A stretch of 64,000 nucleotides of DNA from a virus (taxonomy: Duplodnaviria; Heunggongvirae; Uroviricota; Caudoviricetes), in the IMG/VR virus record IMGVR_UViG_3300018481_000002, positions 23,199 through 87,198 of that record; one strand, given 5' to 3'. The position numbers were made by a program, and so were the translations under genes. This document shows, piece by piece, positions 1-64,000 of this stretch; within the stretch, counting starts at the first letter, position 1, and each line of letters begins with the position of its first letter. The notes beneath the pieces were generated by a model. It was not told where the DNA came from. It saw only the letters and a program-made list of their open reading frames with translations, and searched no databases.

Positions 1-316
1 CGTGCTCGTAGTTGTCCCAGATGTACTTGAAGGCGGACGCGAGCCCATCTTCAAGCGAGTCGCACTCGACGTAGATCGAGTCCCCCTCTTCCAACTCGTG
101 CTTGTCGTTGTTCCAGATCGTCTGCTGAAGCTTCACACCCATCCACATGTCCGTGTAGACGTGGTCGATGTGCCAGGACTGCGTGAGCAACCCCTGCTCC
201 AGGCCGTACAGGATGTTGTCCAACAGGTTGTGGTGAGGTTCGAGTTGAAGAATCCCCCGAACCTCACCACGCACCTGCTCACACGCAGCTTCCCCATCTT
301 TGTGCGAACAAGCCAT
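1..316 (-). CDS. hypothetical protein, 3'-truncated at window edge
   Basis: minus-strand ATG at 316..314, frame open to position 1; translation MACSHKDGEAACEQVRGE... not Arg/Pro-rich; directly follows stop of 334..1359. Confidence 0.5.
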   Translation of the reverse strand, partial: MACSHKDGEAACEQVRGEVRGILQLEPHHNLLDNILYGLEQGLLTQSWHIDHVYTDMWMGVKLQQTIWNNDKHELEEGDSIYVECDSLEDGLASAFKYIWDNYEH

Positions 317-333
317 CGGCAACTTGATGTCGG

Positions 334-1359
334 TCACGTCTGCACCATCACCGTGTGGGACTTCGGGTCCCGGATCCGCGAAACCAGCGACGTCAACTGA
401 GCACTGAACAGGCTGATCTCGTACTCCGCCGTCTCAGCCTTGGACGACAGGTTCGTTGTGTACTCCGACAGCTTTGTCGACAACTTGATCGCCTGGTCCG
501 CGTAAGCGTCGTACGTCTTCTCCTCGATCTTCCGACCGGGGCTGGCCAGGATCTTCCCAACCTCACCCATCAGTCGCTCCACCTCTTGGATGGTCTCCTG
601 TTCGAAGGACTCCATGATCCGCTCCCGCTGTTCCACCAGGTTCAGCAGAGGCAGGACGTGGAACTCCGACCCCACGGACCGCACCCACTCGGCGAGCTTC
701 GCGATCTCGGCGGAGTGGTTCTGCCAGGTGAAGTACAGACCACCCGACTCCTTCACACAGGTCGCCTGCAGGTCGTAGATGTACTCCCGCACGAAGGTAC
801 GCACGGCGTGCGAGTCCATGAAGTTCAGCAGGTGGTCGTAGTGGTCCTCGAACGTTGCCAGTTGCTCGGTGAGCCACTGGTCCTCGTCGGCGGTGAGCGG
901 CTCACCGAGGTTGGAGGTGGTACGTCGGCACTCCACACCGTGACCGGTGTACTCGCCGTCCTTCTTGACGCCACGGGTGAACGTCAACTCGCCCACCTTC
1001 TCGTAGAAGATGCGACGCTTCACCCCAGCCTTGATGACAGCCCGCTCCAAGATGATCTGACGGTGCGCGTACGAACCGTCTTCACCGACAGGGCGGACCA
1101 TCAGCTCCGAGCGGATCCCGTTGACCGGCTTGAACTTCTTCTCGATCCGCTTGCTGGCCTTCTTGAACGCATCCACCGGGCGGAGGTTCTTCCGCAGGTG
1201 GGTGGTGTCCAGCCCGGCAGCACCCAGGTCACGCTGGGCGTTCTTCAGGTTCACGTCCGCCTGGCTGATCGAAAACCACAGCAAGTCTCCGAGGAACGCC
1301 TCAGCGGGCAGGTCCTGGATGGCCTGCGTGTAGTTGTCCATCACAACAGTGGTGGTCAC
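334..1359 (-). CDS. hypothetical protein (341 aa)
   Basis: ORF track; AGGAGG RBS upstream of ATG; balanced composition. Confidence 0.7.
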   Translation of the reverse strand: MTTTVVMDNYTQAIQDLPAEAFLGDLLWFSISQADVNLKNAQRDLGAAGLDTTHLRKNLRPVDAFKKASKRIEKKFKPVNGIRSELMVRPVGEDGSYAHRQIILERAVIKAGVKRRIFYEKVGELTFTRGVKKDGEYTGHGVECRRTTSNLGEPLTADEDQWLTEQLATFEDHYDHLLNFMDSHAVRTFVREYIYDLQATCVKESGGLYFTWQNHSAEIAKLAEWVRSVGSEFHVLPLLNLVEQRERIMESFEQETIQEVERLMGEVGKILASPGRKIEEKTYDAYADQAIKLSTKLSEYTTNLSSKAETAEYEISLFSAQLTSLVSRIRDPKSHTVMVQT

Positions 1360-1386
1360 TTGGCCTCCTATGGCCTCAGGGACAGA

Positions 1387-1629
1387 TCAAACGACTGTCC
1401 GAAACTCTACTTCATCCAGTTCGTCAGGGTAGGCATCGTGGCCTTTCCATGTCTCCATGTTGGTGACGAAGTACCACTCCCTGCGGAGCATCCCATCATC
1501 GTCGTACTCGGTTTCCACGGAGTCAACGACGACAACGCCTGGGATGAGGGCGTCGATGTCGGCGTCGGGTCCTGGCTGGAACAGCAGCTGTTGGTTCACC
1601 TTGTAGAGGGGTTCCTCAACGGTGATCAA
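1387..1629 (-). CDS. hypothetical small protein (80 aa)
   Basis: ORF track; acidic, collinear with block. Confidence 0.5.
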   Translation of the reverse strand: MITVEEPLYKVNQQLLFQPGPDADIDALIPGVVVVDSVETEYDDDGMLRREWYFVTNMETWKGHDAYPDELDEVEFRTVV

Positions 1630-1909
1630 CAGCGCCCTTGATGGACTCGATCGCTGCGTTGACCTCTTCGTCGGTGATGATCGGCTCCAAGTCTTCGATC
1701 GCTACCCACCATCCTTTCCGCTCCTCTCCCCGGTATGGCCGTGGCAAACCTCTCACCAGCGAACCCAAGGGGTAGGCGCAGAACACCCGGTCCTCATCGT
1801 TCTTGCTCTTATGGATCACGGTCACCTCGGTGCCGTCCGAGAAGTGGTGGTTCAAACCACAGGTGTCACCCGTGACCACGACCTGGTCGCCAACCTCGTA
1901 GTCAGCCAT
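1616..1909 (-). CDS. small protein, TDEE-tail family (..DEEVNAAIESIKGAVDHR), N-term GDQVVVTGD barrel motif
   Basis: ORF track; shared C-terminal motif and N-terminal GDxVxVTGD signature. Confidence 0.7.
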   Translation of the reverse strand: MADYEVGDQVVVTGDTCGLNHHFSDGTEVTVIHKSKNDEDRVFCAYPLGSLVRGLPRPYRGEERKGWWVAIEDLEPIITDEEVNAAIESIKGAVDHR

Positions 1910-2249
1910 CCTTTTGCTCTCGGATCTCGGCGACCAGTTGGTCGAACTGGGCCTGGATGTGGGGCGGCATGTTGGCGGACTGCTCCTGGAGGTGCTCCAT
2001 CCCCGTCACCGTCATGCGGCTGATGGCCTTCATGAAAAGCGGGAGGGCGTTGTCCAGGAGGAACAGCCCGTCGTCGTCTGCGCCGTCCTTGTTGAGCTCC
2101 AGGATGAGCTCCAGGGTGGCTGCGTTCAGGTTGATGGAGGCCTTGGTGTAGGCCACACCCTTGTGTTCGAAGATCACTCCTCGCACGACCAGATCGCCGG
2201 GCGGCTTCTCAGCGCTCACCTTCTCCTTCTTCTTCTTCCAGAAGCTCAT
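1902..2249 (-). CDS. hypothetical Lys-rich protein
   Basis: ORF 1902..2264; start moved to internal ATG (MSFWKKKK) forming ATGA overlap with stop of 2246..2662. Confidence 0.55.
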   Translation of the reverse strand: MSFWKKKKEKVSAEKPPGDLVVRGVIFEHKGVAYTKASINLNAATLELILELNKDGADDDGLFLLDNALPLFMKAISRMTVTGMEHLQEQSANMPPHIQAQFDQLVAEIREQKDG

Positions 2250-2662
2250 GTTTCCTCCCTGCATGAGCCACCAGCCAGCCCTGAGGGGATCTGGCCTTCA
2301 CTCCAGACGTGTGTCTGAATCCCAGCCCTCTCCCCACGTCGCACCATGTCGTCGGTGCCGTTGGACTTCCCGGTGGAACGAAACGCCCAGATGACATCTG
2401 GGTCGTGGTCGTCGATCATCTTCTGGTTCCGGATCGGACCCGCTGCCTTCCCGTGTGCATCCCAGTCGGCAGGTACGGCGATCACCCTGGCGTTGAACTG
2501 CGGGGCGATGCTCGCAGCCATCCGGTCCGCACCCTTGGCGTCGCCGTGGATGAGGACCAGTTCCTCGCCCTTGCGGACGCTCTCGCCCATCAGTTGGGCG
2601 AACACCATGTGGATCGGGTCAGGGTCCTTCCACCCACGAGACCCACACATCAGGACCTTCAC
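2246..2662 (-). CDS. SLOG/DUF2493-like (YspA-type Rossmann) protein
   Basis: MKVLMCGSRGW...LIHGDAKGADRMAASIA matches GSR...GADxxA signature of DUF2493/SLOG. Confidence 0.65.
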   Translation of the reverse strand: MKVLMCGSRGWKDPDPIHMVFAQLMGESVRKGEELVLIHGDAKGADRMAASIAPQFNARVIAVPADWDAHGKAAGPIRNQKMIDDHDPDVIWAFRSTGKSNGTDDMVRRGERAGIQTHVWSEGQIPSGLAGGSCREET

Positions 2663-3033
2663 CTGTCGTCGTCTTCGGTCGCTTCCAGACGGGCGTTCAG
2701 TTCGGCCTTCGCCTCCTCGAAGTCAGCCTCCACGTCATCGAAGGACATGACGTTCCCGTTGTGGATGATGTACGTGGTGTCGGTGTCAGTGTCGGTGGCC
2801 TCCAGGTAGAAGGCATCCAACCCGAACCGCATCAGCTGGATCGCGGCCACGTTGATGGCCTCGGTGAGGTTGTGGACACCAGCGACGTTGATGCTGAAGT
2901 TGATCTCGCAGTTCTCGACGAGAGGAACCTCGTGCTCCTCGGCGGGCTCCTCGGCCAGTGCATCCTGCTCGTGCTCGTCCTGCTCGTCGGTGGCAACTGG
3001 GAAGTTGTCAGGCTCGGTGGTCTGCTCGGTCAT
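2659..3033 (-). CDS. hypothetical highly acidic protein
   Basis: ORF track; ATGA overlap with downstream gene; D/E-rich. Confidence 0.6.
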   Translation of the reverse strand: MTEQTTEPDNFPVATDEQDEHEQDALAEEPAEEHEVPLVENCEINFSINVAGVHNLTEAINVAAIQLMRFGLDAFYLEATDTDTDTTYIIHNGNVMSFDDVEADFEEAKAELNARLEATEDDDR

Positions 3034-3236
3034 GGGTTCTCCTTCTCGATCGTGATGCCGTGCTTCTGTAGAAGATGGTCAACTACAGACCTTTCAGCCT
3101 GGTTCGGGTGGCCCCTCTTCCCGGACTGGTAGTCACAGGACTTGCAGCGTGCCTGGTAAAACAGGGGCCGCTTGAACCCGTGAGGGAAACCAGTGGCAGG
3201 AAGCACCTTGTAGTGGGCGTGGTAGATGCCAACCAT
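3030..3236 (-). CDS. hypothetical small protein (68 aa)
   Basis: ORF track; TGATG coupling to 3236..3736. Confidence 0.5.
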   Translation of the reverse strand: MVGIYHAHYKVLPATGFPHGFKRPLFYQARCKSCDYQSGKRGHPNQAERSVVDHLLQKHGITIEKENP

Positions 3237-3736
3237 CAGGCGTGGTGCCTCCTCAGGATGTCCATCACGTCAGCCACATCCCAGTCGTGCCCGTGGTGAA
3301 GTTGCTCTCGGCGTCCCGCACGAAGCTCAGCCTCGATGGCGTCAAGGTTGACCCTGATGACGTGGCTCCCGGACGAACGCTGGACAGCACGCAAGATGCT
3401 CCGCAACGCAGACTCCTCCTCCTGTGCAGTGGGCCCCGAGTTGAAGTCGCGGGGCACCAGGACCCGGTTGAGGGCAACGTCGTACTCCATGCCCTGCCGC
3501 TTGGACCGTGTGCCGTCCTTGTTCAACTTGATCGGCGTGTAGTGCCGCACGTAACGGATGGAAGCAGAGTCGTGGGTGGGTCCCTCCTTGATCGAGACGA
3601 TCGGGTCACCGTCGGCGTCCCGGACGTCCCCCCGAGCCTTCAACGCTGCGACAGCCTCCGCCACGTCCGCGACCTGACGCATCTCGTCGCGATCCATCGG
3701 GGTGGGAGTCCAGGTGACGACCTTGGTTGCGGTCAC
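3236..3736 (-). CDS. hypothetical protein (166 aa)
   Basis: ORF track; coupled to neighbours. Confidence 0.6.
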   Translation of the reverse strand: MTATKVVTWTPTPMDRDEMRQVADVAEAVAALKARGDVRDADGDPIVSIKEGPTHDSASIRYVRHYTPIKLNKDGTRSKRQGMEYDVALNRVLVPRDFNSGPTAQEEESALRSILRAVQRSSGSHVIRVNLDAIEAELRAGRREQLHHGHDWDVADVMDILRRHHA

Positions 3737-4032
3737 GGGGAACCCTGAGGCTCCGCATCACCGACGTAGCGGGCGTAGATGTCCACCATGTACGGCGGTC
3801 CCTCGTTGTCGCCCTCGATACGACGAGACACAACCTCGAAACCCTCCGCGAACGCCTTCACGGTGCCGTTCTTGAAGCGGGTCACCGTCCCATCCCGGAC
3901 GTTCTCCTTCAACCGAGCCCATTCACCGGGCTTCTTCTTGAGCTCCTCAGCGATGGGAGCCCACTTGCTGGGCCGTCCCACACTGCCGTCCCTGCCATCG
4001 GGAGGAGGCTCCCTCCAGTCGATGTCCACCAT
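3733..4032 (-). CDS. hypothetical protein (99 aa)
   Basis: ORF track; ATGA overlap. Confidence 0.6.
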   Translation of the reverse strand: MVDIDWREPPPDGRDGSVGRPSKWAPIAEELKKKPGEWARLKENVRDGTVTRFKNGTVKAFAEGFEVVSRRIEGDNEGPPYMVDIYARYVGDAEPQGSP

Positions 4033-4033
4033 G

Positions 4034-4393
4034 TCATGCTCCTCTCGTTGTGCTCAGGATGCTGCTGATCGCAGCGTCGATGTCCTCTTCAGGGACTACA
4101 CGCGTCAGGTCTACTTTGCTGATCCGCTTTCGGAACAGCTCGTTGTCACTGGGGGCATCACCTTTGTTGCCTCGGTACTGCTCGATGTATCGCTGCTGGT
4201 CAGGATCCCAACGGTAGACCCGCCAGTTATTGTAGAACGTTTTGTTCCACTTGTAGATCCCCTTCTTGGCTTTTTGTAGGGATTCGTGGTGCCGGATCTG
4301 ACCGGCCATCGAACCTCCCTGCCACAGCAGCCACTCAGGCGGCGGAGGGAACTCTCCCTCCAGGGGCGGGTAAGCCTTCTGGCTGTATGTCAT
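4034..4393 (-). CDS. small protein, TDEE-tail family variant (..EEDIDAAISSILSTTRGA)
   Basis: ORF track; C-terminal motif. Confidence 0.6.
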   Translation of the reverse strand: MTYSQKAYPPLEGEFPPPPEWLLWQGGSMAGQIRHHESLQKAKKGIYKWNKTFYNNWRVYRWDPDQQRYIEQYRGNKGDAPSDNELFRKRISKVDLTRVVPEEDIDAAISSILSTTRGA

Positions 4394-4806
4394 GTGACCT
4401 CCTCAGTCCATGCCAACGTGATGGACGCACCACTGCGCGTCCACGTCTCCTCGTAGTTGTTGACCTCGTCAGCCTTCGTGTAGTTGGTGCGGTGGAACCC
4501 CATGTCAAGCAAGCCTCGGCGGATCAGCTTCCTCTCGTACGCCCGGTTCGCAAGCCGACCCTTCTGGATGCTCGCCATCGCATCGGCGACGTCCTGCTCG
4601 GTCACCAGGTTCTCAAGATCCCTGGCGGCTACGTTGCGGAAGAAATCCCCCTCGCTGCAGCACCAGCCGTCGACGAGGTTCGACTTGTCTCTACCCTTAC
4701 CCGGGTATCGAACCTTGTTCACGAGCGTCACCCGCGTGCCAGGGGCGAGGTTGTGGCCCCACTCCTCTTCGTCGCCTGTGATGACTACCAGGTCACCTTC
4801 CTTCAT
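4390..4806 (-). CDS. small protein, TDEE-tail family (GDLVVITGDEEEWGHNL; internal EQDVADAMASIQKG + 45 aa extension)
   Basis: ORF track; ATGA coupling; family motifs. Confidence 0.65.
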   Translation of the reverse strand: MKEGDLVVITGDEEEWGHNLAPGTRVTLVNKVRYPGKGRDKSNLVDGWCCSEGDFFRNVAARDLENLVTEQDVADAMASIQKGRLANRAYERKLIRRGLLDMGFHRTNYTKADEVNNYEETWTRSGASITLAWTEEVT

Positions 4807-5129
4807 GACTTCTCCCTCCCGCAGGTGCAGGTGGGACAGTGGGGACGCGGAGGTGGGCGTGTCTTGATGGCCGCGATGGCCTCAGCCACCTCAGCTTCTA
4901 GGCTGAGGACAACCTCCAAGTCGGCCTCGGATACCCACCAACCGGTGTCGTCCGCTGTCGGGTCCTCTGGGTAGCAGAGCCACCCTGGGGCAGTGTCGTC
5001 CTCGTCTTCCTCGTTCTTGGTGTCGAGAACAACCCGCGTCTCGTTCTTGAAGTTGTGTCCCCAACCGGAGCTGTCGCCTGTGACGACAGCGACGTCACCC
5101 TTCTGGTAGCGGAAGACTCTCGCCCTCAT
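4803..5129 (-). CDS. small protein, TDEE-tail family (GDVAVVTGDSSGWGHNF; EAEVAEAIAAIK)
   Basis: ORF track; ATGA coupling; family motifs. Confidence 0.7.
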   Translation of the reverse strand: MRARVFRYQKGDVAVVTGDSSGWGHNFKNETRVVLDTKNEEDEDDTAPGWLCYPEDPTADDTGWWVSEADLEVVLSLEAEVAEAIAAIKTRPPPRPHCPTCTCGREKS

Positions 5130-5500
5130 GGGGTCACCTGGGTGACGCTGCGGATGCTGGCGAGGGCTTCTTCAACCTCATCATCGGACGGGCCCTCGGC
5201 TACGACGATGCGTCCGTTCACCGTGTGACAGTCTTCGTCCGACCCGTACCGGTCGAAGACATCCCACCTGACGCTGTACCTTTCTGGCCACAGGTCATCC
5301 CCGCGCTGCTCGTTGTTTTCGAATCCCATGTAACCGGAGCGGTCCGTGCCAACTCTGGTTACCGTCCCCACGGAGAACCCTTGGCTCGTCCAGGATCCTT
5401 TCCTTGAACGGGCGCTTTCACTCTCGAAGTCCGGAATCAACTGGATCCGATCCCCGACCTTGAACCGAGGCTCCGGGGGATCGTCGTAGTTCTGGCTCAT
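5126..5500 (-). CDS. small protein, TDEE-tail family (SDDEVEEALASIRSV)
   Basis: ORF track; ATGA coupling; family motif. Confidence 0.7.
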   Translation of the reverse strand: MSQNYDDPPEPRFKVGDRIQLIPDFESESARSRKGSWTSQGFSVGTVTRVGTDRSGYMGFENNEQRGDDLWPERYSVRWDVFDRYGSDEDCHTVNGRIVVAEGPSDDEVEEALASIRSVTQVTP

Positions 5501-5775
5501 GTCTTCCCCTTGATAGACTGGATCGCCTGGTGGATCTCCTTCGGGTCCACAGCTACACCGACCAGGTCAGACTCAGCCACCCACGCAGTCCAGATCCTGG
5601 GCTTCTCCTCGAACCTGTAGATGGGGGCCACGTACCAGGCGGGGAAGTCGTGGTACCCGGGGTCGTACTTCTCCCGGTACTCCAGGAGGACAACCTCTGT
5701 GCCTGCGGGGAAGGCGTGGTCGATGTCCGCTGCGTCATCCTTCACGAGGGCGAAGTCCCCTACCTTGAACAGCAT
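5497..5775 (-). CDS. small protein, TDEE-tail family (DPKEIHQAIQSIKGKT)
   Basis: ORF 5497..5820; start placed at internal ATG (MLFKVGDFALV) to reduce overlap with 5735..6079; start uncertain. Confidence 0.5.
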   Translation of the reverse strand: MLFKVGDFALVKDDAADIDHAFPAGTEVVLLEYREKYDPGYHDFPAWYVAPIYRFEEKPRIWTAWVAESDLVGVAVDPKEIHQAIQSIKGKT

Positions 5776-6079
5776 TGCTTGCCCTTTCGATGCTTCGGAT
5801 GGCTGTCTGAATTTCTTCATCAGTCGGTGCCGCTGACTCCAGGTCCTGGACGGCGACGTACCAGCCTCGGCTTCCGTCTCTGGAGGCGCAATCCCAGCAA
5901 GGGAACATGTTGCCCCCGACGGCTCTGCCTTCCTCCATGTAGTGCACGGCTTCGACGATGGTCCCGACCTCGAAGTGGTGCGCCATTTGGGCCGTATCTC
6001 CGGTCACCCTCAACAGGTCACCCTCGCGGAACTCGCGGGTGTCGATCAGCCCCTCTAGGTGCTTCGCCAGGTCGCTCAT
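5735..6079 (-). CDS. small protein, TDEE-tail family (GDLLRVTGD; PTDEEIQTAIRSIERAS)
   Basis: ORF track; family motifs. Confidence 0.65.
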   Translation of the reverse strand: MSDLAKHLEGLIDTREFREGDLLRVTGDTAQMAHHFEVGTIVEAVHYMEEGRAVGGNMFPCWDCASRDGSRGWYVAVQDLESAAPTDEEIQTAIRSIERASNAVQGRGLRPREG

Positions 6080-6504
6080 AGGTCACACTTGTGGTCGTTG
6101 ATGACTCGGTTGATGGTGTCCACGTGGGCGTGCTGGGTTTGTAGGACAACCAGCCCGCATGTGTCGTGTGTCAGCTCCCAGAACTCCCTGACTGATCGCA
6201 CCGTGAACTCGCCTGGGTCAGCGCCGTGCAGTTCGACCAGGGCGGACACGAGGTCCGTCTTCTCCTGGTCGGTGATCCCCGGCATCTCTGCCTGACTGAG
6301 ACCGAACACCTCAGCGATCTCCTGATCGGTTACCGGGCTGGTCTTCCACGGGCTCTGCCTCACGATGTGGTTAGTTTCCCTGCCGTGGGCCAGGGCCTTG
6401 TCCAGGTTCTTCGAGATGATGCCGTTGCCAGTGGCGTTCATCCTGGGCCAGGCCAGTTCACAGTCGTTGCAGTCGTACCAGATGTTCTGGGGGGTGGTGG
6501 TCAT
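6076..6504 (-). CDS. hypothetical protein with internal PVTDQEIAEVFGL motif
   Basis: ORF 6076..6519; start moved to ATG giving ATGA overlap with 6501..6719. Confidence 0.6.
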   Translation of the reverse strand: MTTTPQNIWYDCNDCELAWPRMNATGNGIISKNLDKALAHGRETNHIVRQSPWKTSPVTDQEIAEVFGLSQAEMPGITDQEKTDLVSALVELHGADPGEFTVRSVREFWELTHDTCGLVVLQTQHAHVDTINRVINDHKCDL

Positions 6505-6719
6505 CGCGTTGTGCTCCACTCCCCGTACCTGACGGACCGGACGAACACCTCCACGGCGTGACCGTTCAACGTGTTTGCCCGCTCATCTCCGGTGTAGTAG
6601 TACGCACCGTCGTCGCCGTGCTTCGGGTTGCATCCCTGGGCTTCACAGTCGACCCGCGACGTGTACTCCAGGTGTGTTCCAGCAGGAGGGAGTTGGGTGT
6701 CTTTGATGACGTCCATCAT
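6501..6719 (-). CDS. hypothetical small protein (72 aa)
   Basis: ORF track; ATGA coupling. Confidence 0.5.
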   Translation of the reverse strand: MMDVIKDTQLPPAGTHLEYTSRVDCEAQGCNPKHGDDGAYYYTGDERANTLNGHAVEVFVRSVRYGEWSTTR

Positions 6720-6961
6720 CGCTTCACCTTCTTGATAGATGCGATGGCTTCTGCGACCTCACCGTCAGACACGTGCTCCAACCGGAGACCGTCACCGATG
6801 ACCATGCTCGGGTGGTAGGCGCAGATGTGGTTCCAAGCATCGTTAACACAGTTGTCCAGTTGGCCGAACTCGTAGTCGCCGTTGGAGCACAACCCGCACT
6901 CCACGTAGCCATCGTTGATCAGCATGTACTGGAGGAACTGCTGCACCTGGTCGAGGTCCAT
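6716..6961 (-). CDS. small Cys-rich protein, TDEE-tail family (SDGEVAEAIASIKKVKR)
   Basis: ORF 6716..7132 trimmed: upstream 57 codons are Arg-rich frame artefact; internal ATG at 6961 abuts stop of 6961..7317. Confidence 0.6.
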   Translation of the reverse strand: MDLDQVQQFLQYMLINDGYVECGLCSNGDYEFGQLDNCVNDAWNHICAYHPSMVIGDGLRLEHVSDGEVAEAIASIKKVKR

Positions 6962-7266
6962 CAGGGCTCTTCGTGGGTGCAGTCCGGGCAGTCGTGCAAC
7001 TTCTTCTTCACCGGCTGGATCCCCATCAACGCCATGAACTCGGCGTCCAAGTCCGCCTCGGAGATGTCGAGGTCGAGGTCTCTCCTCAACCACCACCCCA
7101 TCGACTTGCCGTTCTCGTCCCGGATGAGCCACGTGCTGTCACCCTTGTCGTACTCGTCCGTGAACCCGACGTCGCCCACGTTGACGTCGTTGTTCCAGGT
7201 GTTCTTCTTGGTGATCACGACCCGGTCGCCGGGCCTCAGTCGCCGTGCGACTTTCTTCTTCGTCAC
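6961..7266 (-). CDS. small protein, barrel-like GDRVVITK N-term, variant tail (EADLDAEFMALMGIQP)
   Basis: ORF 6961..7317; GTG start at 7266 gives GTGA overlap with ligase stop. Confidence 0.5.
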   Translation of the reverse strand: MTKKKVARRLRPGDRVVITKKNTWNNDVNVGDVGFTDEYDKGDSTWLIRDENGKSMGWWLRRDLDLDISEADLDAEFMALMGIQPVKKKLHDCPDCTHEEP

Positions 7267-8120
7267 AGCACCTCCAAGACAGCCTTGTTGACGTGCTTCA
7301 TCTGCGAGGTCAAGCACTCGTCGGGACGCTTGTCGTCCCTCTTGCGGAGCAGGGTGGGCTGATACAGACGCCCGTTTGCACCCACGTACAGGTACTTCAC
7401 CTCCACGACATCACCCACGGCGATGGTGTCGTGTTTCTCCTTGCCGATGAGGCTGGTCCGACCAACCTCAACCACCCGGTCTAGGTGACCCGGTATCCCG
7501 GTGGTCTCGGTCCGCTGGGTCATACCCAACTTGATGGACTCCTTGCCGTCGTCGCGGACAGCCAACACCTCACAGTCAGCGGTCGTCACGAACTTCAACT
7601 TCGTCCACTCCATCGTCCGCGCACCAGACCGGTACGGCGACGACGCGTCCTTGAAGATCAGACCCTCGAAGTTGTTCCGCAGCGCGTACTCAGCCAACGA
7701 AACCTTCTCCTCGAACGTCCGAGCCTGAGGCACCAGCTTGATCGCCGGGTTCCCCTTCGCCCACAGGTGGAACGTGTGCTCCAACACGAACCGACGGTCA
7801 GTCAACGGCATCGTCGGGTCCGTCGCCGGGGACTGCGGGATGTCGAACACCCAGAACACCCCGTCCACCAACTCCCCGTCCAGGATGAACGACTGCGGGT
7901 TGGGGTCGTTGGGGAACCGGAACTCCATCAACGCCTTCGGGAGACCCTTCGTGTACGGGGTGCCGTTCCTGGTCAGGGCAGTCGGCGGGTAGTCACCACC
8001 AGGTGAGCACAGCAAGATGCGGTGCCCGTCAAGCTTCTGCTCGGCGACCTTGTTGGGGTCCTCCAGGTACGCCCGGAGCTGGTTCAGGTTGGCCTCTTCA
8101 GCCAGTTGGGGGAAGATCAT
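7263..8120 (-). CDS. lig: ATP-dependent DNA ligase (compact, 285 aa)
   Basis: motif I KLDGHR, motif III EGLIFKD, motif IV DASSPY, motif V WTKLKF; ctaGGAGG RBS. Confidence 0.8.
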   Translation of the reverse strand: MIFPQLAEEANLNQLRAYLEDPNKVAEQKLDGHRILLCSPGGDYPPTALTRNGTPYTKGLPKALMEFRFPNDPNPQSFILDGELVDGVFWVFDIPQSPATDPTMPLTDRRFVLEHTFHLWAKGNPAIKLVPQARTFEEKVSLAEYALRNNFEGLIFKDASSPYRSGARTMEWTKLKFVTTADCEVLAVRDDGKESIKLGMTQRTETTGIPGHLDRVVEVGRTSLIGKEKHDTIAVGDVVEVKYLYVGANGRLYQPTLLRKRDDKRPDECLTSQMKHVNKAVLEVL

Positions 8121-8412
8121 GGGAGCCTCCTAGGGCTTCTCGGATGGAGGCGATTGCCCCCGCTACCTCTTCGTCGGACACCTCAAGTTGGACGCCGTGC
8201 TTGTCGATGTTCAGAGGGTGGTGGTTGTCAGGTGATTCCTCAAGTCGGTAGTTGTACCCGTCCAGTCGCACACTGACTATGTCCTCCTCGTAGTAGTTGT
8301 GTGTGTCCACTACAACCCCACGAAACCCGTTCTCCTGGACGGGGTGCGACCACCCCCTCAGCTCCTTCGTCAGGATGATCCGGTTACCGATCTTGAAGTC
8401 GCTTCTTCTCAT
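8098..8412 (-). CDS. small protein, TDEE-tail family (SDEEVAGAIASIREALGG)
   Basis: ORF track; family motif; 22-nt overlap with ligase start. Confidence 0.65.
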   Translation of the reverse strand: MRRSDFKIGNRIILTKELRGWSHPVQENGFRGVVVDTHNYYEEDIVSVRLDGYNYRLEESPDNHHPLNIDKHGVQLEVSDEEVAGAIASIREALGGSHDLPPTG

Positions 8413-8467
8413 GGCCTCCTCTTCCCAGTGGGGGCCGATTGCTCGACCCCCACCTCGACCTTGGTTG

Positions 8468-9136
8468 TCACACGTCGAACGTGAAGTCCAACGCCGACAA
8501 CGCCTGGTACTCCCGCACCGACTTCATCGGGTCCTCCACCGTCTCCGGGCGAAGGTTGTGCATCAGCAGGTACATGTACGACGGAGCCTGCGAACCCTCA
8601 CGGGCCTCCTCGGCGACCGTCTTGTGCTCGAAGTCGTGGTCGTCCTTGTCCTTCGAGTGGATCAGGCTCACCGTGGTGCCGTCACGCAGCACCGCGTACA
8701 GGTTGCGAACATCCCAACGCAGGAACGGCGGCAACGCAGCCGGGGGGAACGCAGCGATGAACCGCTCGTGGAACGACTCCACCGCCTCACGCACACGGCT
8801 CTCCTCGATGGGCTCACCCTTCTGCTGCTCGTACTGCTTCTTCACGCCCTCCACCAAAGTCGGGCGCGCCTCCAGCAGTTCGTCCACAGACAGCGGACGC
8901 CAACCCTCGACAGCCATCACCATCCCGAAGGAGTCCTCGGGGTAGCGGAAACCGGAGTCGAACCCAGCGAGCATGGACTCGGCGGGGTCGCCTGGGAGCT
9001 GGCCGATGAGCTCAACCAGCGGGTCGTTCGGGTCGCCCTTCAGGGCGTACATCTTGCTGGGCAGGTCCCATCCCTGGTTGGCGAGGTCGTCAGCCAAATC
9101 CTTCAGACGGGTGTCCAAAACCTCATTCGTTGTCAT
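8468..9136 (-). CDS. hypothetical protein (222 aa)
   Basis: ORF 8468..9310 trimmed to ATG (MTTNEVLD) preceded by GAGGAGG; upstream part Arg-rich. Confidence 0.6.
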   Translation of the reverse strand: MTTNEVLDTRLKDLADDLANQGWDLPSKMYALKGDPNDPLVELIGQLPGDPAESMLAGFDSGFRYPEDSFGMVMAVEGWRPLSVDELLEARPTLVEGVKKQYEQQKGEPIEESRVREAVESFHERFIAAFPPAALPPFLRWDVRNLYAVLRDGTTVSLIHSKDKDDHDFEHKTVAEEAREGSQAPSYMYLLMHNLRPETVEDPMKSVREYQALSALDFTFDV

Positions 9137-9335
9137 GTGCAACCTCCTCAGTTGCTTGCGGGGTCGAAACAACGCGCTCAGTGCGCGTCGGCCTGCGGCC
9201 AGAAACTTCATAGGTGCCCTCGGTCTGACGGTCCACCCAGCCCTGACCATCCTTATCGTCTGCAAACTGACCCACGTACTGCTCAGGATCAACATCTGTG
9301 CGATGTACATAGGTGTTGTAGCCCCGGTTGGCCAT
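9123..9335 (-). CDS. hypothetical small protein (70 aa)
   Basis: ORF track; TGATG coupling to WGR gene. Confidence 0.4.
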   Translation of the reverse strand: MANRGYNTYVHRTDVDPEQYVGQFADDKDGQGWVDRQTEGTYEVSGRRPTRTERVVSTPQATEEVAHDNE

Positions 9336-9943
9336 CAGAGACCAGTTGCCACGTGTCCATTGAGGCTGCCAGCCATCAGCTTCTGCATCAGGGTCGCACG
9401 AACCAGACCCATCGAGGTACTCACTTCCTCGTGCTTGCTGGTGATCTCCGCGAACACCGCCTCCAGGGCGTCGAACTCCGACAGGGCCTGGTCGAAGTCC
9501 ATCTCGTCGGCCTGCGCCAGAAGACGTTGCGCTCGGTTGGAGAAGTCTTGGTAGTGCTTGAGGACGACAGCCTTGGAGCCGTCGAACTCGCCGGATGCGA
9601 TGGCCTCGCTGAGTTCACGTCCGATGGGTCCAGCGTCACCCTGCGCGGCGTACGAGATGGCGTTCTCGGTCGCAGCGAACGCGAACTCGGACACCTGGGA
9701 GTCGTATCCCTTGGACCGCTTCGAGTACACCTGGCGGAGAGCCACATCGTTGGCGTCCGAGTAGCTGCCGTACCGGGTAGCGCTGGACTGCCCAGCGGTG
9801 CCGATGCGACCCCACCGGAGGATCACGAAGTTCGACTCCGTCAGGATCACTTCGTAGAACTTGCGGCTGCTGCCCTGGATGTAGTGCATGCGCCATCCCT
9901 GGGCGGGAACAGTCACGTCGATCACCTTCGCCTTCGTTGCCAT
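9335..9943 (-). CDS. WGR-domain protein
   Basis: KFYEVILTE...FVILRWGRIGTAG = WGR signature. Confidence 0.7.
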   Translation of the reverse strand: MATKAKVIDVTVPAQGWRMHYIQGSSRKFYEVILTESNFVILRWGRIGTAGQSSATRYGSYSDANDVALRQVYSKRSKGYDSQVSEFAFAATENAISYAAQGDAGPIGRELSEAIASGEFDGSKAVVLKHYQDFSNRAQRLLAQADEMDFDQALSEFDALEAVFAEITSKHEEVSTSMGLVRATLMQKLMAGSLNGHVATGL

Positions 9944-9944
9944 G

Positions 9945-10382
9945 TCAGCCTTCTTCCTCCGCCTTCACGGCGAGGTAGGTCTGTTCACTGGCGGTGAGTT
10001 GACGCCAGTAGATTCTGGTGTTGGGGATGTTTCCGACGTTCTCGTAGTCGATGGAGAGTTCGTCTTCGGAGTCGTACTCCTTGTCGGGGTCCCAGGTGTA
10101 TTCGCCACGGTCGAGGTACTCGATGCCGACCTGGACGTTGCCTACGACGATGCGGCGTTGCCGTTGGCTCGCCAGAACGTTGCCCTTGCGGCCCCATTCC
10201 TTGAGGCACTCGTCGCAGACGCTGATCTCGATCTCGGTGCCGTCCATCGGGTCGAACACGGTGGACCCGTAGTGCCCACCAGTGGTGAACGCGGTCCCTT
10301 CGGAGGGTTGGTTGATGCTGCCCTCGAAGACGTTGTCGAGCGGCTTGTCACAACGGATGCAGGGGAGAGCGGACTTGCTCAT
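9945..10382 (-). CDS. zinc-ribbon protein (CIRCDKP...CDEC)
   Basis: ORF 9945..10616 trimmed to ATG at 10382 (MSKSALPC), 1 nt after stop of upstream gene. Confidence 0.6.
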   Translation of the reverse strand: MSKSALPCIRCDKPLDNVFEGSINQPSEGTAFTTGGHYGSTVFDPMDGTEIEISVCDECLKEWGRKGNVLASQRQRRIVVGNVQVGIEYLDRGEYTWDPDKEYDSEDELSIDYENVGNIPNTRIYWRQLTASEQTYLAVKAEEEG

Positions 10383-10383
10383 G

Positions 10384-10812
10384 TCAGCCCCTTTCCAGGA
10401 GCGCTTGGATGGATGCGATGGCTTCGTCGACGTCGACCTCAGCGGTCGCCTGCGGTCCAGTGGGAGCCTTCCCGTTCTTCCACAGGGGATGCTTCTTGGT
10501 GACGGTGCCCACTGGGAGGTGGTAGGTCTCGATCCACTCGCCGCCGTGGTTTTCGTACACACGGTGGGAGCGGGTGGTGACACCGCTGTTGCGGTTGGCG
10601 TTGGCGCTGATGTCACGCTTGACCAGGCTCATGCTGTCCAACTTCGTGAACAACCCGGTCACCGTGTACGTGTGGTCCTCGATCGGACCGTCGTAGCGGA
10701 CTCGACGCTTCACGGTCTTGTCGTACGGCTCCGCCCACAGCCCGTACTCGACCTCTCTGGGGAAGTCATCAGGGCTGCTGGCAGACCACTTGTTCGTACC
10801 GCGCCTAGCCAT
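10384..10812 (-). CDS. small protein, TDEE-tail family (VDVDEAIASIQALLERG)
   Basis: ORF trimmed to MARRGTNKW; paralog of 10805..11170 (HLPVGTVTKKHPLW vs HIPKGSKWADHPF). Confidence 0.6.
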   Translation of the reverse strand: MARRGTNKWSASSPDDFPREVEYGLWAEPYDKTVKRRVRYDGPIEDHTYTVTGLFTKLDSMSLVKRDISANANRNSGVTTRSHRVYENHGGEWIETYHLPVGTVTKKHPLWKNGKAPTGPQATAEVDVDEAIASIQALLERG

Positions 10813-11170
10813 CGCTGCGCTCCAGGAGGACTGAGGTGATGGACGCGATGGCCTTGCTGACCTGCGCATCCGATGGGCCCTTGATGGTTGCCTTCGTGGA
10901 ATGCTTCGCCTGCACGAAGGGATGGTCAGCCCACTTGGATCCCTTGGGGATGTGGTGGAGTTCCACCCACTCGTCAAGTTCGTGGTCCCAGGCGTAGACG
11001 TAAGCGTCAGCGACCAGGGTGCCGTTCTGCTCGTGGCCAGGGCTCTGGGAGATGGACGCCTTGGCGTGCCCCAGAGAGGGGTGGGTTTTGAAAGTGGACG
11101 CCCTGGGGTAGAAGTGCGTGGCGTACAGGTACGGCCTAGCGAACTTCAACGGGTCAGGTTTGGCGTGCAT
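10805..11170 (-). CDS. small protein, TDEE-tail family (QVSKAIASITSVLLERSDG)
   Basis: ORF trimmed to MHAKPDPL with AAGGAGG RBS. Confidence 0.6.
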   Translation of the reverse strand: MHAKPDPLKFARPYLYATHFYPRASTFKTHPSLGHAKASISQSPGHEQNGTLVADAYVYAWDHELDEWVELHHIPKGSKWADHPFVQAKHSTKATIKGPSDAQVSKAIASITSVLLERSDG

Positions 11171-11238
11171 GCGTGGCCTCCTTGAGCCTGCGGTCGGAGT
11201 GTACCTCGATGGTGTCACCGAGCACCGACATCCAGAAC

Positions 11239-11280
11239 CAAAAATCGGTGGGGGTGTGGTCCGGCACCGATGTTCGGTTT
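11239..11280 (-). promoter_or_regulatory. conserved 40-bp intergenic element, copy A (minus strand AAACCGAACAtcggtgCCGGaccaCACCCCCACCGATTTTT)
   Basis: near-identical element at 15829, 24404, 30859, 53875; lies 20-70 nt upstream of next minus-strand start. Confidence 0.5.
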
Positions 11281-11281
11281 G

Positions 11282-11725
11282 CTAGTAGGTGGGGTGCTTG
11301 TAGCCTTCGATCAGTTCCGTCATCTCGTACAACTGGTGCTTCAACAACTCGTGGGCACGCTTGGCGCGTGGCGAGTGAAGGTCACCTTCGATGATGTCCA
11401 TCAGCTCGTGGCTGGGAGTGTCCTCGTGCAGCCCATCGGTCAGGCCGAACACGTCCAGGACTTCCTCGTCGGTCACCTCGTCGACGTTGCCGGTGAGGCG
11501 GACCTTGTCCCTGCCTATCCAGTACAGCTGGGTTCCTTGGTCCGGCCTAGGGACGGTCCCAGCCTCCATGTCGTCCCCGACAGCCAGGTTGCCCTCCGAG
11601 TGCCGGTAGGTGCCGGAACTGAACGTGTATCCGTCCACGCCGTGCACCAACAGCCGGTCACCCACCTTCCAACGCTGGGTCTTGACTACCACTTCGACGA
11701 TGTCGCCGACCCGGTACTCAGGCAA
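11282..11725 (-). CDS. small protein with GDIVEVVV barrel motif and internal VTDEEVLDVFGL motif
   Basis: ORF track; family motifs. Confidence 0.65.
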   Translation of the reverse strand: MPEYRVGDIVEVVVKTQRWKVGDRLLVHGVDGYTFSSGTYRHSEGNLAVGDDMEAGTVPRPDQGTQLYWIGRDKVRLTGNVDEVTDEEVLDVFGLTDGLHEDTPSHELMDIIEGDLHSPRAKRAHELLKHQLYEMTELIEGYKHPTY

Positions 11726-12041
11726 GGCCGAACAACTCCTTCACCTCTTCATCGGTGACCTGGTCATACGGGAGCACCATCTGAATGCCCTTGTAGAAGA
11801 CGTCGACGAAGAACCCATGCTCACCCTTCTGGTTGGCCAGCACGACCATGCCGTCATTGGGGGTGTAACGATCCCTGTCGAAGTTGTACCCACATACGTA
11901 CACCGGCTCCGTTGGGTCGAAGTCGCCGCCTCCACCAGGACAACTGCTGTGATGTTCGGGGAGGATGGTGACCTCCTCACCCTCCTCGAATGTGACTCCG
12001 GCGATGGTGACGTACCGAGGCTTCTTGGTCTTCTTAGGCAA
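11718..12041 (-). CDS. small protein, TDEE-tail family (VTDEEVKELFGLA)
   Basis: tandem paralog, 8-nt overlap junction. Confidence 0.7.
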   Translation of the reverse strand: MPKKTKKPRYVTIAGVTFEEGEEVTILPEHHSSCPGGGGDFDPTEPVYVCGYNFDRDRYTPNDGMVVLANQKGEHGFFVDVFYKGIQMVLPYDQVTDEEVKELFGLA

Positions 12042-12351
12042 GGCCGAACAACTCCTTCACCTCGTCGTCGGTGACAGGCTTGATCTTCGGTTCGACAACC
12101 TGCCGGAGACCTCTCCACACCTGCACCCAGTGCCCGTGGAACCCACCCCGGTCGTTCACAACCAGCTGGCCGTCGTTCAGGTGGTTCTGGTTCCCCTCGG
12201 TGACGTTGTACCCGGCGACGTACTTCACCGAACTGACCCCACTCTTGTAGGTGACGATCACCGTCTCGCCAACCTTGAACTTCGCGGTCACGGTGCGGTC
12301 CTCCGAGTGGAACACCGTGAACTCGACTCCATCCTCAACCTCTTCATCCAA
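12034..12351 (-). CDS. small protein, TDEE-tail family (VTDDEVKELFGLA)
   Basis: tandem paralog, 8-nt overlap junction. Confidence 0.7.
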   Translation of the reverse strand: MDEEVEDGVEFTVFHSEDRTVTAKFKVGETVIVTYKSGVSSVKYVAGYNVTEGNQNHLNDGQLVVNDRGGFHGHWVQVWRGLRQVVEPKIKPVTDDEVKELFGLA

Positions 12352-12679
12352 GACCGAACACCTCCCTCACTTCCTCGTCAGTAACGGGCTTCCATCGGGG
12401 CACGATCAGCAGACGACCGGACGGGTCGTGGGTGTCACACCACCAGCCGCCACCGTCCTCACCTGGGACGTCGTGGATGGCGACCTGGTCCGTCCATGCG
12501 GAGTCGTCCTCGAAGGTGTAGTGCCCCACGTAGCCCTCGAAACCGTTATCGTAGGCGTCGATCATGCGCTTGTCTTTGAGCCAGTGCTCTAGCAAGACCA
12601 CCTCTTCGTCTTCGACGAACGTGACACCGTTGATCTCTTTCGACCTCGGGTAGTCCGGGTGCTTCTTCTTCTTAGCCAT
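12344..12679 (-). CDS. small protein, TDEE-tail family (VTDEEVREVFGLG)
   Basis: tandem paralog, 8-nt overlap junction. Confidence 0.7.
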   Translation of the reverse strand: MAKKKKHPDYPRSKEINGVTFVEDEEVVLLEHWLKDKRMIDAYDNGFEGYVGHYTFEDDSAWTDQVAIHDVPGEDGGGWWCDTHDPSGRLLIVPRWKPVTDEEVREVFGLG

Positions 12680-13172
12680 CGACCCAGTCCGTCACCTCGC
12701 GGCGAACCACCCGACAGTCGTCCTTGAACATGTAGTTGTCGATCCAACCCTGCACCTCATCACGGGTCTTCCCGTCCCAGAGCGTCAAGTCCTCCTGAAG
12801 GGAGGCCCGGTTCTGCTCCATGACACCCCATTCGGTGTGGGTCTCGCCCTTCAACTCCTCGTCAACCCGCACAGCTTCCTGGGTGACAACGGACTGGATG
12901 GAGGCGATTGCAGCCTCTACCTCGGATTCGTCAGGAGCCAGTTCGTGGGCGATGCAGTCCTCGTGGACCCACTTGCCTTTCAAGCCAACGTGGTGAGGTT
13001 TGCCGTCGTAGTCGCCGACCTCGACGACCTCGCACACCTCACCGATCTCGAAGATCGGTTTCCCGTTGTCCCTCACGTGGTACTTGAAGTAGGGCTTCTC
13101 TCTGTGAGGCTCCATCAAGAACTTGGCCTCCGAGACCAGGTAGACGGTGTCACCTCGGTTGTACTTGCTCAC
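12672..13172 (-). CDS. protein with GDTVYLV barrel motif and internal ESEVEAAIASIQSV motif plus 65-aa extension
   Basis: ORF track; family motifs. Confidence 0.65.
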   Translation of the reverse strand: MSKYNRGDTVYLVSEAKFLMEPHREKPYFKYHVRDNGKPIFEIGEVCEVVEVGDYDGKPHHVGLKGKWVHEDCIAHELAPDESEVEAAIASIQSVVTQEAVRVDEELKGETHTEWGVMEQNRASLQEDLTLWDGKTRDEVQGWIDNYMFKDDCRVVRREVTDWVDG

Positions 13173-13462
13173 CGCTCACCTCCCTGGATGCTGGTGATCG
13201 CTTCACGAATGTCGTCGTCGGTCACCGGCTCGAAGTTCGAGACCGCATCGACTGGGAACACCCAGGAGCGGTCGGGGAAAATGACCCCGACGGAGTCGAC
13301 TCTGCCGTTCGTTGTGTTGATGGCTCTAACTTCACCGACGGCCCCAACCACTGGGAAGGGGTCGCGGGTTGGTTTGTTTCTGTAGGCGTCGCTTACGTGG
13401 GGGTCTGAGCGGACCACCCACACCTTCTGGCCGTAGTACCAGCCGTCGACGCCGTCAGGCAC
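13169..13462 (-). CDS. small protein, TDEE-tail family (PVTDDDIREAITSIQGGER; bridges FGLA and AIASI variants)
   Basis: ORF track; ATGA coupling. Confidence 0.65.
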   Translation of the reverse strand: MPDGVDGWYYGQKVWVVRSDPHVSDAYRNKPTRDPFPVVGAVGEVRAINTTNGRVDSVGVIFPDRSWVFPVDAVSNFEPVTDDDIREAITSIQGGER

Positions 13463-13769
13463 CCATCACGCTCTGGATGGATGCGATCGCTGCCTCCACC
13501 TCCGCATCGGACACGGAGTCCATGATGAGCAGCGACTCGTCGGCGAGGTGGTAGCCATGGTTTGCCGTCGACTCGGCGTAGCGGTACTCGTCGAACCTGA
13601 TCCCGTACGTCACACCAACAGCAGGCTTGTTCCTGGCGCTCAACACGTCCGGGTCGTCGAGGAGGGCAACCACCTCGCCACGGTAGTGTTCAGGCCAGAC
13701 ACCGGGGGCGAGTTCGTCCTTGTCCAGGAGGAACCGGTCGCCGGGTTGGAACTTGAAGACCTCCATCAC
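13455..13769 (-). CDS. small protein, TDEE-tail family (SDAEVEAAIASIQSVMGA)
   Basis: ORF track. Confidence 0.65.
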   Translation of the reverse strand: MMEVFKFQPGDRFLLDKDELAPGVWPEHYRGEVVALLDDPDVLSARNKPAVGVTYGIRFDEYRYAESTANHGYHLADESLLIMDSVSDAEVEAAIASIQSVMGA

Positions 13770-13999
13770 TCACCAGCGAGCTTGTGGTACATCCACTCGG
13801 TCCCCTTGGAGATTCCGACGAGTGTCCAAAACAAGATCTGCACGGGCCAAGCCAGTGTGTAGAAGGCGATCTCGGCCCAGGGGGTGCCTTCGCGGTGGCG
13901 ACCCGTGTGGATCGTGCCGGTGGCGATGGCGTGCGTGACGTTCAGGATGCCGATGCCGACGAAGAAGTAGGCGAAGACTGGAAACCATGTCCAATCCAT
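13766..13999 (-). CDS. small membrane protein (2 predicted TM helices)
   Basis: hydrophobic segments FPVFAYFFVGIGIL and LAWPVQILFWTLVGI; ATGA coupling. Confidence 0.6.
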   Translation of the reverse strand: MDWTWFPVFAYFFVGIGILNVTHAIATGTIHTGRHREGTPWAEIAFYTLAWPVQILFWTLVGISKGTEWMYHKLAGE

Positions 14000-14065
14000 T
14001 AGTGACTCCTAGTGTGGGGGTACAGGATCAACGATCGCGTCGGGGTTGCGGTATGGGCATGGAAC

Positions 14066-14093
14066 GGGGGGACGGACATGGCGTCCGCCCCCC
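14066..14093 (-). terminator. GC-rich hairpin (GGGGGGACGGAC-atggc-GTCCGCCCCCC) downstream of vWA gene; contains CGGAC-N5-GTCCG
   Basis: 11-bp stem with one mismatch seen directly; no U-tract. Confidence 0.45.
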
Positions 14094-14105
14094 GCCACCC
14101 TTACC

Positions 14106-15809
14106 TCAGACCTTCTCGAAAATCTGCTGCACCGACTCCGGCTTCAACTCGTTCACCGGAATCGTCGCGTCACTGATCTTCTCCAAAAGGCCCAACGGAC
14201 CCTCCGAGTAGCGCATGTCGTAACCGCCACCGATGTACACCGAGTACATCCTGACACCGACACGCTCCCTCTCCTTGTTGAACTTCTCGATCCAGTCCTC
14301 GGCCAAGTTCGCGGCACCATCGGTGATGAACACGATGTCAGCCTTGCCCTTGTTCTCGTCGTCGAACGACTTCGACGCCTTCTCCAACGCCTCGGTCAAC
14401 ACCCCATCGAACTGGGTGCCACCGTTCGCCTGGGTCCCGAGGAAAGCCAGCACCTTGTCGAACGGTCCCTTACCCTCGGGGAAGTCGAAACGCTCTCGGT
14501 CGTTGTTCGACCCGAAGAACATGGCGTAGTAGTCGCGGTCTTCCTCGGCTGCAAACCTTCGCAAAGCCTCCGCGACACCCATCGCCCATCGGAACGGGTC
14601 TCCCTGCATCGACCCGGACTTGTCGATCGCGATCACGATCGGGCCCTTGCCGACGTCTTCGGAGCCACGCATCTTGTACACGAGCAATTCCTTGTCGACG
14701 TATCGACGGAAGAACTCGTACGACGTCTCCTCGGTTGCGAGCAAGGCAAGCTGCGGACGGAGGACTCGCTTGAGGTCGTTGCCGGTTTCGACGTCGTACG
14801 CCTCGTGGGGCACGTCGTTGATACGCTGGGCCTTCACGCCCAGAGCGAATCGCTTCATCCGACCGATGACCTCGGCGAGTTCCTTCATCTCGGCGGTGCG
14901 GAGCTTGTCCGCCATCGCCATCCGCGACTCAGGGTTCATCGAGTACCACTCGCCGTCTTCGAGGCCGATCCCCTTGCGGAGACCCTCGATCTCGGACACC
15001 TCCTTCGTCGCCGCGTCCAGCGCCTCGTGAGCGAGCCGGTCCAGGTCGAGACCATCGAGGGCCTCGTCGAACTGGCGTTCCCACTCAGCCTCCTGCTGGT
15101 TCAGCGCATCCTCGGAGTTCGGGTCGAAGTCCTCGTCACCCTCGGTGGTGAGGTCCTCGTCCTCCAGGTCCTGACCGCCGCCGCCGTCTCCACCCTGGGA
15201 GCCATCGGTGGACGGGCCCTTCTGGCCGGAGTTCTTCTTGCCTCCGCCCTTGCCCTGACCTCCCTGGCCCTGGCCTCCGCCCTGACCCTGACCGCCACCC
15301 GGAGGGGCGTTGGGGTCGGGCTGGTCGACGTTTTGGACACGTGTCAGCATCTCGCGGACGGTCTCGCCCATCGAGTCCAACGCCACGGTCGACATGACCG
15401 GGTCGCTGGCCGTCATCTCCTGGAGGTCCTGGAGCTGCGGGTTGTCCATCATCTCCTGCATGATCCGGCGAACCGGGAACAGGTCTCGTTCGATCTCCCT
15501 CTTGGGGGCCAGCTTGGGTGCGGCCTTGTAGAAGGTGTGGAACAGTGACTCGACGAGCTCGGGCGAGGGGTCGAATCCCTGCCGCTCGCCGCCACGGTGC
15601 TCGTCGCCGACCTCCAGGTCGGAGATCAGGTCGTCCACGGTGCGGGTCTTGCGTGCCTCACCGTAGATCCGCTGGTCCCAGCGGTTCTGCTCGACGACGT
15701 GGCGGTGACGCGGCTTCGGCTGGGACCTCTGGTAGGCAGGGTCGCCAACGATCTCTTGTCCGGTGTTCAGGGCCATTCGTGCCCTGAGCCGGTCCATGAA
15801 GCTGGTCAT
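14106..15809 (-). CDS. vWA (von Willebrand A, MIDAS) protein with Gly/Gln low-complexity linker
   Basis: VIAIDKSGSMQG (DxSxS MIDAS); GGGQGQGGGQGQGGQGKGGGKK linker; GAGGAGG RBS. Confidence 0.8.
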   Translation of the reverse strand: MTSFMDRLRARMALNTGQEIVGDPAYQRSQPKPRHRHVVEQNRWDQRIYGEARKTRTVDDLISDLEVGDEHRGGERQGFDPSPELVESLFHTFYKAAPKLAPKREIERDLFPVRRIMQEMMDNPQLQDLQEMTASDPVMSTVALDSMGETVREMLTRVQNVDQPDPNAPPGGGQGQGGGQGQGGQGKGGGKKNSGQKGPSTDGSQGGDGGGGQDLEDEDLTTEGDEDFDPNSEDALNQQEAEWERQFDEALDGLDLDRLAHEALDAATKEVSEIEGLRKGIGLEDGEWYSMNPESRMAMADKLRTAEMKELAEVIGRMKRFALGVKAQRINDVPHEAYDVETGNDLKRVLRPQLALLATEETSYEFFRRYVDKELLVYKMRGSEDVGKGPIVIAIDKSGSMQGDPFRWAMGVAEALRRFAAEEDRDYYAMFFGSNNDRERFDFPEGKGPFDKVLAFLGTQANGGTQFDGVLTEALEKASKSFDDENKGKADIVFITDGAANLAEDWIEKFNKERERVGVRMYSVYIGGGYDMRYSEGPLGLLEKISDATIPVNELKPESVQQIFEKV

Positions 15810-15828
15810 GTACTCCTCCTCGGAGTTG

Positions 15829-15869
15829 GAAAAAACGGTGGGTTGTTAGTCGGTGCCTTTGTTCGGTTT
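15829..15869 (-). promoter_or_regulatory. conserved 40-bp intergenic element, copy B
   Basis: aaaaacggtgggttgttagtcggtgcctttgttcggttt; T-tract ends 20 nt upstream of vWA ATG. Confidence 0.5.
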
Positions 15870-16085
15870 GATGCCGAGTGAGTCGAGGATGTAGGCCATC
15901 TCTTCCTCGGTGGGTTCGTCGGCCCAGATGGCTGCCCGCATTGTCCCGTCCACACTGCACGAGTGTGTGCTGGCTTTGTGGTGAGGTTCGCCCGCGAGGA
16001 TGGCTTTGGTGTTGTCCCATTCGTGGGCGGTGTAGACAGCTTCGACCTTCTCGCCGCAGCCGCTGCACTCCCAACCCCAGATCAT
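15846..16085 (-). CDS. small zinc-ribbon protein with ..EEEMAYILDSLGI tail
   Basis: WECSGCG...; paralog of next two genes; ATGA coupling. Confidence 0.55.
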   Translation of the reverse strand: MIWGWECSGCGEKVEAVYTAHEWDNTKAILAGEPHHKASTHSCSVDGTMRAAIWADEPTEEEMAYILDSLGIKPNKGTD

Positions 16086-16264
16086 GGTTCGACTCCTAGG
16101 GATTTGTAGAGGTAGGCCATGTCCTCGTCTGAGGGTGGTCCTTGCTCATTCGCCCAGAAGACTCGATCAGGATGGACTTCCCGGTCGTGGAGCTTGGCGT
16201 CTTCCGGGGTTGGACTGGAGGGATCCCACCACTTACCGCACTCCCGGCATTTCCATCCCCCCAT
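16082..16264 (-). CDS. small zinc-ribbon protein with ..DEDMAYLYKSLGVEP tail
   Basis: WKCRECGKWW...HDREVHPDRVFW; TGATG coupling. Confidence 0.6.
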   Translation of the reverse strand: MGGWKCRECGKWWDPSSPTPEDAKLHDREVHPDRVFWANEQGPPSDEDMAYLYKSLGVEP

Positions 16265-16461
16265 CAGGACACTCCCAGCGACTTGTATACGTAGGCCATG
16301 TCTTCAGCGGGGGGTGGGGTGGCCTCGGCAACCGAGGTCTCCCACACCTTGTTGGGGTGCACTTCCCTGTCGTGATGGAGCGCTTGACGGTTCACCTCAC
16401 CGTCCGGGTCGCGCTGGGACCATCGTCTACGGCAGGTTTCGCACTCCCATTCCCTGTCCAT
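16264..16461 (-). CDS. small zinc-ribbon protein with ..AEDMAYVYKSLGVS tail
   Basis: ORF 16264..16572 trimmed to MDREWECETC; HHDREVHPNKVWE shared with neighbour. Confidence 0.6.
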   Translation of the reverse strand: MDREWECETCRRRWSQRDPDGEVNRQALHHDREVHPNKVWETSVAEATPPPAEDMAYVYKSLGVS

Positions 16462-17342
16462 CAGCCCTGGAAGTCGTGCGGACCACCCTTGGGGCAGTCC
16501 ACGCTGCCGTCGGTCGGGTTGACCACGGCACCGTCGTCGTTCTGCTCCACCACAGACCAGCACTTCCCGCACATGCCTTGCTTCTTGGGCTTCGCGCCCT
16601 TGGCCTTGGCGTCAGCGACAGCCTGGTCCACCATCCGACCACCCTGGGTCTTGCCGGGCGTGTAGCCCTCCTTGGTGGTGCCCTTCGGCTCGGAGTAGTG
16701 GAGCATGTACCCGCCGCCGTTCAGGTTCCCGATGATCGAGAACCGTCCGTTGTCGGCGAGCCACTGGAACATGGCGAGCGCCGTTTCGGAGTCGCGGGGG
16801 TCGATGGCGGACAGCACGTCGTCGAACGACGTCGGTGCGCCACCACCACCTCCGCTGAGAGCGGCCAGCTGTGCCTGGATGGCTGCCAGCTGGTCGGCGA
16901 CCGGGTCACCCGAAGGTGCGGCGGTCGGGTGGGGTGCGGGGTCTCCGCCGTGGAGGGCAGGGTTGCCCGGATCCCACGGCTCGGCCTCCGCCTGGACGGT
17001 GGTCACGGTGTGGACCTGCTCGTCGCCGCCACTCAGGGAAGCGATCTGGGCCTCGATCTCGGCCCTCCGCTCCGGTGTCAGTTCGGAGCCGTCGTTGTCC
17101 ATGTTCATCGAAAGCTGGAGTTCCAGCGTGTCGATCTGCTGCATGTCTCCTCCTGTGGGAGTTGGGTTCTCGATCGGGTCGATTCCCAGGTCAGAGCAGA
17201 GCCGCTCGTAGATGTCGCCGTCCTTGTAGTAGGCGTACTCGTGCAGGTACTCGGCTGGGGTTCGATCGTTGCCAGCGTGGGCGTGGAATCGGTCCAGGTA
17301 TTGCTCGATGTGAGCGATCTGTTCCGGTGTTGGCTCAGCCAT
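16461..17342 (-). CDS. hypothetical protein (293 aa) with Gly-rich linker and C-terminal CGKC/CPKGGPHD cluster
   Basis: ORF trimmed to MAEPTPEQ with GGGAGGA RBS; upstream 86 codons Arg-rich artefact. Confidence 0.6.
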   Translation of the reverse strand: MAEPTPEQIAHIEQYLDRFHAHAGNDRTPAEYLHEYAYYKDGDIYERLCSDLGIDPIENPTPTGGDMQQIDTLELQLSMNMDNDGSELTPERRAEIEAQIASLSGGDEQVHTVTTVQAEAEPWDPGNPALHGGDPAPHPTAAPSGDPVADQLAAIQAQLAALSGGGGGAPTSFDDVLSAIDPRDSETALAMFQWLADNGRFSIIGNLNGGGYMLHYSEPKGTTKEGYTPGKTQGGRMVDQAVADAKAKGAKPKKQGMCGKCWSVVEQNDDGAVVNPTDGSVDCPKGGPHDFQG

Positions 17343-17356
17343 GTTTTCCTCCCCGA

Positions 17357-17382
17357 CTGGGCGGCACCCGAGTGCCGCCCAG
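17357..17382 (-). terminator. perfect hairpin CTGGGCGGCAC-ccga-GTGCCGCCCAG between MoxR gene and next RBS
   Basis: 11-bp perfect stem seen directly; flanked by GACGAGTGTCCGGA palindrome abutting MoxR stop. Confidence 0.45.
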
Positions 17383-17400
17383 TTCAGACGAGTGTCCGGA

Positions 17401-18774
17401 TCACTTACCGGCGTTGGACAGGTTCTGCATCGACGCCGGGTCCAGGTTGAAGATCGACATGCCGACCTCCACCTTGAACGCCTCCGCCTTGGCGATGACC
17501 TCGACCAGCTTCGCGGTGGCCGTGCCAGCCGCCGTCGCCTTGTCGAGGTGCCCCTGCGCCTCGTTGAGCAGACGGTCGGTGTTCTTGACCGCGTCGACAC
17601 CGACCCGCTTCTTGCGGTTGATGTCCATGTCGGAGTCGTTGGCCTGCTTGATCTCCTTCTTCAGGTCCTCCAGACCCTTGAGCAGGTCCAGCGCCGCCTT
17701 CTCGCCGGGGTTGGTGGCGGCCAGGATGACGCCGCGAACGGTGGCCATCTGGTCCTGGAGGCTCCACCACATGTTGGCGAGGATGTCCAGGTCGCCCACC
17801 GTCACCGTCTCGTGGCCACGCACCCAGGCGTTCGCCAGGACAGCGGCCATGCCCTCCACGGCACGACGGTCGGAGATCGTGACCTTCGCAGCCCCGTGCT
17901 GGAGCTCGTCGCGCAGGTCGAAGAAGGCGTCGATCACGGGGTCCGGCACGTCGAGTGCCAGCGACTCCTTGTGGGCCTGGTCCAGGTCGGCGAGCGTCAC
18001 CTGGGTGATGCTCTGCCCGGTCAGGCTGGTGGACACGCCACGACCGGACTGGGCGATGCGAGCGATCGCGTCACCCACCATCTGGGCCTGGTTGGCACGG
18101 TCCTTGATGTACCCGACGATGTAGCGCAGGTGGATGCGGTCCCACAGGGCTGCCTGGTCGGCGTCCGTGTTGAGCTTGTTGGTGCCCGCGATCATCTGGC
18201 GCAGCGGGATGGGCGTCACCACGTCGTTGTGGAACACGCGCTCGTTCAGGGCGGGCATGATGCTGTGCAGCAGCGGGCCGTTGGCGTTGAAGAACTCGTC
18301 CAGGAAGACCTCGGAGGCCTCCGGCATCATGTTCTCCGTGACGCGGCGGACCTTGCCGTCCTTGACCATCGCCTTGATGTCGGGCGCGCCGAACACCTGC
18401 GACGGGTCTGTGGTCTCGTCCAGCGCCGTCTCGAAGTACGTGGCGTCGCTGATGTGGGACGCCATTCGCCGCGACAGCAGCGACTTGGCGGTACCACCCG
18501 GGCCGACCATGAGCAGGTGCTCCTGGGCGACTCGTCCGACCCACGCGCCTTCGATGACGTCCCCGCGCTCCAGGAGCAGCGAGTTCATCTCGTTGACGAT
18601 GGCGTTGACCTTGGCGTTGATCGACGGGTCGATCTTGGGGGCCTGGCCGGTGGCCGCCGCCACGGTGGCCGGGACGACGGTGGGCTGGTTCTCGGTGGTG
18701 GTGGTGGTCATACGGTTCCCCTCCTCAGGGTTGATGTTGGTGTCGTTCGTCGTGTCGTTGCTCGGGTTGGTCAC
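17401..18774 (-). CDS. MoxR-family AAA+ ATPase
   Basis: Walker A MVGPGGTAKS; Walker B VFLDEFFNA; 457 aa. Confidence 0.85.
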   Translation of the reverse strand: MTNPSNDTTNDTNINPEEGNRMTTTTTENQPTVVPATVAAATGQAPKIDPSINAKVNAIVNEMNSLLLERGDVIEGAWVGRVAQEHLLMVGPGGTAKSLLSRRMASHISDATYFETALDETTDPSQVFGAPDIKAMVKDGKVRRVTENMMPEASEVFLDEFFNANGPLLHSIMPALNERVFHNDVVTPIPLRQMIAGTNKLNTDADQAALWDRIHLRYIVGYIKDRANQAQMVGDAIARIAQSGRGVSTSLTGQSITQVTLADLDQAHKESLALDVPDPVIDAFFDLRDELQHGAAKVTISDRRAVEGMAAVLANAWVRGHETVTVGDLDILANMWWSLQDQMATVRGVILAATNPGEKAALDLLKGLEDLKKEIKQANDSDMDINRKKRVGVDAVKNTDRLLNEAQGHLDKATAAGTATAKLVEVIAKAEAFKVEVGMSIFNLDPASMQNLSNAGK

Positions 18775-19958
18775 TTGCGCTCCTTGATGATGCGCTTGGT
18801 CCGGCGTCTGGTCTGTTCTCTGACGGCCCGCTCACCGAACAACGCCAGTTCGGCGGTGCTCCCGGTGAGCTTGGCAATGGTCTGCGCTTCCTCCCACTGC
18901 TCGGCGATCTCGTTCATGTCCACGTGGCGACGTCTGCATTCGACGATCACCGTGCCCGAGGGCATGTGGAGGGAGACCTTGTGCTCGTTGTCCTTCTGGA
19001 AGGACTCGTTGTCGGCGTACCCGACGTCGAGGTGCATGGCTCCCTTGTCCCCACTCAGCAGGGCTTGGAGGAAGTCGTTCTCGGCGGGCGCAGTGACAGC
19101 CATGCCGAGTGACTCCATCAGCTTCACCATCTCCTGGTACAGGTCGGTGATCTTGTTGACCGTCGGGGAGTTGTCCAGGTACTCGGTCAGGTCGCTGATG
19201 AACTGGCCGTTGACGTTGGTCTCGAACAGGTCCAGGTGGAGAAGGGCAGGGGTCTCCGGGTCGGACGGGTTGGGGACCACGATGGAGTCCAGGTCTTCGA
19301 TCTTCCGGACGGCGTCCAGAACCTTCCGGACAGCAGGACGAACCCCGTGGACTCGTTCGACTACCAGGTTTTCGTAGGCCTGGTGGGCCGGGTTGTTGCG
19401 GTAGAACTCCCTCCAGATGGTGTCCAGGTTGACGTCCCAGCCGTTCCCCTGGAGCAGGTGGCTGTGGAACTGGTCGTAGCCGCTCTGGTAGGTGACGACG
19501 CTGCCGGGTGTGCCGCTGTCGTAGTTCATCACCGGCTGCAACAGACCCACGTTGACCTCGCTGATGTTCCCTCTCCCGCTGGTCAACTTCACGAACATGG
19601 TGACCGTGTAGGGGGTGTTCGGGTCCCGGAACCTCCACCACGCCAACGTGTTACCGCTCTCGGTGGGGTTGAGCAGGTGCAACTTGGCGACGGGGGGAAG
19701 TTCGCCAAGCATCGAGGACTCCAGGCGTGGGTTCACGGCAGAGAGGATCTTGGTGCCCTTGGCTTCCGCGACAGCCTTCGCCGCACCCATCAACAGGGCG
19801 TCCAAGTCGTTCAGGAACACACTCTTGGTGGTGCCAGCGACTCGCACCTTCCTACCCGAACCGGACTGCTCCAACTCGGGCTCGGAGACGATGTCACCGT
19901 TCGCCAGGAGCCACTGGCGCGGCTCGAAGCGGGTGAACTTCATCCACTGGGTTGTCAT
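18771..19958 (-). CDS. hypothetical protein (395 aa)
   Basis: ORF track; ATGA coupling both sides. Confidence 0.7.
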   Translation of the reverse strand: MTTQWMKFTRFEPRQWLLANGDIVSEPELEQSGSGRKVRVAGTTKSVFLNDLDALLMGAAKAVAEAKGTKILSAVNPRLESSMLGELPPVAKLHLLNPTESGNTLAWWRFRDPNTPYTVTMFVKLTSGRGNISEVNVGLLQPVMNYDSGTPGSVVTYQSGYDQFHSHLLQGNGWDVNLDTIWREFYRNNPAHQAYENLVVERVHGVRPAVRKVLDAVRKIEDLDSIVVPNPSDPETPALLHLDLFETNVNGQFISDLTEYLDNSPTVNKITDLYQEMVKLMESLGMAVTAPAENDFLQALLSGDKGAMHLDVGYADNESFQKDNEHKVSLHMPSGTVIVECRRRHVDMNEIAEQWEEAQTIAKLTGSTAELALFGERAVREQTRRRTKRIIKERK

Positions 19959-20782
19959 GCATCCTCCTTCTGGAGGGCGTGGTTGGGAACTGCGTGCGTG
20001 ATCTTCATGCTCGCCAGCAGTTCTTGTACTTCGGCTTGCAGTCGTGCTTCTGCGGTCGCCTCGTCGGGGATGGTCCTGGCTCGGGGGGTGATGATCCCAC
20101 GTGCGATGGCGTCTGCGCGTACGAGCCTCTTGAGCCTCTTTGCGCGCAGCTCAGCGTACTTGTCCCAGTCCGCTTGGGTGGTGATGACTCGACCGTTTGG
20201 TGGGGTGCCGTTGTGCATGTCGGTGCCTTCGCGGGAGAAGGCGATCTGGAACCCCCACTTGGGGTCACGTTCCAACCTCATCCAGGGCGCGACGTTCCGC
20301 CAGTAGTCGCCCTTCATCAACTTCTCGCTGATGTACACGACCGGGTCGGTGGTGTTGTCGATGCCGCCGCTCTCCCCGTACTTCCAGTAGTGGGTGGAGT
20401 AGGCGTACCCAGGAGTCAACACACCGTAGGTGATCTTCGCGAGTCTCTCCCGGTCACCAGGGCCGCTGATGTACGGGGTCATGAACTCCCCGTCAGCGTT
20501 GATGATGAGCGACTTCCCGACCTCCCCGTAACCCCAGGAGTTGAACCCGGTAGCCAGGATGGGTCGGTCCTTGGTGTCCCATTCGACGACCCCGATCCCG
20601 AAGTTGGGGATGCGACCGTAGAAGAAGCTGGAGCGTGCGGCGTGGTCGTTGTACTTGATCTGGTTCTCAGCGTCGAGTACCGACTTCCACTGCTTGTACA
20701 GCTGGCGCATCGGGTCCACGATCTGCCCTGTACTGGTCACTTGCTTAGTAAAATCCACGTTTTCCTCCCTTCTAAACTCCAA
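19955..20782 (-). CDS. hypothetical protein (275 aa)
   Basis: ORF track. Confidence 0.7.
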   Translation of the reverse strand: MEFRREENVDFTKQVTSTGQIVDPMRQLYKQWKSVLDAENQIKYNDHAARSSFFYGRIPNFGIGVVEWDTKDRPILATGFNSWGYGEVGKSLIINADGEFMTPYISGPGDRERLAKITYGVLTPGYAYSTHYWKYGESGGIDNTTDPVVYISEKLMKGDYWRNVAPWMRLERDPKWGFQIAFSREGTDMHNGTPPNGRVITTQADWDKYAELRAKRLKRLVRADAIARGIITPRARTIPDEATAEARLQAEVQELLASMKITHAVPNHALQKEDA

Positions 20783-20799
20783 AGATCCGTGACGAAAGA

Positions 20800-20843
20800 C
20801 CTCTCACGCTACGCGTACAACGCGTCACGCTTCACGCACACGC
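20800..20843 (-). promoter_or_regulatory. ACGCGT-containing element (CTCTCACGCTACGCGTACAACGCGTCACGC), paralog of element at 34068
   Basis: 24/29 identity to 34070..34098; sits just upstream of 19955..20782 start. Confidence 0.4.
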
Positions 20844-21133
20844 AAAGCCTTGAACAGTCGCTCGGCGTCCTCCTCCCCGAGGGCGCGGACGATCTCCGCG
20901 CGCGCACCAGGAGCCATGAGCCCGCCACCTTGCTTCGCCATCATTCGCAGCATGCCCACGTGTCCACCGATGCAGTTCATGCACTTGGTTTCGACGTCCT
21001 GGTCAGGGTCGGAGACCATCCCGAGCGATGCTGGACTGATCCAGCATTCGTGGCCGCAGGTCGCTGTGTACGGCAGGCACTCAGGCAGGTGGTCTTCCTC
21101 GATGTTGCTGAGGATGATCTGCGCATCGCTCAT
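20825..21133 (-). CDS. Cys-rich small protein (103 aa)
   Basis: ORF 20825..21445 trimmed to MSDAQIILSN; CGHEC...CMNC. Confidence 0.55.
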   Translation of the reverse strand: MSDAQIILSNIEEDHLPECLPYTATCGHECWISPASLGMVSDPDQDVETKCMNCIGGHVGMLRMMAKQGGGLMAPGARAEIVRALGEEDAERLFKALRVREA

Positions 21134-21330
21134 CCCGACGACACTCCGATGCGTGTGGTCTGGCCGGTGGCGGTGTCGTGCTCGAAGTGCAGCGTGACCC
21201 CGATGCCGTTGATCTCGTCGACCAACTGGTCGGCAACCTGCTGCGGCACACCCTGACCAACCAGGTGCTCGATGGTTTCGCCGCGCTCGTAGTCGTCGTA
21301 GATGCTGTAGTGGAACTTGAGGATCGCCAT
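21130..21330 (-). CDS. hypothetical small protein
   Basis: ORF 21130..21366, start at internal ATG giving TGATG coupling. Confidence 0.5.
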   Translation of the reverse strand: MAILKFHYSIYDDYERGETIEHLVGQGVPQQVADQLVDEINGIGVTLHFEHDTATGQTTRIGVSSG

Positions 21331-21944
21331 CAGCCCGGGAACGGTGTGGTCGAACCGTCCGGCCAACGGAGGAGCGGCTCCTGGAGGGTGGTCGAGGTGC
21401 CGTCTGCGACGATCCGCCAGTACAACTGCCGGTCGGTGACCGCACGGAACCCGGCCATCCCAGAGAGGACGCTGGTCTGGGTCTTCACCAGGGCCGCGAG
21501 TTCCTCGATCTCCTTCTTGAAGTTCTTGTACCCGTAGAGGTCGGTGCTCCCCTCGTGCTGGTACTCGACCTTGGTGACGTTCTCGGAGACGACGACGATC
21601 TTGCCGTCGACCACGGTTACGTCTTCCAGCTTGTGGGCCTTGAGCTTGATGAACTCCTTGTTCCTGTTGAACGTGGTGACCGCGCTGGGATCCAGCGGCG
21701 GGTCAACGGTGAACTCGACGTCGTACGCGGTGAAGTACTCGACGTCCTTGTCGACTGTTGTGCTCTTCTTCGGCATGGACTTCTTTCCCTTCTTCTTGGT
21801 AGGTCTGTTTGGTGGCATCTGGCCACCATTGGGTGTGGTCGGTCCCGATCCCAAGAGCTGCTGGAGAGAGGTAGGTCCGTTGGCTCCTGACATCACTTGC
21901 TGGATCAGCGCTTGGAACGGGTCAGGTGGTCCCGCCACCGTCAC
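21330..21944 (-). CDS. hypothetical protein (204 aa), Lys-rich linker
   Basis: ORF track. Confidence 0.6.
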   Translation of the reverse strand: MTVAGPPDPFQALIQQVMSGANGPTSLQQLLGSGPTTPNGGQMPPNRPTKKKGKKSMPKKSTTVDKDVEYFTAYDVEFTVDPPLDPSAVTTFNRNKEFIKLKAHKLEDVTVVDGKIVVVSENVTKVEYQHEGSTDLYGYKNFKKEIEELAALVKTQTSVLSGMAGFRAVTDRQLYWRIVADGTSTTLQEPLLRWPDGSTTPFPG

Positions 21945-22453
21945 TGGTCGGGGTCGCTTCCCCGGAGGAACTTGTAGATCTCCTTCGACAGGTCAACGAT
22001 GTCCGCAGGCGGCTGCTCCTCCTGCTTCTTCAGAGCCTTCTCCCACTTCTCGGACATGTTGATCGGCTCGGAAGCCATGTCACGGATGTGGTCCAGGACC
22101 TTCGTGTACTCGTCCGCGTCCCATCCCTCGATGCCAGCCAGCTGGTGGTACGGCGGCGGCTCCGTCGGGACGTTGAAGTAGTAGGTGCGGTACGTGTTGT
22201 CGTACGTGTCTTCCTGGTCGTAGAGGAACTCTGGGTGTGCGGACAGCATCACGTCGATGTTGGGGTCGGCGTTGTCTCCGCCGTTCCTGGTGTAGAACGC
22301 GAGGCGGAGGGTTCCGTCGTCGAGTTTCTCGATCCAGGCGTCTCGGTACCGGGCGAACGCTTCCCGCTCCAGGCCCAGGAGGTTCAGGCCGAGCAGGGAG
22401 CCACGGAGTTCTTCTTGTCCGTCGCCGAAGATCATGTTGTAGAGGCCGCTCAT
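21941..22453 (-). CDS. hypothetical protein (170 aa)
   Basis: ORF track; ATGA coupling. Confidence 0.6.
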   Translation of the reverse strand: MSGLYNMIFGDGQEELRGSLLGLNLLGLEREAFARYRDAWIEKLDDGTLRLAFYTRNGGDNADPNIDVMLSAHPEFLYDQEDTYDNTYRTYYFNVPTEPPPYHQLAGIEGWDADEYTKVLDHIRDMASEPINMSEKWEKALKKQEEQPPADIVDLSKEIYKFLRGSDPDQ

Positions 22454-22794
22454 GGCGTCTCCTTAAGTTTGAACACCTGTCTGATTTCTTCGTCGGTGAC
22501 TGGTTGGAAGACGTCTTCGAGACCGTAGATGTCAATGCACACGCCTTCCCACGGGTAGCCGTGGATGCTGTGTTTCAGGTCAGGGTCGATCGCGGTGAAG
22601 TCGACTGTGACGTAAGGCTGTTGCTGGTCGAGGTGTACCTCGGTGACGATCGCTCGCTTGCCTTCGTATCTCTCGGGTTCCGCGCCAGTGTCGCCGAACT
22701 CGTCCGCAGGGTTGTTCGGGATGTGTTTCCCCATCCACCAGTTCTCCCTGACGAGCACCTCGTCGCCTACTTCCGGCACCCAGTCACCGCTCAT
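22450..22794 (-). CDS. small protein, TDEE-tail family (GDEVLVREN; PVTDEEIRQVFKLKETP)
   Basis: ORF track; family motifs. Confidence 0.65.
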   Translation of the reverse strand: MSGDWVPEVGDEVLVRENWWMGKHIPNNPADEFGDTGAEPERYEGKRAIVTEVHLDQQQPYVTVDFTAIDPDLKHSIHGYPWEGVCIDIYGLEDVFQPVTDEEIRQVFKLKETP

Positions 22795-22796
22795 GG

Positions 22797-23267
22797 CTAC
22801 TCCTCGGTGGTCTTGAACCTGATGAGACCATCGGCCACCGACACCGAGTACACGTCGATGTCCTCTTCCTCCAACGCGGCCTTGATCTCCGAGGCAGACG
22901 CTGACGGGGTGGTGGTGTTCGCAGTGATCTTGCGGACAGTGGCGCTCACTGTCCCTTGCTTGCCCTTGGCGGCACGGATGACAGCGAACTTGCAGTTCCA
23001 GGGGTCGAGTTCGTAGTCGGCTTCGGTCTCGACGATGGGGACGACGTAGGTGTCGGCACCCTTCGGGTCAGCCTGGAACGTCTCAGCCTGCTCCAGTTCC
23101 GCCTCGATCTTCTCGAACTCGGACAGTTCACGCTCACGGAACTCGTAGGGGGTGGTGAGGGTGTCGTCGATCTCGATGTCGAACCCGGACCCGAAGGCGG
23201 CGACGACGGCTGCTCGTTGGCCTGGCTGGCAGGCGATGTAACGCTTCACTGTGGTGCTGGTGCCCAT
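22797..23267 (-). CDS. hypothetical protein (156 aa)
   Basis: ORF trimmed to MGTSTTVKRY with AGGGAGG RBS. Confidence 0.55.
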   Translation of the reverse strand: MGTSTTVKRYIACQPGQRAAVVAAFGSGFDIEIDDTLTTPYEFRERELSEFEKIEAELEQAETFQADPKGADTYVVPIVETEADYELDPWNCKFAVIRAAKGKQGTVSATVRKITANTTTPSASASEIKAALEEEDIDVYSVSVADGLIRFKTTEE

Positions 23268-23281
23268 GGTGTGCCTCCCTT

Positions 23282-24361
23282 TCAGTAGACGAGGTTGCGC
23301 AGGTCGTAGGACGGCGGAGGGAGTTTCTTGTACAGGACCCTGTAGCCCTCTTCGGTGAGGAACTCGAAGACGCCCTTCTCGGCGTCCAACTTCTGCACAT
23401 CGGTCGACTTGATGAGGATGCCGTTCCCGAGGATGTTGTTCCTCTCGTCGTCCTCGTCGTCGTCGTCCCCTGGGAAGTTCACCCAGTGGTGGTGCGCTCC
23501 GCCACGTTCGGTCAGTGGCGTGTTGGACTGCTTCTCTTCGACCCTGCCCTCGACACCTGTCGGGGACCACACCGTTACCTGGTACTGGGTGCCCGAGTGG
23601 TCCTCACCCATCGGCTTGGCGTTCAGGAGCTTCAGCGCGTCGAACGGGTCCTCCTTGTAGCGGTTCATCTCCTCCACGAGGGCCTTCAACATGTCGAAGT
23701 TGAACTTCTCGAACATGCCGGACACCCTCACCACTGCGTCAGTGTGGTCCTGGTTCTCCAGGTTGTCTTCGCAGTATTCGCGGACGAAGCTGCCCTCCAG
23801 GCCGTCGAAGTCCAGCGAGTAGAACAGGCGACCCGGACGGTTTCGCATGTGCGAGTCGACGGCGTACTTGTTGTTCACGGTCAGGATGAACAACTTCTTG
23901 CTGGTCATGGTCCCGTCGAGGAGCGTCAGCACGCCCTCCTGCTGGTTCGAGTTGTACACCTTCTCGAACTCGTCCATGAGGACGATCGCTGGCTGGGTGA
24001 CGGTGGCGAGGAGGCTGCTGAACTCGTCACCCTCCCATGGTGCGTTCACCAAGATGGTGGGGATGCTGGCCTGGTAGCCGTCGATGGCGATCAGGCGGGC
24101 GAGCAGGCTCTTCCCGGAACCCTTCTCCCCGGCGAGGAGAGCTCCGGTGGCGCGTTCCCGGTCCAGGAACGTCGACATGATCCTGTCGGCGTAGCGTTGC
24201 AACTCGCCGTAGGTCTTGCCTTCGCTGGTGAACTTGGGGACGCGTTGGAAGAACATGCCTGCCATGCTCTTGGCGACGACGTAGTTGCCGACGGGGAGGT
24301 TGTCGAGAAGGGCTTCTCTTCCTGGGGTGGGGAAGTAGCCGTCTCCGTTTTGCATGAACAT
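23282..24361 (-). CDS. P-loop ATPase (AAA-like)
   Basis: Walker A LLAGEKGSGKS; Walker B AIVLMDEFEK. Confidence 0.75.
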   Translation of the reverse strand: MFMQNGDGYFPTPGREALLDNLPVGNYVVAKSMAGMFFQRVPKFTSEGKTYGELQRYADRIMSTFLDRERATGALLAGEKGSGKSLLARLIAIDGYQASIPTILVNAPWEGDEFSSLLATVTQPAIVLMDEFEKVYNSNQQEGVLTLLDGTMTSKKLFILTVNNKYAVDSHMRNRPGRLFYSLDFDGLEGSFVREYCEDNLENQDHTDAVVRVSGMFEKFNFDMLKALVEEMNRYKEDPFDALKLLNAKPMGEDHSGTQYQVTVWSPTGVEGRVEEKQSNTPLTERGGAHHHWVNFPGDDDDEDDERNNILGNGILIKSTDVQKLDAEKGVFEFLTEEGYRVLYKKLPPPSYDLRNLVY

Positions 24362-24400
24362 GTGGTTGCCTCCAGGGGCATTGGGTTGTTTGGACGGATG

Positions 24401-25081
24401 TCAGAAATCAGTGGTGGGGGTGTCCGGACCCTTTGTTCGGTTTCCTTCGAGGCCGAAGATCCGCATGCCGATCTCCACCTTGACGATCACCAGATGGCTC
24501 TTTTCGTCGTCGCTGAAGGTGTAATCGGGGCTGTAGAGCATCCTCGACGCCTGCTGGAGGAGCGCCACTCCCGCTGTCTTGCGTTGGGTGGTGTCCTCCA
24601 GCAGGAGGGTCCACTTGAGCAGGTCTTCCACCTGGTCGACGGTGGTCGCCCCCGGGATCGCGTTGATGATCTCTGCGTAAGTGAGTCGAGTATCGAAGGC
24701 GTTCGGCTCCCCCTCGAAGGGATCCGTGAAGGCCTCGTAGATCACCGGCTCCGGTCCCGGCACTGGAGTTGTGGGCTCGTAGAACCGGCGCGGGCCGTAA
24801 CCAGGGGCCTCGGGGGCCTGGGCCTGGTCGTCGTCGGCGTCCATCTTGGCGAGCCGGACGATCTCCGCAGCAGTGTTCGGGGCTTCCTTGCGGATCAGCC
24901 GAGCGGACTGCTCCACGTTCCTCTCTAGGTCCCTGAAGGCGTGGAGAGGAATCGACTCTTCCTTCTCGGGCACCTCGTCGGTGGCCTTCGACCAGTCGTC
25001 CTTCACGCTGTCGATCTGCTCGAACAACTCATCCACTGCACCTTCAACGAAGGCCTTCACGACCTTGAGTAGGGCATCCAT
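24401..25081 (-). CDS. hypothetical protein (226 aa)
   Basis: ORF track. Confidence 0.6.
   Translation of the reverse strand: MDALLKVVKAFVEGAVDELFEQIDSVKDDWSKATDEVPEKEESIPLHAFRDLERNVEQSARLIRKEAPNTAAEIVRLAKMDADDDQAQAPEAPGYGPRRFYEPTTPVPGPEPVIYEAFTDPFEGEPNAFDTRLTYAEIINAIPGATTVDQVEDLLKWTLLLEDTTQRKTAGVALLQQASRMLYSPDYTFSDDEKSHLVIVKVEIGMRIFGLEGNRTKGPDTPTTDF
24404..24443 (-). promoter_or_regulatory. conserved 40-bp intergenic element, copy C
   Basis: agaaatcagtggtgggggtgtccggaccctttgttcggttt, about 40 nt upstream of ATPase ATG. Confidence 0.5.
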
Positions 25082-25482
25082 CAGGACTCCTCTAGTTGTG
25101 TAGCCATCGAGCCCATGATGCTCGCCAGAGCGGCCTCGATGTCTTCCTCGGGCGGTGGAGTGTTGTCCACCGGCTTCTTGCGTTTGATCTTCTTCTGTTC
25201 TTCGAGCTTCCTCGCCAGCTTGTCCATGTCGAGCGCCAGTTCGTTCGGACCAGGCTTGCGCCCCAAGAGCCGCACCGCCTCGGCGTCGCTGAACTGCGGA
25301 AGTTCGTAGTCCTGCACCGGGTAGGTCTTGAAAGCCTCTGCGTAGAGGTTGCTTCCGTAGCCCCCACCGAGTTTCTCGAACGCCGCGTTCAAGCCGTCAG
25401 CGAACTTGAGAGCCTCCTCCTTGAGGCGGAACGTCGCGCTCCACGTGCTGTCACCGTCGTAACTGACATTTACACACCACAT
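25081..25482 (-). CDS. hypothetical protein with TDEE-tail variant (PEEDIEAALASIMGSMATQLEES)
   Basis: ORF track; TGATG coupling. Confidence 0.6.
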   Translation of the reverse strand: MWCVNVSYDGDSTWSATFRLKEEALKFADGLNAAFEKLGGGYGSNLYAEAFKTYPVQDYELPQFSDAEAVRLLGRKPGPNELALDMDKLARKLEEQKKIKRKKPVDNTPPPEEDIEAALASIMGSMATQLEES

Positions 25483-25493
25483 GGAGCCTCCTA

Positions 25494-25640
25494 GAAGAAG
25501 ATGGCCAGCACGAAACCAGCGACGTGCCAGGCCAGGTACAGCATCGTCAGGGCCAGCAGGACCACGTGGTTGACATGCCAGCCGTCACCCAGGTGCCTGC
25601 GGGTGCGGACAGCCTGCTCACGGACGAGGGTTCTCATGGC
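25494..25640 (-). CDS. possible 48-aa membrane peptide
   Basis: unlisted ORF MRTLVREQAVRTRRHLGDGWHVNHVVLLALTMLYLAWHVAGFVLAIFF read from minus strand. Confidence 0.35.
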
Positions 25641-26047
25641 TGCTCCTTCAGGGACTCGACCTGGTACACGGTCAGATTTTCGGTCTCCTGGAGCACGGCG
25701 GACCAGGTGAGGCGGGAGTTGCCGTTGATACCGGCCCGAAGCCAGCCACCGTTTTCCTTGAAGAAGAATTTGGTGTGCCAGGGGTCGCCGTCTTCGGCGA
25801 TCAGGTACGTCCCGTCCGGCCAGTCGTCCTTTGGCTCGTTCTCGATCTTCTCGATCTTCGCCAAGGTCTCGGCCTTTCGCTCCTCCCAGGACTTGATGTT
25901 GTCGTGGGCCAGCTGGATCTGGGACTCGCAGGAGTGGAGGTTCCTTTTGAGCTCAGTCAGACGTCGGTCGATCTGTACCTGGCAGGAGCCGTAACAGGTG
26001 GCCCCACATCTGGGGCACCATCCCGTGTGACCGTCGTAGACACCCAT
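25634..26047 (-). CDS. zinc-ribbon/coiled-coil protein (137 aa)
   Basis: CPRCGATCYGSC; ORF track. Confidence 0.6.
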   Translation of the reverse strand: MGVYDGHTGWCPRCGATCYGSCQVQIDRRLTELKRNLHSCESQIQLAHDNIKSWEERKAETLAKIEKIENEPKDDWPDGTYLIAEDGDPWHTKFFFKENGGWLRAGINGNSRLTWSAVLQETENLTVYQVESLKEQP

Positions 26048-26925
26048 CAGGAAGCCTCCCTCGCGGCCTTGGCGGCGTCGATCGACGCCTGCATCATCGC
26101 GGCGAAGTCCACCGAAGGCTCCTCCACAGCCGGGGCCACGTACGTGTCCTCCGACTTGTCGAAGTCACCAGCAGCAGCCTTCTCGTCAGCGAACGACTGG
26201 ATCAGCGCCGACCGCTCGTCCGTCAGGTCCGCCACCTCGGTGGTGGTCAGAGCCTGGATGAACGTGCGAGTCATCGCCACCTCACCAGGCACACAGTCGA
26301 ACTCGGGCAGGTCACGCTGCTCTCTCAGGGCGTCGGTGTGCCACACCTGGTACACCTTCCCGTCGGGGGTGAGGATGACCGGCTTCGGCAGACCACGGGT
26401 GGTCAGTTCGCCGATGGCGACGACACCTTCCTCCCGCATAGCCTTGTACAGGGTGTTCAGCAGTTTGATCGCAGCCGGGGACGGGCCCTTCTTCTTCCCG
26501 GAACCGACCTTGGTGGGCTCCAGGAACGACAACTTCTCGGGCACGTAGTTGCCCTGCGTGAACAGGTGCTGCGGCTGGAACTCGGTGATCTTGAGGGTGT
26601 TCGCCTCGACGGTGAACAACTTCTCGACCTCGTCGTCCTCGACGTACACGGGGCCGTACTCGGTCTCGATCTTCCGCTGGACTCGGGCCAGCTGGTCAGA
26701 GTCGAGAAGTTCCCCGGTTTCCTTGTCGATCTTGCCGCGCCCGACCGAGTGGTCGACGGTGACCTTCTCGCCGTTTCCGTTCGTGGTCTCGACGGGGAGG
26801 TACTCGTGGCGGGTGAAACCGTGGTCCGAGACGGTCCCGGTGTACACGGACACCGGGGCTGAGAACATGCCGAACGACAAGGTGATGTGGTTCGACGCTC
26901 TGGTTGATGGTGGTGCCTTGGGCAT
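26047..26925 (-). CDS. ku: Ku-like DNA end-binding protein
   Basis: N-terminal ITLSFGMFSAPVSVY matches Ku SFGLV.IPV.LY core; size 292 aa typical of phage/bacterial Ku. Confidence 0.75.
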   Translation of the reverse strand: MPKAPPSTRASNHITLSFGMFSAPVSVYTGTVSDHGFTRHEYLPVETTNGNGEKVTVDHSVGRGKIDKETGELLDSDQLARVQRKIETEYGPVYVEDDEVEKLFTVEANTLKITEFQPQHLFTQGNYVPEKLSFLEPTKVGSGKKKGPSPAAIKLLNTLYKAMREEGVVAIGELTTRGLPKPVILTPDGKVYQVWHTDALREQRDLPEFDCVPGEVAMTRTFIQALTTTEVADLTDERSALIQSFADEKAAAGDFDKSEDTYVAPAVEEPSVDFAAMMQASIDAAKAAREAS

Positions 26926-27028
26926 TGCAGCCTCCTAGGGCTTCTTGTTGGGGTGTTTCATCCGTTGATGAGCATTTGGATGCCGTAGGCGATCGCCATG
27001 GCCGTGAACCAGCCGATGACGAACGCCA

Positions 27029-27412
27029 TCAGCCTTCCTTGAACAGTTCCGGGTGTTCCTTCTGGAGCCGCGCCAGCTCCGCCGCCGCCTGCTCGGCGCG
27101 CTGCTTCAAAATCTGCGCTTGGTTGGCCTTGGCTTCGTCGATCTCCTTGTAGGCGTCCTTGATTTCCGCGTCAGTGGCGTCACGCCAGCCCTGCAAGTTG
27201 AGGACGGCCCGGTCGCTGTCACCGTAGGAGCCGGACTCGGTTTCGAGCTCGAACGTGATCTCGTCGGTGATCCCGGTCTCCTCGATCTTCTCCCTCAGGT
27301 CGTCCATGGTGAAGGAGTCCCATCCGTCATAGATCCGGACGTTGATCTTGCGTTGGACAACACCTTCTTGCTTGCGCCACTGCCACTTGTTGAGGTCACT
27401 CCACCGGGCCAT
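27029..27412 (-). CDS. hypothetical protein
   Basis: ORF 27029..27451; internal ATG (MARWSD) has GGAGA RBS. Confidence 0.55.
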   Translation of the reverse strand: MARWSDLNKWQWRKQEGVVQRKINVRIYDGWDSFTMDDLREKIEETGITDEITFELETESGSYGDSDRAVLNLQGWRDATDAEIKDAYKEIDEAKANQAQILKQRAEQAAAELARLQKEHPELFKEG

Positions 27413-27752
27413 CAGGGTCTCCTGTCGTGGCCCACCGGTCGTACTGAGCACCAGTCCAGCCCATGTTCGAGGAGACGAACTCCTTCAACGTGGTCGGCAT
27501 CTGCTCCGCGTTCTCGTGCCACTCCTCCACCAGGTCGTCGGCGTTCTCCTCCCAAGCGGCTGGGTTCTGGAGTTCGATCCCCAACGGCCCCCAGTAGAAG
27601 TTCCACAGACAGTGGTCGCCGCACTCGGTGATTCGGGCGGGTGTCCATTCCCAGGACCCAGACCACGGGAAGATGTGCAGAGGCCCCTTGCGGGTGGGGA
27701 TCACGAACCTGAACCGGGACGAGTTGCGCCAACGGCGGATTCGCTCTCTCAT
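27396..27752 (-). CDS. hypothetical Trp-rich protein (118 aa)
   Basis: ORF track. Confidence 0.5.
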   Translation of the reverse strand: MRERIRRWRNSSRFRFVIPTRKGPLHIFPWSGSWEWTPARITECGDHCLWNFYWGPLGIELQNPAAWEENADDLVEEWHENAEQMPTTLKEFVSSNMGWTGAQYDRWATTGDPDGPVE

Positions 27753-28177
27753 CGGGAGAGAATCTCTCGGGGGATGATCTCCGCGTAGTCGGCGGACGTG
27801 GACACGTCGTACAGGCTCATGTCGACGTCGAACCTCTCCAAGGCGGCGGCGAGCGCAGCGCCTCGCGCTATCGCGTCGTGGAGGTGAGGGGACCTGAAGT
27901 ACAGAACCATGTGCGCGGTCTCGTCGTCCGGGTTTTGGCGCTCAGCACCCCACTCCACCCAGGAATCCCCGTACGTGTACTCCCCGGTGATGCCCTCGAA
28001 GGTGGACATGATGTCCAGAACCTTGTCGCGGGTCGCCTCGGAGGGCGGGTCGATGGGGAAGTGAAGAGCCCACACGGTGGCGGTGGCCGGGTCGTGTTGA
28101 CGGTCCTGGTTCTCGTACCAGTGAGGCTTCTTGCGGTCGGCGTGGTTGTAGGTGTACTCGTGCATTTCGACGGTCAT
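27749..28177 (-). CDS. hypothetical protein (142 aa)
   Basis: ORF track; ATGA coupling. Confidence 0.6.
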   Translation of the reverse strand: MTVEMHEYTYNHADRKKPHWYENQDRQHDPATATVWALHFPIDPPSEATRDKVLDIMSTFEGITGEYTYGDSWVEWGAERQNPDDETAHMVLYFRSPHLHDAIARGAALAAALERFDVDMSLYDVSTSADYAEIIPREILSR

Positions 28178-28734
28178 TTGTTTTGCTCCCTTGCCTTCAT
28201 GATTCGTTCGTACAGATGCTCCGGCAGGTCGTTGCAGACCTCACGCATGATGGACCACGACCCTGGGATGTAGCCGTCGTAGCCGACGAACACGTCGTCG
28301 GTCCACTCGATCCTGGACAGCAGTTCCACCAGGCGGTCGTCGCCGATGTCACGTTGCACCTTCCAAGCCCACAGGTAGCTCCATGCCCGGGCTGCGGACT
28401 CGTTGGTGCGACGCTGGTGGTCCTCGTAGTCGAAGGTTCCGAACGTTTCGGCGATCTCCTGGTCGGTGACGGGCGGGACGGCTTCCAGCCTCACGATCGC
28501 CTCGTCCGCTGTGTGGTACTCGCCGGAGTCCGAGTATGCGTAGTTGTCGAAGCGGATCCCGTAGGAAAACATGGGGTCGCTCTTGGGGTTACCTCGCCCG
28601 GAGTAGGCCCACCGCTCTTGGTTGGCGACGACGATCACCCCGGTCTTCATCAGGGGAGGGTCGGAAAGCCAGGGGTCGTCGGCGGGCAGGTCGATCCAGA
28701 TCCGGTCGCCCACCTTGAACTTGTGCCCCGTCAT
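28174..28734 (-). CDS. protein with GDRIWIDLP barrel motif and internal PVTDQEIAETFG motif
   Basis: ORF trimmed to MTGHKFKVGD; ATGA coupling. Confidence 0.6.
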   Translation of the reverse strand: MTGHKFKVGDRIWIDLPADDPWLSDPPLMKTGVIVVANQERWAYSGRGNPKSDPMFSYGIRFDNYAYSDSGEYHTADEAIVRLEAVPPVTDQEIAETFGTFDYEDHQRRTNESAARAWSYLWAWKVQRDIGDDRLVELLSRIEWTDDVFVGYDGYIPGSWSIMREVCNDLPEHLYERIMKAREQNK

Positions 28735-29153
28735 GGCCGCTTGCGGTTCAGGATCTTGTACAGGTCGTCCAAGACTCCCGTCTTCCACGCTTTGATCTTG
28801 GTCTTGAACGCCTTGTCCTGCGCTTTGATCTTGGCCTCGTCGGCGGGGGATGTCGTGAATGGGGTCGCCGGGTTCCAGGGTGTGATCCCGAAGTACGGCG
28901 GTTGTGTGGGTGGTCTCCGCGACGTGATCTTCTTCAACTCACCCGCCACGTTGTCGTCGTAGAAGTCCACGGGCACGAACATCTTGATCTCGTTGGGCTT
29001 CCCACCAGGAGTCAAGTGGTGGTCTCCGAGGCCGTATCCGTCAGCCAAGGCCTGCGCCAGCGTCTCGGGGGTGGTGTAGGTGCGGTACTCGTAGCCGTTG
29101 AAGATCACGAAGATTTCGTTGGGCATGGAGTTCTTCATCCCGCTCGCCATCAC
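28731..29153 (-). CDS. hypothetical protein (140 aa)
   Basis: ORF track. Confidence 0.6.
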   Translation of the reverse strand: MMASGMKNSMPNEIFVIFNGYEYRTYTTPETLAQALADGYGLGDHHLTPGGKPNEIKMFVPVDFYDDNVAGELKKITSRRPPTQPPYFGITPWNPATPFTTSPADEAKIKAQDKAFKTKIKAWKTGVLDDLYKILNRKRP

Positions 29154-29566
29154 ATGTACCCGGGGTTAGGGAGACGCTTGGCAGATGGTCTGGAGCCACC
29201 CAACTTCAGGTACACGTCCTCGCCACCGTCGGGGTCTGGTTCCCAGCCCTTCGCCTTCAGGATCTCCGGGAGGTACTCAGTCCAGAAGACACCCCTCTTG
29301 ACGTCGGCGGGGATGACCTTGGGAACGTCGATGGTGACCTCATCCCCGCAGGTCTTGCAGTACCCCAGGACGGATATGTAGACGTTCTGGACCTTGTCGG
29401 AGCAGGACGACGTGAGGGCCACCAGTTCGTGGGGGCATGGCGGCTCTTGGTAGGTGGGGAGTTTCTGCTTCTTCCCACTGGGGGTGCGGATGTATGCACG
29501 CACCGTGAGGAGCACGATGACGGAGAGAGCGAGGGCGAAGATCATCGTGAGAAGTGTTTCGATCAT
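29150..29566 (-). CDS. membrane-anchored Cys-rich protein
   Basis: ORF trimmed to MIETLLTMIFALALSVIVLLTV with AGGAGGA RBS. Confidence 0.55.
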   Translation of the reverse strand: MIETLLTMIFALALSVIVLLTVRAYIRTPSGKKQKLPTYQEPPCPHELVALTSSCSDKVQNVYISVLGYCKTCGDEVTIDVPKVIPADVKRGVFWTEYLPEILKAKGWEPDPDGGEDVYLKLGGSRPSAKRLPNPGYM

Positions 29567-29574
29567 GGTTCCTC

Positions 29575-29793
29575 CTAGTGCAGAGTGCCCGAGGTGGGCA
29601 TGTACACCGGTCCCGGCTGGCGGGTCTTGTAGTGCTCGTCGTTCTCCACGGCCTTCACGGCGATCCGTTGGTCGCCGTCGATCAGGACACGCTCCGAGTT
29701 GGGGTCGTCTAGCTTGGCCAGGAGGGTCTCCAGGTTGCGGCGGGTCAACTCCAACGTGGGCAGCGTGTTCCACCCGTCGATGAACTTCACCAT
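29575..29793 (-). CDS. hypothetical small protein (72 aa)
   Basis: ORF track. Confidence 0.45.
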   Translation of the reverse strand: MVKFIDGWNTLPTLELTRRNLETLLAKLDDPNSERVLIDGDQRIAVKAVENDEHYKTRQPGPVYMPTSGTLH

Positions 29794-30041
29794 TCGTCCA
29801 GGCTGGCGAGGAAGAAGGCCAGTGCCCCGACGCCGAACACGAAGACCGGGAGAAGCATCAACGCGGCGGTGTTCTCGAAGCGACTGGTGGGGTCGTCGGT
29901 CCAGATGGCCAGGAACCCGAAGAACATGAGCACGGCGAAGAAGAAACCCGTCCAGCGGGTCAACTTCTTGGCCAGGGCCTTCCAGCGAGCCTTGCCTCTC
30001 AGGGGTTCGGTGGAAGTTTTGGTTCTGCGGAACGGAATCAT
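29787..30041 (-). CDS. small membrane protein (84 aa, 2 TM)
   Basis: ORF trimmed to MIPFRRTK; ATGA coupling to 30038..30403. Confidence 0.5.
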   Translation of the reverse strand: MIPFRRTKTSTEPLRGKARWKALAKKLTRWTGFFFAVLMFFGFLAIWTDDPTSRFENTAALMLLPVFVFGVGALAFFLASLDEW

Positions 30042-30403
30042 GGTTGTCCTCCGATGAGCAGGCCGAGGTAGCCGAGGGTGAGCAGGCTGGTGGCGACGTA
30101 CATCTGCTTCTTCGTAGTGGTCCCCTCGGGGGTGAACTTCAAGGGCCTGCGGCTGAACGTGGCCCAGACACCAAACGGCACGAGGACTGCGTACATCAGC
30201 GCCAGGCCCTGGATCTGCCAGGTGACGGCCTTGGTGCCGAACAGCAGCAAGACCAGCATGGCGGTGTCCCACATGTTCACCAGGAGCCACGGCCACGGTT
30301 TGCGGTTGATGTCGCGTCCGGTGCGGATCAACCACAGGCTGATGGCACCGGAGGCGAGCATCTCCCAGAACAGGAACGTGTGTTGCCAGGTCATGCCGAG
30401 CAT
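30038..30403 (-). CDS. membrane protein (121 aa, 3-4 TM)
   Basis: hydrophobic segments; ORF track. Confidence 0.6.
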   Translation of the reverse strand: MLGMTWQHTFLFWEMLASGAISLWLIRTGRDINRKPWPWLLVNMWDTAMLVLLLFGTKAVTWQIQGLALMYAVLVPFGVWATFSRRPLKFTPEGTTTKKQMYVATSLLTLGYLGLLIGGQP

Positions 30404-30405
30404 GG

Positions 30406-30831
30406 TCAGACCTCGGTGTAGGGGACGAGCGCTGGGACCCGCTGCTTGCGGGTGATGGGGGCACCGTCGAGGGCCTCCACGTAGAACCGGTACGCCGCCT
30501 TGTACGTGGTCACCGGGTGCGCCGACAGGAACGTGATCTCGACCTCGGCACCGAACTCGGGGGTGCCGGGCTCGCCGAGCGGGGTGACGGTGTCGATGAC
30601 GCGGACGCCGCCACGGGGTTGGCCGTGGAGCCAGGCGCGGACTTCCTGGCCGGGTTCGGCGTGCTTCGCCTTGATGACGCCGTCGTGGGTGTCGACCACG
30701 TCGACGAGGGCGAGGCCGGGGCGGACCAGCTTGCTGGCCTGGTCGGGGTTGACGTCGGCGATGACGGGCTGGGTGGTGACGTCGGGGGTGCGGAACTGGG
30801 GCATGGTGGTGGGGCTGGGTGCGGTGGTCAT
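30406..30831 (-). CDS. hypothetical protein (141 aa)
   Basis: ORF track; ctaGGAGG RBS. Confidence 0.6.
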   Translation of the reverse strand: MTTAPSPTTMPQFRTPDVTTQPVIADVNPDQASKLVRPGLALVDVVDTHDGVIKAKHAEPGQEVRAWLHGQPRGGVRVIDTVTPLGEPGTPEFGAEVEITFLSAHPVTTYKAAYRFYVEALDGAPITRKQRVPALVPYTEV

Positions 30832-30858
30832 TTTGGTTGCCTCCTAGGGCATCTGATG

Positions 30859-30899
30859 GAAAAACGGCGGTGGGGTGGTGCGGAGCCGATGTTCGGTTT
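30859..30899 (-). promoter_or_regulatory. conserved 40-bp intergenic element, copy D
   Basis: gaaaaacggcggtggggtggtgcggagccgatgttcggttt; overlaps stop of small ORF 30898..31068. Confidence 0.5.
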
Positions 30900-31068
30900 A
30901 CTCGTCTCCGTCGAACTCGATCGCGGCAGCAGATAGGCGACTGCCGAGACAGGGGCGAGGTGGGCGTTCAGGCCCACACCATTCGCCCCAGACTTCACGG
31001 TTGTGCTGTTCCAGACGTCCGTCTGAATCAACCGAGACTTGCTGTTCACAAACTGGGCACTCGATCAT
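30898..31068 (-). CDS. 56-aa zinc-ribbon peptide (MIECPVCEQQV...HNREVWGEW), N-terminal homolog of 16082..16461 paralogs
   Basis: unlisted ORF read from minus strand; ctaGGAGG RBS. Confidence 0.4.
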   Translation of the reverse strand: MIECPVCEQQVSVDSDGRLEQHNREVWGEWCGPERPPRPCLGSRLSAAAIEFDGDE

Positions 31069-31089
31069 GTGTGCCTCCTAGCGAAAAGC

Positions 31090-31123
31090 GGGCGGTCCCC
31101 CACCCCCCAGCGGGGGACCGCCC
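31090..31123 (-). terminator. perfect 12-bp stem hairpin GGGCGGTCCCCC-N10-GGGGGACCGCCC downstream of 31131..31337
   Basis: seen directly; followed on minus strand by GCTTTTCG. Confidence 0.55.
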
Positions 31124-31130
31124 AGGTGGT

Positions 31131-31337
31131 TCACCGGATCCGCGAGCCTCCCCCGAGGCCCTTCTTGCGGTTCTGGGAACCGGGCTTGTGCAGGAGCAGG
31201 CCCTGGCCGGAGAGGTCGTCCTTGCGGGGAACCTCTTCGTAGGCCTTGATGCGCGACTCCAGGGCCGCTGCGGTCTTGCGGTTGCGACCGGTCGACGAGC
31301 GACCCTTGGTGCGGTTCTTGGCTTGTGGTCCGGGCAT
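31131..31337 (-). CDS. small basic protein (68 aa)
   Basis: ORF track; AAGGAG RBS. Confidence 0.45.
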   Translation of the reverse strand: MPGPQAKNRTKGRSSTGRNRKTAAALESRIKAYEEVPRKDDLSGQGLLLHKPGSQNRKKGLGGGSRIR

Positions 31338-31399
31338 TGCTACTCCTTCATTCTGACTGGATGGTACTTGTGTTCGAGGACTGGCGCTAACGAATGGCG

Positions 31400-32314
31400 T
31401 CAGTTGTTGGGGCTGACGCCACCGACGACGTACGTGGGCGGGTACGGGGTGCAGCCGCCCTTGTTGATGCAGAGGGCCTTCAGGTAAGCCTCCACGCCGC
31501 CGTAGCCGTCGATGATGGCCTTGAGCTTCTTGGCCTCGGCTTCCTCGACGGCGATCTGTGCGTTGGCCTTGGCCTCGTCAGCGTTGGCCTGCGCCTCCTC
31601 GGACTGCGCCTTCGCGACGGCGGTCTGCTCCAACGCGACGGCCTCGGCGAGTGCCTGGTTGACGGGCTCGGGCTTGCCGACCAGGACGCTGATGCCGTCG
31701 AAGAAGTCGCCCTTCGCGGTGATGTCCAGGAGCGATCCGTCCTTGGCCAACTCCTCGTTCAGCTTCTGCTCGATCTCGATCTTGGTGGCCGGGTCGTTCC
31801 AGACCTTGCGCCAGGTGTAGCCCTGGATGATGCGGTCGAGTGTGGCGTCACCGGGGTCGGCCACCAGCTTGCGGAGCAGGGTGATCCACTCCGGGTTGTA
31901 GGTGCCGTCGTTGTCGAAGTGGACGCCGTACCTGCGGGCGTACCGCTGGTAGAAGTCCTTGAGCGTGTCGCACTCGGTGATCAGGGTGAAGCGGATGGTG
32001 ACGGGGATGTACATCTCCACGGAGTCGAGGGTGACGGCCTTCATGCGACCGGCGTCAGAGCCATCCTGGCCGGTGGCGTCCCATTCACGCTCGTTGGTGG
32101 GGAAGTACTCGTAGGTGTCGTTGGTGAGCCACCCACGCTCGGACGACTGGATGCAGTCGCCCTTGATCTTCTTGGCCTCGAACGGGCCCTCGCCGACGTG
32201 GACGGCGACCATGTCGGACGGCGTGGAGTAGCCACACGCGGTGGCGACCAGGCTGATGCCGAGCAGGATGCCGACGATGCGGACGGCTCGGTTCTGAAGG
32301 ATGCGGTTCTTCAC
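31400..32314 (-). CDS. putative lipoprotein with C-terminal Ala/Glu/Lys coiled coil
   Basis: ORF trimmed to GTG (VKNRILQNRAVRIVGILLGISLVATAC lipobox-like); GTGA overlap with upstream stop. Confidence 0.55.
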   Translation of the reverse strand: MKNRILQNRAVRIVGILLGISLVATACGYSTPSDMVAVHVGEGPFEAKKIKGDCIQSSERGWLTNDTYEYFPTNEREWDATGQDGSDAGRMKAVTLDSVEMYIPVTIRFTLITECDTLKDFYQRYARRYGVHFDNDGTYNPEWITLLRKLVADPGDATLDRIIQGYTWRKVWNDPATKIEIEQKLNEELAKDGSLLDITAKGDFFDGISVLVGKPEPVNQALAEAVALEQTAVAKAQSEEAQANADEAKANAQIAVEEAEAKKLKAIIDGYGGVEAYLKALCINKGGCTPYPPTYVVGGVSPNN

Positions 32315-32550
32315 GAAGTGATCTCCTTGCGGTTGAGTCGAGCCAGTGCCTGGACGGCGAAGGTCTCGTCGGGTAGTACGGCTGCCTCGGCTGCTCCTGC
32401 GATGAGGTCGAGTCGCATGGTGCGGAGGTCGTCCAGCTCCTTGCGCTCGCGGCGACTGATCGCCTCGGGGTCCTTCTTGGAGGAGCGGCCTACAAGGAAG
32501 CCGATGATGGTGCCTGCTCCGGTGAGCAGGCACATGAGCAGGAACAACAT
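32311..32550 (-). CDS. small membrane protein (79 aa, N-terminal TM)
   Basis: MLFLLMCLLTGAGTIIGFLV; ORF track. Confidence 0.55.
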   Translation of the reverse strand: MLFLLMCLLTGAGTIIGFLVGRSSKKDPEAISRRERKELDDLRTMRLDLIAGAAEAAVLPDETFAVQALARLNRKEITS

Positions 32551-32565
32551 CAGGGTGTCCTCTCG

Positions 32566-32784
32566 TCAAGCGATGGTGACCGCTTTGAAGGCGGTCGGGT
32601 TACCACTGGGGTCGGTCCAGTCGTAGTAGTCGCTCTCGATGTGGTCGACGTCGCTCACCTCGACACGGACAGCGCCGTTCAAGGCGACGTCGTTGTCGTA
32701 GTGGGTTCCCGCCAGTACCGGGAGGTTCTGGGGGAGTTTGAGCAGGTCGGCGACAACGTCAGCGACGGTTCTGAGGTTCTGCAT
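32566..32784 (-). CDS. hypothetical small protein (72 aa)
   Basis: ORF trimmed to MQNLRTVADV with AAGGAGG RBS. Confidence 0.5.
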   Translation of the reverse strand: MQNLRTVADVVADLLKLPQNLPVLAGTHYDNDVALNGAVRVEVSDVDHIESDYYDWTDPSGNPTAFKAVTIA

Positions 32785-32797
32785 GGTGCCTCCTTGG

Positions 32798-33100
32798 TTA
32801 CTCGCCACGGCACTCGTCGATAGCAGCGCGGTAGGCGGGCGTCTTGTCAACGATCTCGGAACTCACTCGGCTGGCGTTCGCATTGGCGCTGTCGACGGTG
32901 AGGGAATCGAACTCCAGAGCCGCCTCCATTGCCATGCGGAGGTATCCGATGCCCTCGGCAGCCAGGCGGAGCAGGTCGTCGGCCATGTCGAGGGCCTCGA
33001 TGCACGCTTCGGGTGCGTCGGACTCAGGAGTGGACTCCACGGGGTCGGCACAGGCGGCGAAGGCCAGCAAGGCAGTGACAAGCAGGACGATCTTCTTCAC
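32798..33100 (-). CDS. secreted/lipoprotein (signal peptide MKKIVLLVTALLAFAAC)
   Basis: N-terminal signal with Cys after AFAA. Confidence 0.6.
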   Translation of the reverse strand: MKKIVLLVTALLAFAACADPVESTPESDAPEACIEALDMADDLLRLAAEGIGYLRMAMEAALEFDSLTVDSANANASRVSSEIVDKTPAYRAAIDECRGE

Positions 33101-33283
33101 GGTGCTCCTTAGATGGTGGTGGTGTGCCTCTCAGCCTGTTCCGTCAGGATGGCCGACTGTGAGGCGGTAGCCGCCTGGGTTACAACGCTCGGTGCCCACG
33201 GACTTGGTCGGCAGGTTCGTCCGGCGAGGATGCAGTTATGTGCTTGAAACCGAGGCCCAATGGCCTGTGTTGTGCGGTGCTGA

Positions 33284-33559
33284 CTAGCGGGTCGGGGACC
33301 AACCACCCGCTGGCGACATGTCGTCGACGCCAGCGGTGATCTTTCGGCCGTCCCACCCCAAGTAGTCCCCATCCACCACTCTCAGGTGGTGGTAGTCCTT
33401 GGAAGCCCTGTGCAGGTACTGGCACAGGAACCCAGGCTGGTCGCCGTACGTGACGTACACGTACGTTCCCTTGGGGTACTTGGGGAAAAGACGGACCCAG
33501 TAGAGCCCGACCAGGAGGCCGATGGCCCCGCCCAGGATCGTTAGCAGGATCGTGGCCAT
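33284..33559 (-). CDS. small membrane protein (91 aa)
   Basis: MATILLTILGGAIGLLVGLYWV; ORF track. Confidence 0.55.
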   Translation of the reverse strand: MATILLTILGGAIGLLVGLYWVRLFPKYPKGTYVYVTYGDQPGFLCQYLHRASKDYHHLRVVDGDYLGWDGRKITAGVDDMSPAGGWSPTR

Positions 33560-33574
33560 AGCGGCCTCCTCAAG

Positions 33575-33931
33575 TCAGCGGGGCTCGCCCAGGTTCTGCA
33601 GGGCGGCGGTGTCCTTGTCGTGGCGGTACACCAGGACACCCTTGGTGCGGTGCGTCCCCGTGTTGCGGACGACCTCGGGCTTGCCCGTCTTGAGCACACG
33701 CGCCTGGGCCTCGATGACGGCCCCGGTGACGTACACGCGCCCACGGACCGGCGTGAGACCGGCCTTGGCGACGAGCACCTCGCCCTTGGCGAGCGAGGGG
33801 TTGGTGGTGGCGGCGCGCGCCGTACCCGTCGAGCGGGTCTTGGCGGGCTCGCTCAGTCCGGCGAGGAACGCCTGGACGGCTGCGGCCTGCTCGGGTGAAA
33901 CGGAGAGCTTGGTGTTCTTGCTCTTGGCCAT
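33575..33931 (-). CDS. hypothetical basic protein (118 aa)
   Basis: ORF trimmed to MAKSKNTKLS with GAGGAGG RBS. Confidence 0.55.
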   Translation of the reverse strand: MAKSKNTKLSVSPEQAAAVQAFLAGLSEPAKTRSTGTARAATTNPSLAKGEVLVAKAGLTPVRGRVYVTGAVIEAQARVLKTGKPEVVRNTGTHRTKGVLVYRHDKDTAALQNLGEPR

Positions 33932-33949
33932 GTCTGCCTCCTCAGCAGC

Positions 33950-34137
33950 GTCACGCACAGTGTGTGCGTGACGGGTTGTTGGTTACCACGTGCACGTGCG
34001 TGTGCATCGCAGTGTGTGTGACAGGTATCTCCCGTCAAAAGAAACTCACTAAAAACGTGACGTAAGGTTTCTCACGCTACGCGTAATACGCGTCACGCGT
34101 ATGTACGCGTCACGCGTCACGCATCACGCGTACTGCG
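33950..34137. promoter_or_regulatory. iteron-like regulatory region: 10-bp perfect IR GTCACGCACA-gtg-TGTGCGTGAC, CACGTGCACGTGCGTGTGCA, then 6 tandem (T)ACGCGTCACGC units
   Basis: repeats read directly; IR abuts RBS of 33575..33931; related copy at 20800..20843. Confidence 0.45.
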
Positions 34138-34323
34138 GAACTTCTTTGCGCGATCCTTGGCTGGAAGGTGGTGGCCGCGTGCATGCACAGCATCTAGAAC
34201 CTGCTTCGCGAGCGCCCGACGCTCCTCTGCGCTGAACTCCGACGGGTTAGGTACGTGCTTGGGGCACGCGCACCGTGCGTTCTCGAAGTGACAGCGCGGA
34301 CATGGGGTGTGGTCGTCATCCAT
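34117..34323 (-). CDS. Cys-rich small protein (68 aa)
   Basis: CPRCHFENARCACPKH; ORF track. Confidence 0.45.
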   Translation of the reverse strand: MDDDHTPCPRCHFENARCACPKHVPNPSEFSAEERRALAKQVLDAVHARGHHLPAKDRAKKFRSTRDA

Positions 34324-34606
34324 CGCTACCTACTTTCTTGATGCTTTCGACGGCCGTCTGAATCTCCTCATCCGATGGTGGCGGAGTGAGTGCTACCTCG
34401 TTGAACCGGGACGGATGATGGGCCTCCATGTGCTCCAACGCTGGCTTCAGAGCCGTCGTCAGGTTCGGCATCTCGTCGTGCTCGAAATCAGCGAAGACGT
34501 AGTCATCCTGGCTGCAGAAGTTGCACTCGATCTGGCCGGGATGGTTCCTTGATCCTTGTCGGATCGCGAACCAGTAGAGGAAGTACTTCGCCTGGTCGTA
34601 GTTCAT
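34316..34606 (-). CDS. small protein, TDEE-tail family (PPPSDEEIQTAVESIKKVGSDG)
   Basis: ORF track. Confidence 0.65.
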   Translation of the reverse strand: MNYDQAKYFLYWFAIRQGSRNHPGQIECNFCSQDDYVFADFEHDEMPNLTTALKPALEHMEAHHPSRFNEVALTPPPSDEEIQTAVESIKKVGSDG

Positions 34607-34902
34607 CAGTCCTCCGTTTCAGGCTTCTCGAACGGGATCACGTTGAAAGCCAGCAACTCCGACTCCGTGATCGACCCAGTCGGCTCACCTTCCGGCTGCC
34701 ACCAACCATCCACGGCCTCGACCTCGTCGTCCGTGGGCCATGCGTCGATCTTCCAGATGTCGTAGATCCGACCAGGCGGGAAGTCGACCTCGTAGGCATC
34801 CTGGGTTTTCTCCTGGATGACGAAACAGAACTTCTCCTCTGCGTCGGTCTCGTACACCCCGGACAGGTAGCCGTCGTAGTAGTTGTACACGTCGATCGTC
34901 AT
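34606..34902 (-). CDS. hypothetical acidic protein (98 aa)
   Basis: ORF track; TGATG coupling. Confidence 0.55.
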   Translation of the reverse strand: MTIDVYNYYDGYLSGVYETDAEEKFCFVIQEKTQDAYEVDFPPGRIYDIWKIDAWPTDDEVEAVDGWWQPEGEPTGSITESELLAFNVIPFEKPETED

Positions 34903-35117
34903 GGGAGTCCGTGTCCTTTCGGCCTGATCTGACGTAGTAGCGCCACCGGCACCACCGTCCGTCGTGCGACCTCATGCTCGTCGCAGAGGGTGGTCAGTTC
35001 GTTGTAGACGCTCAAGGCGTCACGCCGGTCTGCCTTCGCTTGGGCGAGTTCCTGCCGCAGATCGCGGATCGTTGCCTGGTGCTCCTCGATTACACGTTGT
35101 TGGCTAGCGATGCTCAC
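34899..35117 (-). CDS. hypothetical coiled-coil small protein
   Basis: ORF 34899..35252; only GTG start (GTGA overlap) gives non-overlapping gene; uncertain. Confidence 0.35.
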   Translation of the reverse strand: MSIASQQRVIEEHQATIRDLRQELAQAKADRRDALSVYNELTTLCDEHEVARRTVVPVALLRQIRPKGHGLP

Positions 35118-35335
35118 GACCACTCCACTCTGTGCTTGCCACGGTGCGTCCCAGCCGCGACCTTGCGGAACCACGACCGTGTGGCCCACGGCCACACCCA
35201 CTCGTTGCAGTAAGCCATCGGGGTGCCGTTCACCACCAACGGTTTGTTGCACTTGTGTGCCCCACGATCGCTCGCCACAGGGGAGGGTAGGACCCTGTAG
35301 TTAGGACTAGTTGGGTCCCAGGGGTTGTCGGACAT
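35114..35335 (-). CDS. hypothetical small protein (73 aa)
   Basis: ORF track. Confidence 0.4.
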   Translation of the reverse strand: MSDNPWDPTSPNYRVLPSPVASDRGAHKCNKPLVVNGTPMAYCNEWVWPWATRSWFRKVAAGTHRGKHRVEWS

Positions 35336-35528
35336 GCTCCACCTCCTGTAACGCCTTGATCTCCGCCATCGCGGCCTCTGCTTCGGCCTTCCCGCAGTTG
35401 CAAACTCCGGTCGGGTAACCCATCACCCAGGCGGTGCAGTCGTTGAACCCCTCGTACGCCTCAGCGAAGTGTTCTCGCTCGGCGTTGACCGTGATCGCCA
35501 GCCGCATCGTAGGGCTCAGCAGCGCCAT
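35307..35528 (-). CDS. hypothetical small protein (73 aa)
   Basis: ORF track. Confidence 0.45.
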   Translation of the reverse strand: MALLSPTMRLAITVNAEREHFAEAYEGFNDCTAWVMGYPTGVCNCGKAEAEAAMAEIKALQEVEHVRQPLGPN

Positions 35529-35728
35529 CAGGTCCTCCTGACCGTGAAGGTGGCCTCAACCATCTGGTGGTTGGACCACTCCACGCACTCCCCAGGCTCC
35601 GAGTGGGCCAGGGCCTCTTCGAGGGTGAACGAGTCGTGACAGTCGACACAGACCAGCTCGGGCCGGAGCCCACCGTGTTTCTCCAGCAGTTCCCCCAACA
35701 TGCGTTGGAACCTGGTGGGCGCGGCCAT
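35528..35728 (-). CDS. hypothetical small Cys protein
   Basis: ORF trimmed to MAAPTRFQRML; TGATG coupling. Confidence 0.45.
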   Translation of the reverse strand: MAAPTRFQRMLGELLEKHGGLRPELVCVDCHDSFTLEEALAHSEPGECVEWSNHQMVEATFTVRRT

Positions 35729-36048
35729 CAGGACACCTCCCATGTCGCCTTGGGCCACGCCCTCGACGCATCCCGCAGGTCGCGCAGCACCTCCAACAGG
35801 TCCTCGTACGTCCCCCACGTACCACCACCCCTGATCAGGTCACCCATCTCCGGGTGCTCCTCCAGGGTGGTCAGGGTCTTCGCCAGGATGCGAGCAGCCT
35901 TGCGACCCTTCAACCCGTGCAGGTCGTTCAGACTCCGTAGGCCAGCAGCCTCCGTGGCTGGCTGGTAGTTGTAGGTGGCGTTCCTGCTGAACAGCGAGAC
36001 CCGCGTCTCGCCGTCGTAGATGCCGATGAGGGACAGGTCGTAACTCAC
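35728..36048 (-). CDS. hypothetical protein (about 106 aa)
   Basis: GTG start with GAAGGAGAAG RBS and GTGA overlap with MTase stop; upstream ORF part is frame artefact. Confidence 0.45.
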   Translation of the reverse strand: MSYDLSLIGIYDGETRVSLFSRNATYNYQPATEAAGLRSLNDLHGLKGRKAARILAKTLTTLEEHPEMGDLIRGGGTWGTYEDLLEVLRDLRDASRAWPKATWEVS

Positions 36049-36605
36049 TTCTTCTCCTTCGTCCAGATCCCGAACAGGGAGTCCACCATGCCGTTGGAGT
36101 ACTTGCCTCCGTAGAACATTTCCTCCGTCACCTTGTAGCCGAGCTGGCGCATCTTCCATGCCTCGATCTCGATGACATGGGTCTCGTCCATGGCGAACAC
36201 GTCGGTGGTCCTGGGGTTCGGGGTGGAGAACACCACGCCACCATCGGCCATGTTGCCCATCCTGGCCACCGCCTCGTACGGCTGGTGCAGGTGCTCCAGG
36301 ATCTCCAGGCACACGAACCAGTCAGCTCGTCGTGGGGGCACCCAGGTGTCGATGTCGGTGTTGTCGATGCCACCGTCGATGGGGATGTACCGGCCACGCC
36401 ATCCGTACTCGGTGCGCAGGCAGGTGTCGAACTCGGTCCACCCGGCCCCCACATCGAAGATGGTCATGTCGTCGGTCAACCCGTGGACACTGTTGACCAT
36501 GGCGTCGATGGCGTGGCGGTACCGGATGGCACGCCATTCGTAGTGGCCGGTGCGGGCACCGAGGTAGGTGTCGCAGTTGTCCACGGTGGGAATGAAGTTG
36601 GTCAT
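36045..36605 (-). CDS. class I SAM-dependent methyltransferase
   Basis: motif I IFDVGAGWTEF; LEILEHL; AAGGAGG RBS. Confidence 0.7.
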   Translation of the reverse strand: MTNFIPTVDNCDTYLGARTGHYEWRAIRYRHAIDAMVNSVHGLTDDMTIFDVGAGWTEFDTCLRTEYGWRGRYIPIDGGIDNTDIDTWVPPRRADWFVCLEILEHLHQPYEAVARMGNMADGGVVFSTPNPRTTDVFAMDETHVIEIEAWKMRQLGYKVTEEMFYGGKYSNGMVDSLFGIWTKEKK

Positions 36606-36633
36606 GCTTTGCCTCCTTGGGCATCGTGAACGC

Positions 36634-36864
36634 TCATCGGCGTTCGGTTTTCCACTTGGTGAGGTGGCTGACCTCTGCGTATCTCGCTCCCCTGTCGGGG
36701 TTGCCAGCCAGTTGCATATCGAGGTTGCGGAGCAGGTTGTAGCGGACCTGGTTGTAAGTCAGATCCTCGTCGAGGGCGATCCTGATCAGGTACCCGCGCA
36801 TCACCAGGATGTGCTGGACCTTGGTGACCACGTAGGCCTGCCAGGCCAAGAACGCCAAGACCAA
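36634..36864 (-). CDS. hypothetical small protein (76 aa)
   Basis: ORF track; weak RBS. Confidence 0.35.
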   Translation of the reverse strand: MVLAFLAWQAYVVTKVQHILVMRGYLIRIALDEDLTYNQVRYNLLRNLDMQLAGNPDRGARYAEVSHLTKWKTERR

Positions 36865-37026
36865 GGCGTTGACGATGAGGCTAACGATGGCGGAACCTCC
36901 CTATCTTCAGGTCGTGCCCTTTGCGGCTGCCATCCCACATCCACCGCACCACCAGGGCGGCTCCCAACCCGTTGCGAACAACAGGCTGGAAGCCGACCAT
37001 CAGGTAGTGGGTGCCGATGAGTGGGA

Positions 37027-37365
37027 TCACTCGGTAGCCGAGACGCAGCGTGAATCCAGAACGCCACAGGTCTTGCACTCGGTGACGAGCCATGCCCAAC
37101 CTCCTGCCAAGTCAGATCCGGCGAGCATCTTGGCGAACTTGCCGCACTTCAGACACCGTTTCGCCCACACGGTCAGCCCGTACTTCCACAGGCTGGGCAC
37201 ATCGTCTTGCCAACGGTGCTTGCTGGCGATCTCCAAGGTGGGGAACGGGCCCCTGTCCTCGAACCAACCGTGCATCCGCATCTCGTAGCCGACAGGTGGC
37301 TGCCACGGCTCCTCACGGTCAGCGGAACAGATCCACCAACCCTTGAACATCTCCGTGATCCTCAC
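37027..37365 (-). CDS. zinc-ribbon protein (CLKCGK...CKTCG)
   Basis: ORF track. Confidence 0.5.
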   Translation of the reverse strand: MRITEMFKGWWICSADREEPWQPPVGYEMRMHGWFEDRGPFPTLEIASKHRWQDDVPSLWKYGLTVWAKRCLKCGKFAKMLAGSDLAGGWAWLVTECKTCGVLDSRCVSATE

Positions 37366-38780
37366 GAGTTCACGATCGCTTTCACGACATCCGAGCCCGT
37401 CGTCAAGTGAGCCAGGTGCTCCTGCAACGCAGCAGCAGCATCCTCGACGGTCGCGTACATCAGCTTCGGCACCAACGGCTTCCTCGCCGCCGACGACTCA
37501 GGCAGGTAGTACAACTCGAAGTCGGACGCCATCACCGCACGCCCATCGTTGGACGACCAGTACAGGAAGTGCGGGTCGAACGACCTGACCGCCTCCGTGA
37601 TCAGCCCAGGCATCCAGGCGAACAGGTTCCGGACATGAGCACGAGCAGCGTCCGCTCGTGCCTTCCGACGCCTGTCCATTTCCGCAGTGGCCTGGACAAC
37701 CAGGTCCCACATCCACGGTCCATCCCCGCCCGGCGTGAGCAAGAAGATCTCGCGGCTGTACTTGGACCACTGCACCGACCCGTTGGTATTGATGTGCTCC
37801 TCGTCCAGCAAGAACTCCGTCATCGGGTCCAGCCCACGTTCCGTGATGGCCCCGGTGATCGCCACCGCCAACAGGTTCCCGTCGATGCTCCCCGGTGCAG
37901 GGAACCTCGTACCCATGAACGCTGGTGCCCGGTCCGCCTTGAACCGGTCCAGCATCGGGTCGTCACCCTTCCCGCTGATGCTGGCCATGACCGTCGCGAT
38001 GACGTCCAAGTTGTCCCAACGCAGGTTGTGGGTGCTGGTGTACGAGTCCACCAACGCACCACGAACCCTGTTGTTCACCAGGCCCATCAACCACTTCCGA
38101 GCCCGCTTCAGCTGCTTCACCTCATCGGAGTCGGTCTCCCTGAACACCTGGTTACCGGGGATGCCACGCTCCCGTGCAGCCATCTGCTCAGCAGCCCTGT
38201 TCAGCAGGTCCAGGTCCCACTTCTGCTGCTTCGCCAGGACCTTCGCCATCGTCTCCAACGTCATCTGCGGGATGTCGTCGGCGTTCGAGCCGAGCAGACG
38301 GTTGGCCCACCGCTGCTTGCCCTTGGCAATCTTCGTGACGATCGGCACCATGTGGAACACCACTCGCCACGCCTGATCCATACGCTCAGGCTTCACCTTC
38401 ACCTTCGCGTCGGCGATCTGGTCGAACTCGATCTTGCGTGCCGCTCTGGCTCTCGCCACAGCCATACGCCGTCTCGACTTGTCCTCCCTCCCCGATGCCG
38501 CAGCAACGATCCGACCCGACTCCAGGGCGTGACCCGCTGAAGCCATCGTCTGCTCATGGACCTGCTCCATGTGCGGAACGTCGGACTCCTTGTTGATCTT
38601 CACGTCCACCTTCGTGGCCATGTTGATCGCCGGGATGTTGTCACCCGGCACGCCCTGGTTGATCTCCTCCAGGGACCGGTTGTGGTACGGGTTGTCTTCC
38701 TTGTGGCTGACCGTCTTCGCCTTCTCCTGCTCATCGAGCAAGGCGATCAGCCGTGACAGGCTCTGCGTCTTGTCGGTCAT
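37362..38780 (-). CDS. hypothetical protein (472 aa)
   Basis: ORF track; ATGA coupling both ends. Confidence 0.7.
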   Translation of the reverse strand: MTDKTQSLSRLIALLDEQEKAKTVSHKEDNPYHNRSLEEINQGVPGDNIPAINMATKVDVKINKESDVPHMEQVHEQTMASAGHALESGRIVAAASGREDKSRRRMAVARARAARKIEFDQIADAKVKVKPERMDQAWRVVFHMVPIVTKIAKGKQRWANRLLGSNADDIPQMTLETMAKVLAKQQKWDLDLLNRAAEQMAARERGIPGNQVFRETDSDEVKQLKRARKWLMGLVNNRVRGALVDSYTSTHNLRWDNLDVIATVMASISGKGDDPMLDRFKADRAPAFMGTRFPAPGSIDGNLLAVAITGAITERGLDPMTEFLLDEEHINTNGSVQWSKYSREIFLLTPGGDGPWMWDLVVQATAEMDRRRKARADAARAHVRNLFAWMPGLITEAVRSFDPHFLYWSSNDGRAVMASDFELYYLPESSAARKPLVPKLMYATVEDAAAALQEHLAHLTTGSDVVKAIVNS

Positions 38781-39235
38781 TCCTCTCGCTTCTTCCTGAT
38801 CTTCGCGACGGCCTCTTCGATGTCGACCATCTCGTCGTCACTCAGCGAAGCCAGCAGCTTCCCCAGCCGACGTTCCTTCGCGGTCGCCTTGACCTTCTCC
38901 TTGACCAGACCCCCGGTGGCTCGGCTGTCCTTGACGTGCTCGATGAACTGACCCACAGCCGCCCACACAGCCTTGTTGCGGTCGCTCCCACGTGGACCCT
39001 TGTAGAAGTCGAACACGAACTGTGCGGCGTACCTGCGGTCGCTGGTCAGGTCGTAGTTGTTCAAGATCCTGGGGTCGAACTTGATGTCCTTCACCGGCCA
39101 CTCACGAGGGTTGATGCCCTCCGGTGCGATGGTGAACTCCTCGTCGCTGGTGACGACGGGAGAGAGGGTCTCCCCTGTGGTGGGGAGTCCCAGGCTCTTG
39201 AGAAGGTCGGCCTTTTCGGCCTCGGTCTTCGCCAT
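38777..39235 (-). CDS. hypothetical protein (152 aa)
   Basis: ORF track; ctaGGAGG RBS. Confidence 0.6.
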   Translation of the reverse strand: MAKTEAEKADLLKSLGLPTTGETLSPVVTSDEEFTIAPEGINPREWPVKDIKFDPRILNNYDLTSDRRYAAQFVFDFYKGPRGSDRNKAVWAAVGQFIEHVKDSRATGGLVKEKVKATAKERRLGKLLASLSDDEMVDIEEAVAKIRKKREE

Positions 39236-39353
39236 GCTTAGCCTCCTAGGGCTTCGGTGTTACGGGTGTGCGACGTCTGCGAACGCCGCAGCCTCCTCTC
39301 TGCTGTCGAACGGTCCAGCGAACCCGACCCAGAACTTGCCGTCCTCGTCCTGG

Positions 39354-39566
39354 TCAACCACGCTGCTGCACCGCCTCGATCACCTTGGCGAGGGTGTGGT
39401 TCCCGGCAGCGAACATCTCAGCAGGGACGGTGACCCCAGCCCACAGCCACTGGAGCATGTCGACCATCCCGTACAGGTACTCCGGGTCGAGGTCGAGGTC
39501 GCTGGCGTCCAGGTCCTTGACATCGCTGCGCAGTTTCTCGATGAACTCACGCGTCAAGTCCGCCAT
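39354..39566 (-). CDS. hypothetical small protein (70 aa)
   Basis: ORF trimmed to MADLTREFIEK. Confidence 0.5.
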   Translation of the reverse strand: MADLTREFIEKLRSDVKDLDASDLDLDPEYLYGMVDMLQWLWAGVTVPAEMFAAGNHTLAKVIEAVQQRG

Positions 39567-39976
39567 CAGACGGTTTGTCCCTTGTACATGCGCTCCTGGC
39601 GGGCCAGAAACCCACGGTGGTCGATGATCCGGAGTGCGGACGTCGTCAGGACCTCCTCCGGCGAGCGACCCTCGTCGTTCTTCTTGTGGTAGTGGTGGAC
39701 GCAGAACAGGAGCTCCTCCTTGGCGTTCTCCACCGGAGGCGTCTCCCCCTCCGGCCACTCCACGGCCGTCGTGTCCACGGTCAGGGCCTCCTTGGCGATC
39801 TCCACCTGGATGTAAGCCTGAGCACCACAACGGTCGCAGCGGTGGGTGGCAGGCAGCCCCTGGTCGGCCATCTCCAAGATCTCGGCGATGTTGTCCGGGA
39901 CGATGATCTCTTCGATGGACACGTCAACCTCCCCCATAGGCTCGTTCTTGTCGGGGGTATCGGTCATGTTGGTCAC
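39566..39976 (-). CDS. zinc-binding protein (HRCDRCG...CVHHYH)
   Basis: ORF track. Confidence 0.55.
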   Translation of the reverse strand: MTNMTDTPDKNEPMGEVDVSIEEIIVPDNIAEILEMADQGLPATHRCDRCGAQAYIQVEIAKEALTVDTTAVEWPEGETPPVENAKEELLFCVHHYHKKNDEGRSPEEVLTTSALRIIDHRGFLARQERMYKGQTV

Positions 39977-40299
39977 TGGCTTGACTCCTTCAGGATGGTT
40001 GCGCGGATGGACTCGATTGCTTCTTCGAGTTCCTCTTCGGTGGCGGCATCGAACTCACTGGCGAGGACGATGCCGCCGTACGGCCACAGGGCGTAGTTGG
40101 AACGGTTGTCACGGACGCCGTCGCTCCAGTTGATGAGCACGGTCTCCTTCAGGGCAACCCGGCTCATGTCTGCGACGACGCCACGTGTCCCTGGTGGGAT
40201 GTCGGGAACCACTCCGTTGTCCCAGTGGTGCTCCAACACCACCACTTCGTCGCCCACCTTGAACGGGCACGTGTCGTGCACTCTCTCCCCCAGGCTCAT
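39973..40299 (-). CDS. small protein, TDEE-tail family (GDEVVVLEHHW; ATEEELEEAIESIRATILKESSQ)
   Basis: ORF track; ATGA coupling. Confidence 0.65.
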   Translation of the reverse strand: MSLGERVHDTCPFKVGDEVVVLEHHWDNGVVPDIPPGTRGVVADMSRVALKETVLINWSDGVRDNRSNYALWPYGGIVLASEFDAATEEELEEAIESIRATILKESSQ

Positions 40300-40634
40300 G
40301 GCGTTGGCTCCACCGCCCGTCCCAGAACACAGGTGCCGTACTCCCCGGCGCTGCTGTCGTCAGCCACCTTTAGCCAGGTGCCTCCAGCCTCGATGCACTC
40401 CAACCGCACCTCCTTGTTGATCTGGTCCTCGGTGCTTGGCCCCTTGAACGCCAGCCACAGCGCCAAGATGCTCGTGCAGGCCACCGACGCGGCGGCGATG
40501 ATCGCGAAGATCGACACCGACGTCTTCCACCTGGTCACGGACAGCTCGTGCTTGCGCTCCTTCGCTGCCTCGCTGTTGCGGATGTTCGCCAGGTCGATCT
40601 GCTGGAAGTAGTCCTCCGGGTCCAACGTGGCCAT
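40296..40634 (-). CDS. membrane protein (112 aa, 1 TM)
   Basis: VSIFAIIAAASVACTSILALWLAF. Confidence 0.55.
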   Translation of the reverse strand: MATLDPEDYFQQIDLANIRNSEAAKERKHELSVTRWKTSVSIFAIIAAASVACTSILALWLAFKGPSTEDQINKEVRLECIEAGGTWLKVADDSSAGEYGTCVLGRAVEPTP

Positions 40635-40635
40635 G

Positions 40636-41598
40636 TCAGGCCCCCAGCGACTTCAGCAGGACCTTCTTGGACACGCCCAGGTGCTTGGCCAGCGCCTTCA
40701 CCACAGCCGGGTCCGACAGGTCCATCTCTACCGCCACAGGCTCCGCCTTGGCGTTCTTCTTGGCCTTCTTCGGCTTCTCGGCGGCCTTCTCGGCAGCCAA
40801 CTGCTGGAGACGCACGTGCTCCTTCTCCAACACCCGGTACGTGGTCTCGTCCGGGTCCAACGCCACCGCGCCACGCTGCAACGCGTTCCTGGCCTTGTTG
40901 TACGGGCTGCGCTGCACCGAGTTCGCCAACTCGTCCAGTGACGACACCTCCGACAGGTCCAAGGTCGGCACCGTCACCCGGTCGTTGACTTTGAACTCCG
41001 GCAGCACGTGACCCTTGCGGCGCTTCTGCTCCGCCTTCACACCCTTCTTGTCCACCTTCTCCTCCTTCTTCTTGGCCTTCACGGCCTTCGCACGCTTCTT
41101 CTTCACCTTCACAGCCTCACGCTGCTGCATGGTCTCCACGACCAGGTCGCCGACAGCGGCGCGGGGCATCTTGTTCAGGTCGATCTGCGGCATGTTGTTC
41201 TCCTGCTTGTTGCGGTGGATGATGTCGATGCGCTGCTGCGCGATCGCCTCGAAACGCACACGGATGCGGGTGCAGTCCGTGCAGATGGCGACACGAGGCA
41301 GGTCTGGGGTGCCCTCCGGCACCTTGACCTGGACCGCCACCTCGGTGTGACAGTCGACGCACTCGGCCTTCAGGTACTCCTGCGAGTACCCCTTGGGGAT
41401 GTGCAGGGCGTCGGCTGCGGTGAGCCGACGCGGCGGGTTGGGTGCGGTGGACGCCTTCGTCACCACGAAGGGGATGTCGCCCTTCTTGCCCTGGTTGATG
41501 ACTGGCTTGGCCTTGGCCTCCAGGTCCAGGTCGGCGAGGATCTTTTGGTGGAGCTCCTGCGCCTTCTGGGTCCCGAGGATGTCGGCGATGCTGGTCAT
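40636..41598 (-). CDS. Lys-rich zinc-ribbon protein (320 aa) with ..VLLKSLGA C-terminus
   Basis: ORF trimmed to MTSIADILG with GAGGAG RBS; CVDCH...CTDC; KKKRAKAVKAKKK tract. Confidence 0.6.
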   Translation of the reverse strand: MTSIADILGTQKAQELHQKILADLDLEAKAKPVINQGKKGDIPFVVTKASTAPNPPRRLTAADALHIPKGYSQEYLKAECVDCHTEVAVQVKVPEGTPDLPRVAICTDCTRIRVRFEAIAQQRIDIIHRNKQENNMPQIDLNKMPRAAVGDLVVETMQQREAVKVKKKRAKAVKAKKKEEKVDKKGVKAEQKRRKGHVLPEFKVNDRVTVPTLDLSEVSSLDELANSVQRSPYNKARNALQRGAVALDPDETTYRVLEKEHVRLQQLAAEKAAEKPKKAKKNAKAEPVAVEMDLSDPAVVKALAKHLGVSKKVLLKSLGA

Positions 41599-41638
41599 GT
41601 TGTTCTCCTCATCGTTGTGCGGACATGCCAAGGGCAGC

Positions 41639-41673
41639 GCACCCACATGGGATGCGCTGCCCTTTGGTGTTGT
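41639..41673. terminator. perfect 12-bp hairpin AAGGGCAGCGCA-N11-TGCGCTGCCCTT followed by TGGTGTTGTT
   Basis: seen directly in 250-nt intergenic gap. Confidence 0.4.
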
Positions 41674-41851
41674 TAGCGGCGAACCAGCCGGTAAGGGCCG
41701 GACTTGGGGTACTTCCGCCCATGTAGCCACAACATCAGCCGTGCCCTCGGCCAACTCATGGGCGGCAACCGACGCGACTTGCGCCACTCACCTGGGATGT
41801 GACACCCCGAGACGCAGCGGGCACGACACTGGATCTCGTACCCGTTGCTCA

Positions 41852-42217
41852 TCAGTCGTCCTTCTTGCCCAGCTCACCCGGAGGCAACTCGGGCGAGTAG
41901 ATCCCCGGAGGCGGCTCGAACGGCTGAGCAGTCAGACCACCCAACGCCCTCTCGATGGACTCACCGATCTCCCCGGCGTCCACGTTGCCACCACCCGGAC
42001 CGTGACCCTGGTTACCGAGCAGCGCCTGCAACAGCGAAGGCAGGCCACCACCGTCGCCAGCTGGGAACGCTCCGACGCAGAACGACCCTCCGGCTTCCAC
42101 GACCTCGTACAGCGGCTCCATGAAGCGCCGGATCGCGCTGTCGTGGGGCAGACTGTCGATGAACAGGCCCCACGCCTTGATCTCGGCAGCGGGGACAGTT
42201 CCTCTGTTGACACACAT
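41852..42217 (-). CDS. hypothetical Gly/Pro-rich protein
   Basis: ORF track. Confidence 0.45.
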   Translation of the reverse strand: MCVNRGTVPAAEIKAWGLFIDSLPHDSAIRRFMEPLYEVVEAGGSFCVGAFPAGDGGGLPSLLQALLGNQGHGPGGGNVDAGEIGESIERALGGLTAQPFEPPPGIYSPELPPGELGKKDD

Positions 42218-42519
42218 CAGTTGGCCTCCTTGTTGGCCTCGTTGTTGACGAGGATGGCTTCCGCCACCTTCGTCAGGTTTGCGATATCGGTTTGGTGCGG
42301 CCAGTCAAGGTCGCTCCAGGACCCGACGCGCATGATCATGTCCTCCATCATGTCAGCCAGCGCTGACATGGCTTCGGTCGCAATTGCGTGGTGGTAGCGG
42401 CTGTTGAGCCAGACCCCGTAGACGTTGGTGTCGACCTTGGTCTGCTCTGGCCCTTCAGCCAGACGGCGGCGAAGTTCGGCCGCTGCCTTGGTGATCGTCT
42501 CCAGTTGCTCGCTCGCCAT
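42217..42519 (-). CDS. hypothetical protein (100 aa)
   Basis: ORF trimmed to MASEQLETITK; weak RBS. Confidence 0.4.
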   Translation of the reverse strand: MASEQLETITKAAAELRRRLAEGPEQTKVDTNVYGVWLNSRYHHAIATEAMSALADMMEDMIMRVGSWSDLDWPHQTDIANLTKVAEAILVNNEANKEAN

Positions 42520-42631
42520 CAGCCCACCACTGCTCTGACGACGAGCATCAGCAGCACCATGGACGCGCACCCTGCCCCGTACCCCAGCGAGAACCAAGTC
42601 GCTGGGGCAAGGTCCTCTGGTTGGAAGTCCA

Positions 42632-43189
42632 TCAGGCACCCGGCGTGACGGCGTGGTGGACGATGGTCCACAGGGTGTAGGCGTAGTTCCTGCGCCCCAT
42701 CCCAGCAGGCCATGCCATCTCCGGGGGCAACTCACCCACGGTCTCGTCCAGGGCCAGGACGGTGAACCCATAGTCGGTGGGCAGCTTGCCCGAGCGGGCC
42801 TTCACACCGTGGTCGGCAGCCACCGAAGCGGCCTTCGACCAGGACCGCATGTCGTAGCCCACGACCCCGTAGTCGGTGATCCACCACGCCATCCCGTCCT
42901 CGAAGAAGTGCGGCTCGTTCGAGATGGTCAACGGGGTGACGGTGTGCTTGACGGGCTTGGCGGGCTCCAGCAGGTCCATGTCCACCACCAGGCGAGCCTT
43001 GGCCTTCCGGGTGGTGGTGTCCTGACCGAGGATCGCGGCCAACTGCTGGTTCAGACGGTCGTCCAAAACCGACTGGTCGGCGGTGGGCAGGTCGTCCCGC
43101 TGGCTCCACCAGTCGTTGTCACGGTCTCGCAGGTGAGCGAAACCGATACCGAAGTCGGTGGCGGGTTGGCGGGTGACGGTGTCAGTCAT
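42632..43189 (-). CDS. hypothetical protein (185 aa)
   Basis: ORF trimmed to MTDTVTRQPA with AAGGAGG RBS. Confidence 0.55.
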   Translation of the reverse strand: MTDTVTRQPATDFGIGFAHLRDRDNDWWSQRDDLPTADQSVLDDRLNQQLAAILGQDTTTRKAKARLVVDMDLLEPAKPVKHTVTPLTISNEPHFFEDGMAWWITDYGVVGYDMRSWSKAASVAADHGVKARSGKLPTDYGFTVLALDETVGELPPEMAWPAGMGRRNYAYTLWTIVHHAVTPGA

Positions 43190-43448
43190 CTTGGCCTCCT
43201 TGGGCCTCGTGGTACTCGGCGTGCATCTTGTTGTAGGACGCGATGAGGAGCGCTTCCTCCTCGGTGATGGCCTGGTTGAGGACAACGATCTTCCACCAGA
43301 CTGTCTTGTCGATGGTGCAGTTCGGACATGTGCAGTGGGACAGGAACCGTTCGGGTGTGTCCCACCCCTCGTCGAACGCCTCCTCCGGGGTGCCGGTGAA
43401 GGTGGTCTTGCATGCCTCGCAGGTGTAGGTGGCCTGGGTGTCGGTCAT
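43182..43448 (-). CDS. zinc-ribbon small protein (88 aa)
   Basis: ORF trimmed to MTDTQATYTCEACK; ATGA coupling. Confidence 0.5.
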   Translation of the reverse strand: MTDTQATYTCEACKTTFTGTPEEAFDEGWDTPERFLSHCTCPNCTIDKTVWWKIVVLNQAITEEEALLIASYNKMHAEYHEAQGGQDD

Positions 43449-43912
43449 CGTCTGTGCTTCGGCGTGTAGCCACCCATCCACGTCTCCTGGCGGCGGACCA
43501 GCCAAGGTGCGTCGATCGGGTAGTAGCGGACGGCTTGGGTGCCGTCGTGGTAGATGCCAACGAACGCGATCTCGGTCTCGTTCTTTTGGAGCTGGGTGAC
43601 GAAGCACCACCTGTTCTGCCGGTTGAGGTGCTCGATCACCACCGCTCGTGGCGGTGGACCGAACACGTTCATGACCGTCCCTTCCGCGTCGTCGTCGGTG
43701 GCTGTTTCCAGCGCCCGGATGTCGGTGCGGTAGGAGTGGGGCTCAACGAGCACCAGCATCCCTTCCTCCACTAGGCGGCCACTGACCAGGATCTCCTCCA
43801 GGTCAGGGTTCACCTGGTAGTCCCTGGCCACCCACAGCCCTTTCGGGTCGTCCTTCGGTGCTGGTGTCGGGGGCTCCTCGTACACCAGGTCGGTCACTTC
43901 ACGCTCACGCAT
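43445..43912 (-). CDS. hypothetical protein (155 aa)
   Basis: ORF track. Confidence 0.55.
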   Translation of the reverse strand: MREREVTDLVYEEPPTPAPKDDPKGLWVARDYQVNPDLEEILVSGRLVEEGMLVLVEPHSYRTDIRALETATDDDAEGTVMNVFGPPPRAVVIEHLNRQNRWCFVTQLQKNETEIAFVGIYHDGTQAVRYYPIDAPWLVRRQETWMGGYTPKHRR

Positions 43913-44141
43913 TGGGGTAGTTCCTTTCGTCTTGAAGGAAGTTCTCGCCCTTGTCGGTTAGGTCGAGGAACACTCCGGTGGGGTAGGTGGGGTCGACGTA
44001 GTCCTCACGGACAGCCAACCCCTCGGCGATCAGGTGGTCACGTAGTTCGGAACCGCCTCTGACGCACTCGCCGGTCTTGTCGATCTCACGTAGCGCCCAC
44101 CACGTCTCCTGGTTGGTGTACTGCGGTTTGGTGTCAGCCAT
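43905..44141 (-). CDS. hypothetical small protein (78 aa)
   Basis: ORF trimmed to MADTKPQ. Confidence 0.5.
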   Translation of the reverse strand: MADTKPQYTNQETWWALREIDKTGECVRGGSELRDHLIAEGLAVREDYVDPTYPTGVFLDLTDKGENFLQDERNYPNA

Positions 44142-44303
44142 CGCTCTCCTTCTTGGGTGCGAGGGCACCCTTCATCTTCTGGCCGATCCGCGACTTGCGG
44201 ACCTTCTTGCGAACCTTGCGGCGGTCGAACCTGCCGACCTTGCGGAGCGCCTCGTCGTCCACATGGTCAGGCAGGGCAGCGAGCCTGCGTTCCAACTCGT
44301 TCA
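44142..44303 (-). CDS. possible 53-aa basic peptide
   Basis: unlisted ORF MNELERRLAALPDHVDDEALRKVGRFDRRKVRKKVRKSRIGQKMKGALAPKKESDG; ATGA coupling. Confidence 0.35.
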
Positions 44304-44627
44304 TGACTCCTTCCCCAGCGTTCTCAACTCACGTTGGAGCTCCTCGGCTGCGATGCGCCTCTGCTTGGCCAGGTCGGTTTCGTGCTTGGCTGCTTCCAAC
44401 TCCAGCCGCCGCTTCTTGGCAAGGCGCTCTCCAGCGTCGAACCCTTTCGCGATCTTCTTGCCCACCGCGTAAGGCAGAACCAGAAGCCAGAACACCGAGA
44501 TCATGAAGACCGAGAACTCCGTGTCGGCGTAGCGGCCCCTGTATACGTGTCGTCTGGCTGGCCCAACGGCCATGCCGATCCCGGCGAGGTAAGCGGCAAT
44601 GCCAAGTACGATCCACACGGCGATCAT
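44301..44627 (-). CDS. membrane protein (108 aa, 2 TM)
   Basis: ORF track; hydrophobic N-terminus. Confidence 0.55.
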   Translation of the reverse strand: MIAVWIVLGIAAYLAGIGMAVGPARRHVYRGRYADTEFSVFMISVFWLLVLPYAVGKKIAKGFDAGERLAKKRRLELEAAKHETDLAKQRRIAAEELQRELRTLGKES

Positions 44628-44884
44628 CTGCCGATCCTCTTCACGAGCGCGTACGAGACGATGTGCGCCTCTTCGTGGCGACGGCGTTCACCAGGGAGAG
44701 GGAACGGTCCCGATCCGACCACCTTGAGCATGGGTGGGCCGATCAGGTCGATCACTTCCTTCCTGGCGGCAGCCGCTTCCTTCTTCGCCTTGCGTCTGCG
44801 CCACGGGTTGAGTTCCATGCGCCAGTTGTTGTTGGCTACGCCGTAGGACAGGATCTTCAGTTCCACTAGCCGTTGGTCGGGCAT
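44624..44884 (-). CDS. hypothetical small protein (86 aa)
   Basis: ORF trimmed to MPDQRLVELKIL; ATGA coupling. Confidence 0.45.
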   Translation of the reverse strand: MPDQRLVELKILSYGVANNNWRMELNPWRRRKAKKEAAAARKEVIDLIGPPMLKVVGSGPFPLPGERRRHEEAHIVSYALVKRIGR

Positions 44885-45189
44885 CACACCTCCCTCCTGT
44901 CGCCGTCGATCAAGGGCCTCTCGGTCTTGCGGTAGATGGTCAACTTCTCCTCCTTGAACTCCGCCAGGACGTAGGCACCCTTCACGCACTTGGCGTCCTG
45001 CCAGGTCTTGCCCATCAGGATTGCGCCGTCGAGTGCAGAACAGGCACCGTGAAGCGCCCCGACGAGCGCGACGTCGGCTTCCCGTTCCCGCTGCTCCTTG
45101 TCGGCGTTGTCGTGTTCGACCTTGCTGGCGAACGCGTAGAGGACGATGAACGTCACTAGGCCCAGCGTCCATCCGATGTTGCGTTTCAT
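44884..45189 (-). CDS. secreted/membrane-anchored small protein
   Basis: ORF trimmed to MKRNIGWTLGLVTFIVLYAFA with ctAGGAGG RBS. Confidence 0.5.
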   Translation of the reverse strand: MKRNIGWTLGLVTFIVLYAFASKVEHDNADKEQREREADVALVGALHGACSALDGAILMGKTWQDAKCVKGAYVLAEFKEEKLTIYRKTERPLIDGDRREV

Positions 45190-45197
45190 GGTTCCTC

Positions 45198-45401
45198 CTA
45201 GCGCACGATGTTGGCGGCGAGAAGCCCGGCGAAGAGGCCCGGCAACACCACCACTACGAACACGAACTCGGCGCTGCCCTTCACGCTCTTCTCGACGACC
45301 AGGGTGGCGTGGTACTTGGCGATCAGCATCAGCGCGTACATGACGTTCACGACCAGACCGAACACGCTGAAGATGAGCGCGAATGCGTTCAAGTCGCTCA
45401 T
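45198..45401 (-). CDS. small membrane protein (67 aa, 2 TM)
   Basis: ORF track. Confidence 0.5.
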   Translation of the reverse strand: MSDLNAFALIFSVFGLVVNVMYALMLIAKYHATLVVEKSVKGSAEFVFVVVVLPGLFAGLLAANIVR

Positions 45402-45592
45402 CAGAACGCCTCCATGTCGTACGGGTCGTAGTCGGGGTTGGTGAGCACGTCACGTCCCATCATCGGAACCGGCACACCACCCCTACGCCCCTCGATGGAG
45501 CCGCGAGGCTTCAAGATCCTCGACTTCGCGGGCTCCTCCAGGTCCATCTCGGCCACCACACGTTCGGTGGTCTCGGTTGTGTTCTCGGTCAT
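45401..45592 (-). CDS. hypothetical small protein (63 aa)
   Basis: ORF trimmed to MTENTTETTE. Confidence 0.45.
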   Translation of the reverse strand: MTENTTETTERVVAEMDLEEPAKSRILKPRGSIEGRRGGVPVPMMGRDVLTNPDYDPYDMEAF

Positions 45593-45831
45593 CAGTCCTC
45601 TTCTCTCGCCCAGTGTTGTTCCTCGGCACCGCAGATGTGACACGACTTCGGTGGCGGAGGTGGCTTCGGCTTGCGGTCCTCCAGGAACTCGTCGATGAGG
45701 TCGTCGGTGGGCAGGGGCCGGATGTTCTTGCCCTTGCACCACGTCAGGAACTCCTCGAACAGGTTCGGCCACAGCCGCTGGTACTGCGGTGCGTGCTCGT
45801 CGATCTCCTCGTCGGTGATCTCCGCGTGCAT
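45592..45831 (-). CDS. hypothetical small protein (79 aa), Pro-rich linker
   Basis: ORF trimmed to MHAEITDEEIDE. Confidence 0.5.
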   Translation of the reverse strand: MHAEITDEEIDEHAPQYQRLWPNLFEEFLTWCKGKNIRPLPTDDLIDEFLEDRKPKPPPPPKSCHICGAEEQHWAREED

Positions 45832-46256
45832 CACTCCTCCTTCTTGAACTTGCCCTGGAACACCAGGTGCCTGTGCAGGGCAGCGTCGTGGACCTCCTTG
45901 GAGCGGGTGATCCGTGTCCGGTGCCTGCCCTTGGCCTTGATGGGTGGGTGGACCTTCGGCATGCCCTCCACGTACGGGGAACGCCAACCGTGCATCAGGT
46001 CATGGGGGCAGGCAGCGATGCCATACCCGCCTGTGACCTTGTGGCAGATGGTGCACACCTCGGTCACGCACCAGCCCCATGAGCAGACAACGAAGTCCTG
46101 CTGGTCGTGGAAGTCGCGGGAAGCCTCCATGTAGGCCTCCCACTGGCCCTGGTCCATGTCGTTCCACACGATGCCGAACTCCTCGACCGGCTGGCCCCCA
46201 GTGGCGGCGTGTGCGTAGTCGTCGTAGTTGGGCTCGTGTACACAGGGTTTGGTCAT
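45831..46256 (-). CDS. Cys/His-rich putative zinc-binding protein (141 aa)
   Basis: ORF trimmed to MTKPCVHEPNYD with GAGGAGG RBS; CSWGWCVTEVCTICHK...CPH. Confidence 0.55.
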   Translation of the reverse strand: MTKPCVHEPNYDDYAHAATGGQPVEEFGIVWNDMDQGQWEAYMEASRDFHDQQDFVVCSWGWCVTEVCTICHKVTGGYGIAACPHDLMHGWRSPYVEGMPKVHPPIKAKGRHRTRITRSKEVHDAALHRHLVFQGKFKKEE

Positions 46257-46660
46257 GATTCCTCCTCGTTGGGCGTCCAGTAGCCGTGCTTGGACAGGGC
46301 TTCCACCTGCTCCTCGGTGTAGCCCTCGTCTCTGAACTCCTGCTTGCACGTCTCGCACATGCCGGAGCCAGCCTCACGCCACTTGGGTTCCCACCAGATG
46401 TCCAGGTGACCGAGAGGCCACAACATGAACGTGACCGCACGGTTGCAGTCCTCGTCGGCACCCTGACTGACGCCAGGCCACATCCGGCTGGTGTTCTTCG
46501 TGGAGTGCCACCTGGCCCGGTGCTGGCCACGCCAGTACAAGGTCACGTTCCACCCGTAGTCGATGACATCAGGGCCACGCTTGGTCGGCGGTGGCCTGTC
46601 CAGGTCGACCTCCAGCCAGTCATCCCAGGCCAGCGACCGGTGGAACTTGAGTCTGATCAC
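46253..46660 (-). CDS. hypothetical Trp-rich protein (135 aa)
   Basis: ORF track. Confidence 0.55.
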   Translation of the reverse strand: MIRLKFHRSLAWDDWLEVDLDRPPPTKRGPDVIDYGWNVTLYWRGQHRARWHSTKNTSRMWPGVSQGADEDCNRAVTFMLWPLGHLDIWWEPKWREAGSGMCETCKQEFRDEGYTEEQVEALSKHGYWTPNEEES

Positions 46661-47376
46661 TCCTCGTCTCCCTTCTGGTTGCGCAGCGCAGCGAGGCTGC
46701 GGAACACGCCAGCCCAGCCACCAGCGTGCGGGTGCTCGATGATGTTGGCGTGCTCCGTCCGCACACCCAGACCTTCAATCAGACGCTCCGACAGGTCATC
46801 GGTGTGCCCGGTGTCGATGCGCTCGTCACCCTGGAACAGGGCAGCATCGTTCATCCCCGGCGCGTACACCAGGGTCAGGCCCTCGGCACGCTTGGGGATC
46901 ACCCTGCGCATGGTGCAGCGACGGACACGCTCCTCGAACTCGGCCTCGGTGATGGGCTCGTCCCATGAGCGGGTGCCGTCACGCCACCCATCGGGGTCCA
47001 TCACCTCGTACCCGAGCTCCACGCACCACTCGATGGGGAGCCGGTGGTCACCCTGCCCTTGTGCGACAGCGTTGCGGCGTGCCTGGTGGGCGATCTCCTC
47101 GTTCAGAGCAGCGACCTGCTTGGCGAGGTCGTCACTCCGGCTCTGGTGCCAGGCGAGTTCGTTCTCCAGCCACTCGTTGCGTGACTTGAAGTCGTCACGC
47201 TCCTGGAGCACGTCCAAGCCGAAGGTCTCGTCCGGCTTCACCACCGGGTTGTAGTGCGAGAACGCTGCGTCCAGGAGTTGCTGGACAACCCTGACGGCAT
47301 CCTCGGGCTCGTGCATCTGGCCGGGGATGGGGTCGAGGGCAACCCCTACGGTCATGGTGACGATGTTGCGCTTCAT
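46657..47376 (-). CDS. hypothetical protein (239 aa)
   Basis: ORF track. Confidence 0.6.
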   Translation of the reverse strand: MKRNIVTMTVGVALDPIPGQMHEPEDAVRVVQQLLDAAFSHYNPVVKPDETFGLDVLQERDDFKSRNEWLENELAWHQSRSDDLAKQVAALNEEIAHQARRNAVAQGQGDHRLPIEWCVELGYEVMDPDGWRDGTRSWDEPITEAEFEERVRRCTMRRVIPKRAEGLTLVYAPGMNDAALFQGDERIDTGHTDDLSERLIEGLGVRTEHANIIEHPHAGGWAGVFRSLAALRNQKGDEE

Positions 47377-47402
47377 GGTGCTTCTCCTTGCGTTGGTGGT
47401 GG

Positions 47403-47828
47403 TCAGACGTGGGCGGGGGTGAGGATGGACACCCAGGCGGCGTGGAGTTTGGCGTACTCGCCGTCGATGAAGGTGTTGCCCTCATTCGACTCGCACCCTG
47501 GGTTGAACCGCTCCAGGTGGTCATGGTCCAACTCGAAGCCGTGCTCGCTGGTCCAGCGGTCCTGTTCTTCGCGCCACTGGTACTTCCTCTCCAGGAACGC
47601 CTCGATGGCCTCGTCCGGTCCTAGTTCTCCACCGGTCCACGGGACAGCGAGGTCCAGCGCGAAGTTGAACCCGCCGATTACCTGACCCAGCACGCAGTCC
47701 GCGACGCTGTGCAGGTCGAGTCGTTCCAGGCTGACGCGGGCACGCCAGTCGAAGTGCAGGTTGGCGTCCAGCCACTCCACACCCTTGCGGGCCTTGGTGG
47801 TGTACTCGTCGATGGTGGGTGTGGGCAT
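47403..47828 (-). CDS. hypothetical protein (141 aa)
   Basis: ORF trimmed to MPTPTIDEYT with AAGGAGA RBS. Confidence 0.55.
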   Translation of the reverse strand: MPTPTIDEYTTKARKGVEWLDANLHFDWRARVSLERLDLHSVADCVLGQVIGGFNFALDLAVPWTGGELGPDEAIEAFLERKYQWREEQDRWTSEHGFELDHDHLERFNPGCESNEGNTFIDGEYAKLHAAWVSILTPAHV

Positions 47829-47975
47829 CTCAGTTCTCCTTGATGTGCGGGCAGGGATCGAGCGGACAGTTCTGGTCGTGGTGACCATGGCGGTACAGGC
47901 CGTAGCCTTCGAGGCGGCGCAACTCGGCGCAGTCACGCACCGGGTCCTCGCCCCACTTGATTCCGTTGGGCATGT
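47829..47975 (-). CDS. possible 48-aa Cys/His peptide
   Basis: unlisted ORF MPNGIKWGEDPVRDCAELRRLEGYGLYRHGHHDQNCPLDPCPHIKEN with GAAGGAG RBS. Confidence 0.4.
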
Positions 47976-48002
47976 GCATCTCCTTCGTGGGCGTACAAGG
48001 CG

Positions 48003-48030
48003 GGCAGCCAGCGCCCGATCGCTGGCTGCC
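48003..48030 (-). terminator. perfect 11-bp hairpin GGCAGCCAGCG-cccgat-CGCTGGCTGCC after 48052..48744
   Basis: seen directly. Confidence 0.45.
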
Positions 48031-48051
48031 ACCTTGAACACCCGAGTGGGT

Positions 48052-48744
48052 TCAGGCCACCGGCTGACCGGTCACGGCGTCGACCCAGCCCTTGCGGAAC
48101 GCCTTGGCGACGTACTTGTCGATCTGCTTGGGCGTACGGCGGGCCTCGTGACCCTCCGGCAGGGTCGCGTTGGTCTCCGCGAGGTTCTCGCGCAGCCACC
48201 ACTCACGCTTCTTGGTGGCCTGGCCGAACTGGTTGCGCGGGGCACGACGACGACGCTGCTCCGCCTCGCTGGCCTCCTCGAAGGACACCCGCTTGCGGAC
48301 CTTGACCTCGGGCTCGGGGGTCACGACGGCCTTGGCCTTCTTGCCCTTCTTGCCCTTCTTCGCCTTGCCGCCCTGGGACTCGCGGGTCACGGCCTGCGCC
48401 TTGCCCACGATGTCCACACCCTTGGCGCGCTCCACGTTGCGGGAGCCGATGGCCCACGTGCCCACCAGCGGCTGCTTCTGGAGCACCACGGCCTTCGACA
48501 GGTTCAGGACACTGGTGTGGTCCTGCGCCCAGTCGTGGTCGGCGATGAACCGCTCACGGTTCTTGCTGGTCAGGCAGCGGTGACCCTCCACCTGGCCGTT
48601 GACGGCGGGCTTGCGTGCCGCCATCTTGCGGGGCTTGCCCTTGTTGGCCCGCTTGGTCTTCGCGGGCGTGTCCAGGTCCAGCCCGTAGGCCTTGACCAGG
48701 ATCTGCAGACCCTTGCGGGCGAGCGGGGACAGGTTCTTCGACAT
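48052..48744 (-). CDS. hypothetical basic protein (230 aa)
   Basis: ORF track; GAGGAGG RBS. Confidence 0.6.
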   Translation of the reverse strand: MSKNLSPLARKGLQILVKAYGLDLDTPAKTKRANKGKPRKMAARKPAVNGQVEGHRCLTSKNRERFIADHDWAQDHTSVLNLSKAVVLQKQPLVGTWAIGSRNVERAKGVDIVGKAQAVTRESQGGKAKKGKKGKKAKAVVTPEPEVKVRKRVSFEEASEAEQRRRRAPRNQFGQATKKREWWLRENLAETNATLPEGHEARRTPKQIDKYVAKAFRKGWVDAVTGQPVA

Positions 48745-48817
48745 GCTGTTGCCTCCTCAGGCATCGGAGCCACACACCTTGTGTGGTCTCGGTTGGACTC
48801 ACCTTCGAGCCCATGAA

Positions 48818-48841
48818 GGGCCACGGCGCTACCCGTGGCCC
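48818..48841 (-). terminator. hairpin GGGCCACG-N8-CGTGGCCC
   Basis: seen directly. Confidence 0.35.
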
Positions 48842-48850
48842 AACATGGTG

Positions 48851-49026
48851 CTAGCGGGGAGGGGTGACCGTGCGGTGCTTCAGCACGACCCTGGGCACGA
48901 AGCGCTGCTCAGCGAGCCGGATGCGCTCCTCCTCGGCCTGGCGACGCTCCCTGGAGGCGCGGAACTCGGCGGCCTGGCGGTTGACGCGTGCCCGGAACAC
49001 GGTGGCGGGGGTGGCGTTCGTCTGCA
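48851..49026 (-). CDS. possible 58-aa basic peptide
   Basis: unlisted ORF MQTNATPATVFRARVNRQAAEFRASRERRQAEEERIRLAEQRFVPRVVLKHRTVTPPR with AAGGAGA RBS. Confidence 0.4.
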
Positions 49027-49057
49027 TGATGGTTCTCCTTGGTGGTGGTGGTGGAGG

Positions 49058-49074
49058 TTTGGACGGGTGTCCGA
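49058..49074. promoter_or_regulatory. palindromic motif TTGGACGGGTGTCCGAA (GGAC-N4-GTCC)
   Basis: member of recurrent CGGAC-N4/5-GTCCG set (14071, 17388, 50631, 51050, 51371, 53241, 55141). Confidence 0.4.
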
Positions 49075-49077
49075 ACC

Positions 49078-49542
49078 TCAGATCCCGCCGAGGTCGGCGA
49101 TCTCGGCGGGTGTGAAGCCGGTGAGCAGGCCAACGGCAGCCTCGGTGGAGCCGTCAAGGTGGGTGAGTGAGTCCTTGACAGCAGCGTTGATGGTCGCCAT
49201 CTCCCTGGTGGTGGGGTGCTCGCCACCGTGGTCCTGGGGCAGCAGGCAGTAGTCACCCCGACCGAGAGCGAACGAGCACGCAGCCACCGGGGTGGCGGTC
49301 GGCGAGCCGTGCAGGGTGAGGCCCTTGGCGGTCAGGGCCACGTTGCGTCCGTTGACGGTGAGTGTCCCGTCGGACATGTACTCCACGAACCTGGGGTCCA
49401 GGTGGTCCATGTCGGCGTGGGCGAGAGCCAGTCGGGCAGCGGCCTCGATGCCGTGTCCCTCGTCCAGGACACCGTCGAAGTACCGGTAGACGGCGGCCTC
49501 GGCAGCGGTGAACTCCACCGTGCGAGCGTCGAGGCGCTTCAC
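49078..49542 (-). CDS. hypothetical protein (about 154 aa)
   Basis: ORF 49078..49905 trimmed to GTG (VKRLDARTVEF) with GTGA overlap; upstream part Gln/Gly/Arg artefact. Confidence 0.5.
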   Translation of the reverse strand: MKRLDARTVEFTAAEAAVYRYFDGVLDEGHGIEAAARLALAHADMDHLDPRFVEYMSDGTLTVNGRNVALTAKGLTLHGSPTATPVAACSFALGRGDYCLLPQDHGGEHPTTREMATINAAVKDSLTHLDGSTEAAVGLLTGFTPAEIADLGGI

Positions 49543-49826
49543 TTCGAGCCACCCTTCTTGGCCGCCTTGCCCTTGGGGTTGCCCCTGGCCTTCTTGGGGG
49601 TCACAGTGGCCTCGACCTTGGGCTTGCCCTTGTCCTTGGGCTTGGGGTGCCCGTTGGCCTGCCCCAGGAGTCGGTCGCGCTCCTTGACGGCACCGACACC
49701 GGTCCCGAGCCGGGTGTCGAGGACGCCGAGCTGGCCCTTCCAGTCCCGGGTGGCCCTGGCCTCGGTGTTGGCCTCGGCGACACCCTGGCGCTGGTCCTGC
49801 CTGGCCCTGCTGTTGTTCCTTGGCAT
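49539..49826 (-). CDS. Lys-rich basic protein (95 aa)
   Basis: ORF track; AAGGAGG RBS. Confidence 0.5.
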   Translation of the reverse strand: MPRNNSRARQDQRQGVAEANTEARATRDWKGQLGVLDTRLGTGVGAVKERDRLLGQANGHPKPKDKGKPKVEATVTPKKARGNPKGKAAKKGGSK

Positions 49827-49910
49827 GGTTGTGCCTCCTTTGTGCAGAGGTGACCGTCACCTCTCCGCTGCCCACCAGCACGAGGCTGGTGGGCGCGGGC
49901 TTCATGGCGG

Positions 49911-50306
49911 TCAGTTGCAGATGTCGCAGAAGCGGTCGCCGCAGGGGTACGTCTCGGGGCTCATCACCCAGGCGAAGAGGTCGCGCTCCTCGTCGGACTC
50001 GGGCATCTCCAGGATGTCCGCCTCGATGGTGTCCTCCCAGAACTCGAAGGACTCGCAGTCGCGTGCCCAGTCCAGCGCCTCCTGGGCGGCCTCAGCGGCC
50101 TCCTCGGCCAGTTCGGCGAGGCCCTCAGCGATCGCCTTGGCGGCACCGAAGCGGGCGTCGATCACACGGGGGGTGGTGCCCCAGCGGATCTCGGAGCCGC
50201 GTCCCTTCTCCTTGTACCAGCGGTTGGTGGTGGCGGCGCTCTCGCCGCCGTGGCCACCACCCCTGCGGCCAGGGAGTCGAGGGCGGATGGTGCGGGAGTC
50301 GTACAT
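49911..50306 (-). CDS. hypothetical acidic protein (131 aa)
   Basis: ORF trimmed to MYDSRTIRPR with ttAGGAGG RBS. Confidence 0.55.
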   Translation of the reverse strand: MYDSRTIRPRLPGRRGGGHGGESAATTNRWYKEKGRGSEIRWGTTPRVIDARFGAAKAIAEGLAELAEEAAEAAQEALDWARDCESFEFWEDTIEADILEMPESDEERDLFAWVMSPETYPCGDRFCDICN

Positions 50307-50382
50307 GTTGCCTCCTAAGGGCATCGTTGGGCTGACACTTCCAAGGGCCACCCAGCCCGATCTGGGTGGCCGTGTGCAGGTG

Positions 50383-50589
50383 TCAGGCCTGGCGGACGGT
50401 GACGGGGTGACGCTGCCCGTCGGTCAGTCGGGAGAAGGCGTGCTTGGCGACCCTGGGCTTGCGCGCCAACTTGGCGGGCTGGGTCATGTCGACCGTCTCC
50501 ACCACCAGGTGCGGGTTGTTGACCCGGTGGCCGTCGGTGTTCGTCTGGTGCCGCAGCGTGGAGCCGACGAACAGGGCGTGGTTTTGCAT
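50383..50589 (-). CDS. hypothetical small protein (68 aa)
   Basis: ORF trimmed to MQNHALFVGS with cAGGAGG RBS. Confidence 0.5.
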   Translation of the reverse strand: MQNHALFVGSTLRHQTNTDGHRVNNPHLVVETVDMTQPAKLARKPRVAKHAFSRLTDGQRHPVTVRQA

Positions 50590-50630
50590 GGTGGCCTCCT
50601 GGGCCTTGGTGTGCAGATACCGCTGCACTC

Positions 50631-50650
50631 GGTCCGGACGGGTGTCCGTA
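50631..50650. promoter_or_regulatory. palindromic motif GGTCCGGACGGGTGTCCGTA
   Basis: CGGAC-N4-GTCCG; followed (minus strand) by TCTGCACA box, RBS, ATG. Confidence 0.45.
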
Positions 50651-50655
50651 GCGAA

Positions 50656-50680
50656 CCCTCAACCCCCGAGAGGTTGAGGG
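50656..50680 (-). terminator. hairpin CCCTCAAC-N9-GTTGAGGG just after stop of 50698..51012
   Basis: seen directly. Confidence 0.4.
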
Positions 50681-50697
50681 CCGCTAGCCAGTACCCG

Positions 50698-51012
50698 TCA
50701 GACGGTGGCGGTGGCGGCCTTGACGGCCGCCTTGGTGAAGGTGATGCCGTCCTTGGCCTTGAGGGCCACGACCGCCTTCACCCACGCCGCACGGGTGTAG
50801 TTCTTGCCCAGCGACGCGCCCAGGGTGGAACGCTCCACCTTGGTCAGCCCACCGAGGACGGTGGCGCTGCGGCGGTTGACCCGCTTGGCGCGCATGTCCT
50901 TGGCGAACGTGTTCTTCTTGGCCTTGGCCTTCTTGGTCTTCGCGGGGACGAGGTCGAACCCCATCTGTGCCGCGAGGGCCTTCAGGGCCTTGGTGTCCTG
51001 CTTCGCGCTCAT
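50698..51012 (-). CDS. small basic protein (104 aa), paralog of 53321..53611
   Basis: MSAKQDTKALKALAAQMGFDLVPAKTKKAKAKK vs MSKQQNTKALQALAAEMGFDLVPAKAKKAKK. Confidence 0.6.
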   Translation of the reverse strand: MSAKQDTKALKALAAQMGFDLVPAKTKKAKAKKNTFAKDMRAKRVNRRSATVLGGLTKVERSTLGASLGKNYTRAAWVKAVVALKAKDGITFTKAAVKAATATV

Positions 51013-51049
51013 GGGAGCACCTTTCTGTTTGCGCAGTACCGCTGCGCAC

Positions 51050-51070
51050 GGTCCGGACTGAGTGTCCGTA
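51050..51070. promoter_or_regulatory. palindromic motif GGTCCGGACTGAGTGTCCGTA
   Basis: CGGAC-N5-GTCCG; same downstream architecture. Confidence 0.45.
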
Positions 51071-51087
51071 GCGAAGGTCCAGCCGTA

Positions 51088-51107
51088 ACTGGACCCCGCT
51101 AACCGGT
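51088..51107 (-). terminator. hairpin GGTCCAG-ccgtaa-CTGGACC
   Basis: seen directly. Confidence 0.35.
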
Positions 51108-51112
51108 ACTCG

Positions 51113-51324
51113 TCAGGCACCAGACCAGGTGTCGAACTGGTCCTTGGGCTTGGGGGCGACGTGGTTGAGGTAGGCGAAGGTGATGATCTTCTGCATGCAG
51201 CGCAGGGCGCACCAGAAGCACCTGCCCTCGAAGCAACCAGTGGCGCAGCAGGGCGGGGGCGTGATCATCGGGCACCGAACCTTCCCGCGAACACGATCTT
51301 GAGCAGGGAGCGGAAGTTCTTCAT
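51113..51324 (-). CDS. possible 19-aa leader ORF (MKNFRSLLKIVFAGRFGAR) coupled by ATGA to 51-aa Cys-rich ORF (MITPPPCCATGCFEGRCFWCALRC...)
   Basis: strong ccAAGGAGG RBS before first ATG; both ORFs read from minus strand; speculative. Confidence 0.25.
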
Positions 51325-51370
51325 GGCGTGGCCTCCTTGGGCCTTTGTGCAGAAGCCGTCTGCGGCGGTT

Positions 51371-51390
51371 TTGGACGAGTGTCCGGATCA
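51371..51390. promoter_or_regulatory. palindromic motif TTGGACGAGTGTCCGGATCA overlapping stop of 51388..51588
   Basis: identical core GAGTGTCCGGATCA also abuts MoxR stop at 17388..17403. Confidence 0.45.
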
Positions 51391-51588
51391 CACCCAGGGG
51401 AGCCGGTAGATGATCTCCCCCACGAGGTAGTCCCGCTTGGTGGTGGGGTCGGTGTAGCGGTTGCGGTGGGCGAGGCGGCGGGTCCAGCGGATGAAGTCGG
51501 GCCAGGCCTCCACGGCGCAGATGGCCAGGGTGATGAGCAGGGCCACCCACAGGGGCCAAAAGGCGAGGATGAGGGCGTGGTTGTTCAT
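51388..51588 (-). CDS. small membrane protein (66 aa)
   Basis: ORF trimmed to MNNHALILAFWPLWVALLITLAICAV; ATGA coupling. Confidence 0.45.
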   Translation of the reverse strand: MNNHALILAFWPLWVALLITLAICAVEAWPDFIRWTRRLAHRNRYTDPTTKRDYLVGEIIYRLPWV

Positions 51589-51953
51589 CGGGCACCTACC
51601 GACCAGGTGAGGTTTTGGGCGATGTCCTCGGCGCTGTTCCCCAGGACACCCCCTACCCACACCGCTTCGGTGACGTGGTTGTGGGAGAGGTTGCCCATGA
51701 CCACGTTGAACTGGCCTTGCTCCTGGAGCACTCTGCACACGGCCAGGTAGAGGGCCGCCTCAGTAGGGGGCTTCTGAGGGGGGGCCTCCACAGGGGGGCT
51801 TTTGTGGGGCCTCTTGTGGCGGGGCCTGTAGTCGGACCAGGCGGCAGCGAAGATTGCTGCTGCTGCGGCGGGGGGGAACCATGCGGTCACTGCACAGACC
51901 ACACAGTCGGGGGACCACATGAAGTCCCACCAGAAGGCGATGATGTCGAGCAT
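51585..51953 (-). CDS. membrane protein (122 aa)
   Basis: ORF track; hydrophobic segments. Confidence 0.5.
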   Translation of the reverse strand: MLDIIAFWWDFMWSPDCVVCAVTAWFPPAAAAAIFAAAWSDYRPRHKRPHKSPPVEAPPQKPPTEAALYLAVCRVLQEQGQFNVVMGNLSHNHVTEAVWVGGVLGNSAEDIAQNLTWSVGAR

Positions 51954-51968
51954 GGGAATCTTCCTTTC

Positions 51969-52340
51969 CTAGTAGGCGTCGGCCAGGTCGGCGATCGCCA
52001 TGGCGGTGGTTGCGGGGTCGGAGTCGGGCTCGGCCATGAAGGCGGCGATGTGCTTGTTGAGCCACTTGCGGGGGTAGGCCTTGGACACGTAGTCCCACAC
52101 GTCCAACTCCTTGAGCTCGGCCTTGACGGCCTTGCGGTAGTGCTTCTCCACGTCGTAGGGCGCGAAGTAGAGGATCTGGTGCCAGGGGATCCTCAGGTCG
52201 CCCAGGGAGAGGGCGTAGTCGGGGTAGCGGTCATCGACCACGTGGGCGATGTACTTGCCCTGCCAGGTCTTGTCCCGGGCGGACAGGTAGACCACCTCCA
52301 CCACGGTGCCCACAGTGGGGTACTGGGCGGGGGGCCTCAC
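51969..52340 (-). CDS. hypothetical protein (about 123 aa)
   Basis: GTG start with GTGA overlap; upstream ORF portion His/Pro artefact. Confidence 0.5.
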   Translation of the reverse strand: MRPPAQYPTVGTVVEVVYLSARDKTWQGKYIAHVVDDRYPDYALSLGDLRIPWHQILYFAPYDVEKHYRKAVKAELKELDVWDYVSKAYPRKWLNKHIAAFMAEPDSDPATTAMAIADLADAY

Positions 52341-52774
52341 TTGGCACCGTCCTGGGTGTGGAGGTCCATGACCATGCGGCGGATGCGGCCCATGCGGATC
52401 CCCCACCGTGCCAGCGAAGCCCAGGGGTTGCCCTTCGTGGGCTGGTGGGCGAACAGGTTGTCCAGCCGGGAGTCGAACTCACCCTCCACACGGGGCATGT
52501 CCACCAGGGGAGCGGCCTCAGCGAACTCGTAGTGGCCGTGGTTGAACTCGTCCACCAGGGAAGCCACATCCACCGCAGGGGGAACGAACGGGTTAGCACC
52601 GACACGCTTGGTGATGGCGACACCCATGAACGAGAACCCGTTGGCGTCTTGGCAGAACGGGCTGTCGTGGTCGGGCCACAAGATGCAGGCACCGTAGGCA
52701 CCCCGCACCTTCAAGCAGTAGTCGCCCGGGTACGAACGAACCCCCTCAGTGGGGGTGTCGATGATGGTCGTCAT
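52337..52774 (-). CDS. hypothetical protein (145 aa)
   Basis: ORF track. Confidence 0.55.
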   Translation of the reverse strand: MTTIIDTPTEGVRSYPGDYCLKVRGAYGACILWPDHDSPFCQDANGFSFMGVAITKRVGANPFVPPAVDVASLVDEFNHGHYEFAEAAPLVDMPRVEGEFDSRLDNLFAHQPTKGNPWASLARWGIRMGRIRRMVMDLHTQDGAK

Positions 52775-52906
52775 AGCAGAATCCTTCCGAAGTGCAGCCG
52801 TTTGGTTGCTGGGCGCAACAAAATCGGCCGTTTATGTGCAGAAAAACGACCTCCCTCATGAGTCCACGGCGGGACATATGACTGGGTAGGTCATGGATAC
52901 CGAGCC

Positions 52907-53188
52907 TTAGGAGGCCATGAGGGCCTTCACGGCGGCGGGGTTGACGGTCCAGCCGGTCTCGGGGGTCCACTCCGAGACCCTGCCCATGCGGGAGTGGTCG
53001 ATGGTGACCAGGTCCCACTGGTCGGAGCGGCCCATCGGGGGCAGGTTGTTGGCGGCCCTGTAGGCGACCACCTCAGCGGTGGGGCCAGCGGTCACCTGGG
53101 CGGCGAGGTCCTGCATGTCCTTCTCGGACAGCCACATCTTGGTCAGGGAGTGCAGGGCGGACGTGGTGGTGCAGCGGACGGTGAACAT
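52907..53188 (-). CDS. hypothetical protein (93 aa)
   Basis: ORF track; GGCCTCCTGGGCC-type RBS region. Confidence 0.5.
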   Translation of the reverse strand: MFTVRCTTTSALHSLTKMWLSEKDMQDLAAQVTAGPTAEVVAYRAANNLPPMGRSDQWDLVTIDHSRMGRVSEWTPETGWTVNPAAVKALMAS

Positions 53189-53207
53189 GGGGCCTCCTGG
53201 GCCTCGG

Positions 53208-53232
53208 GGTCAGGGCCATAGTGGCCCTGACC
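53208..53232 (-). terminator. perfect 10-bp hairpin GGTCAGGGCC-atagt-GGCCCTGACC after 53321..53611; adjacent GGACCGGGCGGTCC palindrome
   Basis: seen directly. Confidence 0.45.
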
Positions 53233-53320
53233 TGGGATGATGGACCGGGCGGTCCAGGGGCGGCACCCCTCCCCGAGGAGGGATGCCGTCGAGTGCTGCC
53301 CGGGCCGTACTGGGGGTGGA

Positions 53321-53611
53321 TCAGAGGTGGCGACCCTGAGCCTTGAACTTCTTGACCGCCTTGGCCCACTGCTTGGCGGTGTAGTTGCCGCTACCACCCA
53401 ACTCGGCGGACAGGGTCTGACGGTGGGCCTTGGTCAGGCCGCCCAGGGGGTTGGCCTCGGCGCGGTTGATCCTGGCCGTGTAGCAGTGCTTCTTCGCGGC
53501 CTTGAGGCCCTTGGGCATCTTCTTGGCCTTCTTGGCCTTGGCCGGGACCAAGTCGAAGCCCATCTCCGCAGCCAGCGCCTGGAGGGCCTTCGTGTTCTGC
53601 TGCTTGCTCAT
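53321..53611 (-). CDS. small basic protein (96 aa), paralog of 50698..51012
   Basis: ORF trimmed to MSKQQNTKALQ; last gene of leftward block. Confidence 0.6.
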   Translation of the reverse strand: MSKQQNTKALQALAAEMGFDLVPAKAKKAKKMPKGLKAAKKHCYTARINRAEANPLGGLTKAHRQTLSAELGGSGNYTAKQWAKAVKKFKAQGRHL

Positions 53612-53874
53612 GGTGTGCCTTTCGTCGTGACTCGACCCGTTGTCGAATCTCGACCGGGTGTGACCCACCCTGTTCGACGGGAGTCTGCGCGAGCGACTTT
53701 CCGTGCCCCCCCGTTTTTCCATGGCTTTTTCACGAGGGGGATTCCATGGAACGCCACGTTCCCGCATACAGCGGAGCTACCTGGGCGTCCTACGTTCGCT
53801 TTGAACACGTGTTGGTATGTACATGGGCCCTCTATGCCCTCGTATGCATGTTCGATGCCGGTGTTCGATGGGGC

Positions 53875-53908
53875 ATTGGTGGGGGTATCCCCGTGTAATG
53901 TTCGGTTT
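53875..53908 (-). promoter_or_regulatory. conserved intergenic element, copy E (partial: ATTGGTGGGGGTATCCCCGTGTAATGTTCGGTTT)
   Basis: shares AAACCGAACA and CCCCCACC blocks with copies A-D. Confidence 0.4.
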
Positions 53909-53950
53909 GAGGGTTCGTGCGGAGCTCTTCGCTCAGGACGCTCGGTTCAT

Positions 53951-54110
53951 GGCCCGGCAGGTGCTAGGCATGGCTCGGTGTGGCGTGGTACGGCGTGGTG
54001 AGGTTGGGCTGGGCCCGGTAAGGCACGGCGTGTCACGGCAGTGCAAGGCGTGGCGAGGTAAGGCGAGGTCTGGCAGGGCGCGGCTCGGCACAGCAAGGCA
54101 AGGCGAGGAG
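53951..54110. repeat. pentanucleotide array 1: about 32 phased GGCNN/NNNGG units (tgtggcgtgg tacggcgtgg ... caaggcgagg)
   Basis: GG recurs every 5 nt across 160 nt; read directly. Confidence 0.6.
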
Positions 54111-54116
54111 AGAACG

Positions 54117-54275
54117 GTGACTGACTTCCCGGATCGGTGTTGGCGGTGTGGTCCTGGCGCGCAGTGGAAGCACTTCATGTCTGGGGTGTCTGGGGGTGGC
54201 TGGTTGTACGCGTACTGCGGGAAGTGCAGGCAGGTGACTCCTGTGGAGCTTCTTGACGGCCCAACCACCTCGTAG
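54117..54275 (+). CDS. possible 52-aa zinc-ribbon peptide (VTDFPDRCWRCG...CGKCRQVTPVELLDGPTTS)
   Basis: GTG preceded by GAGGAG; unique sequence between repeat arrays 1 and 2. Confidence 0.35.
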   Translation: MTDFPDRCWRCGPGAQWKHFMSGVSGGGWLYAYCGKCRQVTPVELLDGPTTS

Positions 54276-54296
54276 GTACATTCGAGGCTGTTTCGT

Positions 54297-54410
54297 TCAA
54301 GGCTGGGCCTGGTTCGGCTGGGCGCGGCTAGGCTGTGCGAGGCTCGGCAAGGCTCCGCCCGGCAGTGCTAGGCGTGGCTCGGTAGGGCTTGGCTCCGCAA
54401 GGCAAGGGTT
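54297..54410. repeat. pentanucleotide array 2 (ctgggcctgg ttcggctggg cgcggctagg ... caaggcaagg)
   Basis: same GGCNN phasing. Confidence 0.55.
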
Positions 54411-54438
54411 CTACACATACGACGCCTGTGGAGGCGAT

Positions 54439-54720
54439 GTGACGGCGACGATCTTGGAGACCGACGTTGACTGGTCGGTGCTGGAAGAAGTCGAGGAATG
54501 CTCCTCGTGCGAAGCGAACGAAGGTGCCTGTCCACGGGTACCCGCATGGTTGCAGGTCACAGCCTGTTGTGGGTTGGAGTGGCGGATCTGCGCTCCGTGC
54601 AAGGAAGCGAACCAGCGGGTGTGTGAGGACGGCGTCTGGAACAACTGGACGGCGCACTGTCCCGGTTGCGGGTGGCGTGGGGACGCCCATCACGGGATGG
54701 TGTGGTGGTTCCCCCTCTAG
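54439..54720 (+). CDS. possible 93-aa Cys-rich protein (..CSSCEANEGAC..CCGLEWRICAPC..CPGCGWRGDAHHGMVWWFPL)
   Basis: GTG after GGAGG (short spacing); unique sequence between arrays 2 and 3; start uncertain. Confidence 0.3.
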   Translation: MTATILETDVDWSVLEEVEECSSCEANEGACPRVPAWLQVTACCGLEWRICAPCKEANQRVCEDGVWNNWTAHCPGCGWRGDAHHGMVWWFPL

Positions 54721-54726
54721 GTTTTC

Positions 54727-54814
54727 GGGGCCAGGCGAGGTTTGGCGATGCTGGGCGATGCTTGGCGCGGCACCGCTGGGCGTGGTTGGGCAGGGCTTTG
54801 CGGGGCAAGGCACG
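54727..54814. repeat. pentanucleotide array 3
   Basis: ccaggcgagg tttggcgatg ctgggcgatg cttggcgcgg ... Confidence 0.5.
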
Positions 54815-54831
54815 GAAGCTTTATCCAGATC

Positions 54832-54859
54832 TTGTAAAGCGCCCTAAAGTTCATAAAGT
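54832..54859 (+). promoter_or_regulatory. sigma70-like promoter candidate TTGTAA-N16-TAAAGT in local AT-richer patch
   Basis: only low-GC stretch in region; 4/6 + 4/6 hexamer match. Confidence 0.2.
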
Positions 54860-54865
54860 CGTGGT

Positions 54866-54945
54866 CCGGCATGGCTCGGCGGTGCCAGGCATGGCGGAGC
54901 GAGGCTTGGCCAGGCAAGGTGGGGCTTGGTATGGCAAGGCAAGGG
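54866..54945. repeat. pentanucleotide array 4 (16 consecutive GGCNN units)
   Basis: ggcat ggctc ggcgg tgcca ggcat ggcgg agcga ggctt ggcca ggcaa ... Confidence 0.55.
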
Positions 54946-54988
54946 CTCAACTACACATAGGCCGGGCTGGCGGCTAACCCAGACATAC

Positions 54989-55180
54989 ATGAAGAACTGG
55001 TCGTTCCACTCCTGCATCCTCGATTCAGACTGCCGTCGATACGGGGCACCCAAGAGGTTCAACTTCGTCACACCCTGGGGTGGCTGGGATGTGGCCCTCG
55101 CACCCGGGTCCCGGTTCGTTGAACGGTCGGGTCGAGTGCGTTGGGTGTCCCGGATCCCTAAGAAGACGCGCCAGGGCTAG
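54989..55180 (+). CDS. possible 63-aa peptide (MKNWSFHSCILDSDCRRYG...)
   Basis: ATG in unique sequence between arrays 4 and 5; contains GGGTGTCCCGGATCC palindrome; speculative. Confidence 0.3.
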   Translation: MKNWSFHSCILDSDCRRYGAPKRFNFVTPWGGWDVALAPGSRFVERSGRVRWVSRIPKKTRQG

Positions 55181-55241
55181 GCACGGGCATGGCAAGTCTC
55201 GGCATGGTGTGGCCGGGCAGGGCAAAGCTGGGCAAGGCGAG
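55173..55241. repeat. pentanucleotide array 5
   Basis: ggctaggcacgggcatggcaagtctcggcatggtgtggccgggcagggcaaagctgggcaaggcgagg. Confidence 0.5.
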
Positions 55242-55249
55242 GGAGTGAC

Positions 55250-55495
55250 ATGAGGGACCTGGTTCGTTGGCTGTGGGAGTCCACCTCCACGACGGAGCGG
55301 GTTCTCATGCTGGCGTTGGGGTTGTGCCTGTCGGTGATGGCGGTCGCGTTGCTGGTTGGGTTGATTTCGGCGGTTTCAAGTTCACCTGACGGGGTATCCC
55401 CAAAATTGGTACCCCACACACGGGTCGAGCAGGTGTACGATCCAAGTACCGCGCCCCCCACCACGCGGTCACCACTGGATGAGGAGCATCCATGA
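55250..55495 (+). CDS. small membrane protein (81 aa), first gene of rightward block
   Basis: ORF track; GAGGGAG RBS; TM segment VLMLALGLCLSVMAVALLVGLISAV. Confidence 0.6.
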   Translation: MRDLVRWLWESTSTTERVLMLALGLCLSVMAVALLVGLISAVSSSPDGVSPKLVPHTRVEQVYDPSTAPPTTRSPLDEEHP

Positions 55496-55767
55496 ACCAA
55501 GAACCCCCCACCCACATCGAAGCCATCTGGTACTCCACAGTCGACAACGCCACCTACGAAGCCTGGGTCGAACGCACCGGACCCTACGACGGCGAACTCG
55601 TCGTCGCCCGAGTCCGAGGCCACGAGATCCACCGCGAACCAACCAAGCTCGCCTTCGGAGCCATCTACGGCCCAGACGTAGACGACGTCGCCACCTGGCA
55701 ACACCGCGTCTGCAACATCATCGACACCATCGCCAAACTCGAAGACGTCCAAGCACACAACCAGTAG
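55492..55767 (+). CDS. hypothetical protein (91 aa)
   Basis: ORF track; ATGA coupling. Confidence 0.6.
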   Translation: MNQEPPTHIEAIWYSTVDNATYEAWVERTGPYDGELVVARVRGHEIHREPTKLAFGAIYGPDVDDVATWQHRVCNIIDTIAKLEDVQAHNQ

Positions 55768-55777
55768 AGGGGGCCAC

Positions 55778-56119
55778 ATGGCCGTCGCATCCCGCAAGTT
55801 CCAGCAAGACATGGAACGCCTGTACGAACAGATGAAAGCCGGAGAAGCCCTCGACCAAGCACGTGCAGCCAAACAAGCACGCACACTCGCAGGCCACACC
55901 ACCCCCCAAGCCACAGCCGCCAAGTACGCCAAGAGCGTCAAAGGCATGCACCCCCAACACGTCTGGCCCACCGCCCAAGTCCTAGACGAACTCACCGAAC
56001 CACCAACCACCCCCCTCCAAATCATGGCCTCCTGCGAACCAGACGACTTCCAAGACAGCGAATGGGAAACCCTCTTCCCCGCCGCAAACTACCCCTACGT
56101 CCAAAAGTACGCACCATAA
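55778..56119 (+). CDS. hypothetical protein (113 aa)
   Basis: ORF track; GAGGGGG RBS. Confidence 0.6.
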   Translation: MAVASRKFQQDMERLYEQMKAGEALDQARAAKQARTLAGHTTPQATAAKYAKSVKGMHPQHVWPTAQVLDELTEPPTTPLQIMASCEPDDFQDSEWETLFPAANYPYVQKYAP

Positions 56120-56316
56120 TGGCCAACCTCAAAAACATGGAACCCGGCCCCAGCTACGACGACGGCAACGTCTATGTCTACGACGACAACACCACCGGCG
56201 ACATCCTCCACATAAAAGACGGCCACGTCATCGCCAAAATCAGGACGAAGGTCCTGCAAAACCCCGGAAATGTGCAAAACCCGGCCTGGAAAATCGCGTC
56301 GAGCGCTACGCGCTAA
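56119..56316 (+). CDS. hypothetical small protein (65 aa)
   Basis: ATG in TAATG overlap; within ORF 56062..56316. Confidence 0.5.
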   Translation: MANLKNMEPGPSYDDGNVYVYDDNTTGDILHIKDGHVIAKIRTKVLQNPGNVQNPAWKIASSATR

Positions 56317-56343
56317 GTAACAACGAAAAGGGGGCCCCGCCGA

Positions 56344-56547
56344 ATGTTCGAAATCGACGAGCTAGGCGAACACATCGGAAAGTTCGCAGGCATGCTCCGC
56401 TGCAACACCTGCGGAGACACCGAACTACTCCACAACGGCGACCACGGGCGCTACCTCAAATCAGGCTGGCCCACCTGCCACGGCCACACCATGCAATGGT
56501 GGACTCAAGCCCAGATCGACGCCGGAGAGATGCCCAATGTGCCGTGA
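56344..56547 (+). CDS. zinc-binding small protein (67 aa)
   Basis: ORF track; CNTCGD..CHGH. Confidence 0.55.
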   Translation: MFEIDELGEHIGKFAGMLRCNTCGDTELLHNGDHGRYLKSGWPTCHGHTMQWWTQAQIDAGEMPNVP

Positions 56548-56647
56548 CGGCTTCCGCGAAACCTGTGCCGAATGCGGACGCGAGATCACCTGCCGCGACG
56601 ACTACCCCGTCTGCGAAAGCTGCCTAGGACTCGAAGGCCCCTGGTGA
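56537..56647 (+). CDS. possible 36-aa zinc-ribbon peptide (MCRDGFRETCAECGREITCRDDYPVCESCLGLEGPW)
   Basis: unlisted ORF overlapping previous stop. Confidence 0.3.
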   Translation: MCRDGFRETCAECGREITCRDDYPVCESCLGLEGPW

Positions 56648-56820
56648 GACGCATGCTGTGGGTGTCCCTCACCTACGCCACCTACGGCATCGAGTTCCAA
56701 GACGGCACCTGTGTGGCCGCCGCGCCCATCGCCCACTGGATGATCGGCAAACCCGAACACACCATCATGGCCTGGCTCTTCAAAAAGAACGCCCGTCTAG
56801 TTTGGCTGGAGGACGCATGA
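56644..56820 (+). CDS. hypothetical small protein (about 58 aa)
   Basis: GTG at 56644 in GTGA overlap; frame of ORF 56572..56820 minus Arg-rich lead. Confidence 0.4.
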   Translation: MRRMLWVSLTYATYGIEFQDGTCVAAAPIAHWMIGKPEHTIMAWLFKKNARLVWLEDA

Positions 56821-56942
56821 CAGAAGAAACTTACGTAGACCCAGAGACCGGCAAGATCGTCGCCCCGCCCGGCACGAAGCTCATCGCAGAAACCCTCTGG
56901 GGCAAGGCGTTCGTGGAGCAGTACTTCCAGGAGGACGAATGA
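56817..56942 (+). CDS. hypothetical 41-aa peptide
   Basis: ATGA coupling; frame of ORF 56658..56942. Confidence 0.4.
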   Translation: MTEETYVDPETGKIVAPPGTKLIAETLWGKAFVEQYFQEDE

Positions 56943-57028
56943 GGTTGATCAAGAGGTACAAGTGGACCATCACCTTGGCGGTCGTCCTCGCGCTGCTCCT
57001 GGCCTGGGTCGTGTTCCAACCCTCTTGA
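56939..57028 (+). CDS. possible 29-aa membrane peptide
   Basis: ATGA coupling; MRLIKRYKWTITLAVVLALLLAWVVFQPS. Confidence 0.25.
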   Translation: MRLIKRYKWTITLAVVLALLLAWVVFQPS

Positions 57029-57073
57029 CAGAGGGTACAGAATAGAGGTTCGACCCTTGGAAGGAGGGACACC

Positions 57074-57274
57074 ATGAAGATGAAGAACGAGACCTACGAG
57101 ATGCACACCCACCTGGAGTACGGCTACGCCGAGAACTGCCCCGGTTGCGAGACCACGAAGGAAGACTTCAGCCGGTCCCTCATCCAGGACGCGGATCCAG
57201 CTGTGACTCGGAAAATTGCTGGAGAACAGGCAGAGCGTTGGGCGGGAACCCTCGCTATCCTGGCTGCTAGCTAG
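57074..57274 (+). CDS. hypothetical small protein (66 aa)
   Basis: ORF track; GGAAGGAGGG RBS. Confidence 0.6.
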   Translation: MKMKNETYEMHTHLEYGYAENCPGCETTKEDFSRSLIQDADPAVTRKIAGEQAERWAGTLAILAAS

Positions 57275-57373
57275 ACGTCCGTCGTTCACCCGTGACGGTC
57301 GGGTCAACTCAGGGAAACGGGTGTGGTGGAAGCGCAGTCCGCAGGTCCAGCCACGTACCAGCAGACGCGCCCC

Positions 57374-57420
57374 AGGGGCCGAACTTCTCCGCCGAGAGGT
57401 TCGGCCCCATTCCATTTCTG
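57374..57420 (+). terminator. rho-independent terminator: 10-bp stem GGGGCCGAAC-N14-GTTCGGCCCC then ATTCCATTTCTGTGT
   Basis: perfect stem plus T-rich tail. Confidence 0.55.
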
Positions 57421-57449
57421 TGTATAGTTCAAGTTGACGCGACACTGAC

Positions 57450-57523
57450 GCGCTGGTAGCCCAACGGCAGAGGCAAAGTGCTCAAACCACTTCCAGGTGC
57501 GGGTTCGAATCCCGCGCAGCGCA
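57450..57523 (+). tRNA. tRNA, anticodon CAA (Leu by anticodon) but short variable loop
   Basis: T-arm GCGGG-TTCGAAT-CCCGC; anticodon arm AAGTG-CTCAAAC-CACTT; acceptor GCGCTGG/GCAGCGC (one G:G); U8, A14, G18G19 present; no encoded CCA. Confidence 0.6.
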
Positions 57524-57649
57524 CATGACATTCAGGTGCAACTGCGCGTGGCCCATGAAGCCCGTGTGCCGCCTAGACGAATGGTTCCACCACCGAAACC
57601 GCACGGTCCGTTGGCTGTGCGACTGGCACGACCGATACATCCAGGGGGA

Positions 57650-57922
57650 ATGATGAAGACCGTCTACAAGTACGTCCTAGACGAGACAGAGCAGAAGGTG
57701 AAGACCTTCGAAGGTGTGCGTTTCCTGCACGTTGCCAACCAGCATGGCGACATCACCGTCTGGGCGGAAGTCGAAACGGAGCGGCCTGAGTGCATGACCG
57801 TGCTGTACGTCGTCGGCACAGGTGAAGAGGTACCAGACGGGGCGACCACGTACATCGGGTCTGCACTCATGGCCAGCGGCAACTTCGTGTTCCACATCTA
57901 CCAGGGAGACGAAGTTGTTTGA
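57650..57922 (+). CDS. hypothetical protein (90 aa)
   Basis: ATGATG after CAGGGGG RBS; frame of ORF 57497..57922. Confidence 0.6.
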   Translation: MMKTVYKYVLDETEQKVKTFEGVRFLHVANQHGDITVWAEVETERPECMTVLYVVGTGEEVPDGATTYIGSALMASGNFVFHIYQGDEVV

Positions 57923-58037
57923 CGACCACGACTGCCAGGTCCCCGAGGCCACCCGCGAAGGCCGTTGGCAGTGCCCCATCTGTGGAGAGCCCTGGTACAC
58001 CGCGTTCGCTAAGCACCTGAAGGAAGAGGAAGCGTGA
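57915..58037 (+). CDS. possible 40-aa zinc-ribbon peptide (..WQCPICGEPWYTAFAKHLKEEEA)
   Basis: TTG start; frame of ORF 57822..58037. Confidence 0.3.
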   Translation: MFDDHDCQVPEATREGRWQCPICGEPWYTAFAKHLKEEEA

Positions 58038-58249
58038 CCAACGGAAAAGACTGGCCTACCGTCCAGGACAAACTGGACAGGATCCTCCAGTGCGAGACCG
58101 ACCTCAACGAGGCCAAGTACGAGTTCAAGAGAGCAGTCCTCGCCGCCCATGAGGCAGGGGCTTCCTGGGGTGACATTGCCTCCATCCTCGGTGTTTCACG
58201 CCAAGCGGCGTGGCAACGCTTCGGGCTCCCAACTACGGGAGAACATTGA
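58034..58249 (+). CDS. putative helix-turn-helix DNA-binding protein (71 aa)
   Basis: GASWGDIASILGVSRQAAWQRFG resembles HTH; GTGA overlap start. Confidence 0.5.
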   Translation: MTNGKDWPTVQDKLDRILQCETDLNEAKYEFKRAVLAAHEAGASWGDIASILGVSRQAAWQRFGLPTTGEH

Positions 58250-58261
58250 CGCCATGGGGAG

Positions 58262-58486
58262 ATGTCGACGCCCGCCGAGAGGCTGGTACTGCAACAGGAA
58301 ACGCGGACACTACGGGTCCTGCCCGACGCGTCCTCGCTGGTACAAGAAGGTCAGGCACTCGATGACAGGGACGTGGTACTGATGTGGATGCTCGTCGTAG
58401 GAGCGGTCATGGCGGTGGGCGGTCTGGTCGTTTTCGTGACGGTTGGTCTTGACCTCTTGGGTGACCTGACCGATAGACCTGCATGA
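58262..58486 (+). CDS. possible small membrane protein (74 aa)
   Basis: ORF track; ATGA coupling to GH16 gene supports it; competing frame 58254..58382 is Arg-rich. Confidence 0.4.
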   Translation: MSTPAERLVLQQETRTLRVLPDASSLVQEGQALDDRDVVLMWMLVVGAVMAVGGLVVFVTVGLDLLGDLTDRPA

Positions 58487-59409
58487 GACTGGTCATCACG
58501 CCTCCGATTCCCAAGATGCGGGGTGCGTTGATCACCGGGATCCCAGGGCAACCTGTCACTGTCCAGAAGAAGGTCAAGGGCGAGTGGAAGGCCCACGTCA
58601 AGGGGTTGACCGGTGAACCCGGGCCCGAGGGTGGCGTCTTCCACTTCAACGCCTCCTCCAGCAAGTACCGCGCCAAAGTCGATGGTGGAGACTGGGTCTA
58701 CGCCCACGCGACAGCTGCGAACCGGAAGTTCGCCGACCCGTTCGTAACTCTGGATGCGACTAAATGGTCGACGAGGGGAACTGCCTATCTACCAGGGAAC
58801 TCTGACTCAGTCAGGGCAGATCCGTCCGCTGCGGTCGTTCAGGACGGACGTCTGAAACTGCGTGTCCTCCACGACCCTGACGGACAGACCTCCGACTCGT
58901 ACTTGACCGGCCACATCGGAACCAAGGGGAAGTTCGAGTTCACGTACGGCTGGGCTGCTGCCCGCATGAAGTTCCACGAACTCAAGGGTGCCCATGGCTG
59001 CTTCTGGTTGCAGACCACCACGGACTACCTCCCAGGCCAGGCTGAGATCGACGTAGCCGAGTTCTTCGGTGATGACCCGACGTACAAGAACCCGCTACGC
59101 AACGACCGGGTGTGGCACTCCGTCTACTGGCGCGACCACATCGACCAGGTTGAGCTCGGCATGATGAACGCGCAGACCTACGTCGGTGACGCGCAGGACT
59201 GGCACACGTACGCCGTGCAGTGGTACCCGGAGGGCTACGACTTCTGGGTGGACGGCATCTACTCACACACGCTTACTGGTGGGTTGAGCGATCAGCCGAA
59301 GTTCCTCGTACTTTCGATGCTCGTCCGAAACTGGGAGTTGGACGATATCTCGGGGCAGTCGTTGGACTCGTACGAGACTCAGGTGGAGTGGGTTCGGGTC
59401 TGGCAGTGA
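58483..59409 (+). CDS. GH16-family glycoside hydrolase (beta-glucanase/laminarinase-like jelly-roll)
   Basis: catalytic ExDxxE as AEIDVAEF; GWAAARMKF; 308 aa. Confidence 0.7.
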   Translation: MRLVITPPIPKMRGALITGIPGQPVTVQKKVKGEWKAHVKGLTGEPGPEGGVFHFNASSSKYRAKVDGGDWVYAHATAANRKFADPFVTLDATKWSTRGTAYLPGNSDSVRADPSAAVVQDGRLKLRVLHDPDGQTSDSYLTGHIGTKGKFEFTYGWAAARMKFHELKGAHGCFWLQTTTDYLPGQAEIDVAEFFGDDPTYKNPLRNDRVWHSVYWRDHIDQVELGMMNAQTYVGDAQDWHTYAVQWYPEGYDFWVDGIYSHTLTGGLSDQPKFLVLSMLVRNWELDDISGQSLDSYETQVEWVRVWQ

Positions 59410-59440
59410 CAACCTTGACAGGGGTCGTTACTATGTTCGA

Positions 59441-59743
59441 ATGGATTGGATCGACAACCCTCGACTGACCTCCGAGGAGAAGATGGGGCGGTTCAAGGCG
59501 CTAGGTCCAGAGAGGACCACGGCAATGATCAAGAGGTGGAACGAGGGCGTGCTCGCAGACTGGGAGCGAGAGCTTCTCGGTGGCAACGAGTACGACGTTG
59601 ACCAGGAGATCCGGTATGCCGCCATGTACGACCGTTTGAAGCGGTTGAAGGACCCGAAGCACGTGGACTTCTACGGGGTCAAGGTCAACCCTGAGCACCG
59701 CAGTGACCCACTGATGTGGGACTGGCCGGGAGGAGAGCAGTGA
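59441..59743 (+). CDS. hypothetical protein (100 aa)
   Basis: ORF track. Confidence 0.6.
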   Translation: MDWIDNPRLTSEEKMGRFKALGPERTTAMIKRWNEGVLADWERELLGGNEYDVDQEIRYAAMYDRLKRLKDPKHVDFYGVKVNPEHRSDPLMWDWPGGEQ

Positions 59744-59901
59744 AGAGAGAAGACGGGATGGTCTTCGTGACCAGGAGCGACCGTGGGTATGCCTGCGTCG
59801 AGTGGGGCACCGAGGTCGTCTGGCGAACGTTGAAGGACGAGAAGGAAGCACTGTCTTGGGCTGACCAGGCGAACGCGAATGCTTACTTCAGCCGTAAGTG
59901 A
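59740..59901 (+). CDS. hypothetical small protein (about 53 aa)
   Basis: GTG in GTGA overlap; frame of ORF 59716..59901. Confidence 0.45.
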   Translation: MKREDGMVFVTRSDRGYACVEWGTEVVWRTLKDEKEALSWADQANANAYFSRK

Positions 59902-60016
59902 AGCGGTCGTGGTGCCGAAGGTGTGTGACTGCACCTGCGGTTGCCAGTTGGATGCGGTGATCCTCACCCAGACCAACAAGCTTCGGTGCCCCCGCTGTTA
60001 CATGTTAGGGAGTGGA

Positions 60017-60151
60017 CATGACAAGAAATTTGGATGAGCAGATGTTGCGTGCCGATGGGGACGAGAACTGTCCCCACGACGCGAAGATCACTTTGATGTT
60101 CGGTGAGACAGAGTGTTTGGAGTGTGGACGCGTCGATCTGGTGGTTGAGTG
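60017..60151 (+). CDS. 44-aa zinc-ribbon peptide (..CPHDAKITLMFGETECLECG..)
   Basis: GGGAG RBS then ATG. Confidence 0.45.
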
Positions 60152-60288
60152 AATAGCCGTTGCGTGTACTGCGACCGGCTCATCGTGATGATGTGCCGGA
60201 AAAACACCCCGTACTGCTCCGCCCTCTGCGAAGAGGCGCATGACCCTGAGGCCTGGGCGGAGAAGACGAAGAGGGAGCCGTTGTGAGG
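60148..60288 (+). CDS. 46-aa zinc-ribbon peptide (VNSRCVYCDRLIVMMCRKNTPYCSALCEE..)
   Basis: GTGA overlaps at both ends. Confidence 0.4.
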
Positions 60289-60591
60289 AAGCCTGTGTGG
60301 CGTCACGACTGGATGGGCTGGTCGGGAGGCTGGTACGCCCTAGAGAGCGGTGGTTGGGAACTGACCATTCTGGGCATCAGGAACTACTCGTACTCAGCCA
60401 CGGTTACTACTCCGCTGACCGGCGACCTCACTGTGGGGGTGAGGTTGTCGGAGGCGAGGGCCAGCATCTACCGACATCCTCGGGAGAAGGATTCGTGGCT
60501 CGTCTTCCACTGGCGCTCCTGGACGGAGCTTCAGGAGGCTGAGGCTGAGGTCAAGGCTCGGAACGAGGCTCGGGCGGTCGGTTTCGCATAG
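60283..60591 (+). CDS. hypothetical Trp-rich protein (102 aa)
   Basis: ORF track; GTG in GTGA overlap. Confidence 0.5.
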   Translation: MRKPVWRHDWMGWSGGWYALESGGWELTILGIRNYSYSATVTTPLTGDLTVGVRLSEARASIYRHPREKDSWLVFHWRSWTELQEAEAEVKARNEARAVGFA

Positions 60592-60610
60592 TGGCCCAAC
60601 TTCTGGGCCA
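60592..60610 (+). terminator. hairpin TGGCCCA-acttc-TGGGCCA immediately after stop
   Basis: seen directly. Confidence 0.35.
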
Positions 60611-60616
60611 GAACTC

Positions 60617-60645
60617 TTGCCGAGTCACATCATCGTATGTATATT
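60617..60645 (+). promoter_or_regulatory. sigma70-like promoter TTGCCG-N17-TATATT driving leaderless ATG at 60652
   Basis: hexamers 4/6 and 5/6, 17-nt spacer; ATG 7 nt after -10; no SD. Confidence 0.4.
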
Positions 60646-60651
60646 CGAGGC

Positions 60652-60867
60652 ATGGAAACTCCAGATCCGGTCGAGGTGACCACTCGCTACGCGACTTCCG
60701 TAGACGACCTCCCCTCCGCCTGGGCATTCGTCATGGAGAAGATCGACCACGTAGGACCCGCCCCATCCATCGAGATCCAACCGTACTGGGAACTTGAAGA
60801 CGACAGTCGTCGCTTCAGTGTCGTCGTCAGCGGCACCATCGAGGACGGTCACGATGCGCAGAACTAG
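60652..60867 (+). CDS. hypothetical acidic protein (71 aa), probably leaderless
   Basis: ORF 60637..60867; second ATG fits promoter geometry. Confidence 0.5.
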   Translation: METPDPVEVTTRYATSVDDLPSAWAFVMEKIDHVGPAPSIEIQPYWELEDDSRRFSVVVSGTIEDGHDAQN

Positions 60868-61384
60868 CGCCCGCCGCCGCTCCTCCTCGCTCGCGAAGAA
60901 CCGACCCTTCGTCCCCGCACAGGCCAAGAAGAAGATCCCTGACGACGGGCAGATCCGCATCGGCCACGGTCAGCAGGGCATCGCCATCTGCCCCAAGTGC
61001 CGCGCCTGGGTGAGCCTGCGGAAACTGAACCGAGGCACCGACCCCGAGTGGGTCCCCGCTGGCTCCGTTGTCATGTCCAACCACGCTGTCGGCGGAGGCA
61101 AGGTCTCCTGGAAACGTGGAGACGTGCTCTGCCTCGGTGCGGGCACCCCGCCAGAGATGGCTCCCATCACCGAGTTCGAGGAACTCGACGAGACCCCTGC
61201 TAAGGCCAAACCCACCAAGGGTGGCGGTAACCGGGGTTGCCACTGCCAGACCCCCGAGTTCGGACTGCCTGGGCAGGAGTGGATCTGCGGTTGTGGGGCC
61301 AAGTGGTCTGCGTTTCAGCCGTCCGTCCGAAAGTTCGTGCCTATCCAGTGGGAGCGAGTCCACAGAGCCGGAGAGAGGTACTAG
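60854..61384 (+). CDS. zinc-binding protein (176 aa; CPKC..CHC..CGCG)
   Basis: ORF 60794..61384 trimmed to ATG after previous stop. Confidence 0.6.
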   Translation: MRRTSARRRSSSLAKNRPFVPAQAKKKIPDDGQIRIGHGQQGIAICPKCRAWVSLRKLNRGTDPEWVPAGSVVMSNHAVGGGKVSWKRGDVLCLGAGTPPEMAPITEFEELDETPAKAKPTKGGGNRGCHCQTPEFGLPGQEWICGCGAKWSAFQPSVRKFVPIQWERVHRAGERY

Positions 61385-61734
61385 TGGCTAGGAACTACAG
61401 GCCGAAGAAGAAGCGGAAGTTGGACCATTCGCACGAACACGACTGGCGCATCGTCATGATCGGCAAGCAGCCCATCGGTGTCGAATGTGTCTTCTGTGAA
61501 GCGACCTTCCCGGTTGCCGACCCGGACCAGCGGGTGGACGTCTCCCCAGGAGCACGTGTCCCGATCCTCATCAACGGAGGCGGAGGGAACCAGTACAACG
61601 CTGACTTGGTCGTGGACACCGTGGAGATGTCAGCGTCGCAGGGTCAAGCCCAGGTAAACCTCAGCCTCCGCATGGAGGTCGACTTCGAAGAGCTTGGAGT
61701 CGGAGTCAGTGCACCGACAGGAGTTGTGTTGTGA
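61384..61734 (+). CDS. hypothetical protein (116 aa) with KKKRK tract
   Basis: GTG after TAG; frame of ORF 61237..61734. Confidence 0.5.
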   Translation: MARNYRPKKKRKLDHSHEHDWRIVMIGKQPIGVECVFCEATFPVADPDQRVDVSPGARVPILINGGGGNQYNADLVVDTVEMSASQGQAQVNLSLRMEVDFEELGVGVSAPTGVVL

Positions 61735-62000
61735 CGTGTGGAACTAACGGTGGCTACCAACAGCACCGCAAACACGGCGAGGAAGCCTGTCAGCCCTGCA
61801 AGGACGCGAACGCCGCCTACGTGAAGGAATGGCGGTCTCGTAGTGGCCCAGCCCAGGAGTACGCACGCAGGTACGCCCTGGCGAAGAACCGGGCTACCCA
61901 GAGGTTGCTGGTGCAGCACGCCAGTGACTTCGAGATGTTCTTGTACGAGGAGTTGAGGCTGCTGGATCGAGAAGCCACTGCCGAGAGGAGAAAAGCATGA
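61731..62000 (+). CDS. Cys4 small protein (CGTNGGYQQHRKHGEEACQPCKDANAAYVKEWR)
   Basis: ORF track; GTGA overlap. Confidence 0.5.
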   Translation: MTCGTNGGYQQHRKHGEEACQPCKDANAAYVKEWRSRSGPAQEYARRYALAKNRATQRLLVQHASDFEMFLYEELRLLDREATAERRKA

Positions 62001-62173
62001 GTAGGACACCGTATGTGGAGACCGAGTTCCTTCTGGCTGTCATGGAGGAACGCGTCGAAGACGCACTGAAGATCGCCAGAGCCATGCTGCCCGCTGAGCG
62101 CTCCGCTCTGCGTGGACAGTTCCAGCAGGGAACCGACCTGCTGTGGGCTTCCTACGACGAAGAGGCATCCTGA
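61997..62173 (+). CDS. hypothetical small protein (58 aa)
   Basis: ATGA coupling. Confidence 0.5.
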   Translation: MSRTPYVETEFLLAVMEERVEDALKIARAMLPAERSALRGQFQQGTDLLWASYDEEAS

Positions 62174-62484
62174 TGGCTCGACGGAACCGTTTCAAGGTCG
62201 TCAACTCCGACGTCAACGCGTTCAACTTGACCGACCGAGAGCGTGAACTCTGCATGGAGTTCACCGAGTACATGTACCAGCAGGTCCAGAACTTGGCCTG
62301 GTTCTACGGCGGCACTGAGAACATCGCGTTGGCTCTCGAACAGACCCACCACTCCGCCCTGAAGTTGCTTCGAGGTACCAACGCAACCAGCACCATCTTG
62401 GAGGTCGAGAAGTTTCGGCCGGGTGTCGAAATCGACCCTGATGACGAGGAGTACGTCCTCCGGAGCCTGGGTGTCACTGCATGA
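62173..62484 (+). CDS. small protein with ..DDEEYVLRSLGVTA tail (plus-strand member of tail-motif family)
   Basis: ORF 62143..62484 trimmed to MARRNRFKV. Confidence 0.55.
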   Translation: MARRNRFKVVNSDVNAFNLTDRERELCMEFTEYMYQQVQNLAWFYGGTENIALALEQTHHSALKLLRGTNATSTILEVEKFRPGVEIDPDDEEYVLRSLGVTA

Positions 62485-62777
62485 GCACCTACGACACCTT
62501 CGCGAAACAGCTGGATCCCACACCGAAGGTCCGCTCGGTGTCAGGACCCTTCGGGGAAGAGTCTTTGAAGACTGTGGCTGAAGCGTTGGCCTTCTGCGAG
62601 CGTGAAGGACTGGACCCGAACGAGGTTCGACTGGCCCACAACTACTGCCTGTGGGAGCGCGAGGAGACGCCCGAGGAGGTCGAATCGCGGATCGCCCACA
62701 CCAAGAGGATCCAGCAGGACCACGTTGAACGGATCGCTGAGATGCACGCTGATTACGTCGAACGGGGCCTGCTGTGA
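62481..62777 (+). CDS. hypothetical protein (98 aa)
   Basis: ORF track; ATGA coupling. Confidence 0.6.
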   Translation: MSTYDTFAKQLDPTPKVRSVSGPFGEESLKTVAEALAFCEREGLDPNEVRLAHNYCLWEREETPEEVESRIAHTKRIQQDHVERIAEMHADYVERGLL

Positions 62778-62808
62778 AAGAGGCGATCAAAAGTTCCGAT
62801 TGACATGC

Positions 62809-63624
62809 ATGCCCACCAGAGATCTGACGGTCATCCGGGTCGGCACCGACACGTCGGGCCGTGGCCTCTACATGACCAAGTGGATGTTCCTCATCTACAC
62901 CGCCGCCAAGCGGCACCCTCTGATCCAGCCCTTCGCCCACAAGATCGTCGTCGTGCAGGGCGCGTTCATGATCAGGAACGGCGGAGGGGCCTCAGCATCC
63001 GAGGGGTTCCACAACTACGCCGGATGTATCGACATCAGGACCTGGAACCTCACCACCACCGAACTGAACCTCTGGATCCGTGTCACCAGGATGCTCGGGT
63101 TCGCTTTCTGGCGCAGAGACTGGTCCTGGCAGCACGGAGGGATGTCTCCTCACGCGCACGGCACCCTTGGGAGCGACGCCCCGCTCGGCAGCGGTGCAGC
63201 GGTCTCATGGCGCTCCTACTTGACCGGAGGGGATGGCCTCTCCGGTCCTGGGCGGGACTACGAGTGGCGTCCCTCCCCGCTGGTGACCTGGCCACCGACT
63301 AACCTTCTGGAAGAGGACTATCTGATGACTGACGCTGCTGAGCGAAAGCTCGACCGGACGATCGACATCGTCCTGGACATCCGCAAGGACTTGAACGCGT
63401 TCCGGACTGCTGAGTACCAGCGGGACAAGGAAGCCGCCAAGAAGGCGAAGGAGTCGAAGGCGAAGTTGGTTTCCGCCATCGGAGGCGTGATCGACGCGCT
63501 CTCTCAGGTGGAGAACCAGGTCCAGGACACGGCGGGTCGGCAGCAGTTGAACCAGGTGAAGGCTCAGCTTCTGGACGCCCTCAAGAACGACCCGGACGTG
63601 GACGGCGCTGATAACCCCGCTTGA
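62809..63624 (+). CDS. putative M15-like zinc peptidase (VanY / L-Ala-D-Glu peptidase-like) with C-terminal coiled coil
   Basis: EGFHNYAGCIDIR (HxxxxxxD) and WQHGGMSPHAHG resemble peptidase M15 metal ligands; start uncertain. Confidence 0.5.
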   Translation: MPTRDLTVIRVGTDTSGRGLYMTKWMFLIYTAAKRHPLIQPFAHKIVVVQGAFMIRNGGGASASEGFHNYAGCIDIRTWNLTTTELNLWIRVTRMLGFAFWRRDWSWQHGGMSPHAHGTLGSDAPLGSGAAVSWRSYLTGGDGLSGPGRDYEWRPSPLVTWPPTNLLEEDYLMTDAAERKLDRTIDIVLDIRKDLNAFRTAEYQRDKEAAKKAKESKAKLVSAIGGVIDALSQVENQVQDTAGRQQLNQVKAQLLDALKNDPDVDGADNPA

Positions 63625-63686
63625 TTTTTGCTACCCGTGGGTAGATCATATGTACGAGGGCCCCGGAGCCCAGGTAGGAGCACACC

Positions 63687-64000
63687 TTGAAGTACGAGGA
63701 GCGTCGCTGGACGCACGATGAGCCTGACTGGAAGAAGAAGACCCGCCGCCAGCCTGTGGCAGGTCCGTGGGATGCCGAGCCCGACAAGATCCAGTGGGTC
63801 GACCCTGCTACGGATCTTGACTGTTTGATGGTCCGCAACGGCATGGGCTACTGGTGCGGGTATGTGGGGGTCGACAAGAGTCACCTCTTCCACGGTGTCG
63901 ACTACGACAGCTGTCCCTACGGGAACACCTGTTCTGTGCGCGCTGCCTCCACCGACTGGTGGGCAGACTGCGACCACACGCCGAACTCCAAGGTTTCCGT
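63687..64000 (+). CDS. hypothetical protein, 3'-truncated at window edge
   Basis: TTG after AGGAG RBS; LKYEERRWTHDEPDWKKK... open to end of window. Confidence 0.45.
   Translation, partial: MKYEERRWTHDEPDWKKKTRRQPVAGPWDAEPDKIQWVDPATDLDCLMVRNGMGYWCGYVGVDKSHLFHGVDYDSCPYGNTCSVRAASTDWWADCDHTPNSKVS

Follow-up and report, generated by a model that had tools for sequence, protein, structure and literature searches.

The region studied here is a run of small genes in the ~145-kb genome of a novel phage; 81 kb of it was readable for the scans, and the whole stretch of 64,000 nt analysed is referred to below as the window. Between the small genes lie spacers of 50–132 nt with hairpins and with sequence blocks that recur. 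They represent the ~12 first small orphan genes of a leftward unit, with composite expression cassettes between them, and the region would be where the leftward transcription unit begins. For the small genes next to the hairpin spacers no Pfam or PHROG match was obtained, and a neighbouring 239-aa protein found solely itself among 5.8 billion proteins. Gene 51012..50698 lies between two direct repeats (cassettes B and C) and has a paralogue at 53611..53321; a search of solved structures with the small paralogous protein returned no match. The 19-codon ORF 51324..51265 overlaps a 51-aa gene (51268..51113) via ATGA. The phage itself encodes a FliA/WhiG-family sigma factor and, as this factor is WhiG-like, we infer that the host is an actinobacterium. 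A tyrosine integrase is also present, so that a temperate lifestyle, and with it a requirement for a repressor, is possible. At least three separate classes of strand-specific motifs were found in this phage.

One of the recurring blocks is a core of 12–16 nt with the consensus (G)GAC-R-Y-C-C-GTC-Y, mostly followed by RRAC (in its 16-mer version, CGGACACCCGTCCAAAC). In the window the pattern GGACAC[CT]C(N)GTC[CT] gave six matches (0.17 expected), each of them in the sense direction (minus strand). The stricter form GGACACNC(N)GTCC gave four matches vs. 0.34 expected, and none of 100 shuffles reached four. These four copies (A, B, C, and F) are clustered at 49.06–51.38 kb, all intergenic and on the minus (coding) strand, and allowing GTCY instead of GTCC added a match directly after the stop codon of the MoxR gene (copy M). 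The core was absent from an additional 17 kb of contig on the flanks and from the rightward unit; in 81 kb there are ~6–7 copies, clustered in a single operon. For the loose palindrome GGAC-N4-6-GTCC the window showed no enrichment (16 matches vs. 11.5 expected). The observation of the earlier note was confirmed for the specific core and not for the palindrome as such.

All four palindromes of that note, whose coordinates were 2–5 nt off, do contain GGAC…GTCC, with the 5-bp arms CGGAC/GTCCG present only at 50635–50648 and 51054–51068 and 4-bp arms at the other two sites. The further copies it had listed fared unequally. The one at MoxR (TGATCCGGACACTCGTC) indeed shares 17 nt with the copy at 51390–51374 without a single mismatch. 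Since the loose palindrome is not enriched, those at 14071 and 55141 are probably due to chance; the former lies inside a different, terminator-like hairpin and the latter lacks the 3′ arm, and either may otherwise be a relic. The site at 53241, in spacer S2, matches the core in its arms alone and has a 6-nt spacer, and is listed as a possible diverged analogue (Table 1). Within genes, linear-core matches at 9105, 2687, and 56789 all encode L/N-x-R-L and were set aside as probable coding coincidences; the first of these, the doubtful copy N, may likewise be one.

Table 1. Core copies, hairpins, and associated boxes in the window (all on the minus strand)
Feature	Sequence	Position	Strand	Context
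Core copy A	GGACACTCGTCC	51373..51384	-	3 nt past TGA of gene 51588..51388; then AAAACC
Spacer A, second inverted repeat	GCAGA-CGGCT-TCTGC	51349..51363	-	runs into TCTGCACA box, 51346-51353
Extended Shine-Dalgarno (SD) box	GCCCAAGGAGGC	51331..51342	-	precedes the 19-codon ORF
Cassette B, large hairpin	lower stem TAGCG/CGCTA; upper stem GGTCCAG/CTGGACC	51069..51101	-	
Core copy B	GGACACTCAGTCC	51055..51067	-	5-nt centre, C-G closed; 1 nt past lower stem (end 51069)
Cassette B, second inverted repeat	TGCGCAG-CGGTA-CTGCGCA	51030..51048	-	compensatory change vs. cassette C
Cassette C, large hairpin	lower stem TAGCG/CGCTA; upper stem CCCTCAACC/GGTTGAGGG	50649..50686	-	
Core copy C	GGACACCCGTCC	50636..50647	-	C-G closed; 1 nt past lower stem (end 50649)
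Cassette C, second inverted repeat	GTGCAG-CGGTAT-CTGCAC	50611..50628	-	then extended SD box, 50594-50604
Spacer E, palindrome	AGGTGAC-G-GTCACCT	49841..49871	-	closed by GCAG...CTGC; then TCTGCACA box
Core copy F	GGACACCCGTCC	49061..49072	-	5 nt past TGA; then AAACC, C/A-rich tract, RBS
Core copy M	GGACACTCGTCT	17386..17397	-	3 nt past MoxR stop
Degenerate copy X	TGACATCCGTCC	24392..24403	-	then AAAC; left arm = TGA stop of ORF 24401..25081
Doubtful copy N	GGACACCCGTCT	9105..9116	-	6 nt past stop, within next gene; encodes LDTRL
Possible diverged analogue, spacer S2	GGACCGCCCGGTCC	53242..53255	-	between two hairpins, upstream of GCCCAGGAGGC

Past the upstream stop codon or hairpin, the core is the first element that is conserved: a TGA stop overlaps it or lies 0–6 nt upstream in copies A, F, M, and X and in one copy of a distant relative (L127-3363), while the GC stem of a hairpin lies 8 nt upstream of copies B and C and 5 nt upstream of a copy in a second relative (L129-870). 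Every non-coding copy, those of the relatives included, is oriented with transcription, and the distance from the core to the start codon is 16–52 nt. About 8–10 nt downstream of copies A, B, C, and M there is a hairpin, followed by the SD. As the ~9 non-coding copies include several that were recently duplicated, statistics on position and orientation are weak. A partial GGAC/GTCC dyad was seen in seven of ~10 copies, its arms spaced by 4 or 5 nt, possibly 6; in the centre (ACYC) and the 3′ flank, conservation is asymmetric. In copy X and in L127 at 3360–3374 the TGA stop of the upstream gene takes the place of the left arm and the linear core is kept, and copies M and N (the latter doubtful) have GTCT instead of GTCC. 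The conserved feature is a linear, strand-specific core beside a stop codon or hairpin and not the dyad.

The architecture around the core is less uniform than had been proposed. The earlier note described one arrangement of stop, GC hairpin, palindrome, boxes, and RBS for every copy; we found it complete in spacer C alone, with deviations in B, A, and F. Spacer A lacks the GC hairpin and carries GCAGACGG, spacer B has CTGCGCA plus a weak RBS, and spacer F is devoid of the hairpin, of GCAGCGG, and of TCTGCACA. Nor does each small gene have the signal of its own that was claimed for it, as the core is present in only four of ~11 spacers and is missing from D, E, S2, S3, G, and H; spacer E has an upstream hairpin at 49870–49894. 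Spacers B and C proved to be copies of one cassette, a full module of ~85 nt common to these two only. The GCCC(N)AGGAGGC RBS box, taken before for a part of the module, occurs throughout the window, in 10 copies vs. 0.13 expected, and is not specific to the module.

The two GC hairpins, in turn, were confirmed, at 51069–51101 and 50649–50686. Comparison of cassettes B and C shows that the lower stem TAGCG/CGCTA of the large hairpin and its flanks are conserved, while six pairs of the upper stem are changed on both sides and fully compensated. The second inverted repeat also covaries (GCGCAG/CTGCGC in B vs. GTGCAG/CTGCAC in C); this small second hairpin follows the pattern GCAG…CTGC(R)CA. A cassette comprises some of four elements: the GC hairpin after the stop, the core, the second hairpin, and an extended SD box. 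Stable hairpins were found in spacers B, C, D, E, S2, and M (z = −3.5 to −4.7 against shuffles, with −4.7 for B and −3.7 for C), and the GC hairpins that follow stop codons have no U-tract. The folds and one covarying position, from the two sequences B and C, hint that the stop region may pair over a long range with either the core or the second repeat. As direct repeats around 51012..50698, cassettes B and C would also act as duplicated recombination modules.

Megablast against deposited phages gave no match, scans of IMG/VR proteins and DNA patterns gave nothing or chance matches, and a profile of the small-gene family had no match among metagenome, viral, and genome contigs. Homologues of GH16 were located on contigs that are unrelated, have 52–59% GC, and lack the motifs. 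Of three proteins searched against 5.8 billion proteins, one found itself alone and the other two had no homologues but distant ones; the third of these searches yielded two distant relatives of one small gene (L127 and L129), both carrying the core. In L127 it reads TGA-ACACCCGTCCAAATC, then a C/A-rich tract and the RBS, the counterpart in spacer F being ACACCCGTCCAAACC; in L129 a hairpin is followed by GGACGCCCGTCC, then by GGCCCTAGGAGGCC and the ATG. A further L127 copy, at 2906, is merely 16 nt from the start codon. The genes flanking these sites are unrelated, yet the core occupies the same position. Because the core is conserved in the two distant relatives, we regard the shared regulatory signal as real: as read from sequence comparison, the core is a conserved and functional gene-expression signal, retained across phages that have almost nothing else in common.

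As to what this signal does, we tentatively favour a phage-specific restart or promoter-type signal located behind attenuating hairpins. The upstream hairpins would attenuate read-through, and the core would mark the restart of expression of the next gene, as a single-block signal unlike the sigma-70 promoters of the host. Transcription would start anew a few nucleotides past the core, which would place the second hairpin (at MoxR, the large hairpin) at the transcript 5′ end. This reading accords with the enrichment of the core, its strand bias, its position by a stop or hairpin, its conservation in the relatives, and the compensated stem of B and C. It also accords with the absence of host-type sites on this strand and with the sigma factor encoded by the phage. 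The near-identical promoter suggested earlier was not found in a host-type form: the −10 hexamer TANNNT is absent from spacers A–F and a scan for sigma-70-like sites on the minus strand was empty over 46–56 kb, whereas the rightward unit has such a site at 54253–54282. On the other hand, the core is a single short block with no second element at a fixed distance, most spacers lack it, at MoxR it stands upstream of a strong hairpin (17357–17382) that is followed by the RBS of the next gene, and the L127 copy at 2906 stands only 16 nt from the start codon. Nor does it resemble the two-block TAAA-N15-GCCGATAA-like consensus of sigma-28 (FliA/WhiG) promoters, sites of which were not found in the 81 kb.

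The signal belongs to a familiar general kind, cassette-like repeats of terminators and expression signals being already known from T4-type phages and from phiC31. The promoter-early stem-loops (PeSLs) of T4-type phages are cassettes of a terminator and a promoter that precede orphan genes, with a consensus sigma-70 promoter (−35, −10) and an AT-rich upstream region; insertions, deletions, or replacements mediated by the cassettes between related genomes, or mini-circles, are further marks of them (PMC2839356, PMC4122927). Our phage resembles them in having stem-loop and expression-signal cassettes repeated before small orphan genes of a plastic early region, with a stable intergenic stem-loop upstream of an orphan gene and with cassettes B and C flanking 51012..50698 as direct repeats; it differs in that −35 and −10 elements are missing and a single GC-rich block of 12–16 nt is conserved instead. 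Streptomyces phage phiC31, which has a high GC content and infects an actinobacterium, carries repeated non-canonical early promoters with conserved inverted repeats and terminators in its early intergenic regions, and both repressor binding and transcription starts are known there. Compared by description only, the likeness consists in a terminator, an inverted repeat, and an unusual signal that are repeated between early genes.

It is also possible, though we consider it slightly less probable, that the core acts at the RNA level, in a polycistronic mRNA, as a small GGAC/GUCC hairpin or a single-stranded recognition sequence. At the boundaries of cistrons it would then be used for processing, for mRNA stability, or for the binding of a factor, comparable to the RNase III sites between T7 early genes or to REP-like stop-proximal hairpins, and the large hairpins would be 3′ stabilisers and not terminators. 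The sense orientation of all copies, the far better folding of B and C than of their shuffles, and the compensatory change in the second inverted repeat between them are consistent with this. So are the change to GTCT, which retains G-U pairing in M (and in N, a doubtful copy), and the variation of the loop between 4 and 5 nt, as a hairpin, unlike a DNA dyad, can accommodate either. The lack of U-tracts points the same way, relevant only if the host is actinobacterial, given that intrinsic termination by mycobacterial RNA polymerase needs a U-tract (PMC3993855). However, the core hairpin is weak (4–5 bp), it is poor in three of ~10 copies (X, L127-3363, and L127-2906) in which the linear core is kept, and in C and M it lies outside the minimum-free-energy fold. 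In A, F, M, and X, a cut 0–6 nt past the stop would give the upstream cistron no protection. Rfam 15 gave no family match, with two sub-threshold chance matches elsewhere in 47–56 kb. A role of the core as an anti-SD that masks the next RBS until it is unmasked by the terminating ribosome was rejected, as the duplex energies of eight copies were no better than those of shuffled cores; the MoxR copy is an exception in that its minimum-free-energy fold pairs the core with the SD.

An operator in DNA is unlikely. In this case the core would be the site of a phage regulator, either a palindromic dimer or an asymmetric, orientation-dependent element similar to stoperators. The stoperators of cluster A mycobacteriophages, reportedly described by Brown and colleagues in 1997 and mentioned in PMC3203893, are sites at which the repressor blocks elongation through the early operon. 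Those bound by L5 gp71 are ~13-bp asymmetric motifs in short intergenic gaps, in one orientation with respect to transcription. The non-coding cores are intergenic and in sense orientation as well; the partial dyad, the clustering of four sites in the initial 4.5 kb of the leftward unit, beside a divergent control hub, and an integrase that makes a temperate, repressor-dependent life possible would fit too. Yet the sequence differs from that of stoperators and the putative site occurs in ~6–7 copies in 81 kb, in one operon, with the rightward unit and the 17 kb of flanks free of it. The single dimeric regulator proposed in the earlier note is contradicted by the variable arm spacing and by the stop codon that serves as the left arm in two copies, next to the uniform orientation and the asymmetric conservation; symmetric half-sites at a fixed spacing are not what the core offers. 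Moreover, no credible regulator was found: the helix-turn-helix match of 58034–58249, the candidate named before, is sub-threshold only, and no domain was recognised in the product of a 226-aa gene that runs in the opposite direction in L126. Identity of a 13-nt site between phages with unrelated neighbouring genes also counts against an operator, since it is unusual for immunity specificity among diverged phages.

We give still less credence to a more far-reaching proposal, that the core is a stop-adjacent mRNA signal, a "stop-associated sequence", which would be read by a conserved host or phage factor on ribosomes or transcripts leaving the upstream cistron, for example in multi-site antitermination or as a re-initiation or coupling signal at every cistron boundary. 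The nut sites of lambda (boxA/boxB, read with the N protein) are similar in their 4–5-bp hairpin, conserved loop, and early transcripts that cross hairpins, and one core copy lies directly upstream of the gene for a 58-aa Arg-rich protein (49027..48851). However, the loop here is ACYC(A) vs. a GNRA-like pentaloop, and there are many copies vs. two. The 58-aa protein was considered as a counterpart of N and rejected for want of detectable similarity. Least probable of all is that the repeats are functionless relics of recent cassette duplication or recombination: B and C are clear duplicates flanking a gene with paralogues, and A and M share 17 identical nucleotides, but distant relatives have retained the core while the sequence and genes around it diverged beyond recognition, and the replacement in the large hairpin is compensatory.

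Strand-specific repeats at gene boundaries have a further precedent in cluster K mycobacteriophages. Their start-associated sequences (SAS) are 13-bp asymmetric repeats that contain the SD and stand a few nucleotides before the start codon in one orientation (consensus GGGATAGGAGCCC, with two mismatches at most), while the extended form, ESAS, consists of paired 17-bp imperfect inverted repeats (PMC3203893); the function of SAS and ESAS was still unverified in 2025 (PMC12699233). Our phage shares with them short strand-specific repeats at gene boundaries in the non-structural half of a high-GC genome, its own host being an inferred one. Its GCCC(N)AGGAGGC box fits the SAS description and has inverted repeats upstream of some copies. 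The GGAC core, in contrast, lies by the stop codon or hairpin, away from the start codon, and is unlike GGGATAGGAGCCC, and the arms of the inverted repeats are 4–7 bp here instead of 17 bp. A stop-associated sequence, if true, would mirror the unexplained start-associated ones and, in a high-GC, possibly actinobacterial, phage, would add a new class to the elements of intercistronic control. Mapping the role of the core would provide a regulatory map of the early operon and might illuminate the SAS/ESAS-type motifs of actinobacterial phages. For phages in which all genes are orphans, repeated intergenic motifs of this type are the main handle on gene regulation.

A specific core element, GGACACNC(N)GTCC, is real, enriched and conserved. 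Its four matches, all on the coding strand and within spacers (copies A, B, C and F, named after their spacers), compare with 0.34 expected, and none of 100 shuffles reached four, which bears out the GGAC...GTCC element that an earlier note had placed at four sites in this stretch. When a GTCY variant was permitted, six matches were found vs. 0.17 expected. The fifth (copy M) follows the MoxR stop and shares 17 nt, TGATCCGGACACTCGTC, with the copy at 51390; the identity of these two copies had been correctly recognized before. The sixth (copy N) is doubtful as a genuine core, because in-gene matches of this sort all encode L/N-x-R-L. In a degenerate copy (X) the stop codon of the upstream gene forms the left arm. 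Another 17 kb of contig flanking the window yielded no further copies. Within the window, the loose palindrome GGAC-N4-6-GTCC shows no enrichment (16 matches vs. 11.5 expected), and the additional copies proposed at 14071 and 55141 are therefore unconvincing; at 53241 the arms do match, with nothing beyond them in common.

Positions and composition of the core copies, spacers and other elements
Feature	Position	Strand	Remarks
Core, GTCC form	49061, 50636, 51055, 51373	coding	in spacers
Core, copy M	17386-17397		GTCT
Core, copy N	9105-9116		in-gene; GTCT
Core, copy X	24392-24403		TGACATCCGTCCAAAC
Spacer A			core straight after stop; GCAGA/TCTGC repeat with TCTGCACA box; SD box
Spacer B	51112-51013	minus	cassette
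Spacer C	50697-50590	minus	cassette
Spacer E			without core; GCAG...CTGC closes longer palindrome, then TCTGCACA
Spacer F			core, C/A-rich tract and SD, nothing else
Spacers D, S2, S3, G, H			unrelated hairpins
GCCC(N)AGGAGGC	8125, 26930, 30839, 36611, 39241, 43194, 50077, 50594, 51331, 53192	minus	50077 in-gene
(CCNNG)n arrays	55242-55188, 54944-54860, 54815-54751, 54407-54298, 54108-54009, 53998-53964	minus	minus-strand reading
AAACCGAACA-N14-16-CCCCACC	53908, 30899, 24443, 15869, 11280	minus
Sigma-70-like promoter match	54253-54282	plus	TTGACG-18-TACATT; in hub; sole match in 46-56 kb
FliA/WhiG-family sigma factor	14704-15477 of L126 (sequence beyond the window)		3.2-4.0 kb past right end; TIGR02479, 226 bits, above cut-off; best model WhiG

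The window derives from a 144.5-kb metagenomic contig (ENA ERZ27251452 k141_6182525; the JGI copy has 147.7 kb). Its phage-like content includes a MoxR/VWA pair, a GH16 glycosidase and one tRNA-Leu, and the left flank encodes a tyrosine integrase and RuvB-like, ligase-like and WGR proteins. No nucleotide-level similarity was found among 50,697 deposited phages, whose proteins gave only remote matches (≤43% identity) to the VWA protein and the sigma factor. Gene calls fall into two sets, leftward from 53611 and rightward from 55250, separated by a hub of 1.6 kb in which no gene was called. The leftward unit starts with about 12 small genes (53611 to 47830) with spacers of 50–132 nt, none of the genes in this stretch having a Pfam or PHROG match, while farther along genes abut or overlap; the core cluster lies within its first 4.5 kb. 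Small-paralogue families, tandem and dispersed, were also noted among minus-strand genes (11434-12385 and ten sites in 1633-40040): family D7 has four copies 283–316 nt apart, and in D3 as in D4, conserved coding segments of 35–42 nt occur ten times.

Spacers B and C are two copies of one ~85-nt cassette that begins at the stop codon and ends shortly ahead of the RBS: TGACGRGTACYGGY, TAGCG, a variable upper stem, CGCTA, C and GGACACYC(A)GTCC, the core being followed by GGACCGWGY-GCAG-CGGTA(T)-CTGCRCA. In the large hairpin the lower stem is kept; the upper stem differs wholly in sequence, with six pairs altered on both sides and perfect pairing. In a second, small inverted repeat the copies differ by one compensatory change (GCGCAG/CTGCGC vs. 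GTGCAG/CTGCAC). Both spacers fold far more stably than shuffled sequences (z = -4.7 and -3.7). The gene they flank (51012..50698) has a paralogue, 53611..53321, with 54% (BLASTP) or 60% (MAFFT) identity, and an N-terminal relative in a 230-aa protein (48744..48052). The repeated architecture described earlier is partly right: it holds in full for C alone, and spacers other than B and C have no more than parts of this cassette. A word search of 11 spacers returned only three recurring elements: the Shine-Dalgarno (SD) sequence, CTGCACA (5/11) and CGGACAC (4/11). The RBS box, previously counted as part of the module, is a separate extended SD motif, GCCC(N)AGGAGGC, whose 10 copies across the window, every one in the coding orientation, compare with 0.13 expected. 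The 'module' is thus a patchwork of elements that are distributed independently of one another, and no single repeated unit. This motif also occurs in the relative L129 (597 and 904).

The minus-strand genes 51012..50698 and 53611..53321, together with the N-terminal part of 48744..48052, encode a family of small Lys-rich paralogous proteins (MS.KQ.TKAL.ALAA.MGFDLVPAK.KKAK at the N-terminus) that have no match in Pfam, PHROG, NCBIfam or the PDB. The gene immediately past core copy F (49027..48851, minus) encodes a protein of 58 aa, 22% of them arginine (RARVNRQAAEFRASRERRQAEEERIR), for which no informative homologue was found. In spacer A the strong SD box stands before a 19-codon minus-strand ORF (51324..51265; MKNFRSLLKIVFAGRFGAR), left out by the gene caller, which recorded the Cys-rich 51-aa gene (51268..51113) whose start it overlaps by ATGA; the ORF may encode an upstream leader peptide or mediate translational coupling.

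Nearly all search routes to relatives gave nothing usable, and no close relative of the genome turned up in the collections covered. A profile built from the pair of small paralogues retrieved two distant homologues, on short contigs (L127/L128 and L129; 65–66% GC) with neighbour genes unrelated to those of the window. The common part is ~45 C-terminal residues (53–55% identity), where LGGLT...W.KAV is all that the Lys-rich family shares with them. The relatives' spacers have the same organization and core. At L127 3360 we found TGA-ACACCCGTCCAAATC-CACAACCACGAAAGG-ATG, to be compared with TGAGGTTCGG-ACACCCGTCCAAACC-TCCACC...AAGGAG in spacer F; at L129 ~866 a hairpin is followed by TTGGACGCCCGTCCAG, ~25 nt, GGCCCTAGGAGGCC and ATG, and at L127 2906 a hairpin with GAAC at its end by GCCCGTCAGAAAGG and ATG. 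By our estimate, 13 identical nucleotides would arise by chance in 5.8 kb with a probability of ~2e-4; the core is therefore under selection and more than a leftover of recent duplication.

Alignment of ~10 copies from the window and relatives gave [G/T][G/A]AC-[A/G][C/T][C/T]C(A)-GTC[C/T/A]-RRA, with a centre of 4 or 5 nt (6 in the S2 analogue). Among the non-coding copies M alone has GTCT for GTCC, a change also seen in the doubtful N. An upstream TGA takes the place of the left arm in X and L127-3363, giving TGAC and TGAAC, and in L127-2906 no stem is possible. Conservation is asymmetric (centre ACYC and 3′ flank), and all non-coding copies are oriented with transcription. Five copies (A, F, M, X, L127-3363) start 0–6 nt from the upstream TGA or overlap it, three follow the GC stem of a large hairpin (at 8 nt in B and C, at 5 nt in L129-870), and none abuts the SD, with the possible exception of L127-2906. 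The conserved property is therefore not the dyad. The variable centre, asymmetry, replaced left arm and single orientation argue against a symmetric operator for the one dimeric regulator that the earlier note proposed; the unkept dyad, uniform orientation and constrained position speak for a linear, strand-specific signal on the upstream border of the region that expresses the next gene.

From sequence alone, a signal at the DNA level and one at the RNA level cannot be told apart. Ranked first, tentatively, is a phage-specific restart or promoter-type signal, for which the early promoters of phiC31 are a precedent. It would sit at the spacer start or behind attenuating hairpins, oriented with transcription, and the hairpin ~8–10 nt past the core in A, B, C and M would become the 5′-terminal stem-loop of the new transcript. 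Such a signal would account for orientation, placement, the following hairpin and conservation across diverged phages, and PeSL cassettes offer a further precedent (PMC2839356, PMC4122927). Also in its favour, no TANNNT hexamer occurs in spacers A-F, there is no sigma-70-like site on the minus strand in 46–56 kb, and the plus-strand match, a candidate host-dependent early promoter, faces the rightward genes, a unit leading to the phage's own sigma factor. Against it, the conserved block is single and short and unlike the sigma-28 consensus, of which 81 kb contain no site, and many spacers lack the core.

Ranked second, close behind and at similarly low confidence, is an RNA-level element, either a hairpin or a single-stranded stretch that would serve processing, stability or the binding of a factor. 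Occurrence on the sense strand only, tolerance of G-U, variable loop length and compensatory changes in neighbouring stems suit it. The large hairpins lack U-tracts and, if the host is an actinobacterium, as the WhiG-like sigma factor suggests, may for that reason be poor terminators (PMC3993855). Yet the core stem is weak, and it is gone in three copies that keep the core. A DNA operator is less probable still: an asymmetric, stoperator-like version agrees with orientation and intergenic position, whereas the dimeric version misfits and searches found no regulator. A functionless duplication relic, the least credible reading, is contradicted by core conservation in the relatives. Further candidates were rejected. 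For the core as an anti-SD unmasked by the terminating ribosome, duplex energies were no better than for shuffled cores; the predicted fold of the MoxR copy does pair core with SD. A lambda nut/N-like system fails on the loop, which is not of the GNRA type, and on the 58-aa Arg-rich protein, which lacks similarity to N. No Rfam family matches the core region.

The hub holds six arrays of pentamer-phased repeats, (CCNNG)n, of 7–22 units each (~90 pentamers in total, 53964-55242); a perfect run of at least 4 units occurs nowhere else in the window. Three arrays start with CCTTGCCTTGC, two of these preceded by ATGTGTAG, and uncalled Cys-rich plus-strand ORFs lie between arrays. The 5-bp periodicity cannot be coding. 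The arrays may mark an origin, a promoter hub or a site of protein binding, and may be more unusual than the core. Another repeat confined to one strand, AAACCGAACA-N14-16-CCCCACC, often has a T-run behind it. Its five copies occupy spacers or the ends of genes; the copy in the hub precedes the first leftward gene. In L127 (~772, minus) a gene is followed by a related CTGCACAACCGAAC together with a hairpin. The repeat may be associated with terminators or resemble a promoter.

Among known systems the T4-type PeSL cassette comes nearest; it likewise combines a stem-loop and an expression signal before orphan genes, with direct repeats flanking a gene; its defining sigma-70 promoter was tested here and is absent. 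In its behaviour the SD box GCCC(N)AGGAGGC is akin to start-associated sequences (SAS/ESAS) known from cluster K mycobacteriophages, sequences whose own function is still unverified (PMC3203893, PMC12699233), whereas the GGAC core is stop-associated. In orientation and location the core resembles cluster A stoperators, but it differs in sequence and copy number and no repressor was found. The kind of feature is thus familiar, its stop-adjacent placement and cross-phage conservation being the sole unusual aspects, and we regard the core as a variant within an established type of regulatory repeat found between phage genes.

Follow-up and report, generated by a model that had tools for sequence, protein, structure and literature searches.

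The locus analyzed here raises the question of what the pentanucleotide repeats located between two divergent gene blocks of a large tailed phage represent, and which protein reads them. In the window (the whole 64,000-nt stretch of DNA that was analyzed, part of the 144.5-kb source contig ena:ERZ27251452:k141_6182525), the genes and the AT skew flip at ~53.6-54 kb, in agreement with the strand switch noticed in the first-pass annotation, and all five arrays described there are present at essentially the same coordinates. These are arrays of GGYNN units, all on the + strand, with 12 to 29 units each and 98 units in total. The recurrence of GG or GGC every 5 nt proved correct, with no indels inside any array and a single 5-nt register kept throughout each, the register differing between the five arrays. 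In contrast, the consensus initially proposed, GGC(A/G)(A/G), has to be replaced by GGY-NN: over the 98 units, G1 is conserved at 87%, G2 at 98% and Y3 at 95% (C 80%, T 15%), and the remaining positions are near random (position 4, A 36%, G 27%, T 28%, C 10%, 0.11 bits; position 5, A 32%, T 24%, G 22%, C 21%, 0.02 bits). The arrays are detectable from the raw sequence alone through the 5-nt GGY periodicity. A sliding scan for 5-nt GGC periodicity across the 64 kb gives a signal at the five array sites only, and the pattern (GGNNN)x7GG has 10 matches in the window versus 0 in each of 100 dinucleotide-preserving shuffles, so that the periodicity stands the comparison with shuffled sequence suggested along with the original description. 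No arrays of at least 8 GGY units were found in 851 kb of unrelated control loci. Tandem Repeats Finder reports weak periods of 10-20 nt only (63-92% matches, scores of at most 50).

The arrays alternate with small open reading frames, all on the + strand, several of them rich in cysteine as originally noticed. The leftward block ends with a gene (53321..53611, - strand) for a Lys/Ala-rich basic protein of 96 aa, which has two paralogues in the window and whose sole database match is its own sequence. Array A1 is in register at 53967-54111, with degenerate units from 53951 (extent 53951..54111), and consists of 29 units, 25 of them with a perfect GGY; its 3' end is AGCAA GGCAA GGCGA GGAGA, the final units forming the Shine-Dalgarno sequence of ORF1 (54117..54275). 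This ORF encodes a 52-aa protein of no known family with two CxxC pairs (zinc-ribbon-like), starts with GTG 5 nt after GGAGAG and has a GC3 of 0.74; it was not called by the gene caller of the contig. A sigma-70-like promoter, TTGACG-18-TACATT (54253..54282, + strand), is the sole promoter-like site above the cut-off of the scanner in 53000-56500 (0.4 expected from shuffles) and at the usual distance would start transcription ~10 nt before A2; an isolated GGCTG unit is located at 54286, near this expected start. Array A2 (54301..54410; 22 units, 17 with perfect GGY) ends in CGCAA GGCAA GGG, and the 9-mer CTACACATA follows directly after both A2 and A4. Next comes ORF2 (54439..54720), which encodes a Cys-rich protein of 93 aa of no known family, with a GTG start after GGAGG and with no relatives found in IMG/VR. 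Array A3 (54729..54818; 18 units, 13 with perfect GGY; end GGCAA GGCAC GGAAG) is followed by the AT-richer patch that had been pointed out between arrays, at 54815-54862. Within this patch, a weaker promoter-like site, TTGTAA-16-TAAAGT (54832..54859, + strand), was read by eye at 8 of 12 consensus positions, below the scanner's cut-off; a start at the usual distance would coincide with the first unit of A4 (54863..54947; 17 units, 14 with perfect GGY; end GGCAA GGCAA GGG). ORF3 (54989..55180, 63 aa) has no clear ribosome-binding site. Array A5 (55186..55245, with degenerate units from 55173) has 12 units, 9 with perfect GGY, and ends in GGCAA GGCGA GGGAG, which is the Shine-Dalgarno sequence of ORF4 (55250..55495), an 81-aa protein with a hydrophobic segment and the first called gene of the rightward block. 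The gaps between consecutive arrays are 189, 318, 44 and 238 nt, such that one of them, at 44 nt, falls short of the minimum of 70 bp described at first.

Repeats of this type were reported in 2026 as part of VIPR (Viral Interference Programmable Repeat), a minimal phage system for RNA-guided recognition of DNA that has been proposed as an ancestor of the CRISPR RAMP proteins (bioRxiv 10.64898/2026.04.26.720920; 10.64898/2026.04.26.720927). The vrRNAs are GGY/NN pentanucleotide RNAs, a repeat type experimentally shown to be RNA, on which the RAMP protein Vipr polymerises with one protomer per unit, the NN dinucleotides serving to read target DNA under a 1-nt skip rule; published vrRNAs comprise 9-16 YNNGG repeats with conserved GGY, hypervariable NN, frequent internal degeneracy and variable array architectures, and those of type II carry an invariant, structured 3' tail after the repeat tract, other types being different (bioRxiv 10.64898/2026.04.26.720920; 10.64898/2026.04.26.720927). 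Vipr itself is a RAMP protein of ~20 kDa with a GDWRP-like G-loop, encoded by a gene that flanks the arrays and is accompanied by a vap accessory gene; the carriers are mostly proviruses, an incoming phage can be blocked, and the catalogue of these systems was assembled by protein search (bioRxiv 10.64898/2026.04.26.720920; 10.64898/2026.04.26.720927).

In the IMG/VR sample, a family of ~200-aa proteins adjoins arrays of this type in 81-87 of 120 loci, and the family profile matches PDB 36pp_D, 'SUSP1 Vipr protein', with an E-value of 1.3e-43; members of the Vipr family in the sampled loci are ~175-260 aa long. In the 81 Vipr-carrying loci, vipr is located at a median distance of 14 nt and a maximum of 710 nt from the array, and arrays share the strand of vipr in 99% of the cases. 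The 3,325 units of the 229 arrays in these 81 loci served as the reference set. Position 3 of the reference units is 79% C and 19% T, C is depleted at N4 as in the window, and the 3' end consensus is GGC..GGCaaGGCA.Gg; all five window arrays terminate in GCAAGGC(R), that is, they share the GGCAAGGC-like end motif of the IMG/VR arrays. Thus, the window arrays agree with Vipr-adjacent arrays in the structure and base composition of their units, in strand logic and in the motif at the 3' end. Vipr-adjacent arrays mostly have 10-18 units (10th-90th percentile) and can exceed 140 units, as in one locus (L022) with more than 140 in-register units, sporadic degenerate units and no tails, which shows that the array architecture of the window occurs in bona fide loci. 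Degenerate units, mostly nGC with G1 lost, make up ~16-20% of the window arrays versus 7-8% in bona fide arrays, the latter value being an understatement because the reference array caller tolerates isolated misses only. When used as a blastn query, A1 finds the arrays of 26 Mycobacterium phage records, in 26 of 26 of which vipr lies 0.2-0.3 kb downstream. In the cultured actinophage records (Mattes and its relatives), such arrays either lie under an annotated gene or fall into gaps of the annotation. Apart from the end motif, the window arrays share no conserved structured 3' tail: the 70 nt downstream of the arrays do not align, and their fold z-scores range from -2.5 to +1.5. No Rfam family, hammerhead included, matched 53000-56000 or any of ten array-bearing loci.

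A search for the partner protein produced no candidate in the part of the contig covered. The Vipr HMM run against six-frame ORFs of record positions 1-127,086 of 144,524 detected no Vipr (best E-values 0.26-0.9); as a positive control, it scores gp52 of mycobacteriophage Mattes at 2e-55. Regular expressions for the G-loop motif had no match in coding frames, hhalign against Vipr gave probabilities below 2%, and in the combined search by HMM, phmmer, hhalign and motif regexes the translated arrays were the only matches. The search for vap covered the family of Mattes gp53-like proteins, which occurs in 25-29 of the IMG/VR loci; its profile detected no vap1-like gene (best E-value in the contig, 0.03-0.18). 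No further arrays were identified in 127 kb of the 144.5-kb contig. With vipr located within 710 nt in 81 loci and none here, this locus is atypical. Among the 98 IMG/VR loci with arrays that either contain Vipr or have ~2 kb or more of flanking sequence on each side, ~17 likewise lack a vipr gene, suggesting that an orphan class may be common. Judging from the sequence, the repeat appears to be of a known kind, the vrRNA type, and the missing vipr gene would be what departs from the norm.

Because no vipr of the known family is present beside the arrays or elsewhere in the 127 kb, the protein that reads them must come from elsewhere. We consider it probable that the five arrays are vrRNA-type GGY/NN tracts that work with a Vipr made elsewhere, and that they probably borrow or soak up the Vipr of another element. 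The arrays lie in sense orientation relative to the early-looking rightward block, A2 and A4 follow promoter-like sites, and the last units of A1 and A5 merge with the ribosome-binding site of the small ORF that comes next. Under the published mechanism, the array region would be transcribed rightward; Vipr would polymerise on the array RNA, each protomer holding G1, G2 and Y3 of one unit while N4 and N5 stay accessible; the series of exposed NN dinucleotides would read the duplex DNA of a competing element, skipping one base for every unit; and transcription on that element would be silenced by the binding. The most likely source of Vipr is a prophage resident in the cell, or some other element present there, that provides it in trans, in which case the phage would load its own guides into another's effector; less likely sources are a gene in the last 17 kb of the contig (a structural module) or a protein whose divergence prevents its recognition. 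The more specific proposal, namely an orphan vrRNA cluster without vipr in a large lytic-looking phage that acts on the Vipr of another genome, either by hijack or as an RNA anti-VIPR decoy, is tentative, and we regard it as possible rather than probable.

The search for targets gave no match above chance. A scan of 83 kb of the phage itself revealed no self-target, which is what guides directed against other elements would predict. Under the 1-nt skip rule, exact seeds of 9-10 units identified no targets in viral, metagenome and genome collections, the scans yielding 7 seed matches only, which proved no better than chance after extension into the neighbouring units; a local scan of 1.9 Mb was at the null level. 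These results refer to seeds that had to match exactly, to local scans that allowed skips of 0-3 nt and to a poorly sampled phage lineage. Taken against the vrRNA reading were the absence of Vipr, of a vap1-like gene, of a conserved tail and of a target, along with the approximately twofold excess of degenerate units.

Several other explanations of the locus have to be weighed. The arrays might belong to a complete VIPR system whose vipr gene lies in the remaining 17.4 kb of the contig (positions 127,087-144,524) or among the unannotated proteins, too divergent for the profiles: the vipr searches covered 88% of the contig, leaving 12% outside, most proteins of this phage have no known family, and arrays are found inside structural modules in some viral loci (L107, L114). 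However, the remaining part starts within the gene for the 3078-aa tape-measure protein and has to accommodate the capsid and packaging genes as well, the distance between vipr and the arrays does not exceed 710 nt in any of the 81 Vipr loci, the ORFs that immediately follow the arrays (52-93 aa) are too short for a Vipr-family protein, and the profile recognises Vipr proteins of E. coli, Mycobacterium and Gordonia phages and of loci of 38-70% GC, all of which makes this very unlikely. We consider it quite unlikely that the arrays are the relic of a VIPR locus that lost vipr, now decaying and functionless or serving merely as leaders for the small ORFs. The missing gene, the lack of a conserved tail and a degenerate fraction above the normal level are compatible with decay, but unconstrained decay would affect the register and every position of the unit equally, so the conservation of G2 and Y3 next to random N4 and N5 over 98 units, with zero indels, speaks against it, as does the failure of six-frame HMM searches to detect any Vipr-like remnant in the inter-array segments. 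Phage RNA anti-CRISPRs mimic CRISPR repeats, and a functional parallel to them would be an RNA decoy, in which the ~98 GGY units, made early, act as an anti-VIPR sponge that soaks up the Vipr of a resident prophage or of the host that would otherwise silence the phage; the NN content would then be irrelevant. The absence of vipr and of a vap1-like gene from 88% of the genome, the long (up to 29 units), tail-less arrays that form part of the leaders of small ORFs and follow promoter-like sites where the rightward block begins, the elevated frequency of degenerate units and the lack of identified targets all point in this direction, and a counter-measure is plausible given that VIPR resides mostly in proviruses and can block an incoming phage. 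Nevertheless, the NN composition, including the depletion of C at N4, is within the range of real guide arrays, and failure to find targets is weak evidence given that the phage lineage and its hosts are barely sampled, as illustrated by the basic protein, which matches only itself, and by the absence of the JGI contig of this phage from the metagenome loci covered by the scan. With no decoy described in the original reports either (bioRxiv 10.64898/2026.04.26.720920; 10.64898/2026.04.26.720927), we consider the decoy on its own unlikely.

The remaining explanations invoke double-stranded DNA or protein rather than guide RNA. The initial interpretation as phased protein-docking repeats stands insofar as one subunit per repeat fits the known mechanism of Vipr, but the evidence indicates RNA, not DNA. 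The DNA sites then envisaged (centromere-like partition, iteron origin, nucleoprotein wrapping) would agree with the position of the arrays at the divergence of two gene blocks, with the adjoining gene for a basic protein and with a 5-nt period equal to half a helical turn. Yet only three of the five positions are conserved, so that the units have no identity beyond GGY and are not iteron-like; the motif is strictly strand-asymmetric here and in 120 other loci; none of the ten neighbouring gene products has a Pfam match, and hence no Rep or Par family is represented among them; and elsewhere the same arrays adjoin an RNA-binding RAMP protein. Such DNA sites are therefore extremely improbable. 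Nor do the arrays appear to encode repetitive GxARx-like pentapeptides fused to the small Cys-rich ORFs, a reading to which we assign a negligible probability. They are open in some frames, and two of these frames run into ORF1 and ORF2 (53817-54275 and 54253-54720), but a 5-nt period is not a multiple of 3, the peptide matches to other loci are translated arrays only, the gene prediction of the contig record has no gene spanning the arrays, and G2 and Y3 are kept alike in units of all three codon phases; the repetitive protein named at the outset as a possible refutation thus did not materialize. A G-quadruplex reading of (GGNNN)n is conceivable but not needed, and it leaves the pyrimidine at position 3 unexplained. 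A Rho-utilisation site on the antisense strand, which is C-rich, was likewise considered and set aside. A CRISPR array was considered and rejected, the sequence having no identical repeats of 23-50 nt with fixed-length unique spacers; the original statement to this effect is formally right, although the arrays belong to a CRISPR-related guide-RNA system.

Comparison with known systems places the window arrays close to the vrRNAs of Escherichia phage SUSP1 and of the Pseudomonas fulva prophage, with which they share tandem 5-nt units, conserved GGY, hypervariable NN and internal degenerate units, as well as the phage-encoded, intergenic or leader position with several arrays per locus on one strand. 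Unlike these systems, the window lacks a vipr or vap gene beside the arrays as well as a conserved structured 3' tail and an identified target, and its arrays alternate with small Cys-rich ORFs. The window arrays, with 12, 17, 18, 22 and 29 units, also differ from the published vrRNAs of 9-16 units, a comparison that is approximate as the counts here are those of DNA arrays, and the sequence does not define the limits of individual RNAs. The L022 locus and Mycobacterium phage Mattes (gp52) with 25 related records resemble the window in the high-GC, actinophage-like context and in having arrays without hairpin tails, and the Mattes array is similarly placed in an early rightward operon, just upstream of a gene; in all those loci, however, vipr is found within a few hundred nt on the same strand, and in Mattes the arrays are 'staggered' by junction units of 4 nt (GGCA), whereas the window arrays never change register. 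By analogy, orphan or phage-borne CRISPR arrays and RNA anti-CRISPRs may be comparable, being guide-like repeat RNAs in phages without effector genes that use or titrate the effector of another genome in the cell, although the repeat type and the protein family are different. Another analogy is provided by the TRAP sites in Bacillus trp leader RNAs, which consist of 9-11 (G/U)AG triplets at 2-3 nt spacing and are bound by an 11-mer ring protein. The window arrays would resemble these in the 5-nt period of a conserved triplet in single-stranded RNA, in the binding of one subunit per repeat and in a 5' leader placement that could cover the Shine-Dalgarno sequence; they differ in having GGY instead of GAG/UAG and 12-29 units instead of 9-11, and Vipr, unlike TRAP, forms a helical RAMP filament in which the spacer bases carry information. 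No case of effector-less VIPR guides is described in the original reports (bioRxiv 10.64898/2026.04.26.720920; 10.64898/2026.04.26.720927). Well-kept vrRNA-type arrays without an apparent vipr gene in a 144-kb phage suggest that guides can travel and act without the effector. If so, trans-use, hijacking or decoying of the Vipr of another element would constitute a new layer of phage-phage conflict, with hijack or decoy being the first counter-strategy against VIPR, and the entire class would have been invisible to the original Vipr-centred discovery pipeline.

The lineage of this phage is barely sampled, although a nearly identical copy of 147,685 bp exists at JGI. A megablast search of the array region against 50,697 phage records gave no match, the small ORFs adjoining the arrays have no homologues from which to build an alignment, PHROGs yielded nothing useful for the neighbouring genes, and no relative of the GH16-like protein of this phage was found in IMG/VR. 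A sigma factor scan recovered loci only 44-52% identical, which probably represent sigma-factor genes of bacteria and not relatives of the phage. The wider context is clearly that of a phage, with PHROG matches (ligase, ATPases), an integrase, RusA, the 3078-aa tape measure protein and a Gp80-like protein; among cultured phages, the closest protein is one of Microbacterium phage Pumpernickel. Relatives were identified through the XRE-like protein on contigs of 112-142 kb at 66-77% identity, but they do not share the early region of this phage.

Five arrays on the + strand of the window, in which GG(C/T) recurs every 5 nt, together comprise 98 units: A1 (53967-54111, 29 in-register units), A2 (54301-54410, 22 units), A3 (54729-54818, 18 units), A4 (54863-54947, 17 units) and A5 (55186-55245, 12 units). 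Within each array the register is constant, with zero indels, and the registers differ between the five. G occupies position 1 in 87% and position 2 in 98% of the 98 units, and position 3 holds C in 80% and T in 15%; the remaining two positions are near random (0.11 bits at position 4 and 0.02 bits at position 5), with C scarce at position 4. Thus, the last two letters of the consensus GGC(A/G)(A/G) proposed in the first-pass annotation are wrong. The 5-nt periodicity noticed there is indeed far beyond chance, with 10 matches of (GGNNN)x7GG in the window vs 0 in each of 100 shuffles. A sliding periodicity scan of the 64 kb gave a signal at these five places only, and 851 kb of unrelated loci contained no arrays of at least 8 units. 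The location between two divergent gene blocks is likewise borne out: region 53612-55249 separates the leftward block (last gene 53321-53611, - strand) from the rightward block that starts at 55250, and the AT skew reverses sign there.

A DNA-level centromere or origin and protein-coding arrays, jointly ranked last of five explanations, are both very unlikely. Some reading frames are open through the arrays and continue into small ORFs; the G2-Y3 core is equally conserved in units of all three codon phases, which rules out protein-level constraint, and the contig record has no gene calls across 53899-55249, so that the arrays are not a repetitive protein, the alternative against which the first-pass annotation had set its own proposal. 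The centromere or iteron-origin interpretation advanced there did not hold up: the units have no common sequence beyond GGY and therefore no iteron-like identity, and none of the ten neighbouring proteins scanned has a Pfam match, hence no Rep or Par family among them. Tandem Repeats Finder reported weak periods of 10-20 nt only.

The GGY pattern is that of VIPR (for Viral Interference Programmable Repeat) systems, described in two preprints (bioRxiv 10.64898/2026.04.26.720920; 10.64898/2026.04.26.720927). As published there, the guide RNA (vrRNA) is built from 9-16 YNNGG repeats in which GGY is conserved and NN hypervariable, often with degenerate internal units, and is followed, in the type studied, by a structured 3' tail. 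On this RNA Vipr, a ~20-kDa RAMP protein, assembles into a helical filament, one protomer to each repeat, and grips the flipped-out G1, G2 and Y3, which, according to the structure paper, are contacted by D-W-R residues of the G-loop; the NN dinucleotides form pairs with the target DNA, every third base being skipped, and binding silences transcription. Competing phages, satellites and prophages serve as natural targets, and seven types are distinguished, with arrays that have tails, are staggered, are interspersed with ribozymes or are single. The original survey was protein-first, and orphan arrays and decoys are absent from the paper reporting it (same preprints).

At least 120 IMG/VR contigs (30-71% GC) contain an exact match to (GGYNN)x7GGY. 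Among the matches listed, the arrays are clustered on one strand and typically contain 10-18 units; at many of these loci conserved spacers containing hairpins lie between them, and at others they are continuous or shift register by 1 nt. No Rfam family covers the arrays, as judged from the window region and ten array-bearing loci. A family of ~200-aa proteins adjoins the arrays in 81-87 of the 120 listed loci, with a median gene-array gap of 14 nt (maximum 710 nt) and the same strand in 99%. The family is linked directly to Vipr: a profile of 70 array-adjacent proteins matched PDB 36pp chain D, 'SUSP1 Vipr protein' (E 1.3e-43), and these proteins bear a GDWRP-type G-loop. About 17 of the listed loci, with arrays flanked on both sides by ~2 kb or more, have no vipr, a hint that orphan arrays may be a recurring class. 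The orphan candidates are L001, L011, L019, L026, L035, L063, L067, L093, L103, L114 and others; L019 carries 13 staggered arrays between kinase-like and ThyX-like genes, and in L114 and L107 the arrays are located within tail or head modules.

A blastn search with A1 retrieved the arrays of 26 Mycobacterium phage records, all of the Mattes (Cheoctovirus) type. The gap that the array occupies in Mattes, just upstream of gp52, carries no annotation; gp52 itself matches the Vipr profile at 2e-55, and a gp52-type vipr gene is present in all 26 records. In Mattes (L127, NC_051681.1, 36784-37711) and the 25 related records, the staggered GGY/NN array is followed by gp52, a clear Vipr, and then by gp53, which resembles the accessory protein vap1; all are annotated as hypothetical in these cultured F-type mycobacteriophages. 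GGY-like units still continue at the annotated TTG start of gp52, ~50 nt downstream of the blastn array match, so that the N-terminus is probably mis-called. Vipr homologues are also found in Gordonia phages Pipp, UmaThurman, ODay and Ecliptus and in cyanophage Cy-LDV1.

Compared with 229 reference arrays (3,325 units) from Vipr-carrying listed IMG/VR loci, the window arrays match in position 3 (C/T 79/19 in the reference), C depletion at N4 and the 3' end consensus GGC..GGCaaGGCA.Gg, all five ending in GCAAGGC(R). Degenerate units make up 16-20% in the window vs 7-8% in the reference, where the caller permits isolated misses only and thus understates them; the GC of the NN positions, 0.40, lies low within the range of the reference. 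There is no conserved tail 3' of the window arrays, and an Rfam search detected no ribozyme at them. In contrast to the staggered VIPR type, they never shift register and therefore do not belong to it. The nearest bona fide architecture is that of L022 (6301-7040), a single continuous, tail-less array, directly after vipr, in which more than 140 GGYNN units keep one register and degenerate units are only sporadic. Taken together, it is highly probable that the window arrays are of the vrRNA type, meant for binding by a Vipr-family protein. The repeat type and its mechanism are already known, albeit since 2026 only; new here are the Vipr-less setting, the alternation of arrays with small ORFs and the missing tail.

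Vipr was sought in the window by six-frame HMM searches, by phmmer with each family member, by hhalign and by motif, and the translated arrays were all that matched. The source contig (ena:ERZ27251452:k141_6182525, 144,524 bp; the window is record 16318-80317, reversed) was searched over positions 1-127,086 (88%), where we found no Vipr (best E 0.26), no further GGY arrays and nothing from the vap1-like family whose genes come after vipr in Mattes and in 25-29 listed IMG/VR loci. The last 17.4 kb starts inside a 3078-aa tape-measure gene and is therefore a structural module. Among the five explanations, we consider it most likely that the arrays would be guides loaded into Vipr supplied in trans, their working without a vipr in cis being our inference; a decoy for such a trans-made Vipr ranks second. 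Next comes a relic of a lost VIPR system, although G2 at 98%, Y3 at 95%, intact registers and random NN argue against free decay, and fourth a vipr hidden in the remaining 12% of the contig or too divergent for recognition. Under the published 1-nt skip, there is no self-target in 83 kb of phage, and exact 9-10-unit seeds from A1, A2, A4 and A5 had no match in viral, metagenome and genome collections except for 7, in which the flanking units agree at chance level only; 1.9 Mb scanned locally with skips of 0-3 nt remained at the null level. This is weak negative evidence because exact seeds were required, sampling of the lineage is very sparse and the metagenome-collection loci returned did not include the phage's own JGI contig.

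Locally, a predicted sigma-70-like site, TTGACG-18-TACATT (54253-54282), lies upstream of A2, and a weaker promoter-like site, TTGTAA-16-TAAAGT (54832-54859), is predicted just upstream of A4 within the AT-richer patch. The GGAGAG at the end of A1 is followed by the GTG of an ORF of 52 aa that has two CxxC pairs (54117-54275), and the GGGAG at the end of A5 by the ATG of an 81-aa ORF at 55250; downstream of A2 lies an ORF of 93 aa, Cys-rich and with a GGAGG site (54439-54720), and downstream of A4 a 63-aa ORF (54989-55180). Given the promoter-like sites and the array ends running into ribosome-binding sites, the arrays would belong to rightward transcripts, as leaders and intercistronic segments. 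In the bona fide loci L044 and L016, the array likewise enters the ribosome-binding site of the next gene, there vipr. With a GC3 of 0.71-0.78, the small ORFs may be real genes; a Pfam scan matched them to no known family, and all are below the size of Vipr-family proteins.

Several other features surround the arrays. CTACACATA is common to the segments 3' of A2 and A4 (54409-54421 and 54946-54960), immediately behind the GGCAAGGG end, and may mark a processing or end signal that only these two arrays have in common. The octamer TTCCATGG, with the palindrome CCATGG inside it, is present in two copies 25 nt apart (53717-53724 and 53742-53749), within the divergent control region between a basic-protein gene and A1, and the pair could be an operator. 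This gene (53321-53611, -) is one of three encoding paralogous Lys/Ala-rich basic proteins (also 50698-51012 and 48052-48744, both -) that have a common N-terminal motif TKALxALAAxMGFDLVPAK..KK, helix-extension-helix-like by eye, and no Pfam family; among 5.8 billion proteins, the product of 53321-53611 matched only its own sequence. The phage genome, for which there is also a nearly identical JGI contig of 147.7 kb (vs 144.5 kb in ENA), further encodes two sigma-factor-like proteins, RusA, a RuvB-like ATPase, a tyrosine integrase and a GH16-like protein, in addition to the tape measure. Relatives of 112-142 kb have late and regulatory genes, not the early region, in common with it at 58-78% identity.
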